Shown in pieces: positions 1-64,000 of a DNA stretch of 64,000 bases (the first letter of the stretch is position 1; each line of letters opens with the position of its first letter). Location of the stretch: NCBI GenBank assembly GCA_964621595.1, contig CAZUPO010000001.1:78758-142757 (forward strand), in the 5' to 3' direction. The position numbers were made by a program, and so were the translations under genes. Source of the DNA: an uncultured Candidatus Saccharibacteria bacterium. Lineage in GTDB: Bacteria; Patescibacteriota; Minisyncoccia; Phycocordibacterales; UBA5272. The notes beneath the pieces were generated by a model. The model made no database searches. It was not told the origin of the DNA and was given only the letters and a program-made list of their open reading frames with translations.

Positions 1-450
1 ATCGTCGCAGAATGGAATGCAAAAGGAGGTGCTCCACTTGAAGAATACAATCGACTCAAAGATGAACAAACTCGCCTCACTGCAGAAGGAGAGCGTTTGC
101 AAAAAATATACGAGGAGTTAACTACAGAACAAAAACTGATTAATGAAAAAATAGATAGGTACAACGAACTTGTACGTTATATCAATACAAAAATTACTGA
201 GTTAAATAGTACTGCAAAGAAAGAATTTACCGAGGGTAACTATAATGGTTTAACTAACACAATAACAGTCTTCCAATACAGTACGCCAGTTAAACTTGAA
301 CGTATGCTAACACATGAGTTTGGGCACGCACTCGGTATAGATCACCTTTCAAATGAAAACGCTATCATGTACTATCTCAACTCATCAAATTCACTCACTC
401 TATCAAGTGATGATACGCAGGCCCTTAAAGCAGTATGCAAGATCCCTTAA
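1..450 (+). CDS. Zn-dependent metalloprotease (metzincin/matrixin-like), 5'-truncated at window edge
   Basis: Frame is open from nt 1 (no stop upstream of ATG at 97); HEFGHALGIDH matches HExxHxxGxxH zinc-binding motif; coiled-coil-like N-terminal part. Confidence 0.6.
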   Translation: MVAEWNAKGGAPLEEYNRLKDEQTRLTAEGERLQKIYEELTTEQKLINEKIDRYNELVRYINTKITELNSTAKKEFTEGNYNGLTNTITVFQYSTPVKLERMLTHEFGHALGIDHLSNENAIMYYLNSSNSLTLSSDDTQALKAVCKIP

Positions 451-1064
451 CCAAACAAGAATTATCTCTTATTCGTAGATTGAACACCCCTGCAAAAATT
501 CAGGATTTTCTTGACTCTATTCCTTTTAATTATGAGTTACATGGTGAAACATGCATGTCTCCAAGAAGGGTCATACGAGAAAGGAAGGCACATTGTATCG
601 AGGGTGCAATGTTCGCTGCACTTGTGCTCAGACATCATGGTTACAAACCAAAGATCATGAGTTTTAAAGTTGCTCGAGGTGATATAGATCACACGGTAAC
701 AATATTTAAAGAACACGGGTATTATGGTGCTATCAGCAAGACAAACCACGCGGTCTTACGATACCGAGATCCGGTGTACACAACACCACGTGAACTCGCC
801 ATGTCATACTTCCATGAGTACTTTATTAACGGGACCGGTAAAAAAACCATGCTTGGATACTCGCCATTGGTTGATCTCATGAAATTTGGCCATACATGGA
901 TGACAGCAGAAAAAGACCTGTGGGATATTGCAGAATACATATATACGATGCGACATCACCCGATTACAAACAAGAAAGTTTTGTACAAACGAGCCAGTCT
1001 TGTGGAGAGAAAGGCGGCAGATATACTTGAGTGGTCAACAGATGAAAAAAAACAGTACGTATAG
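435..1064 (+). CDS. transglutaminase-like cysteine peptidase-fold protein (hypothetical)
   Basis: AHCIEGAMFAALVLRHHGYKP resembles TGase core G-x-C-x-x-FA...LR..GIP; downstream His/Asp candidates; overlaps upstream protease gene by 16 nt in another frame. Confidence 0.45.
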   Translation: MQDPLTKQELSLIRRLNTPAKIQDFLDSIPFNYELHGETCMSPRRVIRERKAHCIEGAMFAALVLRHHGYKPKIMSFKVARGDIDHTVTIFKEHGYYGAISKTNHAVLRYRDPVYTTPRELAMSYFHEYFINGTGKKTMLGYSPLVDLMKFGHTWMTAEKDLWDIAEYIYTMRHHPITNKKVLYKRASLVERKAADILEWSTDEKKQYV

Positions 1065-1069
1065 AAAAA

Positions 1070-2140
1070 CTATAGTTCTTTTTCTCGTAACCCTTGAGGA
1101 GGGGTGCCGAAACGTACGTAGAACCTCTCTCTTCCAACAACGCGATTTGTATCTACCTTTACCGTAATCCTCCAGAGGCCTTCTATCATATTTTCTTTTA
1201 CAGAGTAGGCACGGTATCCGTTTTCCCTTCCGCCTTCGATACTAAAAGGAACGGTAAGTTTCTCCTGCCAAGAGTGTGATTGCTCATCGTAATATTCCCA
1301 TACATGGGAAAGTGGGGCGGTAAGGGCGCTCGGCGCATCGACTGCGCTAAAAAAATACACGGCTGGATCATGTGGATCTACGGTTATAGTAGACGCTCTG
1401 TAGGAATGCAGAAATCGATCATCCAACTCGTAGGTACCTCGATATCTCCCTCCATCTTCTCGTTCTATGTGGTAATACACACCACGTTCCTTAAGAGAGA
1501 GTGGTACGGCGGGCAAAATGTTTAGGTAATACATCATGCCGACAAACATTGGAATGCCGATAGCAAGTGCATGCATACGTGCGGCTTCATGCTCCCCCGT
1601 CTCCGATACATACCTCATTACCACACTGAATCCTAGTGCTACAACCACCGTAATACCGATACTTAGTGCGAATATCGCATCATTACTTTTTCCTAAAACT
1701 ACAGGTAAATGGAAGATGAAGTAAAACACCGCAGATACGAATAGAATTCCAACGTCTAACGTAAGGCGTAATCGGTGCGTTGAAACAAGTTCATTTGCTA
1801 ACACACACCCCAAAATACATAAAAAGAATGGCCAACTAACGGTTATGTCGGCTGATCTAAATGAATAAATAGACACAAAAGATAACGTAGAACCAAGGAA
1901 ACACACTATCGCGAATGTACTCAAAGAATACAGCCTCTGCTCGAGTTGCGTGGCGCGATTACGTTCAACAATCCATTCACGGATTATAATCAGTAAGCCG
2001 ATGCCAACCAGATACGAGAGTCCAACTATTTTTGCCTGCGGGTCATCTATATCAGGAAGAATGGCAATATCAAATACAAAACCAAAAATGAACAAAATGG
2101 TACTTAGATGAGCAGAGTGTTCCTTAGTACGACGAGACAT
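1070..2140 (-). CDS. integral membrane protein with C-terminal soluble domain (hypothetical)
   Basis: 356 aa ORF, ~7 hydrophobic helices in first 200 aa, hydrophilic C-terminal 130 aa. Confidence 0.5.
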   Translation of the reverse strand: MSRRTKEHSAHLSTILFIFGFVFDIAILPDIDDPQAKIVGLSYLVGIGLLIIIREWIVERNRATQLEQRLYSLSTFAIVCFLGSTLSFVSIYSFRSADITVSWPFFLCILGCVLANELVSTHRLRLTLDVGILFVSAVFYFIFHLPVVLGKSNDAIFALSIGITVVVALGFSVVMRYVSETGEHEAARMHALAIGIPMFVGMMYYLNILPAVPLSLKERGVYYHIEREDGGRYRGTYELDDRFLHSYRASTITVDPHDPAVYFFSAVDAPSALTAPLSHVWEYYDEQSHSWQEKLTVPFSIEGGRENGYRAYSVKENMIEGLWRITVKVDTNRVVGRERFYVRFGTPPQGLREKEL

Positions 2141-2153
2141 ACTGTGTTGAGTA

Positions 2154-3149
2154 TTATTCTCCTATAAGAGAAAGGAAAATAGCAGTGAGTGCTATCCATG
2201 CATGATCACGAGAAACGTCTAATAATGATCTTTTTTGCAATAACTCTAAAACAACTTTAGAAGTAAAGAGGTGTGGGTGGGCACCTACAATATCTTTCAT
2301 TATAGGAGATACCGAAACCTTCACCCTTTCCTCAAGACCAATGCGGATAAGTTCTAGACACTCATCATATAGAGCAAGAGGTGATGCTTGCGAAACGCGA
2401 TCAAGTGAGGCAAGCAACGCGGAAGCATTTTTGTCACCGATACTTTTGAGAATGGTAAATACTTCATCTCTATGTGGAGTACCGAGCAAGGTCACAATAT
2501 CTTCATACGAAATCTTTTTAGAAGATACAGCGAACACTTGCTCCAGAACGCCAAGCGCGTCACGATATGATCCTTTTCCGTGTTTTGCAATCGCCTCGCC
2601 TGCTTCCGTAGACAGACTCCTACCTTCTTCTTGTGCAATATCAATAAGCCGTGTGGAGAGCGTGGAGATACTTGGGATTTTAAAAACAATTTTCTGACAA
2701 CGTGAGACGATTGTTTCAGGAAGTTTCTCTGGGTCAGTAGTAGCAAGAATAAACACAACATGTGCTGGCGGCTCCTCAAGTGTCTTAAGAAGTGCGTTCG
2801 CTGCTTCTTTAGTGAGCATATGCGCTTCGTCGATAATGTACACCTTATACGGACTAGAAAATGGTGCAGTGCGCACCGCTTCTCGTAAGACACGTACCTC
2901 GTCTATACCGCGATTACTCGCAGCATCAATCTCAATGATATCTTCGGGATTACAACCAATATCCCGCGCAACAATACGTGCTACAGTTGTCTTGCCGGTA
3001 CCTCGCCCTCCACAGAATAGATATGCGTGGGAAATCTTCTTCTGCTTAATAGATTCGGTCAATACCTGTACTACCTGCTCCTGCCCAACGACCTCATCAA
3101 ATGTTGTTGGTCGATATTTACGATAGAGGGCTACGTGTGTCGTTTTCAT
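2154..3149 (-). CDS. dnaX: DNA polymerase III subunit gamma/tau (short form)
   Basis: YRPTTFDEVVGQE, Walker A GGRGTGKTT, IIDEAHML, SRCQ sensor motif; start chosen at MKTTHVAL (alt start 3167). Confidence 0.8.
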   Translation of the reverse strand: MKTTHVALYRKYRPTTFDEVVGQEQVVQVLTESIKQKKISHAYLFCGGRGTGKTTVARIVARDIGCNPEDIIEIDAASNRGIDEVRVLREAVRTAPFSSPYKVYIIDEAHMLTKEAANALLKTLEEPPAHVVFILATTDPEKLPETIVSRCQKIVFKIPSISTLSTRLIDIAQEEGRSLSTEAGEAIAKHGKGSYRDALGVLEQVFAVSSKKISYEDIVTLLGTPHRDEVFTILKSIGDKNASALLASLDRVSQASPLALYDECLELIRIGLEERVKVSVSPIMKDIVGAHPHLFTSKVVLELLQKRSLLDVSRDHAWIALTAIFLSLIGE

Positions 3150-3243
3150 ACAAAAATTGTACCACAACTAGGAAATTATTTCTCTGTAATTGGTAAGCGA
3201 TACAGAAGGATTGAAATTCAAAGATTCTATTACACGTTCTGGT

Positions 3244-4338
3244 TTATTTATCCCGAGAGAGGAAGGTTGCAACCTTGTCTTCCACCTCTTTTGCATTCCC
3301 ACATTCCATTAACTCGGAACGGAACTCCTTCGCACCATCAAAACCATTCACGTATGCTTTGAAATGTTTTTTCATAATAGCAAAACTTTTTATGTCACCG
3401 AGTTTTTCTTCGTACAGTCTTGTATGTTCAACAAGAATACGCAATCTCTCTTCTACGGACTTCGTAATTCCGCTAGTGTGACTATCGAAAAGCCACGGTG
3501 TTCCAAAGATACCGCGCCCAATCATCACTCCGTCAATCTTTGTTTCTTGTGCTTTGTTTCTACCATCGATAAGATCAATAACATCACCATTACCAAGAAG
3601 TATTGTTCCGCCATCTTGTACTTCACCTGTCATTTCTCGTACAAGCGCACGAACGTCGTTCATAATTTCCCAATGTGCAGCGACTTTTGACATTTCTTTT
3701 CGGGTACGCAGGTGAACGGTCAATACCGGAACATTACATTCAAGAATTTTTGGTAACCATTCTTTATATTCTATTTTGTTGTAACCAAGACGAGTCTTCA
3801 CAGAAACTGGAATATCTACCGCCCCCTCTTGAGCGGCGCGTATCACTTTTTGTGCAGTGCGCCAGTCCTTAATGTGTGCCGCCCCTGCCCCCTGCTTTTC
3901 TATGCTCTTATCTGGACACCCCATGTTAATATCTATACCGTCGAATCCAAGTTCACGACATAGCCGTGCTGCTTCGCGCATGTGGTCAGGGTTCGAGGTA
4001 AATAGTTGAGCAACAATTGGTCTTTGCTTATCTGTAAATTCTAAATCACGTTTGAGTACATCTCTCCCCGGACTACACAGTCCTGTTGCAGAGACGAATT
4101 CTGTCCACATCACATCTGGTCCACCACCTACCTCTCTCATCCTAGAATACTTCGCGATCATCTCTCGAAATGCAACATCAGTTACATCCGCCATCGGCGC
4201 TACGACAAAAACAGGCTCACCTTGAGAGATCTTTTTTTCATACAATTCTTGCCAAAAACCCCGCACTGGATTCATCTGCACCCTACGGACAGGCTTCTCT
4301 GGTTTGAATATTTTATTGAGGAGTCGTTGTAGCATCAT
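3244..4338 (-). CDS. dus: tRNA-dihydrouridine synthase
   Basis: FVVAPMADVTDVAFR and GIDINMGCP motifs of Dus family; alternative start MNPVRG at 4275. Confidence 0.8.
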   Translation of the reverse strand: MMLQRLLNKIFKPEKPVRRVQMNPVRGFWQELYEKKISQGEPVFVVAPMADVTDVAFREMIAKYSRMREVGGGPDVMWTEFVSATGLCSPGRDVLKRDLEFTDKQRPIVAQLFTSNPDHMREAARLCRELGFDGIDINMGCPDKSIEKQGAGAAHIKDWRTAQKVIRAAQEGAVDIPVSVKTRLGYNKIEYKEWLPKILECNVPVLTVHLRTRKEMSKVAAHWEIMNDVRALVREMTGEVQDGGTILLGNGDVIDLIDGRNKAQETKIDGVMIGRGIFGTPWLFDSHTSGITKSVEERLRILVEHTRLYEEKLGDIKSFAIMKKHFKAYVNGFDGAKEFRSELMECGNAKEVEDKVATFLSRDK

Positions 4339-5173
4339 GCGGAGGGATTATAGCGCCACCTTTAGTATTTGTAAATGACTCATCTTTAAATTTATAAAAA
4401 ACCTTGTTTGGGAAACGTATATCTAAATACTCAAGAGATTGAAGAGAGTTTTGTAATTTCGTTTTAAGTGGATCGGTATCTATCGCGCTTACTATAGTAG
4501 ACCAAACCTTGTCCATGTCCGCGTCCTTTGTTATTTTGATACCAATACCCTCTTCGCTAAGAAGATATATATCGTTGTAACTATCTATTTCGATTCTTCG
4601 TATTGGAAATAGCACGGATTCAATTTTTTTGATAAGTGAAGACAGTTTTTCCAGAAACACCTGATCAACACCCTCAATCCGTGATGTGGTTACCCCGTCC
4701 TGTGTAATTGGTGTCAGTGATGACGATGCGACCATGAACAATGGATATGAATCTACGGGATGTATCTCGGTATATATCACACCATTTTTTGTTAGTGCTA
4801 ACATATCACTTATTCGATAAAGAGGTGTGTAGGGAGTAACAACAATCTTTAGGGTGTGAATACTACTTGGGTACACTTGTACCGATTGAGTGTTAGGAAA
4901 TTGCTCAACGAGAGCACGTTTAATGGCCCCCTTTCGAAACGTAACTATTTTATTCCCAGGCACAAATGAATCTTTGCCCGATTCAACAATAGACCTAACA
5001 AGAGACTCTGCCTCTGTATGCCTGGTGTCATCTACTCCTACAATAACATACGTGTCGATAGTAAACGCATCACTACGACAATAAATATAATACACACCAC
5101 CTATAATAAATACTCCAAGGGTTATAAAAAATATCCTTCGAAGTTGTGTGAGAGTACTTCGCTTTATTTTCAT
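4313..5173 (-). CDS. cell division protein FtsQ/DivIB-like (single N-terminal TM, POTRA-like)
   Basis: N-terminal TM anchor followed by ~250 aa periplasmic-type domain; position upstream of dus/serS; weak family assignment. Confidence 0.4.
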   Translation of the reverse strand: MKIKRSTLTQLRRIFFITLGVFIIGGVYYIYCRSDAFTIDTYVIVGVDDTRHTEAESLVRSIVESGKDSFVPGNKIVTFRKGAIKRALVEQFPNTQSVQVYPSSIHTLKIVVTPYTPLYRISDMLALTKNGVIYTEIHPVDSYPLFMVASSSLTPITQDGVTTSRIEGVDQVFLEKLSSLIKKIESVLFPIRRIEIDSYNDIYLLSEEGIGIKITKDADMDKVWSTIVSAIDTDPLKTKLQNSLQSLEYLDIRFPNKVFYKFKDESFTNTKGGAIIPPHDATTTPQ

Positions 5174-5182
5174 GAAAGCAAC

Positions 5183-6454
5183 CTAAAATACTGGTTTACC
5201 TATGACCGTCTTTCCACCCATATATGGAACTAACACCTCTGGGACTTTTACAGTACCGTCTGCCTGTTGAAAATTTTCGATGATAGCAGTAAGAAGTCTC
5301 GGCGTTGCTGCTGCGGTGTTATTAAGTGAGTGTGTATAGTGCATCTTTCCATCTTTATCCTTGTAACGAATATTGAGTCGGCGTGTTTGGTAGTCGTGGA
5401 AATAACTCGCGGAATGCGTCTCGCGATATTTTCCTTGGGATGGCATCCATGCTTCGATGTCATACTTCTTTACCTGTCCTTGTCCTAGATCTCCACCACA
5501 GATAAGTAACTTGTGATAGGGTATACCCAGTTCCTCCATCATCTCTTCTGAGTGGCGGGTTATTTCTTCGTGATGCTTCACTGATTCTTCATGAGAAGCA
5601 GCACAAAGTACGACCTGTTCACACTTATAAAATTCATGGACACGGATAAGACCCTTCACATCCTTACCATGACTCCCCGCTTCTTTTCGAAAACATGGAC
5701 TCCATGCGATGATCCTACGTGGAAGATCAGATTCTTGTAATACTTCATCACTGTGATAAAACATCGTAGCAACTTCTCCTGTTCCGGCTAGATAATCATT
5801 ACCATCCTTATACAAATCATCTTCTCCTTGTGGAAGATAGCCAGAACCAAGCAGTGCTTCACGTCGAACAAGTGAGGGTACGAGCATAGGCTCGAATCCT
5901 TTGTCTTGCCAACGCTTCATAACATACTGCCACACAGCTATCTCCAAAAGTGCTGCATCATTTTTAAGGAAGTATCCGCGAAAACCTGCCGTTTTTGTTC
6001 CACGATCAAAGTCAACGAAATTTTGCTTCTCCATGATCTCGATATGATCGCGTGGTGTGAATGAAAATGTTGGTAGTGTTCCCCAGGAAGCAATGTCAAC
6101 ATTTTCACTATCATCTTTTCCCTCTGGAACAGACATATCCGGCACATTTGGTACCGCAAGCATGAGTCGCCTCCATTCCACCATCACTTTTTCGAGTTCA
6201 TCTTCTTGTTTTTTCAGAGAATCTTTAACACCTTTCATCTCCTCGATGAGGGTTTGTCTTTCTGTGGCGTCGACTTTGGTTATCTTTTCACTTGTTGCGT
6301 TTTGTTTTGAACGCAATTCTTCTACAACACGTAGTATTTCTAGACGATCAGTGTCTACCTTTACAAGATCTTCGACCTTAAATGGAATATGCTTTTTTCT
6401 TGCAGCTTCTTTAATAATATCTTGGTTTTCGCGAATAAATTTGATATCTAACAT
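5183..6454 (-). CDS. serS: seryl-tRNA synthetase
   Basis: N-terminal coiled-coil arm, class II aaRS core motifs; start at MLDIKFIRENQ (ATG revcomp at 6452-6454); 424 aa. Confidence 0.85.
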   Translation of the reverse strand: MLDIKFIRENQDIIKEAARKKHIPFKVEDLVKVDTDRLEILRVVEELRSKQNATSEKITKVDATERQTLIEEMKGVKDSLKKQEDELEKVMVEWRRLMLAVPNVPDMSVPEGKDDSENVDIASWGTLPTFSFTPRDHIEIMEKQNFVDFDRGTKTAGFRGYFLKNDAALLEIAVWQYVMKRWQDKGFEPMLVPSLVRREALLGSGYLPQGEDDLYKDGNDYLAGTGEVATMFYHSDEVLQESDLPRRIIAWSPCFRKEAGSHGKDVKGLIRVHEFYKCEQVVLCAASHEESVKHHEEITRHSEEMMEELGIPYHKLLICGGDLGQGQVKKYDIEAWMPSQGKYRETHSASYFHDYQTRRLNIRYKDKDGKMHYTHSLNNTAAATPRLLTAIIENFQQADGTVKVPEVLVPYMGGKTVIGKPVF

Positions 6455-6522
6455 GATTTGTAATTGTACCATGTTTATAAGTTTTCTAAAATGTAAATAA
6501 AACAGGCTATACTTCGTGGTGT

Positions 6523-7209
6523 ATGGACCAAGAAAAAGCAGCAACAATGTTTAACGACCTGCACGGGGTAACCCCTCATGTGGGCCTTCATACTGAAGGA
6601 CATCATTATAAGCCAAAGGATCTAAGTAGTCGTGTCGCAAAGACTATCGTGCATTTCTCTGCAACGTGTGCTGACTTCCTTTTTCGAGAACGCTATGGTC
6701 ACCGAGCTATTGTTCTTGAAACAATTGCATCTGTGCCAGGAATGGTGGGCGGGTTATTTCAACATCTTAAGTCACTTCGATTTATTCGTGACGACAAGGG
6801 TTGGATTCGCGCACTCATAGATGAGGCAGAGAATGAGCGCATTCACCTCCTTGTGTATAGTTCGATAGCAAAGCCAACTATTATTGAACGTACGCTTATT
6901 ATTGTAGTTCAGTTTTTCTTTTCAATTATTTACGGGACACTGTACCTACTCTCTCCACGAACAGCCCATCGTGTCGTTGGATTCTTCGAAGAGGAAGCAA
7001 TTCATAGTTACGAGACGTATCTTCGTCTTGTTCATGAGGGTGTTCATGAAAATATAGAAGCACCGACCCTTGCAAAAAGTTACTGGAATCTCCACGAAGG
7101 CGCTCGACTTACTGACGTAATCGAAGCCACCATCAAAGATGAAATGCTTCATCGCGATGTAAACCATCGCTTTGCTGATGACCCACATGGAACTCAGATG
7201 TGGCACTAG
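6523..7209 (+). CDS. aox: alternative oxidase (di-iron ubiquinol oxidase, AOX/PTOX family)
   Basis: LETIASVPGMVGG, NERIHLL, EEEAIHSYETY, IKDEMLHRDVNHRF = the conserved E/ExxH di-iron ligand motifs of AOX. Confidence 0.75.
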   Translation: MDQEKAATMFNDLHGVTPHVGLHTEGHHYKPKDLSSRVAKTIVHFSATCADFLFRERYGHRAIVLETIASVPGMVGGLFQHLKSLRFIRDDKGWIRALIDEAENERIHLLVYSSIAKPTIIERTLIIVVQFFFSIIYGTLYLLSPRTAHRVVGFFEEEAIHSYETYLRLVHEGVHENIEAPTLAKSYWNLHEGARLTDVIEATIKDEMLHRDVNHRFADDPHGTQMWH

Positions 7210-7227
7210 TAGTTACACAAAATAACT

Positions 7228-7251
7228 AAATCCCTACACATGTAGGGATTT
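7228..7251. terminator. bidirectional hairpin terminator between convergent aox and cyclase genes
   Basis: AAATCCCTA-cacatg-TAGGGATTT perfect 9-bp stem, T-rich flanks on both strands. Confidence 0.5.
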
Positions 7252-7273
7252 AGTTTGCGTGTAGAATAACTCG

Positions 7274-9178
7274 TTATTTTTCGTCGAACCTCCAAATGCC
7301 ATCAAAGGTATCGTCGTGACGAACGACCTCTATACGTTCAAGTAGTTTCTCTGACGGCGCATCCCCCTCCATAGCTAAAGAACGAAGTATCTGCACAGCG
7401 TCATCAAAATGTTTTTCTTGATATCGTACAAAAGCTTCTTCGTATGTACTAATTCTCTCGACCAATCCTTCTTGTGCATGCATGACTTCGTACAAAACTG
7501 TTGGGAGAGTTTTTCCTTTTACGGTAATCACGTCGAGTTTTCTGAAAAGAATGTTCTTGGCGTCGATAGTTTTGCGAACATCCTCAGTAACAATAATTTC
7601 TACACCGTATTTCTTTGTGAGACCTTCAACACGAGAACTCAAATTCACGGTATCTCCAAGTATTGTATAGTTCACACGCTCATGGGACCCAACGTTTCCT
7701 ACAATAACCCCACCCCTGTGTACTCCTATCCCCATAGCAAGAGATGTGCCATGCTGAGTATTGAATTCTCGAAGAGCATCTTGCATGGAGAGCGCTGCCC
7801 GTACTGCATGAAGTTCATGATGAGAAACTTTAAGTGGTGCATTCCAGAAAGCCATAACTGCGTCGCCGATAAACTTATCGATCGTCCCCTTTTCTTCAAG
7901 AATTGGCTTTGTCATTGCACTAAAATAGGCATTTAACATCTTTGTTAAATCTTCCGGAGAAAGTGATTCCGAAAGTGTTGTAAAGCCACGCAAATCAGAA
8001 AACAACACCGTGACATCACGCTTTTCCCCTTCAAAATGTAGTCCTTGTGGAGAAGCAAGTAGCTCCTGCAATACATCTTTGTGCACATATTTAGAAAAAA
8101 GATTTTCAATATATCTGTTCTTCTTTTTTTCACGCACAAAACGGACCAATATGCTGTACGCGCCCGTTACAAGTGTTGTGACGATAAGGGCAGGAGCAGG
8201 TATCTCAAACCCTGCGCTAAATAGCACAAAGGAAAGCACGATCAGTGCAACAATGATTCCTACGATACTAGATATTTGACCCAAAACACTACGCGAAAAT
8301 CTAAGGGCAACATAGGTAAGAATGGCACATAGTAACACAAGAATGCATTGGAGTAATGCGGGTACCTCAACATCCTGCACTCCCTCTAATCGAGAGATAA
8401 GCGCACTTGCGTGAACATACACACCTGGAATTTTTTCACCAGAAAATGATACGAAGTGATCCTCCAGATCCAGTGACACAGAACCGATAAAAAGAATCTT
8501 GTCTTTGAGGGCCTCCTTAGGAACATTTCCACGAAGTACTTCAACAAGTGAGTACGTTTCGATGTGTTTTGGATATCTAAAATGAGTTACGTTACTTTCA
8601 CATGAGAGTTTACCTCTACCAAATGTCGCATCCATGAAAGCCCTGTCCGCAAGACCATAAAGGCACGCAGAATTATAAGAAAAAGGTGTTGGGTATGCAC
8701 GAACCTTCCCGTCACCATCTGGGTGAACATTTGCAATAGCACTCATGAGATGATCACTGTGAGCATCTTGTATAAGGAAACTTTCAAGCAACGTTTCTCC
8801 GTCTGTCTTCGCTCCTAGAATAATTGCACTCTTACTTTCTTGCAATGCTTTAATAAATAAATCATCACCACTTCTCTTCTCCAAGAAAAGTACATCGAGG
8901 ATAACTTCTCTTGCTCCAGCAGCACTAAGAGTTCGCACCAGGTCTGCAAAGATACTTCTATCCCACGGCCACGCACCAAGTGACTGTAAACTTGCATCAT
9001 CAATACCAATGATTGCGACATCGTTTCTTTCATCCTCCGTACGAACACTATCGTAAAAACGCCTTGAACTCTCTATACCTTTTGGCGAAAAATTCCAAAA
9101 GAGTATCAAGAAAATAATACAGCACGCACCAAGTAACTCATACTTCCGATCGATAAGTATGGGGATCAATTTTTTCAT
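7274..9178 (-). CDS. CHASE2 sensor domain-containing class III adenylate/guanylate cyclase
   Basis: N-terminal TM, extracytoplasmic CHASE2-like region, 3-4 TM helices, C-terminal cyclase homology domain (RDVTVLFSDLRGFTTLSE, FIGDAVMAFWNAP). Confidence 0.8.
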   Translation of the reverse strand: MKKLIPILIDRKYELLGACCIIFLILFWNFSPKGIESSRRFYDSVRTEDERNDVAIIGIDDASLQSLGAWPWDRSIFADLVRTLSAAGAREVILDVLFLEKRSGDDLFIKALQESKSAIILGAKTDGETLLESFLIQDAHSDHLMSAIANVHPDGDGKVRAYPTPFSYNSACLYGLADRAFMDATFGRGKLSCESNVTHFRYPKHIETYSLVEVLRGNVPKEALKDKILFIGSVSLDLEDHFVSFSGEKIPGVYVHASALISRLEGVQDVEVPALLQCILVLLCAILTYVALRFSRSVLGQISSIVGIIVALIVLSFVLFSAGFEIPAPALIVTTLVTGAYSILVRFVREKKKNRYIENLFSKYVHKDVLQELLASPQGLHFEGEKRDVTVLFSDLRGFTTLSESLSPEDLTKMLNAYFSAMTKPILEEKGTIDKFIGDAVMAFWNAPLKVSHHELHAVRAALSMQDALREFNTQHGTSLAMGIGVHRGGVIVGNVGSHERVNYTILGDTVNLSSRVEGLTKKYGVEIIVTEDVRKTIDAKNILFRKLDVITVKGKTLPTVLYEVMHAQEGLVERISTYEEAFVRYQEKHFDDAVQILRSLAMEGDAPSEKLLERIEVVRHDDTFDGIWRFDEK

Positions 9179-9211
9179 GGAGTAATTGTACTTGCGACAG
9201 TAGCGTAAGAA

Positions 9212-10567
9212 TTACTGGAATGGATACTCGTCATCGAAACGTGTTTGGAGTCGAGTCTTTAGCGCTTTGTCTTTGGTACTACAGTACGTATCGATCTGCT
9301 GTGCAAAATCACCGAGAGTTCCCGAGGTAAATGGATATCCGTTATTTTTTGCATAATCCAACACCGCCTTCATACGATCAGATGCTTTGGCACCTGTTGC
9401 ACACGGTGTATCGACATCATCAAGATAGAAATGTTTAATAAACAACGGTTCGAATGTAGAGTAAAACTTCTCCTCATCCATTTTGACCACCGTCCCGCCT
9501 GAGGTCGACGTATTGGTTGTATTGGTTGTGGTGGTTGTTGTCTTTGTGGTATCAGTTGTTGTCTTTGTTGTTTTGGTAGTTGATTTTGTGGTTTCAGTTA
9601 CCACTGGTTTTGTCTCTTCTCTAGGTGTTCCTTCTTCTTTTGTTTCTACCTTAGGTTCCTCTTGTACACGTGGTTTTTTGACAATTTCATTGATGTTCTT
9701 GTCCTCTTTTTCATTGTCCAAATCCTTAAAAATCTCTTTCTTCATCTCCTTACGGAACATGTCTTTGAAGAGTTCTTTCTGAGTACGTTCTTCTAACTTT
9801 TGCACCTCTGTATCCTTCTTCTGTTCTTCTTCGATCATTCGCTTCATCTCATCGATCTTTCTGTCATCAATTCTTTCCTTGTCGACAAATTGCTTCATTT
9901 CAGTGTCTTTGATAGTTTCTGTCGTAATCATAGCAACAACCGGATTACCCTTCAGATCCTTTCTTTCTTCTACAGAAATAGTTTTTCCTTCTGTTACCTG
10001 TACCATCTCCTCCTTTGTAGAAGTTGCTTGTGATTCAACTTCTTTTTTAACCTCTACAGTATGTTCGGTAACAGAGACTTTTGTTTTTTTCTTGGTTTTA
10101 TCATACTTCACACCAAACTTTGTTCCACGCACCGCAGCGAGAGTGCCTGGGGTCTTTACCTCATAACTACTACCCTTAGCGAGAGCCTCTACGCGATGAT
10201 ACGTCGAACCAAGTGTCTGAAGGATAGAAGTGTGTTCTGGAGAATATGTAATCGTAATCTCAGTATTTTCATCAAGAGAGATACTTGAGTTATCTGGGAG
10301 AAGTACAATCGCGGTACCAGTACCTGTTTTTACAACGGTATTATTATTAATTTCTGTTGGATTTTCTGTTGCTTTAAGGAATGTGTCCCCTCCGCTCTCT
10401 TTATACAAGACATCTCCACTCTTTGGATACAAGAGTATTGAGTATCCTTCTTTTTTAACCTCACTTGGTGAGGCAACAAACGTATCCGAACTTTTTTTAT
10501 TCATTACTAAAAATCCAACACCAATTGCAATAACAAGTACTGCTAAGCCCAATATACTTTTCTTCAT
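9212..10567 (-). CDS. membrane-anchored FecR-domain protein with K/E-rich coiled region and Thr-rich low-complexity linker
   Basis: MKKSILGLAVLVIAIGVGFLV signal-anchor; FecR-like block (VRGTKFGVKYDK); TTKSTTKTTKTTTDTTKTTTTTTNTTNTS tract; start at 10567 (alt 10636). Confidence 0.5.
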   Translation of the reverse strand: MKKSILGLAVLVIAIGVGFLVMNKKSSDTFVASPSEVKKEGYSILLYPKSGDVLYKESGGDTFLKATENPTEINNNTVVKTGTGTAIVLLPDNSSISLDENTEITITYSPEHTSILQTLGSTYHRVEALAKGSSYEVKTPGTLAAVRGTKFGVKYDKTKKKTKVSVTEHTVEVKKEVESQATSTKEEMVQVTEGKTISVEERKDLKGNPVVAMITTETIKDTEMKQFVDKERIDDRKIDEMKRMIEEEQKKDTEVQKLEERTQKELFKDMFRKEMKKEIFKDLDNEKEDKNINEIVKKPRVQEEPKVETKEEGTPREETKPVVTETTKSTTKTTKTTTDTTKTTTTTTNTTNTSTSGGTVVKMDEEKFYSTFEPLFIKHFYLDDVDTPCATGAKASDRMKAVLDYAKNNGYPFTSGTLGDFAQQIDTYCSTKDKALKTRLQTRFDDEYPFQ

Positions 10568-10719
10568 AGTCTCTGTAGTATACCCTTCTCGTACAAAAAA
10601 ATCGCGTGGATATTCTTCCTTTGCAAAATTACACAAAAATGGTATAGTAGGAAGACTTATTTTTAAATAAGTGGCATTATTTTGCTAAAAATAATGCCAA
10701 CTAGACAGAAAATAAACAA

Positions 10720-10795
10720 GGCCCTTGGTTCATATGGCATGAGGCCTTGCCGAAGAAAAAGCATATGCCGACGGTTTTGCAAAACTGGCGCGATA
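10720..10795 (+). pseudogene. degenerate tRNA-Ala-like copy (pseudo-tRNA)
   Basis: GGCCCTTGGTTCATATGGCATGAGGCC and CGGTTTTGCAAAA resemble 5' half and anticodon region of the tRNA-Ala 100 bp downstream; same ATAAAAATAAA upstream context; does not fold as a tRNA. Confidence 0.35.
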
Positions 10796-10843
10796 CAGAT
10801 AAAATTTAGTGCAAAAGTTTTTGTTAGACATAAAAATAAATAC

Positions 10844-10916
10844 GGGCCCTTAGCTCATATGGTAGAGCGCCGGTTTTGCACTCCGGAGGTGAGGAGTTCG
10901 ATTCTCCTAGGGTCCA
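10844..10916 (+). tRNA. tRNA-Ala (anticodon UGC)
   Basis: Cloverleaf: acceptor GGGCCCT/AGGGTCC with G3:U70 Ala identity pair, D-arm GCTC/GAGC, anticodon loop TTTGCAC, T-loop TTCGATT, discriminator A, no encoded CCA. Confidence 0.85.
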
Positions 10917-11062
10917 CAAATGAAAAGTACTCCCTGTTTCAACAGTGGAGTGTTTTTCATTTGCTGGAACTGTATAGCACATGAACCGCTTCATGTGCGG
11001 GAGAATCGAATACGGGGTCGCGAGACTTTATCGAGGAGTTTGCGACGAGAAGTCCTGTGACC

Positions 11063-11084
11063 GATTCTCCTAGGGTCCACAAAA
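11063..11084 (+). repeat. direct repeat of the 3' end of tRNA-Ala (att-like), second copy
   Basis: GATTCTCCTAGGGTCCACAAAAT repeats nt 10901-10921 of the tRNA; a third shorter copy GAGTCCACAAAAT at 11143-11155. Confidence 0.6.
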
Positions 11085-11150
11085 TAACGAGTGTACTCAC
11101 GACTATATTTTGTGAGAATCCTGAGAATGTAATCATTCGAAGGAGTCCAC

Positions 11151-11193
11151 AAAATTAAAATAACTTAAGAAGAAATTAAGTTATTTTAATTTT
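11151..11193. repeat. perfect 18-bp inverted repeat / hairpin
   Basis: AAAATTAAAATAACTTAA-gaagaaa-TTAAGTTATTTTAATTTT. Confidence 0.6.
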
Positions 11194-11342
11194 GGTCAGT
11201 ATGTGCAACGTATAAATTGCTTTGTGTGCGAGGAAAATAAAATATACATCTCCACTCAATGGCCTCAGAGTCGAATGAGGCAGCACATAAAAACAGAAAA
11301 CCGCCCACCGAGGAGCCAATGACGGCTTCTGGTAAAGCGGTG

Positions 11343-11663
11343 TTACTCGCCGCGCGGTGCGCGGCGCAGATCAAGCGCGTTGATAGCGTCTAGAGCACGC
11401 CAGAAATGGTCTCTCTGCCATTTGTAGATCGCCATGATGGCGAGTTCCACCGTGACGAGACCGCAAGAAATTCCGAAGGAAGCCAAGACTTCGAGCGCCC
11501 AGTGGTGATTTCCAGCCATCAGGATGCATGCGGATCCGTAGAAGATGAGACCAGAGACCCCACTCAATATTAACAGCACCGATACCGGTAACAACATGAT
11601 GCTGTTGCCGTCCGCCTGGTCCGCCTTCTCTTGTGCGGTGGCATTTTTACTGACTTTCTTCAT
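11343..11663 (-). CDS. small membrane protein (hypothetical), in high-GC island
   Basis: 106 aa ORF with 3 predicted TM helices; local GC clearly higher than flanks. Confidence 0.45.
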   Translation of the reverse strand: MKKVSKNATAQEKADQADGNSIMLLPVSVLLILSGVSGLIFYGSACILMAGNHHWALEVLASFGISCGLVTVELAIMAIYKWQRDHFWRALDAINALDLRRAPRGE

Positions 11664-11852
11664 TTATTCTACCTCTATTTCAAGAACGAGTTTAAAGGGA
11701 ACTCACCCTCTTATTCGGCGTATACCGCCGAACGTCCTGTTCATCCGAACAGAAAACTCTTACTATTATACACCATAATTAGTATATTTGTCAAGTACTT
11801 AAAACCATACACAACACAATTTTTAAACCACTTCTTTGCTATACTGTTGTAT

Positions 11853-12380
11853 ATGAAAATAGTTGTTGCTTCAAAAAATCCAGTAAAAATAAATGCTGCG
11901 CGGGAAGGTTTCAAGAAAATGTTTCCGGAAGTAGATTTTGAGGTAGAAGGTATCTCTGTCCCCTCTAATGTCAGTGATCAACCGCGAAGTGATTCGGAAA
12001 CATTTACTGGTGCCCTAAATAGAGTAGACAACGCCTCGAATGAAATTACTACTGCAGACTTTTGGATTGGGATAGAGGGTGGAATAGAGGAAAAACAATC
12101 GGAAATGGAGGCTTTTGCTTGGGTAGTTATAAAATCAAATAGTGGCACATATGGAAAAGGAAGAACTGGAACGTTCTTCTTACCTAAAAAAGTTAGTGAT
12201 CTCATCAAACAGGGTAAGGAACTTGGAGAGGCGGATGACATCGTCTTTGGAAGAACTAACTCAAAACAAGCAAACGGTGCGGTCGGTATTTTAACAAATG
12301 ATGTACTCAATAGAACCTCCTACTACATAGAGGCTGTAGTGCTGGCATGTATTCCATTCAAAAATAAAGACTTGTACTAA
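11853..12380 (+). CDS. yjjX: inosine/xanthosine triphosphatase, YjjX family (non-canonical purine NTP phosphatase)
   Basis: MKIVVASKNPVKINAAREGF start typical of YjjX/DUF84; ~176 aa. Confidence 0.65.
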   Translation: MKIVVASKNPVKINAAREGFKKMFPEVDFEVEGISVPSNVSDQPRSDSETFTGALNRVDNASNEITTADFWIGIEGGIEEKQSEMEAFAWVVIKSNSGTYGKGRTGTFFLPKKVSDLIKQGKELGEADDIVFGRTNSKQANGAVGILTNDVLNRTSYYIEAVVLACIPFKNKDLY

Positions 12381-12451
12381 CTAAGGACTTACTGGGTTGT
12401 ATATCTCTTCTTTGAATCAGTAAAATATCAATTTCTCCCTGCAAAATACTC

Positions 12452-12525
12452 TGGTCAGGCTGCCGAGACTCGAACCCGGGTCGCATCCACCCCATGGATG
12501 TATATTACCCCTATACTACAGCCTG
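12452..12525 (-). tRNA. tRNA-Pro (anticodon GGG), CCA encoded
   Basis: Revcomp folds: acceptor CAGGCTG/CAGCCTG, D-stem GTAT/ATAT, anticodon stem CATCC/GGATG with loop ATGGGGT, T-loop TTCGAGT, 3' ACCA. Confidence 0.75.
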
Positions 12526-12676
12526 TAATTGTTGTAAGTATGCAGTCTAGCACGCATTAAAAATCTTCCACAAATAGACTCTTTCGATTTCGCTCGAAAA
12601 GCGCCGTCACGTCATCTAAAAATATCTGAGTTATCCCTACCGGGGAAGTAGTCAAAAACGTTATACTAAAAGGGTA

Positions 12677-13948
12677 ATGTCCGTTAACAAGGTACTCATG
12701 TTTGGGTGGGAGTATCCGCCACATCACAGTGGTGGTTTAGGTGTTGCTTGTCAGGGTCTTGTACATGCACTTTTGGATAATGAAGTGCATGTATGTTTTG
12801 TTCTTCCGAACTCTGTCCCACTCAATGAGAAACGTGTCACCATTCGCTTCGCTGACAGACCAATCCTTGTTGGAAAAAAATCTGCTATATTACGCATCCT
12901 TGCACGAGAACTACAAAACCCCTACCTCTCCTCTGTTGAATACGAAAAAAAGTTGTCAGAATTTATTAAAAAGGGAGGAAAAATAATTCCTCGAAGTCTT
13001 TTTGATCAAGTAGATCATTATGCACACATGGTTGATGAATTATTTGATGAAGAAGGTCTGGATGATGTAGATATAATACACGCGCACGATTGGTTGTGCT
13101 TCCCAGCAGGACTCCGAGCAAAAAAACTTACAGGGAAGCCACTCGTCGTACATGTTCATGCAACAGAGTTTGACCGCTCAGGTGGGAATTCTGTGAATCA
13201 GCGTGTATACGACCTAGAGCGCTATGCAATGCATAACGCGGATCATGTAATTGCGGTGAGTGAACTCACGAGAAAAATCATCATCGATCGTTACGGTGTA
13301 GATCCAGCAAAAGTATCTGTCGTTCACAATGGAAACACTATGATGCCGAAGTCACCGAACTTTCGTTTTAAATATCTTTTTGATTACCGTAAACAAAATA
13401 AAAAAATCGTACTCTACGCCGGACGTATCACAATCCAAAAAGGTGTTGATTACTTCGTACAAGCAGCGAAGAGAGTTCTCGAGTACGAAAAGGACGTGAT
13501 GTTCGTAGTTGCAGGATCAGGAGACATGGAAGGGCAAATCAAACATGCGGTCCACTGGATGGGCATAGCAGATAAATTTGTCTTCACAGGATATTACAAA
13601 ATGGAAGAACAACAGGACCTGTTCTCGTGTGCTGACGTGGTAGTCATGCCATCTGTATCAGAACCATTCGGTATCATTCCACTCGAATCTATGAGCACCG
13701 GGACTCCTGTTATCGTCTCTAAGCAATCCGGGGTATCCGAAGTTATCTCGCACGCGCTCAAGGTTGACTTCTGGGACACAGATGAAATTGCAAATAAAAT
13801 AATCGCCGTACTGCGGCACCCACCGCTAAAAGAAACGCTAAGTCACGAAGGAAAGAAACAATCGAAAGAAATTACCTGGGACAAAGCAGCGAAGAAAACG
13901 AAGAAAGTTTACTCGAGTGTTACAAGTAAATCTAAAACTAAAAAATAA
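12677..13948 (+). CDS. glycogen/starch synthase-like glycosyltransferase (GT4/GT5 fold)
   Basis: N-terminal WEYPPHHSGGLGVACQGLVHAL resembles GlgA E-x-x-P-x-x-K-x-GGL motif; first gene of alpha-glucan operon. Confidence 0.65.
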   Translation: MSVNKVLMFGWEYPPHHSGGLGVACQGLVHALLDNEVHVCFVLPNSVPLNEKRVTIRFADRPILVGKKSAILRILARELQNPYLSSVEYEKKLSEFIKKGGKIIPRSLFDQVDHYAHMVDELFDEEGLDDVDIIHAHDWLCFPAGLRAKKLTGKPLVVHVHATEFDRSGGNSVNQRVYDLERYAMHNADHVIAVSELTRKIIIDRYGVDPAKVSVVHNGNTMMPKSPNFRFKYLFDYRKQNKKIVLYAGRITIQKGVDYFVQAAKRVLEYEKDVMFVVAGSGDMEGQIKHAVHWMGIADKFVFTGYYKMEEQQDLFSCADVVVMPSVSEPFGIIPLESMSTGTPVIVSKQSGVSEVISHALKVDFWDTDEIANKIIAVLRHPPLKETLSHEGKKQSKEITWDKAAKKTKKVYSSVTSKSKTKK

Positions 13949-13959
13949 AAACAAACACC

Positions 13960-15156
13960 ATGCCAACAATTGCTCTCTACCTCAAAACCCATCAGCCATT
14001 TCGTATCAAACGCTACCGAGCGTTCGATGTTGGGCATGATCATGAATATTTTAATGACAAAAGTGAAGCAAACACAAATAACGTCAAGATTCTTAAAAAA
14101 ATATGTGAGAAGTCCTATAAACCAACAAACAAACTTCTTCTTGAACTACTCAAAAAGCATCCAGGGTTTCGTTTTAGTATTTCACTCTCTGGAACACTTC
14201 TTGAGCAACTTGAGGAACATGCCCCTGCCACCCTTGAAACATTTAAAAAATTAGTGGCGACTGGTCGTGTAGAAGTGCTTGGAGAGACCTACTATCACTC
14301 GCTTGCATTTTATTATTCTCTTTCAGAATTCGAGGCGCAAGTGAAGATGCAAAACAAAATTATTAAGCGCATCTTTGGAGTTACCCCAAAAGTGTTTTCT
14401 AACACAGAACTCGCATATCGCAACGACCTGGCACAGTGGGCAGAAAAAACTGGTTATAAAGGTATCATCGCGGAGGGCTGGGATCCCATACTTGGCTGGA
14501 GAACATCGAATTTCGTCTATGAACCATCAGGTACGAAAAAGATAAAACTACTTTTGAAGAACTACCGCCTTTCTGATGATATTGCATTTCGATTTGGAGA
14601 TAAAAACTGGAGTGAGTGGCCCCTCACCGCAGACAAGTTTGGTCAATGGGTTTCGGCGGTAAATGGAAATGGCGAAACCATAAACCTCTTCATGGACTAC
14701 GAGACGTTTGGTGAACACCAGTGGGAAAGTACGGGTATCTTCGAATTCCTCCGTCACATGCCTGGAGAAATTTTTAAAAACAAGGACAACGGTTTCCTCA
14801 CCCTTTCTGAGACATGTGCGAAGTACAAAGCACGCGATGTGGTGGACATGCCACATATCGTTACCTGGGCAGATACCGAACGCGACCTCTCTGCATGGAC
14901 TGGGAATACCATGCAGCAATCGTCTCTTGCAGAACTCTATCGTATTGAAAAAGCGGTTCTTGCTACCAAGGATGAAAAAATTATTGATGACTGGAGAAAA
15001 CTTCAGACTTCTGACCACGTATATTACATGTGTACAAAATGGTTTGCAGATGGTGATGTCCATAAATACTTCTCCCCGTACGAATCTCCATATGAAGCAT
15101 TTATCGCCTTCACGAACGCTCTAACAGACTTAAAACTTAGAGCAAAAATTCTCTAG
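13960..15156 (+). CDS. glycoside hydrolase family 57 (alpha-amylase / 4-alpha-glucanotransferase / branching-enzyme type)
   Basis: N-terminal LYLKTHQPFR (hHQP motif of GH57) and overall GH57 layout. Confidence 0.7.
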   Translation: MPTIALYLKTHQPFRIKRYRAFDVGHDHEYFNDKSEANTNNVKILKKICEKSYKPTNKLLLELLKKHPGFRFSISLSGTLLEQLEEHAPATLETFKKLVATGRVEVLGETYYHSLAFYYSLSEFEAQVKMQNKIIKRIFGVTPKVFSNTELAYRNDLAQWAEKTGYKGIIAEGWDPILGWRTSNFVYEPSGTKKIKLLLKNYRLSDDIAFRFGDKNWSEWPLTADKFGQWVSAVNGNGETINLFMDYETFGEHQWESTGIFEFLRHMPGEIFKNKDNGFLTLSETCAKYKARDVVDMPHIVTWADTERDLSAWTGNTMQQSSLAELYRIEKAVLATKDEKIIDDWRKLQTSDHVYYMCTKWFADGDVHKYFSPYESPYEAFIAFTNALTDLKLRAKIL

Positions 15157-15160
15157 AACT

Positions 15161-17125
15161 ATGGCAAAATCACTCGTACTCGCAAATGGTAACATTTTCG
15201 TAGGACTCAATGAGAGTGGTTTTGTGAGTGACTTTTTCTACCCGTATGTTGGAGTAGAGAATCATGTTCGCGGATCTGCACATAAAATTGGCGTATGGAT
15301 CAATACCTACTTATCCTGGCTAGACAGCGGTGAGTGGTCCATCTCTGCCGATCTAGAAGAGAACACGTTTGTTGGTGTAGTGCGTTACTATCACGCGAAA
15401 GAAAATCTAGAACTTATCTTTAAAAACATCGTCACCAACGACAAGAATATTTTCATGCGAACCGTGGAAGTTATTAACCACAGCACTGACACGAAACACA
15501 TTCGACTATTCTTTCATCAAGTTTTTTGTATTTACGGAACATCGCAAGAAGATACAGCGTACTACGATCCAGGCACTCATTCGATTATTCACTACGAAGG
15601 TCGCAGAGTGTTTTTTGTCTATGCAGAGTCGAGTGACGTTCCATTTGATGATTACAGTGTCGGACTCTATGGAATAGAGGGTCGCGAGGGAGTTTATAAA
15701 GATGCAGAAGATGGTCGATTAGAAAAAAATCCAATCGAGCACGGCCGTATAGATTCTGTACTATCCCTTCCACTTGTTGTTCATTCCGGAGAAAATAAAA
15801 CAGCGAATTATTGGATTACTGTTGCAGAAACGAAAGCCGAAGCCTTTGAACTTCATACTCACCTACTCTACAAAACACCGAAGCATATTTTTGAGACAAC
15901 AGCGAAATACTGGAAAGCATGGTTACTCAAACATGATCATAGCGTCGGGCAGCATATCAGTAAAGAGGCACTTGCTCTCTATAAAAAATCTATTCTCTAC
16001 ATGCGCGCAAATATAGATAATCGCGGAGCAGTTCTCGCCTCTGGCGACTCAGATATGCTCCAACGTGGTCGAGATACCTATAGTTACATGTGGCCGCGTG
16101 ATGGTGCTATGACTGTACGCACCCTTCTTGCAATAGGTGAAGAAAATAGCGCGAAAAGATTCTTCAAATTCTGTAGCGATGTTCTGGAACCAGATGGATA
16201 CCTAATGCACAAATATAGAGCGGATAAATCTATTGGTAGTTCTTGGCATGCATTTATTCATGACGGAAAAGCAATACTTCCGATACAAGAAGATGAGACT
16301 GCGCTTGTCCTTGTATCTCTTTGGGACTACTATGTAACTACCAAAGATATAGAATTTATAGATTTACACTACTACGGATTTATAAAAAAGATGGCGCTGT
16401 TCTTAGCTGAGTTTATTGACAAAGATACAGGTCTTCCGCTCCCCTCGTATGATCTCTGGGAGGAAAAACATGGTGTATCGACATTTACCGCATCCACGGT
16501 CTACGCGGGACTTATTGCTGGATCAAATTTTGCAGAACTCTTTGAAAAAAATAATACCAAGGAAATGCTACGAAGTACTGCTGAACGCATGCGACTAGCG
16601 ATCATTGAACATCTTTATGACGACAGTAAGGGTACATTTATAAAACAAATCTCGTATCGTAATAATGAGGTGGTACATGACACCATTGTTGATAGTTCGA
16701 GTGTTTACGGTATCATCACCTACGGCGTGTTACCTGTGACCGATAAAAAAGTTATTGCTTCTATACAAACACTACGGGAGAGACTACAGATACACGATGG
16801 TATAGGTGGAGTCCCACGGTACGAACGCGACCAATACTACCGACAAGTTGATACGCCAAACCCATGGTATATAACAACACTCTGGCTTGCACAATACTAC
16901 ATACGGAAAGCAGAAAATGGTGACGATTTGGGAGAAGCGTTACGCTGGATTAACTGGACGGTTGAGCACTCACCTCATTCTGGTGTACTTTCTGAACAAC
17001 TTCATCCATTTACCGGTGAACAACTCTCCGCGACACCGCTTACCTGGAGTCATGCTGAGTACGTCTATACCGTACAACTTTACCACCAAAAGTTAAAAGA
17101 TCTTGGGCTGTGTGCGCCACATTAA
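15161..17125 (+). CDS. glycoside hydrolase family 15 (glucoamylase/glucodextranase-like)
   Basis: LASGDSDMLQRGRDTYSYMWPRDGAMTVRTL block typical of archaeal-type GH15 catalytic (alpha/alpha)6 domain; 654 aa. Confidence 0.75.
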   Translation: MAKSLVLANGNIFVGLNESGFVSDFFYPYVGVENHVRGSAHKIGVWINTYLSWLDSGEWSISADLEENTFVGVVRYYHAKENLELIFKNIVTNDKNIFMRTVEVINHSTDTKHIRLFFHQVFCIYGTSQEDTAYYDPGTHSIIHYEGRRVFFVYAESSDVPFDDYSVGLYGIEGREGVYKDAEDGRLEKNPIEHGRIDSVLSLPLVVHSGENKTANYWITVAETKAEAFELHTHLLYKTPKHIFETTAKYWKAWLLKHDHSVGQHISKEALALYKKSILYMRANIDNRGAVLASGDSDMLQRGRDTYSYMWPRDGAMTVRTLLAIGEENSAKRFFKFCSDVLEPDGYLMHKYRADKSIGSSWHAFIHDGKAILPIQEDETALVLVSLWDYYVTTKDIEFIDLHYYGFIKKMALFLAEFIDKDTGLPLPSYDLWEEKHGVSTFTASTVYAGLIAGSNFAELFEKNNTKEMLRSTAERMRLAIIEHLYDDSKGTFIKQISYRNNEVVHDTIVDSSSVYGIITYGVLPVTDKKVIASIQTLRERLQIHDGIGGVPRYERDQYYRQVDTPNPWYITTLWLAQYYIRKAENGDDLGEALRWINWTVEHSPHSGVLSEQLHPFTGEQLSATPLTWSHAEYVYTVQLYHQKLKDLGLCAPH

Positions 17126-17167
17126 AAAAATACGATATACTTACAAGATCTAACTAATTGAAATAAC

Positions 17168-18130
17168 ATGGACGATATTTTATACCCCCTACACTCTTTT
17201 AAAGAACAATTCAGTTTTGACCCAGTTGTAGTTAATAAGGAAAACTTGGCGAAAAAGAATCATATTGTCATATGTGGGATGGGTGGGTCAATTATCTGTG
17301 GAAACTTACTAAAACTCCTCTACCCAGATCTACCCGTAACACTTCATAATGACTACGATTTGCCTCTACATATTGATAAAGAGAATACCTTGATTGTTAT
17401 CAATTCATATTCTGGTAACACAGAAGAAATGTTGAGCGCTTTTGATGCAAGTGTGGCGCAAGGATATTCTATGGCAACTCTCTCAAGAGGAGGAGATCTC
17501 ATCGCTCGTTCTGTAACCAATAATACGCCCCACATTGTTCTACCTAGTATCGGTGTTGAGGCTCGTTTTGCAATTGGACACCAACTCCTTGGGCTTCTCT
17601 ACTTGATGGGAGAGGAGTCTCGAATCCCCGAATTGCGGGAACATATTAGTGCGGTTGATATTACAAACGCAGAACGAGACGGCAAAGAACTTTCGGTGGC
17701 GCTTGCAAATAAGTATCCTATTATCTATGCATCGAAGCACCTCTACCCTATTGCGTATCTCATTAAAGCCGCAGTGAACGAGGGAGCGAAGTTACCTTGC
17801 TTTGTAAATATAATCCCTGAAGCAAATCATAATGAGATACAAGGCTTTGTTTCAACAATAAAAGATCGTGAGGTAGGAAACTTTACTTTTCTATTTATCA
17901 CATCACCTAAAGATCATCCACGTGTTGCAAGAAGATTTGCTGTCATGACAGCTTTATATCATGAGGAAGGATTTGGAATAGCAGGTCTCTCTAACGATCA
18001 TACCAATCACACGAAAGTATTTGAACTCATCCTCACAGGATACTTTGCGGCGACCTTCTTGGCAATCGCTCGCAATGTCGACACGTATAAAACTCCGTTT
18101 ATAGTGAAATTCAAAGACAGAATCCTCTAG
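17168..18130 (+). CDS. bifunctional phosphoglucose/phosphomannose isomerase (SIS domain, archaeal type)
   Basis: SIS-domain motifs VICGMGGSIICG and INSYSGNTEE; 320 aa; operon context. Confidence 0.55.
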   Translation: MDDILYPLHSFKEQFSFDPVVVNKENLAKKNHIVICGMGGSIICGNLLKLLYPDLPVTLHNDYDLPLHIDKENTLIVINSYSGNTEEMLSAFDASVAQGYSMATLSRGGDLIARSVTNNTPHIVLPSIGVEARFAIGHQLLGLLYLMGEESRIPELREHISAVDITNAERDGKELSVALANKYPIIYASKHLYPIAYLIKAAVNEGAKLPCFVNIIPEANHNEIQGFVSTIKDREVGNFTFLFITSPKDHPRVARRFAVMTALYHEEGFGIAGLSNDHTNHTKVFELILTGYFAATFLAIARNVDTYKTPFIVKFKDRIL

Positions 18131-18136
18131 AAATCT

Positions 18137-18943
18137 ATGCTCAATCTTGTTATTGATATTGGTGGGACAAATACACGCGTCGCAAAAACTACTGATAACC
18201 AATCTTTTGGGGAGCCGATTATCTTTAATACCCCGCAAGGGTTTGAACTATGGCTTGCGGTTCTCAAAGAGCATGTTCGAACACTGGTCCAAGATGAACC
18301 GATTAAACAAATTATTGCTGGAATCCCTGGCACACTTTCAGATGACAAGGGAACCATTGCACATAACCCTCATCTTAAACCATGGGAAGGAATACATGTA
18401 CGAGATATTCTTTCAAAATCTTTTTCTTGTGAAGTACATTTAGAAAATGACGCCGCTCTCGTTGGACTTGGGGAAGCAGTTTTTGGTAGTGGCAAAGGTT
18501 ATTCGATTGTTGCATACATAACAATCAGTACCGGGGTTGGTGGTGTTCGAATTACCGATGGCCACATAGACAAAAGTGCGCACGGGTTTGAAATTGGTCA
18601 TGAAATAGTAAACGATGGCAAAGAACTCGAATACTACCTTGCCGGAAGTTCGCATGAGAAACGTTTTGGAATGCCATCGAAAGATATCAAGGATCCTCTC
18701 TTCTGGAAAGAGGTAAACTACTACACCGGGGTACTTGCAGCCAATATAACGATGAGTTGGTCGCCCCATGCTATTGTCTTTGGAGGACCTGTAATGAACG
18801 ACATTAATCTAGAAGAAGCGACCGAGCACGCGAAGAAACTCCTCACTATGTATGATGAACTCCCTGTCTTTATAAGGAGTTCTCTAAAAAATGTTGGAGG
18901 TCTCTACGGTGGTCTTGCGTATCTTCAAACAATAGAAAAATAA
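18137..18943 (+). CDS. ROK-family glucokinase
   Basis: N-terminal LVIDIGGTNTRVA ATPase motif, ROK signature region with His/Asp in the middle. Confidence 0.7.
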   Translation: MLNLVIDIGGTNTRVAKTTDNQSFGEPIIFNTPQGFELWLAVLKEHVRTLVQDEPIKQIIAGIPGTLSDDKGTIAHNPHLKPWEGIHVRDILSKSFSCEVHLENDAALVGLGEAVFGSGKGYSIVAYITISTGVGGVRITDGHIDKSAHGFEIGHEIVNDGKELEYYLAGSSHEKRFGMPSKDIKDPLFWKEVNYYTGVLAANITMSWSPHAIVFGGPVMNDINLEEATEHAKKLLTMYDELPVFIRSSLKNVGGLYGGLAYLQTIEK

Positions 18944-18944
18944 T

Positions 18945-20648
18945 CTACTTAGAGTCTACGTGACTCCAGGAGTATTCTTTATCCGCAAACACTTTCTTCT
19001 TGGGATTAAGTACGTGAAGTGGGTCAAAAATGTTTTTTGTTGCTTCAAATAATGCAATAATTTCTGGTGAAAACATTTTTGCTAAATACGGTGTACGAAG
19101 CAGACCATCATTGTGTTCACCTGACATAGATCCTTTGTATTGGAATACAAGATCGTATACTTCATCCATCAACTGGTGTAACACCTCAATGATTCCCTCT
19201 TTGTGAATATCAATGAGAGGAATAATGTGGAAGTTCCCATTACCCATGTGTCCGGCGACAGTATAAATAAGATCTTTGTAAACATCCTTTTTGAATATCT
19301 CATCTAGTTTTGGTAGAAATTCTGGTAGATCATTTGGATGAACAACAATGTCATCTATTGTTGGAGCAGTTCTATACCCGTGCATTCGTGAACGAAGAAG
19401 TGCAAAACTTTCTCGTCGAAAAGTCCAATATTTTTTAGCGTCGGATTCTTTTTTGGTTCGTTTAATTGGGAGACCAAATGTTTTCATTCCCTCATATGCG
19501 AGTTCTGCTTGCTTCTCAACCTCTTCTTCTGAATCGCCCGTAAATTCTGCCATAAGAATGATCTTTGGAACACCCCCTGTAAGCACCATCATGAATTCTG
19601 GTAAAAATTGTAGTCCGAGTGTTATCATGTTGCCCCCCATACGTAGTGCTATATCTTTGAAGAATTTCATCGCAATCTTAAAGGTATGATCATCATAGGA
19701 CTCGAGAGATTCTGGCTTATGCTCAAGCATTTTGACAACTATTTCCCCAAGGTGTACGGTTGAGGGCACGAACATGACAAGCATGCGTGAGTGTGTCTTT
19801 GGTCGTACACCAGTGAACGTAACTGAGGATACAGCGGCAAGTGTCCCCTGACTACCAACTACCACTTTTGAAAGATCAAATACTCCTGTTTCTTTGTTAT
19901 AGATATTCCACAGGTAGTACCCGGAAGAATTTTTAGACACCGTAGGCTTAGCAGCCATGATTTCATCATAGTGACTTGTGATGAGGTCATACATTTCCTT
20001 GTGTATACGACCACCTTCACTTTTTTCATTCATTTTTATCTCTAACTCTTCTTTATTGAAAGGACGAAGCAAATCCCTCTCTCCATTGGCATACACAACA
20101 TCGAGGGTCTGCACATAATTTTCCGTTTTACCATAGGTGAGAGTTTTTTCACCGCCAGAGTTATTGGAAACAATACCGCCTATCGCCGCGAGTTCTCGTG
20201 ATGCTGGGTAACTCGGCATGAGCCAACCTTTTTCTAATGTTCGTTTTTCAAAATCTCGGTAATAGACTCCAGGTTCTGCAGTTGCTGAAAGTTCCGTCAC
20301 ATTCGAAACATGGTTCATGAATTTTGAGGTATCAACCACAATGGACGGATTAAGTGGACCACCTGTCATACACGTACCTGCCGCACGAAACGAAACAGAA
20401 ATATCATACCCTTGTTTACGTCCATCTGATACGTACTCAAGAAGTTTTGAGATATCTTTATAGTCTTTTGGATAGACGACAAGTTCTGGCTTGACATAAA
20501 ACAAACTAGTATCTCGTGCAACTTTCTCTCTATCTTCATCTCCAATCGAAACTTCGCCCTGGATAAAGGTCCTTAACGTGTTATAAACATTTTTATAATC
20601 TACTGGATTCATATGATAAAAAGTATACCATGTATGCACCTCAAACAA
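18945..20648 (-). CDS. FAD-linked oxidase (GlcD/D-lactate dehydrogenase family)
   Basis: FAD_binding_4-type motif RAAGTCMTGGP...VVD and C-terminal FAD-oxidase domain; 567 aa. Confidence 0.7.
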   Translation of the reverse strand: MFEVHTWYTFYHMNPVDYKNVYNTLRTFIQGEVSIGDEDREKVARDTSLFYVKPELVVYPKDYKDISKLLEYVSDGRKQGYDISVSFRAAGTCMTGGPLNPSIVVDTSKFMNHVSNVTELSATAEPGVYYRDFEKRTLEKGWLMPSYPASRELAAIGGIVSNNSGGEKTLTYGKTENYVQTLDVVYANGERDLLRPFNKEELEIKMNEKSEGGRIHKEMYDLITSHYDEIMAAKPTVSKNSSGYYLWNIYNKETGVFDLSKVVVGSQGTLAAVSSVTFTGVRPKTHSRMLVMFVPSTVHLGEIVVKMLEHKPESLESYDDHTFKIAMKFFKDIALRMGGNMITLGLQFLPEFMMVLTGGVPKIILMAEFTGDSEEEVEKQAELAYEGMKTFGLPIKRTKKESDAKKYWTFRRESFALLRSRMHGYRTAPTIDDIVVHPNDLPEFLPKLDEIFKKDVYKDLIYTVAGHMGNGNFHIIPLIDIHKEGIIEVLHQLMDEVYDLVFQYKGSMSGEHNDGLLRTPYLAKMFSPEIIALFEATKNIFDPLHVLNPKKKVFADKEYSWSHVDSK

Positions 20649-20655
20649 GCCCCTT

Positions 20656-22401
20656 TTAACCTATTTGCTCTAGTTTTTTGTCTATTTCTTTTTCTGTGAT
20701 TTCAAGTCGCTTTTTGAATTTTTTAAGGATAGTTTGCTCTTCTTTTGTAAGTTCTCGCTTCTTCTCAGCCTTGACCAAAATAGTATGGAATTCTTCCGTA
20801 TCTCGACGAAGGGCGATGACATTAGTGCGCAAAGTATTTTCTACCTCGTCTATAGTACGACGAACCTTTCTTCTAAAGCGTGAAAACTGCACAAGTGAGT
20901 ACCAAAATGTGGCAACAATACAGAATGACGCTATAACAAGGATAAGTACAACTGACAACCAATTCATCACAAAAATACCCATTTTCACAAGAGGCACGTA
21001 GTCTACGATGATAGCCTTGTTGTTGGTGTAATCGCTTGCTGACCCCTTACTATCAACAACTCGAGCTTTCAACTCATAAACACCACGATCAAGATGTTTA
21101 CTCCAAGTAAGGTGGAAAACACCTGCCTCGTCAGAAGTTGTTGTTTCCGTTTCTATGTTGCCATCCTTATCAAGAAGGGCGACTTCTACGGTTGATGACG
21201 GATAAGTTGCACCTGCGACTTTGAGTGTGTTTTCGAAGGTTACGTTTTTTGTGTATTCAGTAATTGTCGGAACAGTAAGTGCTTGAATAGTGAAATCGAT
21301 TGATACAGTACTGGTGTTACCTGCTTTATCTACAGAACTAATTACAACAGTATGTTTACCTGATATTTGTCGTGATAGACGATATAAATGCGTTGGTTCT
21401 ACTTGATATTTAGTAGCCTCTCCCCCATCAACACTCATAGTTATGTAGTCAACACCAGAAAGGGAGTCCTCTGTCAGAATTTGTATTGCCGGGGTCGTAT
21501 TGGTAGTGACAACACCATCTGGGAAAGAAGCAGCGAGAGATTCTGGTGCCTGGGTATCTATTTGGAATTTAAAGTGAGCAACTGGTCCCCATGTCGTACC
21601 ATTTCTAAACTGCACATGCATGTACATGACGCCATCTTGATCGGCTACAAATGATCTATTAGGCACTGGTGGGTCATAGACCTTGGAGGGTGTTGAGTTG
21701 TCTTTTTCGTTATAGAGTGTTCGTACGGCAGTGACTTGAGGCGGCACTGTCCACTCAAATGTAGCCTCCCTGCTTTTATACCACTTATCAGAACTTGGGT
21801 GAGTGGGTGAAGTGATTGCTGGGATAAGAGTATCTGACGTTGGAGTTACTACCACTTGTGGTTCTGGTGTTTCTTGCGCCTCAGTTACGATGACAAAAGC
21901 AGAACCAAGTGTACCTGTTACATTTGTGGCATTGCCGTCATTTGCAAGAACTGATCCCGACTTAACGTTTATATTTATATTCCCGGCTTGCTTTGCTTTA
22001 AAGGTGACGGTAATGACTTTACCGGATGCGCCACTAAACCCAGGATTGAGTGCAACACCCTCCAAGGAGACCGTTCCATTACTATTAGAATATGATGGTT
22101 CTTCCGCCCAAAGATTTATAAAAGATCCCGACTTTGATAACGAGGTAACGGTGAGAACATCTGACGGGAAACTAAGCGCAGCAGAAACGGCATTTATGTT
22201 ATCTGTATTATTACTAACAAGAACATCAACTGTAAAAGTTTTGCCAACTTTGGTTGTGATAGAGGATGGCGTGAGAGAGATATTAGCTGCAAATATCGTC
22301 TGAGGAGCAAAACTAAAGACAACACAAAAGAGACCCAGTACTACGACTCTACTTCGTTGTCTTTTTAGTTGTAACAAGAACCGGTAGATAGTGCTTACCA
22401 T
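20656..22401 (-). CDS. secreted type-I membrane protein with cohesin-like and Ig-like beta-sandwich domains and cytoplasmic coiled-coil tail
   Basis: Signal peptide; cohesin-like block ISLTPSSITTKVGKTFTVDVLVSN...NPGFSGASGKVITVTFKAKQAGNININV; C-terminal TM VVLILVIASFCIVATFWY then KR/E-rich helix. Confidence 0.55.
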   Translation of the reverse strand: MVSTIYRFLLQLKRQRSRVVVLGLFCVVFSFAPQTIFAANISLTPSSITTKVGKTFTVDVLVSNNTDNINAVSAALSFPSDVLTVTSLSKSGSFINLWAEEPSYSNSNGTVSLEGVALNPGFSGASGKVITVTFKAKQAGNININVKSGSVLANDGNATNVTGTLGSAFVIVTEAQETPEPQVVVTPTSDTLIPAITSPTHPSSDKWYKSREATFEWTVPPQVTAVRTLYNEKDNSTPSKVYDPPVPNRSFVADQDGVMYMHVQFRNGTTWGPVAHFKFQIDTQAPESLAASFPDGVVTTNTTPAIQILTEDSLSGVDYITMSVDGGEATKYQVEPTHLYRLSRQISGKHTVVISSVDKAGNTSTVSIDFTIQALTVPTITEYTKNVTFENTLKVAGATYPSSTVEVALLDKDGNIETETTTSDEAGVFHLTWSKHLDRGVYELKARVVDSKGSASDYTNNKAIIVDYVPLVKMGIFVMNWLSVVLILVIASFCIVATFWYSLVQFSRFRRKVRRTIDEVENTLRTNVIALRRDTEEFHTILVKAEKKRELTKEEQTILKKFKKRLEITEKEIDKKLEQIG

Positions 22402-23308
22402 AATGGTACAGTAAGGTCATTACTATAACTATGTATACAAGTATACGGGACTTTTTACCAAGATCTGAAGAGTTTTCAACAGGTGGTAGAGTTACATACG
22501 TATATGTCTTGTTCGTATAGAACACCTTTGCATGCACGTAGACGTGACGAGACTGATTAAGTAGGACGTAGGGATTTGATCCAACATGCCAGGAGATATC
22601 TTCGATATGAAATGGGCTATACTCTCCACTCTCAGCGAATGCAATGTGATCAATGAGTAGACTTGAGTCATGTTCGAAGACAAACATATACAAACCTCCG
22701 TTGGAAACAGCATCATTATGATCCAAGGTATACGATAGCGTTGGTGAAGATACGTAAGAATATATGTTTTCGCTAGTGAGGTCTGGCTGCCGTAACATCT
22801 TGGGGACAAAAATTCTTTTTGCAAACTCCTTATTCGATAGGAGCGTGGCTGTCTCATCGAATGCTCGGATTTGCACTTCTTCTAAACGAAGTTCTGAGAT
22901 ACCTTCTTTTTTAGGAACAAGGTTGATAATAAACAGGAGTCCTGGAGAAGATCCCTTAGTTCTGGAAGAAAGCACTCCGCGAAACCCGCCTGGGATAATC
23001 CCATCAAAAACAATATGCGTTTTGTTATCGATATACTTTTCTTCTGCAATTTTAGGCGGAGTTACCCACAGTGGAATACTTGTGTTACCTGCGATGATAT
23101 TTTTCACAACAAAACTATCACTGCGAAATGTAAACTCACCACCGACACCACTCACAACGTCTCCCTCTGGATCAAGATACACGAGCACGGGTACGGGTTC
23201 TCCATTGGTACCGACCCTAGTAGGAGCCTCTAGGTAGATTCGAGCAGCAAGCGCTTGATCTGCGCCCCAGAGTATACTTAGTATTATAAGGAATAAAAAA
23301 TTTTTCAT
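22349..23308 (-). CDS. secreted protein with C-terminal membrane anchor (hypothetical)
   Basis: Signal peptide MKNFLFLIILSILWGADQALA, C-terminal hydrophobic helix + KKTTK; overlaps downstream gene by 53 nt. Confidence 0.45.
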   Translation of the reverse strand: MKNFLFLIILSILWGADQALAARIYLEAPTRVGTNGEPVPVLVYLDPEGDVVSGVGGEFTFRSDSFVVKNIIAGNTSIPLWVTPPKIAEEKYIDNKTHIVFDGIIPGGFRGVLSSRTKGSSPGLLFIINLVPKKEGISELRLEEVQIRAFDETATLLSNKEFAKRIFVPKMLRQPDLTSENIYSYVSSPTLSYTLDHNDAVSNGGLYMFVFEHDSSLLIDHIAFAESGEYSPFHIEDISWHVGSNPYVLLNQSRHVYVHAKVFYTNKTYTYVTLPPVENSSDLGKKSRILVYIVIVMTLLYHYGKHYLPVLVTTKKTTK

Positions 23309-23314
23309 AATAGA

Positions 23315-24241
23315 TTATCCAGTCCAACAATACGCAAGAATACTTAGGTCGGTGAGATTGACTCTTCCGTCACTATTGAGGTCGACCTTCAGTGGAAATC
23401 CGAGTCGTTTATACCAAAACGCCATAATACTAAAGTCTAACAAATTAACACGACTATCATTATTAAGGTCACATCTAGCGTTCACAAGACTTACCTTTGT
23501 TTTTCTCATAACATTTTGTTTACCAACAGTGAAAAGAAGTGGGTTAGAGAATGCTGACAGGGAACCTGCAGTTGAAGACCGAACCTTTGCTGTTAAATCC
23601 CCTTCTCCCACCTCTTTCGAATCAAACACTAGACGCCACGAACCATCTTTACCTGAGATTAGATTTTTTGTAATACCATTTTTATAATATACCGTAAGTG
23701 CTATATTAGAGTTTGGAATTGCTTTACCAGAGAAGATTATCGGTGTACCTCTCAGAACTTCTATTTTGTCCGAGGTGATGGTTGGAGACAGATAGATATC
23801 GTTAACTGTTGTAACTTCTAGGGGTGGGATATAGATTGTATAGGTTGTAATGGCAGAACTTAGACCATCGTACTCGGCTTTTATTCCAAAAGTATATGTA
23901 CCTGATTTTATGTTACGAACAGGTACTTCGAACGTACCATCCTGATTGGCAGGTAAGGTATTCAGAGGTAGACCATTCTTCAGAACAGTGACCATACTTC
24001 CCGGATAAGCGTACCCGCGGAAAAGTGCAGAATCTGTTCCAGACTCATCAGTGAGTGGAACACCATTATTAGTGATAGGACTTGGGCTGGGTGGCGGAGT
24101 TATGGGAGGGATTCCGTTGTCGTGAACGTCAGCAAATATATCGATAGATTCTTGTAGAGAAGCCGATAACTGGGCAGAAGCAAACTGAGTGAATGAAACC
24201 AAACTAACAAAAACAAAGGCTGTTTTTGTAAGTAGTCTCAT
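23315..24241 (-). CDS. secreted protein with C-terminal type-I dockerin module
   Basis: Signal peptide; C-terminal duplicated Ca-binding loops DLNNDSRVNLLDFSIMAFWY and DLNSDGRVNLTDLSILAYCW. Confidence 0.65.
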   Translation of the reverse strand: MRLLTKTAFVFVSLVSFTQFASAQLSASLQESIDIFADVHDNGIPPITPPPSPSPITNNGVPLTDESGTDSALFRGYAYPGSMVTVLKNGLPLNTLPANQDGTFEVPVRNIKSGTYTFGIKAEYDGLSSAITTYTIYIPPLEVTTVNDIYLSPTITSDKIEVLRGTPIIFSGKAIPNSNIALTVYYKNGITKNLISGKDGSWRLVFDSKEVGEGDLTAKVRSSTAGSLSAFSNPLLFTVGKQNVMRKTKVSLVNARCDLNNDSRVNLLDFSIMAFWYKRLGFPLKVDLNSDGRVNLTDLSILAYCWTG

Positions 24242-24249
24242 GACTCATA

Positions 24250-25233
24250 TTACTTGCCACTAGCAAGACGAGCCTGTTTAATAATCCAAGCGTTATATCG
24301 CTTAAGTGCGAGACGTAGGAGAGCAAATATAACGAGACAGATTACAAGAACAACAACCATAAGGTGCCATGGGAATACGAATAGATAAAGTGACTTAACT
24401 GAAGATCCACTATTTCCGAAAGTGACATTGAGTTTTGCAGAATAAACACCGAGTGCAAAGTTTCTCATTTCATACTTCACGAAAGTAAAGAATGATGCTG
24501 AAGTTGCTGGAGCATCTTCATCTCCCCACCGTACCTCAAAACGACGAATACTGCCTGGTAGAACGTTTCCTTCATTCTTGTTGGCATTTAAACTAACCGT
24601 GGTCATGCCAATCATGTTCTTCACTGTGATATCACCAGTTGGCTTCACGCGATCTCCACCGTTGTTATTGAAACGGTAAATAAAATCTACAGGAAGTGTG
24701 GTGATAAGTTTCTTTTCACCCTTAAGGAAGAATGAGAGTACACCCCCTTCTTCTTTAATATCACCAGATACACGAAGCATCATGAGCATCCCAATCTTTG
24801 CACCCACAGAAACTTCATTTTCACCTGAAGTTGGTGGTACAGTACTTAAGAAGATCGCAGCAAAATGTCCACCCGCATCTGCATCTTGAGGAACCTTAAC
24901 CTTAAAAGGAATTTTGATCTTTTCGCCAGGCTTGATAACAACTTTTTCTGTTACGTCTACCCATGAAGCAAGACCTATTTTTTCTCTGGTGAAATTAGGT
25001 GTTCCAGATTCTCCCTGTGCTTCAAAATTTTCAATAGAAGTATAGTACGTTTGCTCAATACTTTGCTCGTTAATGATCGTAAAGGTCTCCTCTACTATAT
25101 CGCCTGGATTTGCACCAAGTTCAACTTTTGCAGGAGAAATAGTGAGAGCACTGGCATACCCTACCGCAACGAAAGTAATAACTGGTAGCGCGAGTATTTT
25201 TAGGATTTTCTTGAACGTTCTAGCGTGTGTCAT
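24250..25233 (-). CDS. cell-surface protein with C-terminal TM anchor, DUF916/CscA-like
   Basis: Signal peptide, LTISPAKVEL...GGHFAAIFLS block, C-terminal TM + KR tail = architecture of Gram-positive DUF916 WxL-cluster anchor proteins. Confidence 0.4.
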   Translation of the reverse strand: MTHARTFKKILKILALPVITFVAVGYASALTISPAKVELGANPGDIVEETFTIINEQSIEQTYYTSIENFEAQGESGTPNFTREKIGLASWVDVTEKVVIKPGEKIKIPFKVKVPQDADAGGHFAAIFLSTVPPTSGENEVSVGAKIGMLMMLRVSGDIKEEGGVLSFFLKGEKKLITTLPVDFIYRFNNNGGDRVKPTGDITVKNMIGMTTVSLNANKNEGNVLPGSIRRFEVRWGDEDAPATSASFFTFVKYEMRNFALGVYSAKLNVTFGNSGSSVKSLYLFVFPWHLMVVVLVICLVIFALLRLALKRYNAWIIKQARLASGK

Positions 25234-25270
25234 GATAGGTTATTTGTGAGTGAATAATTGCTATACCTCT

Positions 25271-26359
25271 TTAGAAGTTAGCGGTTGCTACGTATGTGAG
25301 GTTGGCAGCATAGGTACCTGCTTCTGTAATCGCTGCGATGTTTGTAACATATCGTAATGAAAGAGTTGCTGTCGCGGTTGATCCTGTACCACTAGCAAAC
25401 AAGTCCGATGTAGTTGCTGTTGCTCCATATGCATATGATGATGCCGCTCCGTAGGCTGAAGCAATACTAACCCCCGTTCCACCTGAGAGAGTTGCCCTAA
25501 TACCGAACTGTTCCGTTCCAGGTGTTGAAGACGCATAACTAGAGCCAATTCCAGAAATAGTATTTGATGCATTTTGTAGTGAAGTAAGTGTTTGACCACG
25601 TACTGTAACAGAGAAACCAGACGCCGCGTTTGTTGATACACCTAATGAATGAGCAACTGTTTCAGTAGAATCACCTGAGGTATTTGTAGAAGAAGCGTAT
25701 TTTGCGCCACCTGAACCAAGAGTTCCGAAGTAGATAGTTGATGTAGAAATTGTAAACGTAAGAGACTGGTTAACTGTTCCTGTCATAGCAACAGTGTCAT
25801 CATCCAATATGTACACACCAATAGAACCTGTGTCTCCAAGAGTTCCCGCCAAGTCTACAGAGTACTGACCAGGTGTTGCTGGGTTTGTAATCTGTGATGC
25901 TCCTGCTGCTTGCGAGGTAGCATTCGAACCGATCTCAATCTGCACACATCGGTTAGCAGGAATTGTTGCAGTTCCTGAGGTGAAAGTAATAGTCTGACCT
26001 GACTGTGCTACACCCCATGTGTTACCAGATGCAGATGTTGAGAGTAGCGCATCGGTGAAGCCAGAACATGTTGCGGATGTTGAGGTTGCTAAGTCTACGT
26101 TGTTAACAGAGAAAGAGCCCATAGTAAACCCTGCTGGAAAAGTAACTGTAATCGTCTGACCAGCTGCGAGACCTGTTGGTGTAACGAACTGAATAGTATG
26201 ATCTGATAATGTACTAATTTTTACACTAGACATTGAATCAGAAAGAGACGACATTGATGCTGCATACGCAACGTTTAGTTGTATTACAGTACTACCAACA
26301 AGGACCGCAACACCCGTCAAAAAACTGAGTGCTGATTTATAATAACGCTTAAGAGACAT
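25271..26359 (-). CDS. secreted Thr/Ser/Gly-rich beta-rich surface protein, YVATANF-terminus family (paralog 1)
   Basis: Sec signal (AYA cleavage), C-terminal ~170 aa conserved with next two genes ending LTYVATANF. Confidence 0.55.
   Translation of the reverse strand: MSLKRYYKSALSFLTGVAVLVGSTVIQLNVAYAASMSSLSDSMSSVKISTLSDHTIQFVTPTGLAAGQTITVTFPAGFTMGSFSVNNVDLATSTSATCSGFTDALLSTSASGNTWGVAQSGQTITFTSGTATIPANRCVQIEIGSNATSQAAGASQITNPATPGQYSVDLAGTLGDTGSIGVYILDDDTVAMTGTVNQSLTFTISTSTIYFGTLGSGGAKYASSTNTSGDSTETVAHSLGVSTNAASGFSVTVRGQTLTSLQNASNTISGIGSSYASSTPGTEQFGIRATLSGGTGVSIASAYGAASSYAYGATATTSDLFASGTGSTATATLSLRYVTNIAAITEAGTYAANLTYVATANF
25959..26083. repeat. 125-nt tract 100% identical to 27164-27288 (inside paralogs 1 and 2)
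   Basis: Direct comparison of the two gene sequences; flanking sequence is only ~75% identical. Confidence 0.8.
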
Positions 26360-26475
26360 AATGATTTGTTTTACGTTTAAATAAAATAAGACTTCTACAA
26401 TCTTACTACTTCTAAGTTTATCACTACAAAATAGGTTTTTCTGTGGATAAAGTACTGTTTTGATCGCTAACCAAA

Positions 26476-27573
26476 CTAGAAGTTAGCAGTTGCTACATAG
26501 ATAACGTTCGCAACGTAGGTACCCGCTTCGGTTAGTGATGATATGTTGGCAACATACCGGAGTGAATATGTGGTGGTATTAGTCGCACCGGACCCTGTGG
26601 CAAAAGTGGCGGAAGTAGTGGCGGTAGCATCGTATCCGTAAGATGTTGCAGCTGAGTACGTTGAATCTATTGTAGACCCTGTTCCTCCAGAGGCTGTTGC
26701 TCTAATACCAAATTGTTCTGAGTTGGGGGTAGAAGAGGCCGCTGTTGCTCCTATAAATGCTATTGTATTTGACGCATTTTGTTGTGAGGTAAGTGTTTGT
26801 CCACGGACAGAAATAGTGTAACCTGAGCCAGCGTTTGTAGACACGGCAAGCGTGTGCGCAATAGTTTCTGTGGAATCCCCCAATACGTTCGTTGAGGAAG
26901 CAAACTTCGCCGCACCTGTACTTAGTGCCCCAAAGTAAATGGTTGATGTGGAAATAGTGAACGTAAGAGACTGGGAGACTGTTGCACTAATGGTAACGGT
27001 ATCGTTAGTAATAATATTTTGGGTCGTGGAACCTGTATCAGTAAACGTACCAGCAATATCGGTAGTAGTAGCACCAGCGGTAGCTGGGTTTGTAATCTGA
27101 GATACACCAGTTGCTCCAGATGTCGCATTGGAACCAATCTCAATCTGAATACAACGATTCGCTGGAATTGTTGCAGTTCCTGAGGTGAAAGTAATAGTCT
27201 GACCTGACTGTGCTACACCCCATGTGTTACCAGATGCAGATGTTGAGAGTAGCGCATCGGTGAAGCCAGAACATGTTGCGGATGTTGAAGTTGCCAGGTC
27301 TATGTTGTTCACAGAGAATGTGCCCATGTTGTATCCGAGCGGGAATGTAATAGTAATTGTCTGACCAGCCGCGAGACCTGTTGGGGTAACAAACTGGAAG
27401 GTATGGTCAGAAAGTGTACTAACCTTAAGGGTTGATTGGGAGTCAGATACTGAAGTAAGGGCGGCGGCGTAGGCAACTTCTAGTTGTGAACCGATGGTTC
27501 CAACTGCGACGCTAATAATCACCATGATACTTAGTGTTGAGTGAAATATCGAGTGTTTAAAAATTTTCGTCAT
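26476..27573 (-). CDS. secreted surface protein, YVATANF-terminus family (paralog 2)
   Basis: About 70% identical to paralog 1 incl. identical ATSTSATCSGFTDALLSTSASGNTWGVAQSGQTITFTSGTATIPANRC; ends VIYVATANF. Confidence 0.55.
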   Translation of the reverse strand: MTKIFKHSIFHSTLSIMVIISVAVGTIGSQLEVAYAAALTSVSDSQSTLKVSTLSDHTFQFVTPTGLAAGQTITITFPLGYNMGTFSVNNIDLATSTSATCSGFTDALLSTSASGNTWGVAQSGQTITFTSGTATIPANRCIQIEIGSNATSGATGVSQITNPATAGATTTDIAGTFTDTGSTTQNIITNDTVTISATVSQSLTFTISTSTIYFGALSTGAAKFASSTNVLGDSTETIAHTLAVSTNAGSGYTISVRGQTLTSQQNASNTIAFIGATAASSTPNSEQFGIRATASGGTGSTIDSTYSAATSYGYDATATTSATFATGSGATNTTTYSLRYVANISSLTEAGTYVANVIYVATANF

Positions 27574-27651
27574 GCAGTAACAAACCTAATGCACAATTTG
27601 GTTACTTATTACTTCAGTATACCACTTCTGCCCTATTTTTATTGGGGAAAA

Positions 27652-30600
27652 CTAAAAGTTTGCTGTCGCTACATACACAACACTTGTTGAGAAAACACTT
27701 GGTGGTGTGGTTGCTGCTATATTAAGAAGATACCTAACAGAAAATGTTGTTGTGGCATTATCACCGACTGTAGCACTAGCGATTGAAGATGACGTTGTGG
27801 CTGTTGCGGAATATGCAAAACCACTCGCGCTATAAGGAGTACTAACTGTTCCTGATCCACCGGTTGCTGTGAGACGAATGCCGAATTGTTCGGTATTGGT
27901 CGCAGATGCTGTATTGGTATTACCTATAGCATTAATAGTTGTGCTCCCTGAAGTCAATGTTGCGCCACGAACACTAATCGTATAGCCGTTAGTTGCATTT
28001 GTGATGACAGAAAGGGTGTGTGCCTCAGTTTCTACATCGCTCCCAAGAAGACTGGTACTCGATGCGTACCGCGATGCTACTGGACTAGCATTACCAAAAT
28101 AGACACTGGATGTTGAAATTGTAAAAGTTAATACCTGGGGTATGATTCCATTACTCTCCTCATCCCACTCCACTAAAAAACGATATCGTACGTTAGCGTC
28201 CCCCGTCGCCTGTTCATTATATAGTGCTATACCTTCACCAGATTTTAAAACCAGTTCATCGCCATAATAAATGCTGTCTTCTTGATCACCAAACGGTTGA
28301 TTAACTACGCCCGGTGTAGTTCCGCTAACGAGGCGAGACGACGTCGATTGCATTAATGAAACAGTAACGCCCGTTGTTCTTATTTCTGCTGTTGTTGTAG
28401 CAGTATTTGAGTGTTTCTTAGGAATACTTGTCGAGGCAACAGAGGTTCCGCCAGAATGTGAAGAGATTTTACGTAGACTAAACGGAGTATACGCCGGCAC
28501 CGTTGCTGCCCCACTACGATTTACCTTAGTCATTAATTTTTTAATGATAAAGTTTTTTCCTGACCCAGTTGGATTAAAAAAAGTTGAATACACATACCCA
28601 AGAGAAGTACTTTGATTTATTGGACCACTCGTATACAAATATTGACCTAAAGAAGACGGCGCACTCGCGGCCTCTTCCCACTCAATTAAAAGCCTTACAC
28701 GGAGGTCAGCATCTCCCGCTGCGTCTTGGTATAGACCAACTCCTTCTCCGGGCTGGAGAACAACGTCTTCGTTGTTAGAAAAAAGAACTTCTGCGTAACC
28801 AGTATTTCCTGCTGCAGCACTCGCTACAGCTCCCGGTGTTTGGATGGCTATCATTTTGGAATCAGTTGTACCAGAGAATGTCGCCGTTACACCTGTGTGT
28901 CGAATTTCCATAGAACTCGTGGCGCTCCCTGTATTTTTCTTTGGATAACTGCTCGAGGCAACGAGAGTACCTGCCGAGGCGGCACTGAGACGGCGCAATT
29001 GAATTGGTATATACACTGCCGCCGCAACGGTATCTACTCTGATTCGTATGCGTTTTATAATTGCTGTCTTACCAGAACCAGATGGATTAAAAAAAGTTAC
29101 GTAGTTATAACTTGCTCCAGTATTTCCATTTATTGGGCCTATAGACATAACATACTGGTTTTGGGCGGTTGGGGCGCTTGCTTCCTCATCCCATTCAATA
29201 AGAATTTTTACTGATAGAGCAGCACTTGAGGTAAGTACATCATTATATAAGCCAATCCCCTCCCCCTCTTTAATAACAAGTTTCTCATTATCACCAAAAA
29301 CAATTTCTTGTTGTCCAATAACTTGCCCGACAGCACCAGCGCCAGTAACAGAAATAATTTTTGCATTTGCATCCCCAGCATAGGTTGCCGTTATTGCGGA
29401 AGTACAGGCCTGTAAACACCAGCGTATCTCCATAGAACTTGTGGCACTACCTGTATGTTTTTTTGGGTAACTACTGGATGCAACAAGAGTGCCCGCACTC
29501 GCTGCAATTATGCGCCTAAATTGTAACGAAGTATATGCTGACGTAGTGGTAGCATTCGCACGAATTACAAGCCTTTTTATTATAGCTGTCTTTCCAGATC
29601 CAACAGGATTAAAAAATGTATATAGTGAAGTATTGGCTGCTGTTGCGGCAGCAACTTTGTCTGATGCCCAAATATACTCACCCTGAGAACTCGGTGTGTT
29701 ACCTGTCGTGACTTCACCCCACTCTATAATCATACGTGTTAACTGATTAGCGTTACCTGCTGCTTCTGATATAAGAGCAATACCTTCACCTGGCTGAAGG
29801 ATAAGTTGCTCATCGTGATGATCAAAATCAATCTCCTGCCATCCTGTGGCTTGCCCCGCCGCACCACAGGGAGTTACGTGCCCGAGGCGAGCATCTGTAC
29901 CACCAACTTGAGTTACTGTTACGTTGGTATACCGAAATTCCATCGAAGTCGTAGCACCGCTCGTATTTTTCTTTGGAATACTTGAGGATGCGACCGCAGT
30001 ACCAGCAGATGCTGCGGATATTCTTTTAAGAACAATGTTGTTGGTGTATACCGCTCCGGCATCGCATGTTTCCGAGCCAAACCATATTCTTTTTACGACC
30101 GCCGTTTTACCTGATCCTGATGGGTTAAAAAAGGAATTATATACATAATTTGCTGCTGCAGCATTTTCCACACGTGGAAATGCAAATAAAAACTCATTTT
30201 GCGAGGGTGGTGGATTAACAGTCTCATCCCACTCAATAAAAACACGTACCGCCGCTGCTGCGGTTCCAGCCGCTTCTTGATAGACAGCGACGCCTTCCCC
30301 TGGTTGCAAGACCAGAGTTTCTTCACTAGAATCAAACGTGATATCTCGACGACTATAGTACGATCCAACAGCACCTGAAAGAGGTTGTCCGAGGATGCGG
30401 GAATCAGTTGTACCAGACAAGGTTACAGTGGGGCCCGCTGTACGAACCTCCATAATTGAATCTGATGTACTAGCATTTTTATAAATATAACTAGTAGATG
30501 CGATTTGTGTTCCTCCTGTTGATGAAGATATCCTTCTCACACTTAAGTTAACGTAGTTAGACGCCGTGGAAGAAGCGGTATTCGCGCGAACTGCTATACG

Positions 30601-30936
30601 CTTTATAGATGCAGATCTTCCTGACCCGACTGGATTAAAAAAGGCTACGTAGACATAATTGGCTGTAACACTACCATTTACCGGACCAATATCAAGCATA
30701 TACTCTTTTTCTGCGGGGTTGATTGCAGCATGAAGTCTGCTGGTGTTCACGAGAAAAGAATCTACAACATTTTTGTTCTTTTTTGCTAAATAAATTTTAT
30801 CTACAATATTAGTATTATGAAAAGACTCTTTAACATTCGTAAAGACATAAAGAAGTGCCTCCGTATTAAAACTATATGAGAGAGTTACGCCTATAAGAAC
30901 AAGAACTCCTATCTTTTTAATGAGCCTGCGTAACAT
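27652..30936 (-). CDS. large secreted surface protein: five ~170-aa internal repeats + YVATANF-family C-terminal domain (paralog 3)
   Basis: 1094 aa; repeats each contain NYVY..FFNP.GSGK.A.IKRI..RAN and end LQPGEGI.LY......IEWDE; C-terminus VVYVATANF. Confidence 0.55.
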   Translation of the reverse strand: MLRRLIKKIGVLVLIGVTLSYSFNTEALLYVFTNVKESFHNTNIVDKIYLAKKNKNVVDSFLVNTSRLHAAINPAEKEYMLDIGPVNGSVTANYVYVAFFNPVGSGRSASIKRIAVRANTASSTASNYVNLSVRRISSSTGGTQIASTSYIYKNASTSDSIMEVRTAGPTVTLSGTTDSRILGQPLSGAVGSYYSRRDITFDSSEETLVLQPGEGVAVYQEAAGTAAAAVRVFIEWDETVNPPPSQNEFLFAFPRVENAAAANYVYNSFFNPSGSGKTAVVKRIWFGSETCDAGAVYTNNIVLKRISAASAGTAVASSSIPKKNTSGATTSMEFRYTNVTVTQVGGTDARLGHVTPCGAAGQATGWQEIDFDHHDEQLILQPGEGIALISEAAGNANQLTRMIIEWGEVTTGNTPSSQGEYIWASDKVAAATAANTSLYTFFNPVGSGKTAIIKRLVIRANATTTSAYTSLQFRRIIAASAGTLVASSSYPKKHTGSATSSMEIRWCLQACTSAITATYAGDANAKIISVTGAGAVGQVIGQQEIVFGDNEKLVIKEGEGIGLYNDVLTSSAALSVKILIEWDEEASAPTAQNQYVMSIGPINGNTGASYNYVTFFNPSGSGKTAIIKRIRIRVDTVAAAVYIPIQLRRLSAASAGTLVASSSYPKKNTGSATSSMEIRHTGVTATFSGTTDSKMIAIQTPGAVASAAAGNTGYAEVLFSNNEDVVLQPGEGVGLYQDAAGDADLRVRLLIEWEEAASAPSSLGQYLYTSGPINQSTSLGYVYSTFFNPTGSGKNFIIKKLMTKVNRSGAATVPAYTPFSLRKISSHSGGTSVASTSIPKKHSNTATTTAEIRTTGVTVSLMQSTSSRLVSGTTPGVVNQPFGDQEDSIYYGDELVLKSGEGIALYNEQATGDANVRYRFLVEWDEESNGIIPQVLTFTISTSSVYFGNASPVASRYASSTSLLGSDVETEAHTLSVITNATNGYTISVRGATLTSGSTTINAIGNTNTASATNTEQFGIRLTATGGSGTVSTPYSASGFAYSATATTSSSIASATVGDNATTTFSVRYLLNIAATTPPSVFSTSVVYVATANF

Positions 30937-31939
30937 ACGAGTAGGTTTTAAATCCTATATCCCTAAAAATAGTAGTTATTTCTTCTTCATTGAGGTGCCC
31001 TTTTTTCTTTTGTTCGATCATTACCGTGATAATATACGGCCGACCTGGGGCGTATACAATCCCAGAGTCTGCTCGTACATTTTCATCTATACGTATACCA
31101 GTTTTATGTACAAAAGGCACAGTCTCAGGAATACTTTGACCAAGAAGATCTCTTGGGGCATGGGAAAGAATGTCTAAGAAAAGTTGGGCGTATTCTTGGT
31201 TTAGATACGTTGCATTATAAAGAGATCGAAAAAAAATAGAATATCTCTTAGCTGTGATACGATTGTCTGCATCTACTTGATTCTTGGGTGATCGCTTTAA
31301 TGCCTCAATAATATCATCTAAACCCATATGAACATAAACGTCTTCGAGTTCTTCTCCGTCTAGGTTTCTTAGTAGTACAAAGTGTGCTGTATTGTCTGAA
31401 TCAATGAGTGAGGCTTCCAAAAATTGTCTGATAGTAAACGTACTACCTGATGGCTGTTTATAAAGATTGCCATATTCGCTATCTTTGTCATCATCAAGAA
31501 TTACTAATTCATTTGTTAATTTCCATTTCTTATCTTGAATTTTTTTCATAATAGCCATTGCAACAGGAATTTTAATGAGACTTGCCGGCCAAATCTTTTC
31601 ATCCTTATTCACCGCAATGTTGGCACCGGTTGGCAAATACTCGAAGTACACAGAGACAAGATAATCATCGCGATTTTCGTATGTTTTAGTAAGATAATCA
31701 CGTAGTTCTTGGAAATCAACAATACGATCTTTTTTCTCAATAATGAGAAGGGCGGGGTTAAGAAACGTTAATTTAGTGTTTTCTTTATGAGAAAGTACTT
31801 GGCTTGAAATAAAAACACCAATACAAAATCCAGCAAAAAGTATAGTGATGCTGACTAGCATTCTTTTTTCTAAAAAGAATGCTAGTACTGCTTGTTTTTT
31901 AACATGGTAATTATTGCTCATTATTATCTTCAATGACAA
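30917..31939 (-). CDS. membrane-anchored serine hydrolase, class-A beta-lactamase / PBP-like fold
   Basis: N-terminal TM, SxxK (PASLIKIP) and SDN (IDSDNTA) motifs. Confidence 0.5.
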   Translation of the reverse strand: MSLKIIMSNNYHVKKQAVLAFFLEKRMLVSITILFAGFCIGVFISSQVLSHKENTKLTFLNPALLIIEKKDRIVDFQELRDYLTKTYENRDDYLVSVYFEYLPTGANIAVNKDEKIWPASLIKIPVAMAIMKKIQDKKWKLTNELVILDDDKDSEYGNLYKQPSGSTFTIRQFLEASLIDSDNTAHFVLLRNLDGEELEDVYVHMGLDDIIEALKRSPKNQVDADNRITAKRYSIFFRSLYNATYLNQEYAQLFLDILSHAPRDLLGQSIPETVPFVHKTGIRIDENVRADSGIVYAPGRPYIITVMIEQKKKGHLNEEEITTIFRDIGFKTYSYVTQAH

Positions 31940-34283
31940 AATTTAAATCTTCGAGTTTCTCCTTGGTTACAAGTGTATCAAGTTCTTCTTTGCTACGAAA
32001 TACATCTACTGTGGTTAAGTTATCATCAGAAAATACCTCGCCTGTAAATTCAGAATAAAATGAAAAATTACTAGCGCCAACGTAAACCTTCCAGACAAGA
32101 TTACTGAAGTCAACCTCTCCACGCTCACCATTACCTTTGTCGTATGGTGGAATGATACGGTAATCAATAGTTTTTGAATCTATGTTATAAGTAAACACCA
32201 TGGTTTCATCTTCAGAAAGCCAGAAAATATTTCTATCTTTAATAGCAAATGGGTAATCTTTTGCTGGTGGAGCGATACCCTCTTCATCTATTTTATTCTC
32301 TGTACCATCTTGTAAATTAAAAATCCAAAGTGTGTCTATATCATCCTGAGATAAATGCGCCACCACGATGCCACCGACTGTCCCCTTGATACTTTTAATT
32401 TCATCTTTTTTAAAATCAGGGAGGGGAAGTTTTTTTCTCTTTTCTTCTTCTTTAATAAGATCTAGTATTTGTTCTATACTCCCGTCTTTTGGTAGGGCGC
32501 GATTTAATTTATACCAACTATTTTTTTGTATCAGAGTACTTGCAACACTAGAGGTGGCTGTAGAAGTGGCCAATATTATATCCTCAGAAATAACGCTCGT
32601 AGTAGACGAAATCTCAGCAGGCGTCGTGGTACTAGCAGCACCTGTAACTAACACAGTGCCAGAGGCTGTTTCTATTGTAGTTGCCGATGATGAAGTTGCT
32701 TCTGGGTACATGTACCAAACCTCCTCCTTGTCCGTATCACTATTTTTTAAACGCACAATACGAACATCTCCAACTGTCACATCCTCCAAAATAGTGTCTC
32801 GTTCAAAATCTGGGTGTATGTGCTCAACGATTGTTTCGTATAATACTTCAACTTTAATACCGTCTAGATACATGCTTGGGATACTGTCAATGTGCCTTTT
32901 AGGCACCACCTTGACCTGGAGTCGTTCCATATCATTCCATGTAGTTGTTGCATTTAACGGGATTTCAAACGTTCTGTATTTCATTGATTCTCGATCGAGT
33001 TCACCAAGACTGCTCCAGGTAACTCCGTCAAAAGTGTATAGAACTTCGACAAGAGCACTTGCATGAGTCAATGTGCCCGCTCCTTCTTCTGTGGTTGTGG
33101 CAGTAGTGGTTGCAACCTCTGTAGAAGACGTCACGACCTCGCTACTTGTGGCTAATAGCAACATATCTTGAGTTGTCGAAGAAAGGTCTACCGCTTGCGT
33201 AGTTATCTCAGTGAGAACAGATGATTCTTCTGTCGGAACAACCATATCTTCAACAGAAGACGTGGAGGCTGTCGTTTGCACTACAGGGGCTTCTGTTGTT
33301 GGTTGAGATATATTTTCTGATAGATCTGATATAGGGACAGGCTCTGTCATTACATTCGACGATGTTGCTTCTTCAGCAAAAACATGTGTAATTATTTGAC
33401 CACTTAAAAAATTATACAGCATGTCTAAATATGACGTCGGCTGTGATTCACTTGGAGATGTTTCTACCGGTGAAGAAGGTTGGGTGGGTGATTCTATGTG
33501 TTCTACTGGGGTTGGTGCCGCCTCTTGTACTGGCTGTGTTTCACTTTGTATTGTACTTGATGATACGGTTTCAGTTTGGTTGGTATCCCCTACTGATGTA
33601 GTTGGTTCTGTTGGTTGTATAAGTGACTGGACCACATTAATCAAAGAGTCGATAATCCCCGCTTGTGTAGTCGTGCCAACACTTTCTGTGGAAGTACTTT
33701 CTGATGTAGTTGTTGCCGTAGACGTAGACAACGTAAATGTCACTTCTGTCGTAGAAGAAACATCCAGTATCTCGCCACTTGATGATGCAAACGAATCTCC
33801 AATGATAGTATCTTCTAGGAGAAAGTCTCCTCCGACCGCCATAGAAACCGTAACAAGCATTTTTGTTGGCTTAGTATTACTCTTGAAGTCACCAGAAAAA
33901 TCTCCGCAGTATATTTCTGCTTGAGTGTCTTTGGGTAGTACCGCTGAATTACTCACAGTGAAATGATCCGTATCAACATTAGAAATATTCTCTGGCGTAC
34001 CTTCAGCGTGATCCGGGTTTAGCCACCCACCCAAACACGTATTTGGATAAAATACGACACTGTCGGCAGTTCCATGCGGAGAGATGAAAACACCGAGCAC
34101 AAATAAAAGCACTATAGTGGAGAGCGCCACTCTCCAACGTTTGCGCGACTTCGCCTCTTCCAATAACTTCTGAGAGGTAAAAATATTTTCAAGTGAGCGC
34201 TTTACACTCTCGATATGAGATTCGGTTCTTTTGAGGGAATGGTGTATGAAGTTTTTTTTCTTTGGCGAGGGTTTCTTTTCCAT
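31911..34283 (-). CDS. signal-anchored surface protein with long Ser/Thr-rich linkers (hypothetical)
   Basis: 790 aa; N-terminal K-rich cytoplasmic segment, one TM, extensive T/S/E-rich low-complexity, structured C-terminal ~300 aa. Confidence 0.45.
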   Translation of the reverse strand: MEKKPSPKKKNFIHHSLKRTESHIESVKRSLENIFTSQKLLEEAKSRKRWRVALSTIVLLFVLGVFISPHGTADSVVFYPNTCLGGWLNPDHAEGTPENISNVDTDHFTVSNSAVLPKDTQAEIYCGDFSGDFKSNTKPTKMLVTVSMAVGGDFLLEDTIIGDSFASSSGEILDVSSTTEVTFTLSTSTATTTSESTSTESVGTTTQAGIIDSLINVVQSLIQPTEPTTSVGDTNQTETVSSSTIQSETQPVQEAAPTPVEHIESPTQPSSPVETSPSESQPTSYLDMLYNFLSGQIITHVFAEEATSSNVMTEPVPISDLSENISQPTTEAPVVQTTASTSSVEDMVVPTEESSVLTEITTQAVDLSSTTQDMLLLATSSEVVTSSTEVATTTATTTEEGAGTLTHASALVEVLYTFDGVTWSSLGELDRESMKYRTFEIPLNATTTWNDMERLQVKVVPKRHIDSIPSMYLDGIKVEVLYETIVEHIHPDFERDTILEDVTVGDVRIVRLKNSDTDKEEVWYMYPEATSSSATTIETASGTVLVTGAASTTTPAEISSTTSVISEDIILATSTATSSVASTLIQKNSWYKLNRALPKDGSIEQILDLIKEEEKRKKLPLPDFKKDEIKSIKGTVGGIVVAHLSQDDIDTLWIFNLQDGTENKIDEEGIAPPAKDYPFAIKDRNIFWLSEDETMVFTYNIDSKTIDYRIIPPYDKGNGERGEVDFSNLVWKVYVGASNFSFYSEFTGEVFSDDNLTTVDVFRSKEELDTLVTKEKLEDLNFVIEDNNEQ

Positions 34284-34395
34284 GAGGACGATGTATACCT
34301 CGAGTATATCAGTGGTTTTATACTATCCGCGGGGTAATCCCCATAACCATAGGTACGTATTTGATTTTAAGAGCAGGTAAGAACTTCAAAAATGC

Positions 34396-34878
34396 TCACC
34401 TCTTTATCTCTCTGGCTTTCGCAATCATTTTAGACGTTGAGTTTATTTTTTTACTAAAACTGTACACGACCCTAGTACCATACTCTTTCAAGTAGAAATC
34501 CTTGATTGTGTTATAAAACTTTACATAACCCCTCCTGAAAAATACCTGAGGGCGCGCATGACGCAAGAAGTGTAAACTCGTCTCTAATTTATTATTTTTA
34601 TCCACAAAAGACAACATAATAACAGCAGAAACAGGTTTTAGTGCCGCCAATATTTTTGCTCTCTTATATTGGGTATGAATTGGTTCCCTTCCCTTAAAAC
34701 GTCGTATGAACTCATCTGAAACCACACCAACAACTAACTCCCCGCCAAGTTTTGATGCCTCAAAAATATGCGCAAGGTGACCATCATGAAGTAAATCAAA
34801 GCAACCAGTAACACAAACGATTTTACGATTTTTTGCCCACTTTTTATATTCTGATAACTGGGAAAATCTATATATCAC
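34396..34878 (-). CDS. cytidylyltransferase-like nucleotidyltransferase (HxGH family)
   Basis: VCVTGCFDLLHDGHLAHIFEA = (T/H)xGH motif of CTP_transf_like Rossmann nucleotidyltransferases; 160 aa. Confidence 0.55.
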   Translation of the reverse strand: MIYRFSQLSEYKKWAKNRKIVCVTGCFDLLHDGHLAHIFEASKLGGELVVGVVSDEFIRRFKGREPIHTQYKRAKILAALKPVSAVIMLSFVDKNNKLETSLHFLRHARPQVFFRRGYVKFYNTIKDFYLKEYGTRVVYSFSKKINSTSKMIAKAREIKR

Positions 34879-34985
34879 AGTACCTTAAATCTATAACATT
34901 TAAAGCTTTCTGTCTAGTGGCTTCTGCTGCTTTTTGGGGAACCTGAAATCGCAGGGTGTCGACCAAATTTTTACACAACCCGCGC

Positions 34986-35393
34986 TTATACTTTAACAAT
35001 TTTTATACCAAACCATCTATCCCAGTAGAATCCAGATTCTTTTTTGAATGTATACAAGGCAACAAGACCAAAAATTAATGAAAATTTAAAAAAGAAGGAG
35101 CATCCCCAGTGTAAGATCATCTTCCAGGTAGCTGGCTTTTTATCAAGATTCTTTGCATCCACAAACTTATATTTGAAGACTTTCATACCTGGGGTCCAAT
35201 ACATATAACAATGAAAAACTACAACGTACAGCGTGATTGGTATCCATGCTAGCGTGTCCGGTAGATTATCACTGGCACCCGTGAAGACAACAGAAATAAT
35301 TGTAAAAACAAGTGTATAAAAAAACACGTCGATAATATCAGAAAGTATATATGTGCCCAAACTAATCGTATGCCCGTTGTTTGTTTCTTTCAT
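34986..35393 (-). CDS. small integral membrane protein (hypothetical)
   Basis: 135 aa, 3-4 hydrophobic helices. Confidence 0.4.
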   Translation of the reverse strand: MKETNNGHTISLGTYILSDIIDVFFYTLVFTIISVVFTGASDNLPDTLAWIPITLYVVVFHCYMYWTPGMKVFKYKFVDAKNLDKKPATWKMILHWGCSFFFKFSLIFGLVALYTFKKESGFYWDRWFGIKIVKV

Positions 35394-35442
35394 GGGGTAA
35401 GTATATCACTCTAAGGTGTGAAAATGTTGGGAGCACAAAAAT

Positions 35443-36231
35443 TCACCCTAAAGTCCTTAGAGTGGCCTTTGCTGCGTCTATAAAATTATGCACATCTGTT
35501 TCAAACCTTAGAACATCTTGCTCGAGCATCTTCCACTCGTCAGGAATTTGTCCATTCCCAACATTTTCTTCATGAACAAAAACAGCGATCAACATATCTA
35601 AAATTCCTCCAAGAATAACCGTAGAGAAACTGAGAGCTTTTTTTGCTTCAAAATAAGGTCCGTAATTAAAGTGATACTGACCATTGCCTGCTGATGACTG
35701 AGATCCGAAAAACTGAGATCCAAATGCACTGGCATGTGATGCTTTACTGAGGGTCTTAAACGCGGTACCATACGGAGTACTACCCCTTGAGACACTATCG
35801 CGATCTATAGCACCCTCATTAAATGCATCCTTGAAAACACGGTTCTTCTGATAGTCATCTTCCTTCTCGTTCCAAAACATTTCTAATAATTCAGTATGGT
35901 GAAACAAGTATTCCGCCATCATCAAATCACTCATAGAACTTCTGCTCAGAGTAGCGGCATCGCCGTATAAACCACGTTCCAGTAAAAGCCTAGAACTTTC
36001 CGTGTGTTGTATAAAGCGGTTCATCAGTAACAAAAGAACTTTTGTATAGGTAACGCTAGATTGATCAGGAAATGCTCGAGCCTCACTAATAAGGAATTTG
36101 ATGACATCTTTGAGAAGATCTACACCCCGCCAATATAGCACATAAAACTTTGGTAACGCAGTCTCTGTTAAAGAGAGGATTTCTTTTTCTATTTTCTGAA
36201 AATCTCTGTTTCCTTCTTGTGGCGATTCCAT
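35443..36231 (-). CDS. hypothetical protein
   Basis: 262 aa ORF, no recognised motif. Confidence 0.4.
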   Translation of the reverse strand: MESPQEGNRDFQKIEKEILSLTETALPKFYVLYWRGVDLLKDVIKFLISEARAFPDQSSVTYTKVLLLLMNRFIQHTESSRLLLERGLYGDAATLSRSSMSDLMMAEYLFHHTELLEMFWNEKEDDYQKNRVFKDAFNEGAIDRDSVSRGSTPYGTAFKTLSKASHASAFGSQFFGSQSSAGNGQYHFNYGPYFEAKKALSFSTVILGGILDMLIAVFVHEENVGNGQIPDEWKMLEQDVLRFETDVHNFIDAAKATLRTLG

Positions 36232-36284
36232 GGTTAAATTCTCGTTAAATATGTTACCCGGAGTCCGCGGTTACCTTAAACTAC

Positions 36285-36397
36285 CTGGGGTACAAGGGCT
36301 CGATCACAAAACTTCTCCTCATACATTCGTCGATAAAGTTTCGCGACCCCGTATTCGAGCCCTTACGCACAACATGCAGATGTTGTGCTGTACCCCA
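36285..36397 (-). pseudogene. tRNA-Gln-derived remnant: copies of the tRNA-Gln 5' end (TGGGGTA) and 3' end (TCGAGCCCTTGTACCCCAG) flanking a non-tRNA hairpin
   Basis: 19-nt exact repeat of tRNA-Gln 3' end at 36285-36303; cannot be folded into a cloverleaf; internal hairpin CACAACAT-ctgc-ATGTTGTG. Confidence 0.4.
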
Positions 36398-36444
36398 GCA
36401 ACACTAAGTGTAAGGAACGCTTTGCGTACTGTCAAAATGTGTTG

Positions 36445-36515
36445 CTGGGGTACAAGGGCTCGAACCTCGATTAACGGAGCCAGAATCCGTTGTCCTACCA
36501 TTAGACGATACCCCA
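36445..36515 (-). tRNA. tRNA-Gln (anticodon CUG)
   Basis: Revcomp folds: U1:A72 acceptor TGGGGTA/TACCCCA with G73 (bacterial Gln identity), D-arm GTCT/GGAC, anticodon stem ACGGA/TCCGT, loop TTCTGGC, T-loop TTCGAGC. Confidence 0.8.
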
Positions 36516-36681
36516 AAAAATTGTTAGGGAATAGGCACTAGTAAATACGTAATCCCCTAATCAAGACACGTGGCACAAAATACTTTACTAATGTGCGAAC
36601 ATACTATCATTTTTCAACCCAAAAATAAAGACGGGTGCTACATGCGCACATCTATGCAAATAATATTTCATTGCTATACTA

Positions 36682-36918
36682 ATGAGTATGTCTTGTCATG
36701 AAAATCATTCGCGATCGATTGTAAAAGCGATCAGTTACCGTCTCGTTAGTATTTGTGCGGACCTAATACTCGTATTTGCAATTACGAAAAAAATTGAACT
36801 AACCCTTGGTATTGTAACCGCAAGTAATATCGTAAGTACGTTTGTCTACTACTTCCATGAACGTGTATGGAACAGTTTCCATCTCGGCCGCTTTGCTCTT
36901 AAAAATTTAAAACGTTAG
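36682..36918 (+). CDS. small membrane protein, DUF2061-like
   Basis: 78 aa, two TM helices, KAISYRLVS start typical of DUF2061. Confidence 0.45.
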   Translation: MSMSCHENHSRSIVKAISYRLVSICADLILVFAITKKIELTLGIVTASNIVSTFVYYFHERVWNSFHLGRFALKNLKR

Positions 36919-36935
36919 GCAATGTTAGGGTAACC

Positions 36936-38165
36936 ATGCTGCAAGAAATATATCTCTCCATCAAACAACTCCGGAGACCGGTTCGTTCTCTCTTAGCATT
37001 ATCGTACGTATACAGAGGGGCAACAATACTAGTCGGCGCATTTATTCATATTGCAATATATGAACGCATATCAAGCATATCGTTTAACATTCTCGAAGGA
37101 ATTATAAACTTTACCGGCACCATGATCGGTTTTTGTATACTCGGATATTACTTTAGTAAACATCATTACGATATACGCTATGGTTTTTATTATAGTTTTT
37201 TCATGCTCGGACTTGGTGCGCTTCTCTTTACGTTTGCCTTTTCACCTCTGCTTATAACTACTGCGATTCTTCTGTATGGTATTGGAATAGGATTATTTTG
37301 GTTAACAATCCATACATATGAACTAACAGAAACTAGAGATGATGAGCGAGACTTTTATTCTTCTTTATTATCTGCTGGAGGAAAAGTACTTTTGGTGGTA
37401 TGTCCAATTGTTGCAACCGCACTACTCTACCTTTCAAAGACAATTCTACACTTAGACCCATTTATCATTCTATTCTCTGTGATACCATTTATTTTTCTGC
37501 TTGGTCTGTTCTCTTTTTCTGGGATACAGACATACAAACCAAGCACAATAGAACTTGCGGATCTCCGCCACTTTTTTATAGAGAAACGCAATGCAATTGC
37601 ACAACTCTACATGGCAGGAAATGGGATGGGTCACTTTTTGGGACCTCTCATCATACCACTTGCTGCGCTCACCATTTTGGGAAACGAAATGCGGGTCGGG
37701 ATCTTTAATGCAGCCATTGCGATTCTTTCTTCAGTCCTTATTCTTATTTTAGGTAAATATCGCGACAAAGGTAACCGCTTTATATTCCTGTGTGTCGCCA
37801 CGATACTTGGTAGTGTTTTTCTCTACCTACTGGGTTATTACATGTCGAGTACTATTCTTGTTATCTACGCGATTGCTTCATTATTTCTTGATCCTATAAA
37901 AGATGTTTCTAATCATGTGATTTCATTACAAACCATGGAATCAATCGGAAGGAGAGGAAAAGATTTTTATGCCACCATGATCCTGCGTGATTTTTCTTTG
38001 TGGGTATGGAGAATGGTGATTGGTGTGTTACTCCTATACACAAGCACCCTGATTGCAGACCCGTCTCTTATGATCAAGATTGGGATATTTGCCATCATCG
38101 CAGTAGAGTACATAACGGTACTTGGCGCGTACATTCTTCTTAAAACTCTCAATAAATTAGACTAG
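36936..38165 (+). CDS. MFS-like multi-pass transporter
   Basis: 409 aa with ~12 hydrophobic helices in 6+6 arrangement. Confidence 0.5.
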   Translation: MLQEIYLSIKQLRRPVRSLLALSYVYRGATILVGAFIHIAIYERISSISFNILEGIINFTGTMIGFCILGYYFSKHHYDIRYGFYYSFFMLGLGALLFTFAFSPLLITTAILLYGIGIGLFWLTIHTYELTETRDDERDFYSSLLSAGGKVLLVVCPIVATALLYLSKTILHLDPFIILFSVIPFIFLLGLFSFSGIQTYKPSTIELADLRHFFIEKRNAIAQLYMAGNGMGHFLGPLIIPLAALTILGNEMRVGIFNAAIAILSSVLILILGKYRDKGNRFIFLCVATILGSVFLYLLGYYMSSTILVIYAIASLFLDPIKDVSNHVISLQTMESIGRRGKDFYATMILRDFSLWVWRMVIGVLLLYTSTLIADPSLMIKIGIFAIIAVEYITVLGAYILLKTLNKLD

Positions 38166-39814
38166 AGTGTAAGACGTACCACTCGTATAGTCTCGTACGA
38201 ATACTTACCTTTAAGCAGGTCGTACACTGGGGAAAGTTTGTCACTTTTTGTTTTTGTAAATACTTTTTGTATTTCGGTAACTATTTTCTTAGACGGCATG
38301 ATATGTTTGAGTGGTATCTTTTTACCTTCACGCACAAGTGTTTCTAGGTGACCAATAATTGTCCCCTCTGACACATCACGAAGCACTGCAATTTCTTTGA
38401 TGGTGTGTCCTTCCTCTACCAGCAATCTCGTCTTTTCATGCGAAGGAACATGCATTCCTGTATCGCCATCTTCTGTATCCACCTCTTCTGCACTTCCACC
38501 AGAGGAGGTAAGAAATGACTCCTGGAGTGTAGAGAGTTCTTTGGCAGAATATTTTGCAATTGCTCCTTCGGCTTGTTTACTTTTTGCACGAAATGTACGG
38601 TCCATTTCAATCACATCCTCATGTATCATAAAAGCCTTGGCGTTAAATCCCTGTAAATACAAACCTTCAAGCGAGCGTAAGCGTGACAGCGCTACATACC
38701 CCTGCCCACTTGCAAATGTGCGCGTTAGATCAATCTCGGCACTATCAAGTGTCATACCCTGTGATTTATGCACGGTGATTGCCCATGCGAGTTTAAGGGG
38801 GATCTGGGTTACTTCAGCAAGTACTTTGCCATCTTCTTCTATTTTCCATGAATCTGCTTGCAAAGTAACACGTCGACCGTTTGTAAGATGGATTATTGGT
38901 GAACCGTCTTTACTAAATTCTGCAACTATACCCATGGATCCATTCACGTAACTTTTATCTTGTGCATTTTTAATACAAATCACTTTTGCTCCAACCTTAA
39001 GTGAAAGTGTTTGCTCTGCAAGAATGTTTTTCTTAAGTGTTTCTAGAGTGTGCGTCTTGCCGCGAGAAATCATCTCGTACACTCTCTCCTCACCATCCAA
39101 GAGATCAAATTCTCGCTTATTAATTGCATCTACATTTTCGTTATGAGTGTAAAGTTTTATGGATGATCTACTTTGTATATCTAAACGACTTTGCAATAAT
39201 TCATAATGCTCATCTTCTATATCCCCCTTACGTATTGCTTCTAGGATAGAAAGTAATCTCCCATCATCTTGTCTATATTGTTCCTCGAGATAGCAACATA
39301 CTGGCTTTGCCTCCTTCCATGCGTGTGAAGTAAAAGCATAAACATTCGTTGATTGCTCATCTTCTTGCGAGTACTTTACCACGGGTGGAAGTTGAAAAAA
39401 GTCTCCGGTAAAAACAACTTGTATACCACCAAATGATTTTTCATTTCGACGAAGATGCTTGAGGACCCTATCTAACATGTCGATAAAGTTCGCATGGAGC
39501 ATAGACACCTCGTCGATGATAAGTACTTGTGTGTCATTCACTCGTTTATAGAGAGATTGCTTTTCTTCAAGAGCGTCTAGATCTCGCGCAGAGAGAGACT
39601 CTTTGACACCAATACCACTCCACGAGTGAATAGTTGTCCCTCCGATATGAGTAGAAGCGATCCCTGTCGACGCAGTAAGAGTGTATCGCACACCGTGCGA
39701 TCGCAAGTATGATACATACTCACGGATGACGTGACTCTTCCCCGCCCCTGCAGGACCAGTTAAAAAGGTTGTATGCCCGAGTTTAAGAATGGAGAGCGCA
39801 GTATCTTGGGTCAT
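38162..39814 (-). CDS. PIF1/RecD-family ATP-dependent DNA helicase with C-terminal HTH
   Basis: Walker A LTGPAGAGKSHV, Walker B IIDEVSML, SF1 helicase motifs, C-terminal TIKEIAVLRDVSEGTIIGHL HTH. Confidence 0.7.
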   Translation of the reverse strand: MTQDTALSILKLGHTTFLTGPAGAGKSHVIREYVSYLRSHGVRYTLTASTGIASTHIGGTTIHSWSGIGVKESLSARDLDALEEKQSLYKRVNDTQVLIIDEVSMLHANFIDMLDRVLKHLRRNEKSFGGIQVVFTGDFFQLPPVVKYSQEDEQSTNVYAFTSHAWKEAKPVCCYLEEQYRQDDGRLLSILEAIRKGDIEDEHYELLQSRLDIQSRSSIKLYTHNENVDAINKREFDLLDGEERVYEMISRGKTHTLETLKKNILAEQTLSLKVGAKVICIKNAQDKSYVNGSMGIVAEFSKDGSPIIHLTNGRRVTLQADSWKIEEDGKVLAEVTQIPLKLAWAITVHKSQGMTLDSAEIDLTRTFASGQGYVALSRLRSLEGLYLQGFNAKAFMIHEDVIEMDRTFRAKSKQAEGAIAKYSAKELSTLQESFLTSSGGSAEEVDTEDGDTGMHVPSHEKTRLLVEEGHTIKEIAVLRDVSEGTIIGHLETLVREGKKIPLKHIMPSKKIVTEIQKVFTKTKSDKLSPVYDLLKGKYSYETIRVVRLTL

Positions 39815-39877
39815 GTGTAGAAGTTAGAAGATAGTATACAGGAAATTAGAAATCTGCCGATTGGGACAGGTGCTAGT

Positions 39878-39918
39878 GAAATCCAAAGAGCGCGTGCGAA
39901 GCACGCGCTCTTTGGATT
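39878..39918. terminator. 19-bp perfect hairpin downstream of ftsX
   Basis: AAATCCAAAGAGCGCGTGC-gaa-GCACGCGCTCTTTGGATTT. Confidence 0.5.
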
Positions 39919-39965
39919 TCGTATCTACTATTCCCCAGTTCCTACCACCTGTAACCTGCCCCCTG

Positions 39966-40892
39966 TTACACCTTCAAATACTTTCTTACAGCGAGTAGCG
40001 ACGAAACAACAGAAAGAATAACACCAGAACCAAGGAGAAGTAACGTGAGCGAGAAGAAGTGACTCATGAAATACGCATGAATATTCATCCCCTCAAAAAA
40101 GAACACTGTCTTTTTGGTGATATACATAGTTGCTGGATAAAAAATAATGAGTGTGATTGCTGTTGCTACTACAGAATAGAGAACTGATTCGACAACAAAT
40201 GGACCACGAATGAACATATTTGATGCACCTACAAGTTTCATGACTGCGATTTCATCACGATACACGAAAATAGCGAGACGAATGGTGTTATACACGATCA
40301 TACAACTCATAATAATGAACAAGATGGAGAGCCAGAATCCGACAGTATTGGTCCAACCTATGATGTTATTTAATTTATCAATACTATCTTTTAGTTGGTA
40401 ATAGTTAATCTTATCCACCGCACTTGCCTGATCCCCAAGAAGTCCAGACCCTGTTGTAAGTTGTTTTGCGATTGCTTCGTACTGTGACGTATCCTTGGCA
40501 ACAATTGAAAGAGATGCCCCGAATGGATTCTCTCCAAGTTCGTCGAGTGCCTGGAGAGTTAACTGATCACCCTCGTGACGTTTTTTGAAATCAGCGAGCG
40601 CTTGATCCCGTGTTGTTAGTTCTGCAGACTTTACTTGTGAAAGACCTCGGAGTTTTGCTTGAATGTCTTTTATTTGATCATCTGTTGCGTCCACTGTGAA
40701 GTACACACGCACGTCTACTTTTTCTTTTATCTGGTCTAGTGTGTAATCAAAAATTGCTCGTGCTAAGTAGAATGATGCAATGATCGAAAGTGTAATAGTG
40801 AGAATAAAAATAGACGAAAGAGAAACCGTCTTGTTGCGATAGAATCCTCGCAACCCTGCTACCAACACTCGTTTCCAAATAGACTTTTTCAT
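39966..40892 (-). CDS. ftsX: cell division ABC transporter permease FtsX
   Basis: 4-TM FtsX topology with large first extracytoplasmic loop; immediately downstream of ftsE. Confidence 0.75.
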   Translation of the reverse strand: MKKSIWKRVLVAGLRGFYRNKTVSLSSIFILTITLSIIASFYLARAIFDYTLDQIKEKVDVRVYFTVDATDDQIKDIQAKLRGLSQVKSAELTTRDQALADFKKRHEGDQLTLQALDELGENPFGASLSIVAKDTSQYEAIAKQLTTGSGLLGDQASAVDKINYYQLKDSIDKLNNIIGWTNTVGFWLSILFIIMSCMIVYNTIRLAIFVYRDEIAVMKLVGASNMFIRGPFVVESVLYSVVATAITLIIFYPATMYITKKTVFFFEGMNIHAYFMSHFFSLTLLLLGSGVILSVVSSLLAVRKYLKV

Positions 40893-40897
40893 AATAA

Positions 40898-41578
40898 TTA
40901 CATTGTAAATCGGCCAGACTTCTGATCACGAACAACTCTACCATCTTCCATAGTGATCACCCTTCGACCGAGATTATCAACAATCCCCTTATTGTGGGTT
41001 GTGAGTATCACTGTTGTACCAAGATCATTAATCTTTTTTAAAATCTGAACAATATCGTACGTATTAAGAGGGTCGAGGTTTCCAGTCGGTTCATCAGCGA
41101 TAATAACTTCTGGTCGATTGATGATTGCACGTGCAATCGCCACACGCTGTTGTTCACCGCCGGAGAGCTGGTGAGGGAAGTGATGCATTTTATTTTTCAA
41201 ATCGACGAGATCAAGTACGTGTGGAACATCTTCTGATATTTCATCATCATGGCGACCGGCAGCCTCCATTGCAAATGCCACGTTTTCGTATGCTGTTTTA
41301 TTTGGGATAAGGCGAAAATCTTGGAATACTACCCCGACTTTGCGTCGATAGTTTGTCATATCCTTTCCACGCAACTCATGAATGTTATCAGAATTGAATG
41401 ATACAACGCCCTCTGTTGGCTCTTCTTCAGCCAAAAGCAGTTTAATGAGAGTTGTTTTCCCAGCACCAGAGTGACCGACAATAGAGACAAGCTCCCCTTT
41501 GTTTACAACCAGGGAGACATTGTCGAGAACCTTGTTACCATTTTCGTATTCCTTAGATACTCGGTCAAAGTAAAGCAT
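40898..41578 (-). CDS. ftsE: cell division ABC transporter ATP-binding protein FtsE
   Basis: Walker [13 protein letters not shown] signature [14 protein letters not shown], Walker [12 protein letters not shown]; start [11 protein letters not shown] at 41578. Confidence 0.85.
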
Positions 41579-41617
41579 GAAAATAGTGTACCACACATCT
41601 ATGCTATGTTTGTGAAT

Positions 41618-41659
41618 AAAAATGGTTAACGCCGCGACCCCCTTGCGAGAATCGCGGCG
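41618..41659 (-). terminator. GC-rich hairpin terminator for 41702-42190 gene
   Basis: CGCCGCGA...TCGCGGCG stem followed by T-run on minus strand; shares CCCCTTGCG core with terminator at 42303-42334. Confidence 0.55.
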
Positions 41660-41701
41660 CATTGCGTAAACGGGCTCCTCCAGTGCCCAAAAAGAGAACT
41701 T

Positions 41702-42190
41702 TTAGATCTTTATCTGCTGATCCCAAGTAGTCGCCCAGAAATTGGGTGACCTCATGGAGTCCAAAAGACCCTGTTGAAGCAACTCGAACACCTTGGATAC
41801 GGCGACGAGTTTGTACTTGCGGCCGGGCACATGAGGATACGGATCGCGTATCACCATGTAGATCACCTTGATCCGCTCCTGGATGGGAACGTCCTCGCCA
41901 GCATGTAGCAAGAGGCAAAGGACATAATCGACGGCGATCCCTTTCCGCTTGATCTCCAATTCGATCCGCGGGTGCACGTATCCCTCCGGGCGATCAACGA
42001 GGAAGGAGTCACTGAGGCCACGCTCTTCTAGTTGCTTGAGCGCATAGCAGAGGAGACTGCTCAGTCCGAGTGAGAAGGTACGGTCGAACTTGCTCAGCAC
42101 CTTATCGCCCATCGGACGACGATTGATCACCTCCACTCCCTCGCCGCCCGAGAAAAATTCCCGCGGGAGGCGTTGATGGTTCATGTACAT
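41702..42190 (-). CDS. high-GC island protein A (unknown family; paralog of next gene)
   Basis: 162 aa ORF in ~58% GC DNA; shares P-x-EFF...G(V/I)(E/D)V N-terminus, I.LEI.R block and FW..W(D/E) C-terminus with 42353-42961 product. Confidence 0.5.
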   Translation of the reverse strand: MYMNHQRLPREFFSGGEGVEVINRRPMGDKVLSKFDRTFSLGLSSLLCYALKQLEERGLSDSFLVDRPEGYVHPRIELEIKRKGIAVDYVLCLLLHAGEDVPIQERIKVIYMVIRDPYPHVPGRKYKLVAVSKVFELLQQGLLDSMRSPNFWATTWDQQIKI

Positions 42191-42302
42191 AATTCACCTC
42201 ACGGGGTTACGGGTTGGTGGGAAAAACGAACTACACCTGACTACAAAACTACCCCAACTTGTACGTGAAGTCAACGGCACTGGATACTTACCAGAGAATT
42301 TC

Positions 42303-42334
42303 AAAACGCCGCATCCCCTTGCGGGGGCGCGGCG
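42303..42334 (-). terminator. GC-rich hairpin terminator for 42353-42961 gene
   Basis: CGCCGCATCCCC-ttgc-GGGGGCGCGGCG followed by TTTT on minus strand. Confidence 0.55.
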
Positions 42335-42352
42335 TTCTTCTGGTCCTGCTGG

Positions 42353-42961
42353 TCAGACTGCGACCGTTTCTTCCCAGTGGAACCAGAACGTCTGTTGCTC
42401 TCTTCCCAATCGCGCAAGGTACGCGAGCACGTGATCGGTGCGACAACCATTAATCGCCTCACGCTCATGTATCGAGAGGCTCCGCGACACCCCGATCACG
42501 GTGTACGGATGGAGGCGCGACTTCTGCGCTGGCGCGGAATCATCGCCCACTCGACGCGGAGGATCTTCGCGAACCAGCGAAAGATAGTGAACGGAGAGAT
42601 GCATGTGGTGATCGGCGTAGAACACGTGATACAACCGATCCACGACATCGCCCCGTACGATCTCCAGGTGAATCTCGTCATAGAACTCGAGATCGTTATA
42701 CCTCCTGGTGATGTACCAGTCCACCTGCTTTTCGATGATCGGGCAGACTTCGCGAGCGATGTGCAACTGGGAGCCATTCATTGAGCGGATGGAAGGGTTG
42801 TTGCTCACGGGTTCAGTGGACGGGTTGCTACCACCCGACGTCGCGTGTGCGCGCTTGAAGAGGCCGGGTCTCACGACATCGATTCCGTCGCGGAGGGTGA
42901 AGAACTCGTTGGGCATAGGCATGGCGGCATCCTTTTCTGGTGTTGACCTAATCGCAACCAT
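42353..42961 (-). CDS. high-GC island protein B (unknown family; paralog of 41702-42190)
   Basis: 202 aa ORF, likely start MPMPNEFF (~42922) after GGA SD-like; see paralog evidence. Confidence 0.5.
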   Translation of the reverse strand: MVAIRSTPEKDAAMPMPNEFFTLRDGIDVVRPGLFKRAHATSGGSNPSTEPVSNNPSIRSMNGSQLHIAREVCPIIEKQVDWYITRRYNDLEFYDEIHLEIVRGDVVDRLYHVFYADHHMHLSVHYLSLVREDPPRRVGDDSAPAQKSRLHPYTVIGVSRSLSIHEREAINGCRTDHVLAYLARLGREQQTFWFHWEETVAV

Positions 42962-43058
42962 TCGCGCAGGATGTGCGAGAGGTGCAATTTGATCAGAGGT
43001 TGGTGGAACTGCTTACTATACAAACTACCAAAAAATAGGCCCAAGATCAAACGACACC

Positions 43059-43937
43059 TTACGCGAGCATGCGCTCTGCCTCGATGAACTCATCAAGTTC
43101 CCCCTTTTCAAGTACAGCCTCTACATTACTTGTTTCCACATCAGTACGGTGATCCTTTACCATTTTGTATGGATGAAGAACATAGGAGCGAATCTGATTC
43201 CCCCACTCGATCTCGGTTGTCTTTGCAACTGATAATCCTTCCAACTCTTTCTTGCGACGATCCTCTTCTAGGGTAAATAATTTTGCTTGTAATACTTCGA
43301 GTGCTTTCTGTTTATTTTGTTCTTGATGTCTCTCTGTTGCGATCGATACTGCTATGTTTGTTGGTATGTGTACTATTCGCACCGCTGTCTCACGTTTGTT
43401 AACATTTTGCCCTCCTGGACCACTGGCACGAGAAGTTTCTACACGTAATTCATCGGGAGGAATAACTTTTCTTTCTTGTGGCGGAATGATGGGCAACACC
43501 TCCACAAGAGCAAATGATGTATGTCGCTTTGCTTGTGCATTAAACGGAGAAATACGTACCAATCTATGTACACCACTTTCTTTTTTTAACATCCCATATA
43601 CACCGCTACCGTGTATCTCTATGGTTACGTTACGATAACCACCGTGATCATTTGTATGTTCATGAAGTATTGAGCGAGTAAACCCTTTGCGTGCACAGAG
43701 TGCTTCGTACATCCGAAGTAGCATCAGGGCAAAGTCCTCGCTATCATCTCCCCCGGCACCTGCCAAGATAGAAAGTACAGCCCCGCCTTTGTCGATAGCA
43801 CTTACCCCATCTCGTTTTTCTTTTAATTGTTTTATTGTTTTTATAACCTCTTGTGCATGATCCTTGTCATTCCAAAAGGAGACCTCGTTCATCTGTGCTT
43901 CAAGTTCCGCAATCTGTTCATCAATCGTTTTATCCAT
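43059..43937 (-). CDS. prfB: peptide chain release factor 2 (short N-terminal domain, no frameshift evident)
   Basis: SPF tripeptide (RISPFNAQ) and GGQ motif (SGPGGQNVNK); 292 aa. Confidence 0.8.
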   Translation of the reverse strand: MDKTIDEQIAELEAQMNEVSFWNDKDHAQEVIKTIKQLKEKRDGVSAIDKGGAVLSILAGAGGDDSEDFALMLLRMYEALCARKGFTRSILHEHTNDHGGYRNVTIEIHGSGVYGMLKKESGVHRLVRISPFNAQAKRHTSFALVEVLPIIPPQERKVIPPDELRVETSRASGPGGQNVNKRETAVRIVHIPTNIAVSIATERHQEQNKQKALEVLQAKLFTLEEDRRKKELEGLSVAKTTEIEWGNQIRSYVLHPYKMVKDHRTDVETSNVEAVLEKGELDEFIEAERMLA

Positions 43938-44050
43938 GGTAGTTAAGTATTCTACAGTATATCAAATCGTGCTAAGGGGTAGGTTTACCAACAGAATACA
44001 CGTTGCGTATATCGAAACTCTTTGTATACTAAAAACATTCACGAAAATTA

Positions 44051-45091
44051 TTGCATAAGAAGCACGATACACATATGGTTGCACACACTGCGCGAAAACA
44101 ACTAAAAACATCTGCACAAAAGAAACGTACGTCTTCAAAAACTCGTAAAGGTATTCTCCTTGCTGCTGGCAAAGGTACACGTCTCCATCCGATGACCCTT
44201 GCTGTGAGTAAACAACTGATACCGATCTACGACAAACCAATGATCTACTACCCCCTTTCACTATTCTTGCATGCCGGTGTACGAGACATTCTTCTTATCA
44301 TTGATCCGTCTGACATGCTAACCTACAAAAACATTTTAGGAGACGGGTCACGCTTTGGGGTGAAACTTTCCTACGAAGTACAAATAGAAAAGAAAGGTAT
44401 CGCTGACGCATTTATTATCGCAGAGAAGTTTCTTGATGGATCGCCGTCATGCCTTATCCTGGGTGATAATCTTTTGGTAGGAAAAGATCTTCACAAAACT
44501 CTGGAATCAGCACACAAAGCAAACAAGACTGGTGCTCTTATATTCGGATACAAAGTTCCTGATCCTGAAAGATTTGGAGTTGTGACATTTGATAAAAAAG
44601 GCAAAGTAATATCTCTTGTAGAAAAACCAGAGAACCCAACCTCTCCATATGCTGTAACTGGAATTTATTTCTACGACAACCAAGCACCACGTCTTGCCAA
44701 AAAACTCTCCCCTTCTCCTCGTGGAGAACTAGAAATCACCGATCTAAACAAACTATACCTTGAAGAAGGCAACCTTTCTGTTATCAATTTTCCAGAGCAT
44801 ACAAAATGGTTCGATACTGGTACATACGACACACTTCTAGAGGCTTCCAACTATATTCAACAAGAACAAAAAAGGACCGGGATACCAATCGCACACATTG
44901 AGAGCATTGCATACCACAGAAACTATATTACCAAAGATACACTCACCCAATCAGCAAAGAAATTTTCAAAAACATCTTACGGTGCACACCTACTAGATTT
45001 GTTACAACAAAAAAAGAAGACTTCGAAACACACAACAGTAAAAGTAAAGAAAAAAGTGTCGAAAAATAAAGTTACTAAGAAAAAGAAGTAG
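44051..45091 (+). CDS. rmlA: glucose-1-phosphate thymidylyltransferase-like sugar nucleotidyltransferase with Lys-rich N/C tails
   Basis: GILLAAGKGTRLHPMT...KQLIPIYDKPMIYYPLS matches RmlA/RfbA N-terminus; K-rich extensions at both ends. Confidence 0.7.
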   Translation: MHKKHDTHMVAHTARKQLKTSAQKKRTSSKTRKGILLAAGKGTRLHPMTLAVSKQLIPIYDKPMIYYPLSLFLHAGVRDILLIIDPSDMLTYKNILGDGSRFGVKLSYEVQIEKKGIADAFIIAEKFLDGSPSCLILGDNLLVGKDLHKTLESAHKANKTGALIFGYKVPDPERFGVVTFDKKGKVISLVEKPENPTSPYAVTGIYFYDNQAPRLAKKLSPSPRGELEITDLNKLYLEEGNLSVINFPEHTKWFDTGTYDTLLEASNYIQQEQKRTGIPIAHIESIAYHRNYITKDTLTQSAKKFSKTSYGAHLLDLLQQKKKTSKHTTVKVKKKVSKNKVTKKKK

Positions 45092-45095
45092 AACA

Positions 45096-45115
45096 CCCCG
45101 GCCTCACGGCCGGGG
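45096..45115. terminator. bidirectional hairpin CCCCGGCC-tcac-GGCCGGGG between convergent rmlA and wHTH gene
   Basis: Perfect 8-bp GC stem abutting both stop codons. Confidence 0.55.
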
Positions 45116-45493
45116 TTACTTCTTGCGGGTACGCAAACGTTCCAGGAGCACACGGCCCCAGGCTCGTATTCCCCTCACCTCCTCCCTTTTTTTCCTCTCC
45201 TCTCGAGTTATGACCTTTTCGCGTCCGCGGGACGTTATCTTGAAGACAACGAAACGCCCCTTCTCTCCGGTATAGTTCCTTACCACATCCCCCGAGGTCC
45301 TCAACTCCTCGAGTTCCCGGAGGAACGAGTTGCGTGGCGGTGACAAAACGATGACACTACCGCCATTTCGATCTTCTGCACTATGCTTTTGCGGGGGTCG
45401 TTCTTGTTCATAGTCCGCGATGAGTTCGTCCACGGAAAGACCTTGACCCTCCCTTGCCAGCAAGCGCAGAAGGACGATTTGAATCTGCTTCAT
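45116..45493 (-). CDS. winged-helix DNA-binding protein (hypothetical regulator), high-GC
   Basis: 125 aa; MKQIQIVLLRLLAREGQGLSVDELIADY HTH-like start, basic C-terminus; GC-rich codon usage. Confidence 0.4.
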   Translation of the reverse strand: MKQIQIVLLRLLAREGQGLSVDELIADYEQERPPQKHSAEDRNGGSVIVLSPPRNSFLRELEELRTSGDVVRNYTGEKGRFVVFKITSRGREKVITREERKKREEVRGIRAWGRVLLERLRTRKK

Positions 45494-45601
45494 CTTTGTC
45501 CTCCCAGGATGTACAAGCGAACCTAATCATACCAAAAAATACTAGATTGTCGACCCTTACTTATAAAACAGTTTGTCTTGCTAAAAAGTATCTTTCTCTT
45601 T

Positions 45602-45674
45602 GAGCCAGAGGGCGGGATCGAACCGCCGACCTTTTCGTTACGAGTGAAATGCTCTACCAACTGAGCTACTCTGG
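45602..45674 (-). tRNA. tRNA-Thr (anticodon CGU)
   Basis: Revcomp folds: acceptor GCCAGAG/CTCTGGC, D-arm GCTC/GAGC, anticodon loop CTCGTAA, T-arm GGCGG-TTCGATC-CCGCC. Confidence 0.85.
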
Positions 45675-45720
45675 CTTTTTATTGTCGTACTATTGTACTA
45701 GTATTTTAATTTCATCACAA

Positions 45721-45744
45721 GAAAAGGCTGCGCAAGCAGCCTTT
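45721..45744. terminator. hairpin AAAAGGCTGC-gcaa-GCAGCCTTTT
   Basis: Perfect stem with A/T runs on both sides. Confidence 0.5.
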
Positions 45745-45760
45745 TCCACGAAGACGAACA

Positions 45761-45988
45761 TCAGTGTTGCGACGCGAAGCGCTGCAATGCCAGCACCTCT
45801 GCAGGCCCGAGATCTCGTGGCGATGCGCCGATATGTTCTGGCGTACCGACATGCAGAGCGTGAATCATCGGAGCGCAGAATCTCTCCACCGCACGCTGAC
45901 ATTCAACGCTGTGCACAGGTGCATCGTTTTTCGGACTGGAGATCCTGCCCGACAGTGACGCCTGTGCAGCAAACATGAAATCTTGCAT
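45761..45988 (-). CDS. possible small ORF in high-GC segment (coding status uncertain)
   Basis: 75 aa ORF; several overlapping ORFs on both strands in this ~60% GC stretch, so frame choice is weak. Confidence 0.2.
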   Translation of the reverse strand: MQDFMFAAQASLSGRISSPKNDAPVHSVECQRAVERFCAPMIHALHVGTPEHIGASPRDLGPAEVLALQRFASQH

Positions 45989-46053
45989 GGTGCGACCCTC
46001 CTCAAATCGTGGAATAAGAAGATTCTAGAACCTTGCGCAGTCAAAGTCAATCT

Positions 46054-47178
46054 CTACTGTAAATACTTCTTTCCTTTCAACTTCTCTGGAAGTAGACTTT
46101 CTGTATCATACATTTCGTAATCTTTCCCATACTCCAACTCTTTCATAAGGTTCGTTGGTGCATTGCGAATTTTTAAGGGAACAGGAAGATTACCATACTT
46201 TGCAACATCTGCCTGTGCAGCACGGAGTGCATTGTATGCGCGTCTATCTTTCTTACATTGTGCAAGATATGCGGCGCCATGAGAGAGATTAATAGCACAC
46301 TCTGGATATCCTATGGTCTCAACCGCACGAAATACTTCATTGGCAACAACAAGTGCTGTCGGTTGTGCAAGGCCGACATCTTCACTCGCAAACACCACCA
46401 TTCTTCGTGCAATAAACTTTGGGTCTTCCCCCGCCTCAACCATACGCGCAAGGTAGTAAATAGCAGCATCCGCGTCCCCCGCTCGCATGCTTTTTATAAA
46501 TGCGGAAATAGTATTGTAATGCTCTTCTCCTTTTTTATCATAACGAAGATGTTTTGATTGCAATGCTTCTTTCAGAGAATCAACTGTTACTTTTCCATAG
46601 AGTTCTTGCGCGCCTTCGATGAGAGTAAGAGCAGAGCGTGCGTCACCACTTGATGCTTCGATAACCCACCCCAGGGTATCCTTATTCATTTTTATTTTAG
46701 AGCGCTTGAGTATTGTTTCCATGTCTTTCGGAGAGAGTTCGTGAAGAGTAAACACTCGCGTGCGGGAAAGGAGTGCACTAATGACTTCAAATGATGGATT
46801 CTCTGTTGTCGCGCCAATCAAAATAAGTTCCCCACTCTCAACAAATGGAAGAAGGAAGTCTTGCTGCGATTTATTAAAACGATGAATTTCATCAAGAAAC
46901 AAAATTTTTGGCAACTCACTCGTTTCTTCTACAATCTTTCGTATGTCATCTTTTCCTGCAGAAACCGCGGAGAGTTCGTAATACGTGCCACCAAGGGCTT
47001 GTGCGTAGATGCGTGCAAGAGTAGTCTTCCCTACCCCAGGTGGTCCCCAGAGGATAAAAGAAAATACATGTTTCTTTTCAATGGCAATACGAAGTGGCTT
47101 ACCAACACCCACAAGGTGGTCTTGTCCGACAAAATCATCGAGTATCTCTGGTCTAATGCGTGAGGCAAGTGGTTCCAT
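46054..47178 (-). CDS. rarA: replication-associated recombination protein A (AAA+ ATPase RarA/MgsA)
   Basis: Walker [14 protein letters not shown], Walker [12 protein letters not shown], RarA C-terminal helical domain; start [10 protein letters not shown] at 47178. Confidence 0.8.
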
Positions 47179-47213
47179 AATTAACCTTATAGTAGCATGC
47201 CTAAGAACACGAA

Positions 47214-47924
47214 ATGATTTTGATATACTTACATATAATGCTTGATATTCGAATTTCATCAAGAAATCCTATTATATATAAAGGGTCTTTTAATGGGTCG
47301 CCTGAGAAATTACTATCCTTAATGCGTGATAATGGTTTTATTTGCACACCAACTACAACAGGGAAAATTTCGTTAGTTTCCTACCAGAGAAAATCAGATG
47401 ATTGGAATAGAATTGGTGGTAATTTTTACTTCCACCAAGATGGATCTCACCTCCCCTCAAAACCAGAATTCGTTGCACTATTATGTAAAAATAAAGGAAC
47501 AACACGAACGGTCACCTCCATTACTGATGGAAGAAAAATCTATCAGCATAGTGCTAAAATAGTTGGTAAAAAATTTCTTCACTCTCTCATGGCGGTATAT
47601 ATAGACACACACAAAAAAATGTACACAAGACCACTTGTTGAAAAAGATGAGTATGGCAAGTGCTATTTAAATACGTTCCACTATATAGAACCAAATCTAG
47701 AACTTCTTCATGAGGACGATCGTAAGATTTTCAACCTCAAACTGGCAAAGTTTATTTTGTGTTTTGAGAAGTTGCAAAAGCAATATACTGTCTACTCTCA
47801 TACTTGGAACAATAATGATCTTATTATTTTTAAGAACCGCGCCTTCCATCATGCAAGATTCAACGCAACGAATACAACCGATAAACAGAGATTTCTTTAT
47901 CGAATGTGGTTTACTAAGAAATAA
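47214..47924 (+). CDS. TauD/TfdA-like Fe(II)/2-oxoglutarate-dependent dioxygenase
   Basis: FHQDGSH (HxD) plus C-terminal IIFKNRAFHHARFN (DNR..HxA...R) arrangement typical of TauD family; start may be an internal Met. Confidence 0.5.
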   Translation: MILIYLHIMLDIRISSRNPIIYKGSFNGSPEKLLSLMRDNGFICTPTTTGKISLVSYQRKSDDWNRIGGNFYFHQDGSHLPSKPEFVALLCKNKGTTRTVTSITDGRKIYQHSAKIVGKKFLHSLMAVYIDTHKKMYTRPLVEKDEYGKCYLNTFHYIEPNLELLHEDDRKIFNLKLAKFILCFEKLQKQYTVYSHTWNNNDLIIFKNRAFHHARFNATNTTDKQRFLYRMWFTKK

Positions 47925-47931
47925 TAACTGG

Positions 47932-48004
47932 AGCCAATGGCCAGGATTGAACCGGCGACCTCTTCCTTACCATGGAAGTGCTCTACCAACTGAGCTACAT
48001 TGGC
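47932..48004 (-). tRNA. tRNA-Thr (anticodon GGU)
   Basis: Revcomp folds: acceptor GCCAATG/CATTGGC, anticodon stem CTTCC/GGAAG with loop ATGGTAA, T-loop TTCAATC. Confidence 0.85.
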
Positions 48005-48076
48005 ACGTTTTTTGTTCGCAAGATTTTTCTAAAAATAGAAAATACATACAAACAAGTACGTACTATTCTAGCAAAT

Positions 48077-48316
48077 TTATCCAACCGAAACAATCTTTGA
48101 CGGACTGTGGTGTCCGCTTACAATACGGACAGACAAGCCTGCATATATCTGGCGAAGAATTTCAATAATTCGTGTATTTGCACGATTGCCCTGTGCTTCT
48201 TCTTGTACCCAAATACGATATTCGTCATCCTTTATCTGCTCCACTTTCTCTTTTTTAGAATCTGGAATGACTTTTACTTTTATGTACATACTAGGTGGAA
48301 ACAGAATTACAAACAA
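48077..48316 (-). CDS. DUF167/YggU-family small protein
   Basis: 79 aa, IKVKVIPDSKKEKV...RIWVQEEAQGNRANTRIIEIL pattern of UPF0235. Confidence 0.55.
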   Translation of the reverse strand: MFVILFPPSMYIKVKVIPDSKKEKVEQIKDDEYRIWVQEEAQGNRANTRIIEILRQIYAGLSVRIVSGHHSPSKIVSVG

Positions 48317-48320
48317 CCTC

Positions 48321-49019
48321 TTACGAATTATGAGTTTTTTTTCCTATTGTATTCTCTTTCTTTGCTCTGTATTCATCAATAAGTTTGTGATTCCCAGAGA
48401 GAAGCACTTTTGGTACTCGATATTTTTTACCAGCATATTCGTATACCTCTGGGCGACCATACACTTCGTGACTTGCAACACGTTTATCTTCAAGTGAAAC
48501 TGAGTCATGTAGCACGCCCTCTAGTTGACGAGACATCGCATCAATACAAATCATCGCCGGTAACTCTCCTCCAGTGAGAACATACTCACCGATACTCCAC
48601 TCTTCCCCCTTTAATATTTTCTTAACTCGGGCATCTATCCCCTCGTACCTACCACAAATAAAAATTATGTCGGTGTATTTCCTTACTGATGTTTTTGCCA
48701 GCGTGTTAGTGAACCGCTTTCCTCCTGGGCTAAAAATAACGATCTTCCAAGACAGTTTTTCTCCTTTCTTTTTACTTTTTGTCTCTTGTTTCTTTTTAAT
48801 ATCATCAATCGTGCGGAGAATTGGATCGACCCACATGACCATCCCTGGACCACCACCGTACGGACGACCATCGACACGACGATGTTTATCAGTTGTATAT
48901 TCCCGAAGCGGGTATGTAGTGATCGATAAAATATTGTTTTCTATTGCACGTGCAATAATCGACTCATTAAAGTATGAATCGAGCATATTTGGGAAAATGG
49001 TGACCACGTGGAAACGCAT
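48321..49019 (-). CDS. trmD: tRNA (guanine37-N1)-methyltransferase
   Basis: MRFHVVTIFPNM start, RVDGRPYGGGPGMVM SPOUT-knot motif. Confidence 0.85.
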   Translation of the reverse strand: MRFHVVTIFPNMLDSYFNESIIARAIENNILSITTYPLREYTTDKHRRVDGRPYGGGPGMVMWVDPILRTIDDIKKKQETKSKKKGEKLSWKIVIFSPGGKRFTNTLAKTSVRKYTDIIFICGRYEGIDARVKKILKGEEWSIGEYVLTGGELPAMICIDAMSRQLEGVLHDSVSLEDKRVASHEVYGRPEVYEYAGKKYRVPKVLLSGNHKLIDEYRAKKENTIGKKTHNS

Positions 49020-49150
49020 AGTTTATACGTGAGATACTATCATACTTATGCAGTAATCGTAAGTAGTGAGATGTACATCTTGTAGCAAAACCTCAGTCAC
49101 AAGGACTGAGATTTTGCATTTAAACTAGAGACACATTAAACGTCGACAAA

Positions 49151-49483
49151 CTATATTCCCTTCAAATCATTCATGACGGCATCAACATCAGTCATATCAT
49201 AACGCGGTGGATAGGATTGAGACCCCTCTTCATAGCGACGACCTTCTGGTTCGTTAATCTTCAAATTTACTCGTGCATTATTCTTCATACCAACAACACG
49301 AAGTAGGGTGCGTAACGCCTTGGCAGTAGCACCATCACGACCAATCACTTTACCCATGTCTTCTCCCGCAACGTCCAGTGTAATGAGTACACCCATCTCA
49401 TCGACTCGTCTATCTACTTTTACTCTGTCGGGATTATCTACTAATGCTTTCACTACATACTCTACGAATTCTTGATCTTTCAT
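49151..49483 (-). CDS. KH-domain RNA-binding protein (KhpA-like)
   Basis: VIGRDGATAKALRTLL GxxG KH motif; conserved rpsP-KH-trmD gene order; start MKDQEF at 49483. Confidence 0.6.
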   Translation of the reverse strand: MKDQEFVEYVVKALVDNPDRVKVDRRVDEMGVLITLDVAGEDMGKVIGRDGATAKALRTLLRVVGMKNNARVNLKINEPEGRRYEEGSQSYPPRYDMTDVDAVMNDLKGI

Positions 49484-49596
49484 ATGGATATTCTTTTTGT
49501 ATTTTGTATACAATGCTAAGTGTAGCAATGGAGACACCATGCAAAAGAAAGTTATTCACATATTACGTTAATAACTAGCAGTACGTACGCAACAAA

Positions 49597-49626
49597 AGAA
49601 AAAACGCGTGGTCTCACGCGTTTTTT
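49597..49626 (-). terminator. Rho-independent terminator after rpsP
   Basis: AAAAAACGCGTG-agac-CACGCGTTTTTT. Confidence 0.6.
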
Positions 49627-49654
49627 CTTCTTATCCTTACAAACTACCCAAAAC

Positions 49655-49954
49655 TTATGCCTTCTTCTCTTCTTTCTTTACTGGAGACTTGCGAGGAAGT
49701 ACGTTAACCTTTTTCCCTTCAATAATTCCCTTAGAGATAAGGAGGTTACGTACAGTTGGGGTAACTTGAGCACCAACTCCAATCCAGTGCTTGACGCGAT
49801 CCTTCTTTGCTTCGAAGGTTCCCATCTTCACATTATACGTACCGATGATTTCATTAAAGGAAGTGGTCTTCGGCTTTAAAATACTTTCTGTAACAATAAG
49901 ACGAAAATGTGGGTCATTTTTTCGGCCAATGCGTTGTAATCTGATTTTTAACAT
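49655..49954 (-). CDS. rpsP: 30S ribosomal protein S16 with Lys-rich C-terminal extension
   Basis: MLKIRLQRIGRKNDPHFRLIV; start at 49954. Confidence 0.85.
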   Translation of the reverse strand: MLKIRLQRIGRKNDPHFRLIVTESILKPKTTSFNEIIGTYNVKMGTFEAKKDRVKHWIGVGAQVTPTVRNLLISKGIIEGKKVNVLPRKSPVKKEEKKA

Positions 49955-50021
49955 GGGGTATATTTTACCATAAACCACCAGAAAAGAAAAGCCCCCACCA
50001 GAAACCTTCTTGGGCTTAGTT

Positions 50022-50414
50022 TTATGAAGTAGTTCCTCCAGATTTTTGATGCTCGGCAAGCATATATTCCACTTTGTCTACAAGTTGCTTCCCAGAATAA
50101 TCAACTTTTAAAATAACCCCGAGCGCCCCAGCCTCCAGAACCTTTGCATTTATTTCTGCGTCCGAAATATTCGAGCAAACAATAACTGGTATGGGTAATG
50201 TTGTGGTCTTTTTCATGGTACGCAAAAACTCAAATCCGTCCATTTTCGGCATCATAAGATCAAGCAATATAACATCAGGCATTTTTTCAACAACACTATT
50301 AATACCGTCGAGTCCATTATCTTCCAAAATCACCTCATACCCCGCTTTTTCAAAACTGTGCCGGTAGATTTCCTGAATATCTTTATTATCCTCAACAATC
50401 ATTACTTTTTTCAT
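50022..50414 (-). CDS. receiver-only response regulator (CheY-like), pair 1
   Basis: MKKVMIVEDNKDI...DVILLDLMMPKMDG REC domain, no output domain. Confidence 0.75.
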   Translation of the reverse strand: MKKVMIVEDNKDIQEIYRHSFEKAGYEVILEDNGLDGINSVVEKMPDVILLDLMMPKMDGFEFLRTMKKTTTLPIPVIVCSNISDAEINAKVLEAGALGVILKVDYSGKQLVDKVEYMLAEHQKSGGTTS

Positions 50415-50415
50415 A

Positions 50416-52098
50416 CTATGATACTGTTTCTTTGTCAGATGAGTTGACATCCCCTTCTGCAGCCGATGTCTTAGTTTTTGCGTCAAGAGATGCTTCTTGT
50501 AACTCTACATAAAAACGTGAACCTTTATCCTTACCGTCCGACTCCGCCCATATCTGACCATTGTGGGCACTTATAAATATCTTCGCTAGGTACAAACCAA
50601 GACCTGTCCCAAGAATATTTACCTTCTGCACATCAGCGCGAGAGAACTCCCGGAAGAGAGCAGACATTGTGTCCGGTGTAATTCCCACCCCTGTGTCACT
50701 CACCTTAATAAGTACTCGTCCATTTTCTCGTGTCACCGTGACATCAACGAGTCCTTTCGGGGTGTACTTGATAGAATTGTCGATGAGGTTTGTAATAACT
50801 TCTTTTAACTTCCCTCGATCAGCCATCACAAAACATTTCTCTTCTGTAGCAAGGCGCTTCGTCAATTGTAAATTTTTTTGGTCAGCGTTAACTTGAAATG
50901 TCCCTAGTATTTCATTTACGAGTTCTACAACATCCAATCGTTGAAAAACGTACTGAAGTTGCCCAAGTTCTATTTTTGACTTATTGAGATATTGCGAGAG
51001 GAGTGAGATAACTTCATTACCTGAAATCATGATCTTCTGCAACAAATCCACCACCTGTGGCGGTACGGTCCCCTTGTCCCCTTCAAGTAAAATAGAGGCG
51101 TAACCGCGCATAATAGTGATCGGCGTTCTAATCTCGTGTGTGGCAAATGTCATAAGTTCTGATTTTTGATCATTGGCCAATTCGATTTCAAACGTATTTC
51201 TTACAAGTTGGATACTGAGCGCCAAGGTGAGTACAAACACAAGGATACGTAAAAGGAGTTGTTCTATATTGTCCGCTAAAATAAGTTCTATAAGAGAGAC
51301 AACACAGAGGAAGAATGTGAAGATTCCAGCAAAAATATTTTTGACATGGAACATCTCCACCAAATAAATTGCGTACGCTGTGAACACTATAACTGGGAAA
51401 ATAAAGAGTGCTCCGAACGGAACAAAGTCGAAGTTATGGAAACCAATCGGTAGGATAAAACTAAATAGGAGGAGTAGTCCAGCGGTTAACGACATTCCGG
51501 TGAACATAAGTACATTTTGTCGTCTCTCGTCACCTTTGGTAATGTGTATCTTTCTGAAAAGTGTAGCGAGTCCTGCGGATAGGAAACTAAATGTCACGAT
51601 CCCGGCAAGCATGATGCCGTCGCTCTTCTCTGGGTTAGCAAACTCAGTGATTGAGATTAGATTATTAACCTGTGTAAAGAGAAATGGAACAAGGAGAAGC
51701 GCGGAAGCAAAGAATGCGAGCGGGAGAAGTACATACCTATGCCACAAAGGAAATTCTTTGTGCTCTGAAGGAAAAACAACTGCGAGCTGGTAAAAAGCAT
51801 AGGAGTGCCAAATGGTGAGGAAGATATGAATACGTAACGAGAGTACTGTTAATGACGGGTCTGTAAACTTATACAAGAAATAGTTCGATATTCCCCAAAA
51901 TACTGTAATGATAGAAAAGAAGAAAAATGTTCGACTGGTGATACTGCGTTTGCTTCTGTAAAGAACGATTGCGGCGAGAGACAAAATACCTACAACAGCG
52001 ACACCAACTCCAACTAAATCAAACTGTATACGATCAAAAAAATCCTGGAGTTGCACTACGAAGTCATTCATACTACAAGTAAGTATAACGCACCACAC
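50416..52098 (-). CDS. sensor histidine kinase with N-terminal 7TM domain, pair 1
   Basis: ~7 TM helices, HisKA (FATHEIRTP) and HATPase_c (N, G1, G2 boxes) domains. Confidence 0.75.
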   Translation of the reverse strand: MWCVILTCSMNDFVVQLQDFFDRIQFDLVGVGVAVVGILSLAAIVLYRSKRSITSRTFFFFSIITVFWGISNYFLYKFTDPSLTVLSLRIHIFLTIWHSYAFYQLAVVFPSEHKEFPLWHRYVLLPLAFFASALLLVPFLFTQVNNLISITEFANPEKSDGIMLAGIVTFSFLSAGLATLFRKIHITKGDERRQNVLMFTGMSLTAGLLLLFSFILPIGFHNFDFVPFGALFIFPVIVFTAYAIYLVEMFHVKNIFAGIFTFFLCVVSLIELILADNIEQLLLRILVFVLTLALSIQLVRNTFEIELANDQKSELMTFATHEIRTPITIMRGYASILLEGDKGTVPPQVVDLLQKIMISGNEVISLLSQYLNKSKIELGQLQYVFQRLDVVELVNEILGTFQVNADQKNLQLTKRLATEEKCFVMADRGKLKEVITNLIDNSIKYTPKGLVDVTVTRENGRVLIKVSDTGVGITPDTMSALFREFSRADVQKVNILGTGLGLYLAKIFISAHNGQIWAESDGKDKGSRFYVELQEASLDAKTKTSAAEGDVNSSDKETVS

Positions 52099-52145
52099 CC
52101 CAGAACACCTGTGAGTATCTTAGGCAATACGCCTGTGTAGGCATG

Positions 52146-52517
52146 TTATGCCTCCACGTTCAAAATATGACTGATCTTGTCCACCAATTGCTTACCAGAA
52201 TAATCCACCTTGAGGAGTACTGCATTAGCCCCAGATTCAACAGCCTTTGCGTACGTTTCTTTGTCTGAAAGGTTGGAACATACCACAACAGGGACTTTGA
52301 TGTCAGTGTTTTCCTTGAGTGCTTTTAAAAATGCAAAACCATCCATGTTCGGCATCATCACATCAAGAAGAATAATATCTGGCTGCTTCTCTACTACAGA
52401 TGAAATCCCGTCGAGTCCATCGAATTCTTGGAGTACCTCATATCCGGCACTTTCAAAATTGAGTTTATAAATCTCCTGTAGATTCTTATCATCCTCAATA
52501 ATCATTATCTTTCTCAT
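52146..52517 (-). CDS. receiver-only response regulator, pair 2
   Basis: MRKIMIIEDDKNL...DIILLDVMMPNMDG; paralog of 50022-50414. Confidence 0.75.
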   Translation of the reverse strand: MRKIMIIEDDKNLQEIYKLNFESAGYEVLQEFDGLDGISSVVEKQPDIILLDVMMPNMDGFAFLKALKENTDIKVPVVVCSNLSDKETYAKAVESGANAVLLKVDYSGKQLVDKISHILNVEA

Positions 52518-52536
52518 ACTGTTTTTGTGCCTTTAA

Positions 52537-54159
52537 TTATAGCATCGGGAGAGTGACAGAGAAAGTTGACCCCTTGCCCAGCCCTTCGGAATCTATAAAA
52601 ATATATCCTTTATGCGCTTCAATAATCTCATGTGCAAGGTAAAGCCCAAGTCCAGAGCCACCACCGTTAAGTACTGCCCCCTCTCCACGACCAAACTTGG
52701 TAAAGAGTTTTTCTTTTGTTTCTGGAGAAATACCCACACCAGAATCACTGACAGAAAATATAATTGTTTTATGTTCTTCATCACGGACAAGTTTCACCTT
52801 AACAAAACCTTCTTTTGTGTATTTGATACTATTATCAATGAGATTTAAATAGACTTGCTTTATCTTTGTGCCGTCAGCGCTCGCCATGAATGATTGTGAT
52901 CCATCGATTTCTGAAGTGAATGTAAGGTGTCTGTCTTCGGCGGCAATTTTCATATCTGACACAAGATCCAAGAATGTCGACTTAAGATCAGTCGGCGCAA
53001 ACACATATTTCATACCCCCCTGCTCTATTTTTGTAACATTCAAGAAGTCCTCTACTACACTCGCGAGCCCCTGCGCCGCAGCATAGATATGACGCACAAT
53101 CTCCTTTTGCTTATCAGAGAGCTCGCCAACAATACCATCAGTGAGTGTAGAGGCATATCCCTTGATGACAGTGAGAGGACTACGAAGTTGGTGGGAAGCG
53201 AGTGACACGAACTCCGACTTCAACTTATCAAGCGATTTTAATTTTTCGTTTGCAACAGCAAGGTTTTCAGTTAGATGTTCGAGAATGAAGATATTTTTTA
53301 CAAATTGAATAGAAATCAACAAAACAAACAGAAAAATACCCGAGCGAAGTATAAGTTGTCCCGTATCATCCGCAAAAATAACTTCCAAGAAAGTCACCAC
53401 ACACAATCCAAAAGCCATTAGAGATGAGCCTATGTTCTTAACTTTGAATGCCTTATGTTTGAAAATAGCGTACGTTGTGAAAATCGAGAAGGGAAAAATT
53501 GTCAAAGCACCCAGAGGAATAAATCTTATAATCTCGAAGACCGCGGGAAGGATTAGATTGAAGGTAAATAATAAAATAAAAGTTAATATGGCTCCTACTA
53601 ATATTAAGATAAGCGGACGTCTTTCTATTTTTTTTGCTTTTATTATTTTTTTAATGAGGATTACAAAAGAACTGATCACTAAGATACAGACGGTTAATAA
53701 AAATAATAAGATCCCTTTCTCAACAACTGGCTCTGGTTTATTATCTAGAAAAGTGACGCCTGAAAAAACAAGATTCCCTAAGATTGTCCAAAGTGAGATA
53801 AAAAAGATGTACGGTAGTAAAATATATTTATGCCAAACAGGAAAAATAACTCTCTCCTTGGGAAATACAAAAAGAAAATTAAAGAATGTGTAGGAATGCC
53901 AAAAAGCAAGGAAAATAACGATTTTCCATAAAGAAAGTACTAGGTCGGGATTATTTGTTTGATAACTTACATAATTAAAAAAACTCCACAACATAGTAAC
54001 GACACAAAACAAGAAAAAAGATACGTTGGTATAACTCTTGCTATTACTTGTATAAACAATAAAACCCAATAAAGCAATCGCTGAGATTGTTACCCCGACT
54101 GTTAGTAAGTCAAGATTAAGAAAATTTAAATTTTGAATTAGGAATACTAAATCTTTCAT
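52537..54159 (-). CDS. sensor histidine kinase with N-terminal 7TM domain, pair 2
   Basis: Paralog of 50416-52098 (WHSYTFFNFLFVFPKER vs WHSYAFYQLAVVFPSEH); HisKA SHQLRSPLT. Confidence 0.75.
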   Translation of the reverse strand: MKDLVFLIQNLNFLNLDLLTVGVTISAIALLGFIVYTSNSKSYTNVSFFLFCVVTMLWSFFNYVSYQTNNPDLVLSLWKIVIFLAFWHSYTFFNFLFVFPKERVIFPVWHKYILLPYIFFISLWTILGNLVFSGVTFLDNKPEPVVEKGILLFLLTVCILVISSFVILIKKIIKAKKIERRPLILILVGAILTFILLFTFNLILPAVFEIIRFIPLGALTIFPFSIFTTYAIFKHKAFKVKNIGSSLMAFGLCVVTFLEVIFADDTGQLILRSGIFLFVLLISIQFVKNIFILEHLTENLAVANEKLKSLDKLKSEFVSLASHQLRSPLTVIKGYASTLTDGIVGELSDKQKEIVRHIYAAAQGLASVVEDFLNVTKIEQGGMKYVFAPTDLKSTFLDLVSDMKIAAEDRHLTFTSEIDGSQSFMASADGTKIKQVYLNLIDNSIKYTKEGFVKVKLVRDEEHKTIIFSVSDSGVGISPETKEKLFTKFGRGEGAVLNGGGSGLGLYLAHEIIEAHKGYIFIDSEGLGKGSTFSVTLPML

Positions 54160-54165
54160 AACTTT

Positions 54166-55218
54166 TTAATTTATAAAGACTGGTTCCATTCTTTTAGAAA
54201 CTGCCGTAGGCTTTTCTGCTTTACCAACTCTAAAAATAAAACCAATATGAGCACCATTGGTATTGAAAGAATTTTCAAGTACATGGAATGATTTGTTGAT
54301 AAGATTAAGGTGTTCTGTATTAAAAATTGTATCTCCGCCATTTTTACAAAACTGATGTAAGTAAAGGGTCCCATTACAAGGATGTACTGCTAGACCTAGT
54401 TTGGTTGCCATTAACCAAGATCTTTGCACGGCGCGACCAAGATGTAAAAAATCAACTGCTGAAAAACCCTTCATTGTAAGGGCACAAAAGGCCGCTGAAT
54501 TGGTATATTTTTCACCATTCTCTTTGCTAATCTTATCGGCTATTTTTAAAAAAAAGTTAAAAACCTTTAATATATTCCAGTTTTTGAATAGTTTAACAGC
54601 TCCGAGTTGATGAGGTAAAAATTCAAGAGTATCAATAAAAAAACCACCAGATTTATTTTCGTCTTCTTTTCTCCAAATAATATGTTTGTAAAAAAAATCA
54701 TGCATGGACTTAGTTTCAAATAACACTTTCTCATGCGCGGAAAGAGCATACCCAACATCCTTCATCAAGATTGGATCGTCAACAAAAACAAGAGAACCTT
54801 TTTCATAGGAAGTTACGGAGTTTAAGATATCTATTTTTTCTTTTTCATTTAATTTTTCTTTTTTATAATCTTTTCGATTAGTACATCGTGTTCTTATAAA
54901 ATTATAAAGAGTATCTTTTTGAGAATTTTGTTTTTGAAAAAAAATATCTGCTGTGTGCGAAAGATTGCTATTGTCAGGTAATAATGTAACGACTGGATTA
55001 TATCCACGTTCCAGTGCGCTTAAAAAAATATTTTCTATTAGCGCTCCGTGTGCTATGTAAGAGCCTCTTTGTTTTATGTTATATAAGGATTTATCAGCTT
55101 CTTCAATGTTAAAGATAGACAAAATATTGTTTTTGTAAAGAAATTTCCATGGTTGGCAATTCTCTCCTGATGGAGCACAGACTCCATCCCTTACGATATC
55201 TTTAATCTCTTCTGGCAT
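54166..55218 (-). CDS. two-lobed nitroreductase-fold oxidoreductase (SagB/McbC-like candidate)
   Basis: APSGENCQPWKF FMN-nitroreductase motif near N-terminus; 350 aa (about twice a canonical nitroreductase). Confidence 0.6.
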   Translation of the reverse strand: MPEEIKDIVRDGVCAPSGENCQPWKFLYKNNILSIFNIEEADKSLYNIKQRGSYIAHGALIENIFLSALERGYNPVVTLLPDNSNLSHTADIFFQKQNSQKDTLYNFIRTRCTNRKDYKKEKLNEKEKIDILNSVTSYEKGSLVFVDDPILMKDVGYALSAHEKVLFETKSMHDFFYKHIIWRKEDENKSGGFFIDTLEFLPHQLGAVKLFKNWNILKVFNFFLKIADKISKENGEKYTNSAAFCALTMKGFSAVDFLHLGRAVQRSWLMATKLGLAVHPCNGTLYLHQFCKNGGDTIFNTEHLNLINKSFHVLENSFNTNGAHIGFIFRVGKAEKPTAVSKRMEPVFIN

Positions 55219-55243
55219 ATTTATAGTTTATCATCTAGAAAGA

Positions 55244-56431
55244 CTACAGACCAAACACCTTTCTGAAAGTGTCCGCTGCGTACTTTCTTTTAAGTATTTC
55301 ACCCTCTTCAAGATAGTCGGGTGTGAATTTTTCGTCTATTGAAAGCACAACTCTGTTATCCTCGACAGATTGGTTGTTCAATATTTTTCGAATACAGTAT
55401 GCCACGGCGACACCGTTAACTAGAGCCGCTCCTCCAAGTTGGGGCCAAGAAACAATAGTCTTCCCCATTTCTAAAAGTGATTCCTGCATCCGCACTGTCA
55501 CATTATCAGCGCCAACACATTTTGTTGCCATTTTACCAATTCCGAATTTATCAAGTTTAAGTAGAGAGTCATAAGATAAATCTTCACCGAGACGACCGTG
55601 GAAATATTTTATACTTTCATCTAAATCATATCTTTCGATATCGATTACCGCATTATCTCCATTATCAGTGCCCATTAATACTGGAATTTTATATTCTTTT
55701 GCCTTTTCTCTGATCAAATATTTTACCGCTATATTATCTAATTCATCAACTACAATATCTAATCCTTTAAAAAAAGTGTCGATATTTTCTGGGTGTAACC
55801 CTTCGGGGAAAATTTCGATTTCAGCATACGGATTAATTTCATAGATTCGTCGTGCAACCATTTCCACTTTTAATATACCCAAATTATCAACTCCTATTAG
55901 AATTCTGTTAGTATTAGAAAGGGCCAATCTATCCATATCAGCAAGTTTCAAATGCTTTGGTCCACCTTGTAGAGTTAGTGCAAACGCAACTGACGAACCA
56001 ACACTCAAACCCCCAATACCAACTGTAGCGTTATAAAATTTTTGCTGTTCTTCATGCGAAATTAAATTTTTATTTCTTGCCGTTCGTACTTTTTCGAAAT
56101 CAGGTTCGTTTAAAATATGTACAAGTTTTGATGACCATGGGAAATAGACCCACTTTCCATTTTTATATAAAGGTTTTTCTTTTTTAAGACTTTCATAAAA
56201 ATCTTTAAAGTCATTCTTGTAGTTACTTGTATAGACTTTGGCAGGATTATTAATACCGAAAAGTTCAAGAAGTAGTTCTTCATAATCATCTACTGTATAT
56301 TGGACCCGGCCATCAGCAATCATTGTATTGACAATATCTTCTTCTTTGGGATTTGAAAGATCGAAGAAAATGGGGCGGAAATTTTTATTATCCTGCTTCG
56401 TAATAAGTAAATCTTCGGTATTATAAGACAT
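55244..56431 (-). CDS. ThiF/MoeB/E1-like adenylyltransferase-fold protein with ~130-aa N-terminal extension
   Basis: VGIGGLSVGSSVAFALTLQGG (GxGxxG Rossmann) ... LKLADMDRLALSNTNR typical of E1/ThiF family. Confidence 0.6.
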   Translation of the reverse strand: MSYNTEDLLITKQDNKNFRPIFFDLSNPKEEDIVNTMIADGRVQYTVDDYEELLLELFGINNPAKVYTSNYKNDFKDFYESLKKEKPLYKNGKWVYFPWSSKLVHILNEPDFEKVRTARNKNLISHEEQQKFYNATVGIGGLSVGSSVAFALTLQGGPKHLKLADMDRLALSNTNRILIGVDNLGILKVEMVARRIYEINPYAEIEIFPEGLHPENIDTFFKGLDIVVDELDNIAVKYLIREKAKEYKIPVLMGTDNGDNAVIDIERYDLDESIKYFHGRLGEDLSYDSLLKLDKFGIGKMATKCVGADNVTVRMQESLLEMGKTIVSWPQLGGAALVNGVAVAYCIRKILNNQSVEDNRVVLSIDEKFTPDYLEEGEILKRKYAADTFRKVFGL

Positions 56432-56523
56432 ATCTATTAATTATAAACTAAGCATAACACAAATGAGCTAATAGCAACATGTTACCTAAACAACGAACAA
56501 TTGGAGGTAGATACCGACTGATG

Positions 56524-58050
56524 TTAATGTGAGCCAATCCATTTCTGTTTACCTTTTAAAGAAAAGTGGGTTTCGTCTCCATATTTATAAAAAACTAACT
56601 TTGGATATACACGAGATCCTATTGTCTCATAAAGTTTCTTGTATTCACTACTCTGTTTAAGTAAAGTTGTATGGATATCTTTTAAAACCTGATTTTTGGT
56701 TTTTGAATTCACAGTAACATTCCTCTTTAGTTCCAAGTTGATTTCTAAATATTGATTTTCATTTTTATCATTTTTTGTAAACATAGTAAACTTTCCAGTA
56801 GTAATCTGACTAGAAATCTTTGAAGCAAGGCCTTTTTTTATATACTCCGGGTAAACAAGGGCCCCGTACAAAGTTGTAGAGAAATCTGATCTTTCGTATA
56901 CATACACAAAGGGTAATTCAGTGATGGTATCTTCTAGGCCTGTTTTTTTTATCTCTTCCTTAATATCAACCCCTGCGTTTATACATGCTTTTAGCACATC
57001 ATTAAAAGAAAGTACCCCGCCCTGATCTCCTATGTCGTATCTAACCAACGGAAGAGCATTATCTGCTGTGCATAAAATAACACCCGTAGGCGCTTCGAAA
57101 TTTATAAAGTCTGGAATATACTGAGCAAATGTTGGTAATCTGTTAGCTTGATTAAACAAATTACTATATAATTTTTTATTCTTGACGGCGAGTCGTCTTA
57201 ATAAAATTGTTAGCGGCGTTTCTTGAGCCATACTTCCAAGTTCGGCACTACCATAGATATTCATCATATCTCTGTACATATTTTTGATACCCATTTTTTT
57301 AGTAATATATTCTCGAAAACTCTCAGAAAAAGACTCCGCGGCGAAGATGACTTTAATTGAATATTTTTTCCAAAAAACATTACTGAACTGTGCTTCATCA
57401 GCAAGATCTTTAATAAACGGTGGATAGCCACATATAATAATATGATCAAAAAAACTACCGAGACTTTTGATTGCCTGATAAATTTCTGCCTTGTTGATTC
57501 CTGGGGTAATAATTGTTACGGGGAACCCTCGCTCCCCCATATGTTTGAAGGCTTGATATGTAATCAACCCACCAATCCATACCCCCATACCGAAACAATC
57601 GATAACCAGGGTTGATTCTTTTTTTTTGATTCTAGAAATTTGGAAAAAAAGTTGATGGGAAACAGACGACTGTAAATCAATTTTCTCAACTCTAGGAAAA
57701 TAAAAAGGTGTGCCCGTAGAACCTGATGTTGCTGTTAAGACTAGTGATTTTTTTTGAAAAACTTTTTTTTTGCACAAATCAACCCATTTGTAAAGACGAA
57801 GAAAATTTTTTTTACTAAAGGATGGAGTTTTGTCTATTTTGAGTTTTTTTATATTTACACCCGACTTGATAAGAAAATCTTTATAGACTGGTATATTCTT
57901 CGATGTTTCTTGTAGGATTTTATTGAGTCTTTTACTTTGAATCGCAGACCAACTTTCGCTTTTTAAAATAAAAAGTGAGTTTACATAGTCATTATATATT
58001 CTAGATGACTCTTGTGACGATTGTGTACCAGGTAAAACGGGGGTGGCCAT
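56524..58050 (-). CDS. adenylate-forming enzyme, phenylacetate-CoA ligase (PaaK) / coenzyme F390 synthetase / CapK family
   Basis: TSGSTGTPF P-loop variant characteristic of the PaaK/F390 subgroup of ANL enzymes; 508 aa. Confidence 0.6.
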   Translation of the reverse strand: MATPVLPGTQSSQESSRIYNDYVNSLFILKSESWSAIQSKRLNKILQETSKNIPVYKDFLIKSGVNIKKLKIDKTPSFSKKNFLRLYKWVDLCKKKVFQKKSLVLTATSGSTGTPFYFPRVEKIDLQSSVSHQLFFQISRIKKKESTLVIDCFGMGVWIGGLITYQAFKHMGERGFPVTIITPGINKAEIYQAIKSLGSFFDHIIICGYPPFIKDLADEAQFSNVFWKKYSIKVIFAAESFSESFREYITKKMGIKNMYRDMMNIYGSAELGSMAQETPLTILLRRLAVKNKKLYSNLFNQANRLPTFAQYIPDFINFEAPTGVILCTADNALPLVRYDIGDQGGVLSFNDVLKACINAGVDIKEEIKKTGLEDTITELPFVYVYERSDFSTTLYGALVYPEYIKKGLASKISSQITTGKFTMFTKNDKNENQYLEINLELKRNVTVNSKTKNQVLKDIHTTLLKQSSEYKKLYETIGSRVYPKLVFYKYGDETHFSLKGKQKWIGSH

Positions 58051-58159
58051 ATATTTAAAGTCTTACTATTCTATAACTATTTCTAAGTTTTGTATAGTTA
58101 AATGACTGTTTATTTTTCTAATAGGTCAATCTCTCAGTGAATTAAATTTTATAACACTT

Positions 58160-60106
58160 TTACCCCAATAATGCGTAATCGATGAGGCGTAGTTCGAGGT
58201 TTGCATTTTTTACTTGTATACGGACTGGGGTGCCTATCTTGTACTCAATCCCTGTTCTTTCGCCAAATACTCGTCCCCCTTTTTGATCGTATACATAAAA
58301 ATCATTTCCAAGGTCGCGCAACTTCACCATACCCTCACACTTACTCTTCTTTTCTTCGACATAGATTCCCCACTCGGAAACGCCGGTTACCATTCCTTCG
58401 AACTCTTGCCCTATGCGATACGACATATACTCAACCTGCTTATACTTGATACTTCCACGCTCTGCGTCAGAGGCTTCTTTTTCTCGACGTGATGCTTTGA
58501 CACACAATGATTCATAGAGTCCGCGCTCTTCAACATTTGGATATTTGTCTTCGACTACTTGCATGAGGAGTCGATGAGTAAGGACATCTGGATAGCGACG
58601 AATAGGAGATGTGAAGTGAGAGTAGAAAGAAAATGCAAGGCCATAGTGACCAATGTTTTTTGTGCTATACACCGCCTTTGCCATCGAGCGAGTAATGTGA
58701 ACCTGCAGAAGTGCTTTCTCAGGTCTATCCCCCATCTTCTCAAGAAGCGCATTTAGATCCTGTGATGGTATGAGACCGTCTGTAAAACGCACATGATACC
58801 CAAGACCACGTATGTAGAGATCAAGTTCATGCATACGATCAGGATCTGGCTTGTCGTGAATACGATACACGCACACCGCATTTCCTTCGCCATTCTTTTT
58901 CTCCTGCATTTCTGTAATGTACTTGCTAACATATTTGTTTGCTAAAAGCATGAACTCCTCGACAAGTTTGTGTGTGTCCCCTCGCTCTTTTGTATAGACA
59001 TCTACCGGCACACCCTTCTCGTCTAACTTAAATTTAACTTCTTGCGTTTCGAGTTGAAGTGCGCCATGTGCAAAACGCTCTTTCGTAAGATTCTTCGCAA
59101 TCTTGTTCAAGATGTTTAACTCTTCGTAGAAGTCACCGTTGTGGGTGTCTAGGGTTGTTTGCGCATCCTCGTAGGTGTATCGACGATGTGAGTTAATAAG
59201 TGAACGCCCGTACCACTCATTGTACACTTTACCCGCATCATCGATCTCAAGTACACATGACATAACAAGTCGATCTTCCCCTTGCACCAAAGAACATAAA
59301 TCATTTGAGAGAACTTCTGGAAGCATAGGAATGCAGCGATCAACGAGATACACACTTGTCTCGCGTGCTATGGCTTCTTCATCAAGAGCAGTACCTGGGC
59401 GAACATAGTAAGAAACATCTGCGATATGAATACCAACTTCGTAATGACCATTATCTAGCTTTTTGAACGATAGGGCATCATCAAAATCCTTCGCATCAAG
59501 CGGATCAATGGTAAATGTTGGTATAGAGCGAAAATCACGACGACCTTGTTTGTCTTCCTCGGTAATACCACGCTTTTTTATAGTTTCAGCCTCTTCATTG
59601 ACTTGCTTGCCATGTTCATCACTGAAGCCACGCTCAAGGGCGTACGCAAGCATTTCTGCATCATTCTCTCCGGGGTGCCCGAGGACGAACGCAACTTCCC
59701 CGATTGGAGACTTCTTTGCATCTTTCCAGTCAGTGATACGTGCCACAATCTTCATCCCCGGTGCAGCGTCGTGAAGAGCATCATGTGGAATGAGTATATC
59801 TGTATACATGCGTTTGTCATCGGGAACGAGGAAATACATCCCGTTATCTGCTTCGAGAATACCGGCGTATCCATGCTTGTTACGCTCAACGATACTTGTG
59901 ACAGTTCCGTAAAGTTCATCTTCGCCGCGGAGATTTTTCTTCTTACCAAATATTTCAACTTCAACAATGTCGTGATGTAATGCAGTATGCAAGTGACTGT
60001 GGTCAATGAAAATAGCACCCTCACCATTTTCCATGAGGTCGGCTACTCGCACGTAACCATCTTTTTTTGATGTAATACTTATTTGCCCTGTATGACGGTG
60101 ATCCAT
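58160..60106 (-). CDS. rnr: ribonuclease R (RNB family 3'-5' exoribonuclease) with C-terminal S1 domain
   Basis: 648 aa; N-terminal cold-shock-like region, central RNB domain, C-terminal S1-like beta-barrel (GMVTGVSEWGIYVEE...). Confidence 0.8.
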   Translation of the reverse strand: MDHRHTGQISITSKKDGYVRVADLMENGEGAIFIDHSHLHTALHHDIVEVEIFGKKKNLRGEDELYGTVTSIVERNKHGYAGILEADNGMYFLVPDDKRMYTDILIPHDALHDAAPGMKIVARITDWKDAKKSPIGEVAFVLGHPGENDAEMLAYALERGFSDEHGKQVNEEAETIKKRGITEEDKQGRRDFRSIPTFTIDPLDAKDFDDALSFKKLDNGHYEVGIHIADVSYYVRPGTALDEEAIARETSVYLVDRCIPMLPEVLSNDLCSLVQGEDRLVMSCVLEIDDAGKVYNEWYGRSLINSHRRYTYEDAQTTLDTHNGDFYEELNILNKIAKNLTKERFAHGALQLETQEVKFKLDEKGVPVDVYTKERGDTHKLVEEFMLLANKYVSKYITEMQEKKNGEGNAVCVYRIHDKPDPDRMHELDLYIRGLGYHVRFTDGLIPSQDLNALLEKMGDRPEKALLQVHITRSMAKAVYSTKNIGHYGLAFSFYSHFTSPIRRYPDVLTHRLLMQVVEDKYPNVEERGLYESLCVKASRREKEASDAERGSIKYKQVEYMSYRIGQEFEGMVTGVSEWGIYVEEKKSKCEGMVKLRDLGNDFYVYDQKGGRVFGERTGIEYKIGTPVRIQVKNANLELRLIDYALLG

Positions 60107-60163
60107 ATGTTACCTAAAGTAACTCATAGTGTAGCACATGTATTGTAATAAATTGACATGTTG

Positions 60164-60192
60164 ATGTATTTATTATAGTGTTTTCATAACCA
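60164..60192 (+). promoter_or_regulatory. sigma70-like promoter for high-GC gene 60210-60644
   Basis: TTGACA -35, TATAGT -10 candidate 15-16 nt downstream; GGAGG Shine-Dalgarno 7 nt before ATG. Confidence 0.35.
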
Positions 60193-60209
60193 ACATTCTG
60201 GAGGCCTCC

Positions 60210-60644
60210 ATGGCCACATTGTACCTGTTTCAAAATCTCATGCGGCATAAAGAAGCCCTCATGCACGTGAGAATGTTTGACCCGGGCGTTCTCTGGAGCG
60301 GGATGATGGAGCGCATCGGGGCGGATCCGTCCGACCTATCGCCGGCACTCATCGTTGGAGATACCGACGACGATGCACATCGCACCGTGCAGAACAATGG
60401 CGGGAAGACGGTCGAGACGAAAGAACCTATCAAGTTCTTCCGCTTCGATACCATGGCACTGCGCGACGAGGTGCGTGAGCGGATCACGAAACTTCGTCCG
60501 CCTGTGCTCTGGAGCGGAATGATGGAACCGGCGCAAGTCGATGGCGATCCAGACCATTCCCCGGTCCTCCTCGTTAGCGATTCGGTGACCGCCTTCATGT
60601 GCGCAAACGGTGGCGGCACCGAAATCAGGGACGCAGAGATCTGA
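60210..60644 (+). CDS. high-GC small protein with internal VLWSGMME repeat (unknown function)
   Basis: 144 aa ORF in ~60% GC DNA with own promoter-like, SD and strong terminator; duplicated motif (P)VLWSGMME(R/P). Confidence 0.5.
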   Translation: MATLYLFQNLMRHKEALMHVRMFDPGVLWSGMMERIGADPSDLSPALIVGDTDDDAHRTVQNNGGKTVETKEPIKFFRFDTMALRDEVRERITKLRPPVLWSGMMEPAQVDGDPDHSPVLLVSDSVTAFMCANGGGTEIRDAEI

Positions 60645-60657
60645 CGGCACCCCTCCT

Positions 60658-60693
60658 CCCGCTTGAGAAGCCCGGCTTCTTGAGCGGGTTTTT
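60658..60693 (+). terminator. Rho-independent terminator
   Basis: CCCGCTTGAGAAG-cccgg-CTTCTTGAGCGGG + TTTTT. Confidence 0.65.
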
Positions 60694-60709
60694 CATTTCT
60701 CTTCAATCT

Positions 60710-62938
60710 CTACGCAACCATTTGCTCGGCCTGTTTGAAATCAATCGAAAGTAAACGACTAGCACCATCGACACCAATTGTTACTCCATAGAGCATATCG
60801 CAATGGCTCATAGTTTCGCGATTATGGGTAATGATGAGTAATTTACTATGCTCTGCTAAGCGACGAAGCATAGCACCATACTTGCGGGCATTTGACTCAT
60901 CTAGTGGGGCATCTGTTTCATCGAGTACCATAAATGGTGGTGGTGTTATCGAAGACATCGCAAAAAGAAGTGCAATAGAAACAAGTGCACGTTCGCCACC
61001 AGAGAACATATTTATTTCTTTTACCTTTTTATTCGGAAGAGTCACATCGATCTCAATACCCTGCTCGTGAATTTCCTTTCCCTCTTCGTCAATTTTTGTA
61101 AGTGTTATGACACTGAGTTTACCCTTGCCACCAACAAATACTTCCGCGAAAAATTCACTAAATACTTTGGATACCTGGGCCACACCAGATGAAAACTTTT
61201 CTGTGAGAGTTTTCTCCAAATCATCTACTAAGGTGAGAAGTTTTTCTTCGGATGACTTTATGTCCGCCAACTCTTTCAAGAGATACTCGTCTCGTTCTTT
61301 GGTCGTCTTATACTCCTGAATGATTTCATCTCTATTAGGAACACTAGCTTCCTCAATACGAAGTTTGGATCGCTCAATTGCACGTAAAAGATCATGCTTT
61401 GGAATTGTTTTGTACTTTTCTTCACTCTGCTCTTGGTGGTACGCTGTAATACTACGACCAACGATCATAATACCCTCCTGAAGAAGACTCTCGAAATGCT
61501 GCTTGCGAAGTGCATGCTCGCCCTCTTCTTGCTTGCGAAGTGCAATAACGCTCTCAAGTTCTCGTAATTTACTTTCCAACTTCATCACCTTCTTTTCCTC
61601 TTCATGACGAGAAGAAATAGTTTCCTGAGAAGCTTGATCAAGTGACTCTATCTTACCTTGAACAAACGTGATTTCGTTATTGATATCTCCACTTCGTTTT
61701 TCATGATCTTTGATATTCTCGCTGAGTAAATCGATGTCGTGCTTGATTGCATCTTTATTGATTTTTCCTGCGTCAGCATACTTAGAAAAAAATGTTTTAG
61801 AAATACCCTGCAATTGAGTGGCGTGATCTTGTGCATGTTCATGATCACCACTTAGAATGGAAGAGTGGATGCGTTCAGTGTGATCTTCTATTTTTTCTTT
61901 TACTTCAGTGAATTCGCCGCGTGGAATAGTGATATCGTGTATAACATCTTCTTCATGGAACTGCTTCTCCAGGTAGGATCTCTCCGCTTCTAGTCGACCA
62001 AGTGTTTTTAGCATTTGATCTTTGCGTTCAATGAGAGAACGAAGTTCCGCTTGGAGTGTATATTTCTCCTGCGAAGACATCTCTTCGACATTAGGCTTTT
62101 TTTCTTTAAGAATTTGTAACTCTTTTCGTATTGAATCAGTAACCAAAAGAAGAGATGAGGATGTGCCCTGCTCACGGATGCGCTCATCAAGGAGATGTAA
62201 CTCCTCTTCTTCACGTGTAAGGTATGCAACGAGAAGCCTGTGTAAATTTTTTCTTTCTTCTTCTTGGGACTCGATTTTTTTCACCTGGCGCTCGAGAAGT
62301 AAGAGGTGGGGTTTTATCTCAGTGCGCAAGAGTTCTACTTCACGAACATGGATTTTTACCCGCTCTAGTTTACGCTTACTCTCATTCAGGCGCATATGGT
62401 AGACACGTAGACCAAGCGCATCTTCTATGGCTTCTTTCTTGTCGCGTGGAGATGCCAAGAGTATTCTATCCGCCTCCCCCTGGGATACAAGAGTATGAGC
62501 ACTGCTCCCAATCCCCGCAAACGAGAGCAACTCTTGAACATCCTTAAGACGAATTTTTGCTTCATTTAAAAGATAATCACTTGTCCCATCACTATAAATG
62601 ACTCGTGAGAGCGTAAGTTCATCATACACAAGAAACGGTGCGAGTTCTTCACTTGCATCTCGTGTATCACCTCTCTCACGGTTATCGATAACCATGGTGA
62701 CACTAGCACGAGAGAGAGAAGAGAGATGCTCTGAGCCTTTGAAGATCACATCGGTGCTGGCTTTTCCACGCATACTCTTCATCGATTGCTCACCCAGAAC
62801 AAAACGTATTGCTTCAGCGATGTTGGATTTACCAGAACCGTTTGGACCGACAACACCAGTAACTCGATGAGTAACATCGATTGTAGTTTTCTTGGCAAAG
62901 GATTTGAACCCTTGGATAGTTATATGTGAGAGACGCAT
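60710..62938 (-). CDS. smc: SMC-family chromosome partition ATPase (short, ~742 aa)
   Basis: N-terminal Walker A VVGPNGSGKSNIAEAI, long coiled coils, C-terminal LSGGERALVSIALLFA signature + Walker B FMVLDETDAPLD. Confidence 0.7.
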   Translation of the reverse strand: MRLSHITIQGFKSFAKKTTIDVTHRVTGVVGPNGSGKSNIAEAIRFVLGEQSMKSMRGKASTDVIFKGSEHLSSLSRASVTMVIDNRERGDTRDASEELAPFLVYDELTLSRVIYSDGTSDYLLNEAKIRLKDVQELLSFAGIGSSAHTLVSQGEADRILLASPRDKKEAIEDALGLRVYHMRLNESKRKLERVKIHVREVELLRTEIKPHLLLLERQVKKIESQEEERKNLHRLLVAYLTREEEELHLLDERIREQGTSSSLLLVTDSIRKELQILKEKKPNVEEMSSQEKYTLQAELRSLIERKDQMLKTLGRLEAERSYLEKQFHEEDVIHDITIPRGEFTEVKEKIEDHTERIHSSILSGDHEHAQDHATQLQGISKTFFSKYADAGKINKDAIKHDIDLLSENIKDHEKRSGDINNEITFVQGKIESLDQASQETISSRHEEEKKVMKLESKLRELESVIALRKQEEGEHALRKQHFESLLQEGIMIVGRSITAYHQEQSEEKYKTIPKHDLLRAIERSKLRIEEASVPNRDEIIQEYKTTKERDEYLLKELADIKSSEEKLLTLVDDLEKTLTEKFSSGVAQVSKVFSEFFAEVFVGGKGKLSVITLTKIDEEGKEIHEQGIEIDVTLPNKKVKEINMFSGGERALVSIALLFAMSSITPPPFMVLDETDAPLDESNARKYGAMLRRLAEHSKLLIITHNRETMSHCDMLYGVTIGVDGASRLLSIDFKQAEQMVA

Positions 62939-63042
62939 AGAAACTAGTAAGATGTATTAGTAATGAAGGAAAAGGACTTCCCTTACAACGCTGTACATCA
63001 AAATACTTACGTCAGTGTATCACGGAGTGCTGGTAACTTTAT

Positions 63043-63519
63043 TCACAAACCCTGTAGAAAGATATATATCGCCCGGAACATATAATGCGCTACAATTACC
63101 CCGACGAAGATACCTGCGATGATGTCCTTATAGTCATGAACCTTCAACCTAACTCGAGCAAATACGATAATCACTGACATAAGAATAACCGCCCAGAAAA
63201 TAGGATAACCCTGCAGATAGGTACTATAGGAAATGGAAGCAAGACCCGTTGCATGTCCTGATGGAAATGCGTATACATCGTGTGAAGAAAAAACTCTCTC
63301 TGCACTACGAGGTTTGCGCACAAGGTACTTTATTACACTGGTACAAAGAAGGGCGAGGAGTGTACTTGTACCTGCCGCAATAATAAATAGTGCAGCTTCT
63401 CGTGCAGATGACGTAAAGAGCGCATTTGCACTCACCACTATAGGAACAAACCATACAAGACGCTTTGCGCTATAAGAAAAAATAGTTTTCTTCATACTAT
63501 CTACACAATAATACCACAT
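63043..63519 (-). CDS. PAP2-family membrane phosphatase (BcrC/PgpB-like, candidate undecaprenyl-diphosphatase)
   Basis: KYLVRKPRS (KxxxxxxRP), PSGH, SRVRLKVHDYKD (SRxxxxxHxxxD) acid-phosphatase motifs; 4-5 TM. Confidence 0.65.
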   Translation of the reverse strand: MWYYCVDSMKKTIFSYSAKRLVWFVPIVVSANALFTSSAREAALFIIAAGTSTLLALLCTSVIKYLVRKPRSAERVFSSHDVYAFPSGHATGLASISYSTYLQGYPIFWAVILMSVIIVFARVRLKVHDYKDIIAGIFVGVIVAHYMFRAIYIFLQGL

Positions 63520-63545
63520 CGCATATATGCTAAACTCTAGAGATT

Positions 63546-64000
63546 ATGACGTTACTACACACTATCATACTTGGAATTGTCGAAGGACTTACAGAATTTT
63601 TGCCAGTATCCTCTACTGGTCATATGATACTTGTGTCACATTTTTTGCATATCCCAGAGGATGTCGCTCTAACGACGTTTGAAATCGCAGTGCAAGTCGG
63701 TGCGATTCTTGCTGTTGTTGTGACCTACTATAAAAAACTTTTTGATATAGAGATGATCAAAAAGTTAATCCTAGCATTCATACCTACTGGCGTGGTTGGT
63801 CTTTTTGTTTTCCCATACATCAAAAACTTACTAACCTCCCCAATCATTGTTGCATCTATGCTTGTTCTTGGTGGACTATGCATCATTATCCTGGAACACA
63901 GATACGAAAAACAAACTGAGGAAGGAAAAATTATTGAGATTTTTAATCTGTCATATAAAAATGCTTTCATCCTTGGAGTACTTCAATCTCTGGCGATCAT
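63546..64000 (+). CDS. uppP: undecaprenyl-diphosphatase UppP/BacA, 3'-truncated at window edge
   Basis: Manual translation: MTLLHTIILGIVEGLTEFLPVSSTGHMILVSHF... = BacA motif (E/Q)xxxE...PxSRSG; open to end of window. Confidence 0.8.
   Translation, partial: MTLLHTIILGIVEGLTEFLPVSSTGHMILVSHFLHIPEDVALTTFEIAVQVGAILAVVVTYYKKLFDIEMIKKLILAFIPTGVVGLFVFPYIKNLLTSPIIVASMLVLGGLCIIILEHRYEKQTEEGKIIEIFNLSYKNAFILGVLQSLAI

Follow-up and report, generated by a model that had tools for sequence, protein, structure and literature searches.

What is made by a PaaK-like enzyme, a ThiF-like protein and a nitroreductase-fold enzyme that are encoded in one block with two pairs of membrane histidine kinases and response regulators? 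The block lies within the window, i.e., the whole stretch of 64,000 nt of DNA that was analysed, which belongs to a Parcubacteria-type genome of the CPR (Patescibacteria), a group of ultra-small bacteria. Our results are best read as a route to an oxazolone-type metabolite that needs no CoA, with the linked kinase as a possible sensor of this metabolite.

Organization of the locus

Seven genes occupy positions 50022–58050, all on the minus strand and with no strand switch, and all seven open reading frames are placed as the first-pass annotation had claimed. They encode a PaaK-like protein (PaaKl; 56524–58050, 508 aa), a ThiF-like protein (55244–56431, 395 aa; Pfam ThiF, 1.4e-25), a nitroreductase-fold, flavin-dependent oxidase (FDO; 54166–55218, 350 aa), the histidine kinase HK1 (52537–54159), the response regulator RR1 (52146–52517, 123 aa), a second 7TM histidine kinase, HK2 (50416–52098), and RR2 (50022–50486). 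Counted in gene order from PaaKl, the intergenic gaps are 92, 25, 6, 19, 47–74 and about 1 nt.

Two gene starts deserve comment. Judging by start-codon context and by gene calls on identical contigs, the true start of HK2 is more likely the ATG at 52071. For RR2 the ATG at 50414 is the more likely one, with a product of 130 aa, and with this start the apparent 71-nt overlap with HK2 disappears. Existing gene calls on two identical contigs differ in the length of RR2, which is 130 aa in one case and 126 aa in the other. The start of rpsP was also corrected, to 49954.

The ThiF-like protein and the flavin-dependent oxidase

The ThiF-like protein matches the NCBIfam model NF005901 ("Rv1355c family") with an E value of 8.2e-94 and 315 bits, its residues 12–370 aligning with model positions 5–340. 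The next best ThiF family reaches only 76 bits. The FDO matches PRK14851 (3.6e-49, 167 bits) and the remaining part of NF005901 (9e-48, 163 bits; model positions 376–712). Each protein stays under the 476-bit curated cutoff of this fused-protein model, which only their sum, 478, reaches. By these alignments the ThiF-like protein makes up the N-terminal and the FDO the C-terminal half of the Rv1355c/TrzS family model, here split into two genes.

Rv1355c is TrzS, an experimentally characterised fusion of a ThiF cyclase and a flavin-dependent oxidase, which makes an oxazolone from N-acyl-tryptophan (PMC12856293). Its relatives include OxzB (bioRxiv 10.1101/2020.06.11.147165) and TyzB/TyzC (PMC10404671), and for all three systems it has been shown biochemically, in the same papers, that N-acyl aromatic amino acids are cyclised with ATP and desaturated with O2. 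This family was described between 2020 and 2025. Thus, two of the three enzymes belong to a known, characterised type of small-molecule pathway, in which they probably act as cyclase and desaturase on an acylated amino acid. The first-pass annotation had instead likened the E1-like protein and the nitroreductase to the SagC/SagB-type partners of RiPP pathways. As the Rv1355c/TrzS family acts on small molecules, this is not the best reading of the pair.

Structural comparisons point in the same direction. By sequence, the closest solved structure to the ThiF-like protein is TcdA, a tRNA t6A cyclodehydratase (1.4e-14). In this alignment the Gly-rich loop GIGGLSVGS corresponds to GIGG--VGS of TcdA, and the Asp-containing VVDELDN pairs with VIDAIDS, so that the ATP-binding motifs of the ThiF family are present. 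The AF2 model of the FDO (pLDDT 90) has a monomeric tandem NTR fold, in agreement with its earlier description as a double-size nitroreductase. Its best PDB match is 2YMV, an Acg homologue (E 3.4e-13, TM 0.71/0.75).

The PaaK-fold enzyme

Even at E≤1 PaaKl has no match in Pfam, and its sole match in NCBIfam is a weak one to the PaaK equivalog (1.2e-10). Across 25 homologues there is no variation in the ANL P-loop TSGSTGxPFYFPR, in the motifs YGSAE/D and Y.IGD or in the C-terminal Lys residues. In Foldseek searches the AF2 model (pLDDT 85) matched PaaK1 (2Y27, E 3e-22), the amide ligase ClxA (3e-15) and the amide-bond synthetase McbA (about 1e-10). Going by this predicted fold, PaaKl is an unclassified PaaK-fold adenylate-forming, ATP-dependent ligase, and the previous assignment to the PaaK type was right at the fold level. 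At E≤1e-30 the family comprises 681 clusters (50% identity), and the named relatives of PaaKl all come from CPR genomes, bar one metagenome-assembled genome labelled Gammaproteobacteria.

Known oxazolone pathways perform N-acylation with a GNAT-like acyl-CoA N-acyltransferase (OxzA, TyzA or TrzA). A PaaK-fold enzyme where such an acyltransferase is usual is the new element of the locus.

Conservation of the cassette in related genomes

The first-pass annotation had proposed co-occurrence across genomes as a check, and such co-occurrence was found: the order PaaKl, ThiF, FDO and 7TM histidine kinase recurs across 80 other species-level genomes, the first three usually standing in this order where sequence is available. 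By tblastn, 78 of the 80 related loci have a ThiF homologue, and in most of these its gene is the next one downstream of PaaKl. The surroundings differ between genomes, with the cassette lying next to rnr/rpsP, dnaK-dnaJ or trpS-aspS. The gene arrangement is far beyond chance.

In 37 out of 72 loci, the gene directly upstream encodes a ScyB-like Leu/Phe/Trp-type dehydrogenase (aaDH), a HisC-like aminotransferase or IlvE. This partner is absent from the window, which means that the component is either dispensable or encoded elsewhere. Gene calls on metagenomes also predict fusions, namely PaaKl-ThiF (863 aa), ThiF-PaaKl (880 aa), aaDH-PaaKl (847 aa) and aaDH-PaaKl-ThiF (1242 aa).

Profile searches, which according to the first-pass annotation might have placed the three enzymes in a characterised pathway, did so for the ThiF-like protein and the FDO, which fall within the oxazolone type. 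PaaKl, the dehydrogenase or aminotransferase partner and the kinase linkage lie outside it, and the earlier remark that the three enzymes together match no described pathway still stands.

Sensor kinases and receivers

Domain matches agree with the reported 7TM kinases and stand-alone receivers. HK1, whose gene follows that of the FDO after 6 nt, carries an N-terminal 7TM sensor (HisKA_7TM, 1.5e-7) followed by HisKA (2e-15) and HATPase_c (1e-24). RR1 (Response_reg, 1.1e-21) and RR2 (Response_reg, 4e-23) consist of the receiver domain alone, and the sequence of RR1 has the acidic pocket (EDD), the Asp in LLDVMMP and the conserved Ser and Lys. HK1 and HK2 are 37% identical over their full length, the transmembrane region included, and the two regulators are 63% identical, so the tandem pairs are indeed paralogous.

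The supposition that the link to a sensor kinase is meaningful also gained support. Among the 51 loci with at least 5.5 kb of downstream sequence, 46 have a 7TM kinase at most 9 kb from the ligase gene, and HK1 orthologues lie on the same strand, usually straight after the FDO gene, in 54 out of 81. Across 56 HK1 orthologues the 7TM part is conserved to the same degree as the kinase core. A word-index search with the transmembrane domain of the kinase retrieved 15 fragments only.

That the kinase senses a metabolite of the pathway is a tentative suggestion, which we infer from this linkage. It could sense something unrelated, and the co-transfer could reflect shared regulation only.

Proposed pathway and alternatives

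From the observed gene content, homology to a characterised family, conserved synteny and domain fusions we infer the following chemistry, the kinds of acid and amino acid and the independence from CoA included. PaaKl would adenylate a carboxylic acid and use the activated acyl group to acylate a hydrophobic or aromatic amino acid directly at its alpha-amino group. The product would be an N-acyl amino acid made without acyl-CoA, with PaaKl standing in for OxzA/TyzA/TrzA; we give such direct amide ligation about an even chance. In many relatives, the adjacent or fused dehydrogenase, HisC-like aminotransferase or IlvE may supply the amino acid or the 2-oxo-acid/acid partner. After cyclisation by the ThiF-like protein, the FMN-dependent oxidase would desaturate the C-alpha/C-beta bond to yield a conjugated oxazolone. 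One or both 7TM histidine kinases may then sense this product, its precursor or a neighbour's version of it and phosphorylate the receiver-only response regulators, whose output would be protein–protein contacts and not transcription.

Taken as a whole, the chances are roughly balanced that the block is a Patescibacteria-specific variant of oxazolone (azlactone) biosynthesis that is physically linked to membrane sensor kinases of its own. One argument against this reading is the use of O2 by the FDOs known from the pathway, as many Parcubacteria inhabit anoxic environments. The block, which recurs in many related species, may be a small-molecule signalling system.

Since the closest characterised relatives of PaaKl are CoA ligases, it could simply make acyl-CoA. 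As an ordinary acyl- or aryl-CoA ligase it would feed an N-acyltransferase encoded elsewhere or derived from a host, in an otherwise standard oxazolone pathway. The best sequence and structure matches, to phenylacetate-CoA ligases and BT_0428, fit this role, but we regard it as unlikely: PaaKl scores 40 bits against an equivalog cutoff of 646 and is 16% identical to PaaK structures, and no GNAT- or FeeM-like acyltransferase gene was found among the annotated conserved neighbour families of the 80 related loci. Furthermore, the predicted fusions that join PaaKl to ThiF and to the dehydrogenase speak for a direct hand-over of its product to ThiF, and CPR genomes generally lack fatty-acid/CoA-centred metabolism.

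The same enzyme logic would also serve a dehydro-diketopiperazine or dehydrodipeptide route. Here PaaKl would ligate an amino acid to a second one or to a 2-oxo acid; ThiF would activate the C-terminal carboxylate for attack by the free N-terminal amine, not the amide oxygen, to give a cyclic dipeptide; and the FDO would introduce alpha,beta-unsaturation like AlbA, a nitroreductase-fold cyclic-dipeptide oxidase. AlbA is cited by De Rond et al. as a nitroreductase-family precedent for oxidation of amino-acid-derived substrates. The commonest extra partners of the cassette are enzymes that turn amino acids into 2-oxo acids and back, which suits this route. A gene for an M19 "membrane dipeptidase", M19 being the dehydropeptidase family, lies between PaaKl and ThiF in 3 loci, but it is rare and on the opposite strand. 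The acids that characterised enzymes of the PaaK family are known to activate are aryl or alkyl carboxylic acids and not alpha-amino acids. Moreover, the characterised direct homologues of ThiF and FDO all make oxazolones, and we consider the dipeptide route quite improbable.

A RiPP-like or protein-tagging system appears very unlikely. In it, an unannotated peptide or protein would be adenylated at its C-terminus by the E1-like enzyme, oxidised at a heterocycle or residue by the nitroreductase-fold enzyme and given an acyl cap by PaaKl. All ThiF-family substrates characterised before OxzB were polypeptides or tRNA, and SagB-type dehydrogenases have the nitroreductase fold as well. However, the ThiF-like protein scores four times as many bits for the small-molecule-acting Rv1355c family as for any protein-activating E1 family. 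As had been noted before, YcaO is missing among the ten proteins scanned (49151–60106), and there is no precursor-like frame: a search for ORFs of 12–80 aa yielded no conserved candidate in the gaps of the locus and no significant match at related loci, which is consistent with a small-molecule substrate. No conserved small-protein cluster adjoins the cassette in the 80 loci either.

There is similarly little to recommend a stress or redox module, likened to the DosR regulon of M. tuberculosis, in which an Acg-like flavoprotein under two-component control serves adaptation to hypoxia or oxidative stress and the other two enzymes are accessory. The FDO does match the Acg/Rv3131 family (8e-31), its best solved structure is the Acg homologue, it adjoins a kinase, and the tyz locus of M. 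tuberculosis has been linked to oxidative-stress resistance. Nevertheless, its scores for ThiF-fused FDO families (167 and 163 bits) exceed the 108 bits for Acg, the near-obligate ThiF and PaaKl partners and the fusions would be left unexplained, and both response regulators lack a DNA-binding output domain.

Anti-phage defence with a Cap2-like E1 (CBASS or 6A-MBL type) is effectively refuted by the outcome of PADLOC and by the far stronger Rv1355c-family match: the E1-E2 (Cap2) matches are weak (at most 33 bits; 6A-MBL cap2_3, E 3.5e-4) and span only the generic nucleotide-binding Rossmann core of the ThiF-like protein, no PADLOC match was obtained for PaaKl or the FDO, the cyclase, effector and E2/JAB partner are all absent, and the cassette sits between housekeeping genes and is conserved over the whole class.

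Comparison with known systems

The preferred oxazolone reading has its closest counterpart in TrzA/TrzS (Rv1356c/Rv1355c), the N-acyl-tryptazolone pathway of Mycobacterium tuberculosis, M. smegmatis and Rhodococcus (PMC12856293). Both combine a ThiF-like cyclase with an Acg-like flavin-dependent oxidase, the two proteins of the window align end to end with the halves of the Rv1355c model, the N-terminal extension of ThiF included, and 2YMV is the closest solved structure to the oxidase in either case (PMC12856293). In TrzS the ThiF adenylation motif contains a conserved Asp217 (PMC12856293), and we liken the Asp-containing VVDELDN to this motif by that paper's description, not by alignment. 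Unlike TrzS, the locus has two separate genes, and its partner enzyme is a PaaK-fold adenylating enzyme, whereas TrzA is an acyl-CoA-dependent N-acyltransferase. The hosts are Patescibacteria instead of mycolic-acid Actinomycetota, and the linked gene is a 7TM histidine kinase, while the M. tuberculosis locus neighbours c-di-GMP turnover genes.

In its split architecture the locus resembles the tyrazolone system of M. tuberculosis, with a stand-alone ThiF (TyzB) beside a single-chain FDO of about 340–370 aa (TyzC) (PMC10404671). The acyltransferase of that system, TyzA, resembles FeeM and AHL synthases and works with lauroyl-CoA (PMC10404671); a similar gene was found neither in our locus nor among the annotated conserved neighbours. 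Judged by NCBIfam scores and not by direct comparison, the sequences studied here are nearer to the Rv1355c model. OxzB of Pseudoalteromonas rubra is of the same enzyme type and was the first ThiF-nitroreductase to be characterised, converting an N-acyl amino acid to an oxazolone in an ATP-dependent manner (bioRxiv 10.1101/2020.06.11.147165). It differs in being a fused di-domain protein from Proteobacteria that is paired with the N-acyltransferase OxzA and has no adjacent kinase reported.

The PaaK/ANL fold of PaaKl is shared with ligases of the ClxA/NatL2 type and with ANL amide-bond synthetases (McbA). ClxA is a PaaK-like ATP-dependent, CoA-free ligase of benzoxazole (azole-heterocycle) biosynthesis, reported to form amide or ester bonds (PMC9400959, PMC12519233). 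PaaKl itself is about 15% identical to this type, whose substrate is 3-amino-4-hydroxybenzoate, and about 80 aa longer than PaaK. The partner enzyme of the ClxA/NatL2 type is an amidohydrolase, unlike the ThiF and FDO found here.

CqsA/CqsS, LuxM/LuxN and AgrBD/AgrC also place synthesis genes beside a polytopic-membrane histidine kinase and are conserved as a unit. Their sequences are unrelated to those of our locus, whose response regulators, in addition, are receiver-only; the likeness is one of gene arrangement alone, in that genes for a small molecule stand beside a membrane kinase.

Organization of the cassette

Three enzymes are encoded in a row on the minus strand: an adenylate-forming enzyme of the PaaK fold (PaaKl, 508 aa, 56524–58050), a ThiF-like protein (395 aa, 55244–56431) and a flavin-dependent oxidase of the nitroreductase superfamily (FDO, 350 aa, 54166–55218). 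They are followed by two pairs of genes for a 7TM histidine kinase and a response regulator, namely HK1 (540 aa, 52537–54159) with RR1 (123 aa, 52146–52517) and HK2 (560 aa, 50416–52098) with RR2 (154 aa, 50022–50486). The ORF calls from 58050 to 50022 agree with the first-pass annotation, which described a minus-strand run of seven genes without a strand switch. The domains it had assigned were recovered by Pfam and NCBIfam as well: ThiF, a nitroreductase fold, two 7TM kinases (each with HisKA_7TM, HisKA and HATPase_c) and two regulators that consist of a receiver domain only. Start-codon context and the gene calls of metagenome-derived contigs encoding an identical PaaKl protein suggest corrected starts for HK2 (52071), RR2 (50414) and the downstream rpsP (49954). 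With these starts, the intergenic gaps measure 92, 25, 6, 19, about 74 and about 1 nt.

The block is flanked by housekeeping genes, with RNase R upstream and rpsP, a KH-domain protein gene and trmD downstream. GC3 is lower in the enzyme genes (FDO 0.24, ThiF 0.28, PaaKl 0.29) than in the neighbouring genes (0.35–0.42), with HK1 intermediate at 0.35, which suggests that the cassette arrived by lateral transfer from a relative of lower GC content. A promoter scan returned 29 matches, with 27 expected from shuffled sequence. The sequence directly after rpsP (49596–49629) can form a perfect hairpin of 15 bp, GC-containing and with T-runs on both strands, and looks like a bidirectional terminator. 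It is the sole strong terminator-like site; nothing comparable stands on either side of the cassette, towards RNase R or towards rpsP, so that transcription may run on from the cassette into rpsP. Between RNase R and an SMC/AAA-like gene, a 144-aa ORF on the plus strand (60210–60644) has no Pfam match on record; the gene calls of the contigs with the identical ligase include it.

The ThiF-like protein and the oxidase

The pairing of an E1-like protein with a nitroreductase had been likened to the SagC/SagB-type RiPP set. Profile searches pointed elsewhere, to the family of Rv1355c (TrzS), the fused ThiF-cyclase/FDO of Mycobacterium tuberculosis. In NCBIfam, residues 12–370 of the ThiF-like protein align with positions 5–340 of model NF005901 (8.2e-94, 315 bits), and the FDO, whose gene follows after only 25 nt, matches the C-terminal half of the same model (9e-48, positions 376–712). 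The cutoff of this model, 476 bits, is set for the fused protein, so that the ThiF-like protein alone scores below it and only the sum of the two matches reaches it. The FDO also matched PRK14851 (3.6e-49).

Motifs and structures agree with this assignment. The closest solved structure of the ThiF-like protein by sequence is TcdA, a cyclodehydratase, and the best PDB alignment pairs the Gly-rich nucleotide loop GIGGLSVGS with GIGG--VGS of TcdA and the Asp-containing VVDELDN with VIDAIDS. In TrzS, mutation of Asp217, conserved in the ThiF adenylation motif, abolishes cyclisation (PMC12856293); here the Asp-containing motif was identified through the TcdA alignment. Modelled by AF2 (pLDDT 90), the FDO folds as a monomeric tandem nitroreductase with the Acg homologue 2YMV as its best PDB match (TM 0.71/0.75), and the same structure is reported by the TrzS authors as the closest to the FDO domain of their enzyme. 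Because both halves of NF005901 are matched, we assign the ThiF-like protein and the FDO, on profile evidence, to the oxazolone-synthetase enzyme type as a split member predicted to act on small molecules.

A role in cofactor sulfur transfer of the MoeB/ThiF kind was rejected, as classical ThiF, MoeB, MoeZ and E1 families score 76 bits or less in NCBIfam against 315 for the Rv1355c family, and no ThiS/MoaD-like gene was found.

The adenylating enzyme

PaaKl has no Pfam match, AMP-binding included, even at E<=1. Its only NCBIfam match is the phenylacetate-CoA ligase equivalog TIGR02155, over model positions 6–295 of 422, and at 40.6 bits against a cutoff of 646.3 we rejected the identification of the protein as PaaK itself. 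Structural comparison was more informative. The AF2 model (pLDDT 85) retrieved PaaK1 (2Y27, E 2.8e-22, TM 0.63/0.74) and BT_0428 as the best Foldseek matches, followed by ClxA, 2-hydroxyisobutyryl-CoA ligase and amide-bond synthetases such as McbA. A P-loop TSGSTGxPFYFPR, the motifs YGSA and Y.IGD, and K501/K503 near the C-terminus are invariant across 25 homologues. The model and these motifs together indicate that PaaKl is an intact ANL-type adenylating enzyme with a PaaK-like two-domain fold.

A profile search of 1.84 billion cluster representatives yielded 681 clusters at E<=1e-30 and 1417 at E<=1e-10, and thus the family is sizeable, although it has no curated Pfam or NCBIfam model. The homologues with a named source come from MAGs of Parcubacteria, Paceibacteria or Patescibacteria, plus one labelled Gammaproteobacteria, which places the window in a CPR genome. 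The family may represent a new class of ATP-dependent amide synthetases that make N-acyl amino acids.

Four fusion architectures are predicted among the PaaKl cluster representatives (P0264, P0274, P0355 and P0364): PaaKl-ThiF (863 aa), ThiF-PaaKl (880 aa), an amino-acid dehydrogenase joined to PaaKl (847 aa) and dehydrogenase-PaaKl-ThiF (1242 aa). All four align collinearly with the proteins of the window or with the dehydrogenase of its relatives. As PaaKl and ThiF occur in both orders, a lost stop codon alone hardly explains the fusions; being predicted from metagenomes, they may still be frameshift or assembly artefacts.

Conservation of the cassette in relatives

A scan of species-representative genomes identified 290 relatives of PaaKl, and the neighbourhoods of the best 80 were analysed by tblastn, ORF clustering and a neighbourhood map. 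Nearly all of these 80 loci are labelled as Patescibacteria lineages, among them Kaiser-, Taylor-, Nomura-, Azam-, Uhr-, Magasanik-, Harrison-, Lipton-, Wildermuth- and Adlerbacteria. Conserved co-occurrence of the three enzyme genes, on which the first-pass annotation had made its proposal depend, was found: tblastn detected a ThiF homologue in 78 of the 80, and wherever the contig was long enough the usual order was PaaKl, ThiF and FDO on one strand. The chromosomal context differs between lineages (rnr/rpsP in the window, dnaK-dnaJ or trpS-aspS elsewhere), so the cassette behaves as a unit.

Immediately upstream of the ligase gene, 37 of 72 loci carry an amino-acid dehydrogenase, a HisC-like class I/II aminotransferase or IlvE. 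The dehydrogenase belongs to the Glu/Leu/Phe/Val family, with the tryptophan dehydrogenase ScyB as its best NCBIfam match (280 bits), and the IlvE is bona fide (362 bits, cutoff 279). Response regulators flank the cassette on one side or the other in 22 loci. In several relatives (L041, L053, L055, L066 and L069), two or three tandem receiver-only regulator genes precede it instead of following the kinase. A search of the window for the relatives' further partners (dehydrogenase, aminotransferase, IlvE, a 305-aa protein, M19, NUDIX, ApbE or TrmB-like) found none of them.

Several other genes recur near the cassette. In about 11 relatives, a protein of about 305 aa without a Pfam or NCBIfam match (cluster c17) is encoded between the FDO and the kinase (5363–6286 in L011, 13753–14670 in L020 and about nine further loci); it may provide an extra tailoring step. 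In about eight relatives (c39 in L019, L023, L024 and L070; c35 in L011, L052, L075 and L084), the aminotransferase, dehydrogenase or ligase gene is immediately preceded by one for a small polytopic membrane protein, about 160 aa long and without a family match; these proteins could be transport components. An ApbE-family flavin transferase gene (c41) that lies at most a few kb from the cassette in L035, L028, L029 and L049 could be tied to flavinylation or be coincidental. Unusually long ORFs, by crude gene calls, for PaaKl (742 aa in L029, 10001–11515 region) and for kinases (714–754 aa in L064, L065 and L085) hint at further domain accretions.

The linked kinases

The two kinase–regulator pairs of the window are paralogous, as first proposed, with HK1 and HK2 37% identical over their full length and RR1 and RR2 63%. 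In both regulators the acidic pocket, an Asp within LLDVMMP and the conserved Ser and Lys are present as expected, but there is no output domain. Of the 51 loci whose sequence continues downstream for 5.5 kb or more, 46 have a kinase from the same cluster no more than 9 kb away from the ligase gene, usually on the same strand directly after the FDO. The cassette thus shares one trait of quorum-sensing-like synthase–receptor gene pairs: its enzyme genes stay physically linked to a membrane sensor kinase.

When 56 cassette-linked kinases were aligned, the mean top-residue frequency came to 0.505 in the 7TM sensor and 0.502 in the catalytic core, so the two regions are equally conserved. Shared sensor motifs include NLDLLSVG, KSITNR, NY..YQ, LTPLVF, FNFILP and FIPLGALFIFPF..FT.YAI..H. 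Sensor domains rarely match their core in this way, which suggests that the ligands belong to one class. A search with the 7TM domain of HK1 retrieved 15 mostly fragmentary proteins, the word index being weak on transmembrane sequence.

Alternative explanations

One of the readings that compete with an oxazolone-type pathway is a route to dehydro-diketopiperazines. It draws on an M19 'membrane dipeptidase' gene (c51, Pfam 9.5e-27) inserted in the cassette of three relatives, between PaaKl and ThiF on the opposite strand in L013 and L018 and after ThiF in L066. M19 is a dehydropeptidase family, and if these proteins are dehydropeptidases, they may be relevant to a dehydro-amino-acid product. 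The match of the ThiF-like protein and FDO to both halves of the Rv1355c family fits the oxazolone type.

PaaKl might also be a plain CoA ligase that feeds an unlinked acyltransferase. Its nearest characterised relatives are indeed CoA ligases, which counts against the CoA-free synthetase that we propose. Its structural matches also include amide-bond synthetases, and it occurs in predicted fusions with ThiF. No GNAT/FeeM-like N-acyltransferase of the OxzA/TyzA/TrzA type was found among the ten proteins scanned at 49151–60106 or among the annotated conserved neighbour families of the 80 related loci.

A RiPP or protein-tagging system, suggested by the E1-like protein next to a nitroreductase, is improbable. 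The first-pass annotation had itself seen neither a YcaO nor, in the 92-nt gaps, a precursor-like small ORF, and both absences persisted under closer search. No YcaO is present among the same ten proteins, and when all 12–80-aa ORFs outside annotated genes at 49000–60700 were compared with the 80 loci by tblastn, nothing was significant (best E 0.02). Clustering of ORFs of at least 45 aa in these loci likewise revealed no small protein that is conserved next to the cassette. TOMM/azoline machinery (SagB, SagC and the YcaO SagD) was rejected on the same grounds, with neither YcaO nor a precursor peptide gene found.

An Acg-like stress flavoprotein module, which the structural match of the FDO to 2YMV would allow, is likewise improbable; in NCBIfam the Acg/Rv3131 family matches the FDO at 8e-31, more weakly than PRK14851 and NF005901 do. 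A defence system such as CBASS/6A-MBL with a Cap2 E1 was dismissed, as PADLOC hits stayed at 33 bits or less on the generic E1 core and PaaKl and FDO had no match.

Proposed pathway and comparison with known systems

We propose the oxazolone-type pathway in the following form. PaaKl would adenylate a carboxylic acid and, without CoA, join it to a hydrophobic or aromatic amino acid through the amino group of the latter. Where present, the dehydrogenase or aminotransferase would supply the amino acid or the 2-oxo-acid/acid partner. The ThiF-like protein would then adenylate and cyclise the N-acyl amino acid, the FDO would desaturate the cyclised product to a conjugated oxazolone, and the 7TM kinase would sense a pathway metabolite and signal through the receiver-only regulators. 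Homology, synteny and fusions are what was observed; the chemistry and the sensing are inferred from them. Besides the kinship of PaaKl with CoA ligases, three points weigh against the scheme: the window contains no dehydrogenase or aminotransferase gene, the known FDOs of oxazolone pathways use O2, and the ThiF-like protein and FDO depend on summed scores for their family assignment. That the whole constitutes a CoA-independent CPR pathway, whose oxazolone-type product (or a related dehydro-amino-acid heterocycle) is an autoinducer detected by the cognate kinase of the cassette, is a tentative proposal that we consider rather unlikely as it stands.

If true, it would be the first small-molecule cell–cell or symbiont–host signalling system in CPR, and it would give natural oxazolones their first assigned physiological role and receptor. 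Parcubacteria-type Patescibacteria have minimal genomes with almost no biosynthetic capacity and are thought to be host-dependent. A widely retained small-molecule pathway with its own sensor would be unusual for them and could bear on host finding or communication. An oxazolone-type enzyme pair linked across many species to a kinase with a conserved sensor domain also offers a concrete candidate receptor, and a PaaKl-type amide synthetase, if confirmed, could serve biocatalysis. If the chemistry is standard and the kinase unrelated, the cassette simply extends a known pathway to a new taxon and a new gene architecture.

The chemistry in question was first demonstrated with OxzB, a fused protein of Pseudoalteromonas rubra (bioRxiv 10.1101/2020.06.11.147165). 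The pair TyzB/TyzC (PMC10404671), split into ThiF and FDO as in the window, was likewise shown to perform an ATP-dependent cyclisation and a desaturation that requires O2, and so in 2025 was TrzS, which converts N-acyl-tryptophan to N-acyl tryptazolone (PMC12856293). The group that characterised TrzS calls the role of bacterial oxazolones 'a major unresolved question' and speculates on signalling (PMC12856293). Our literature search found no paper combining Patescibacteria with ThiF and a nitroreductase; the top-ranked literature on oxazolone with Patescibacteria, CPR or Parcubacteria did not mention oxazolone, and in the papers cited above on the oxazolone pathways, no CPR taxon and no partner ligase is mentioned.

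The characterised pathways form their N-acyl amino acid from acyl-CoA with a GNAT/FeeM-like N-acyltransferase (OxzA, TyzA or TrzA), whereas the cassette encodes a PaaK-fold ligase. A precedent for the proposed role of PaaKl is ClxA, a PaaK-like ATP-dependent ligase reported to form amide/ester bonds in benzoxazole biosynthesis (PMC9400959, PMC12519233). The enzyme combination had been described at first as belonging to no recognised pathway. For the ThiF-like protein and FDO this does not hold, as their pathway type is already known; what is new here is their ligase partner, the coupling to a dehydrogenase or transaminase, and a linkage to the kinase that is conserved.
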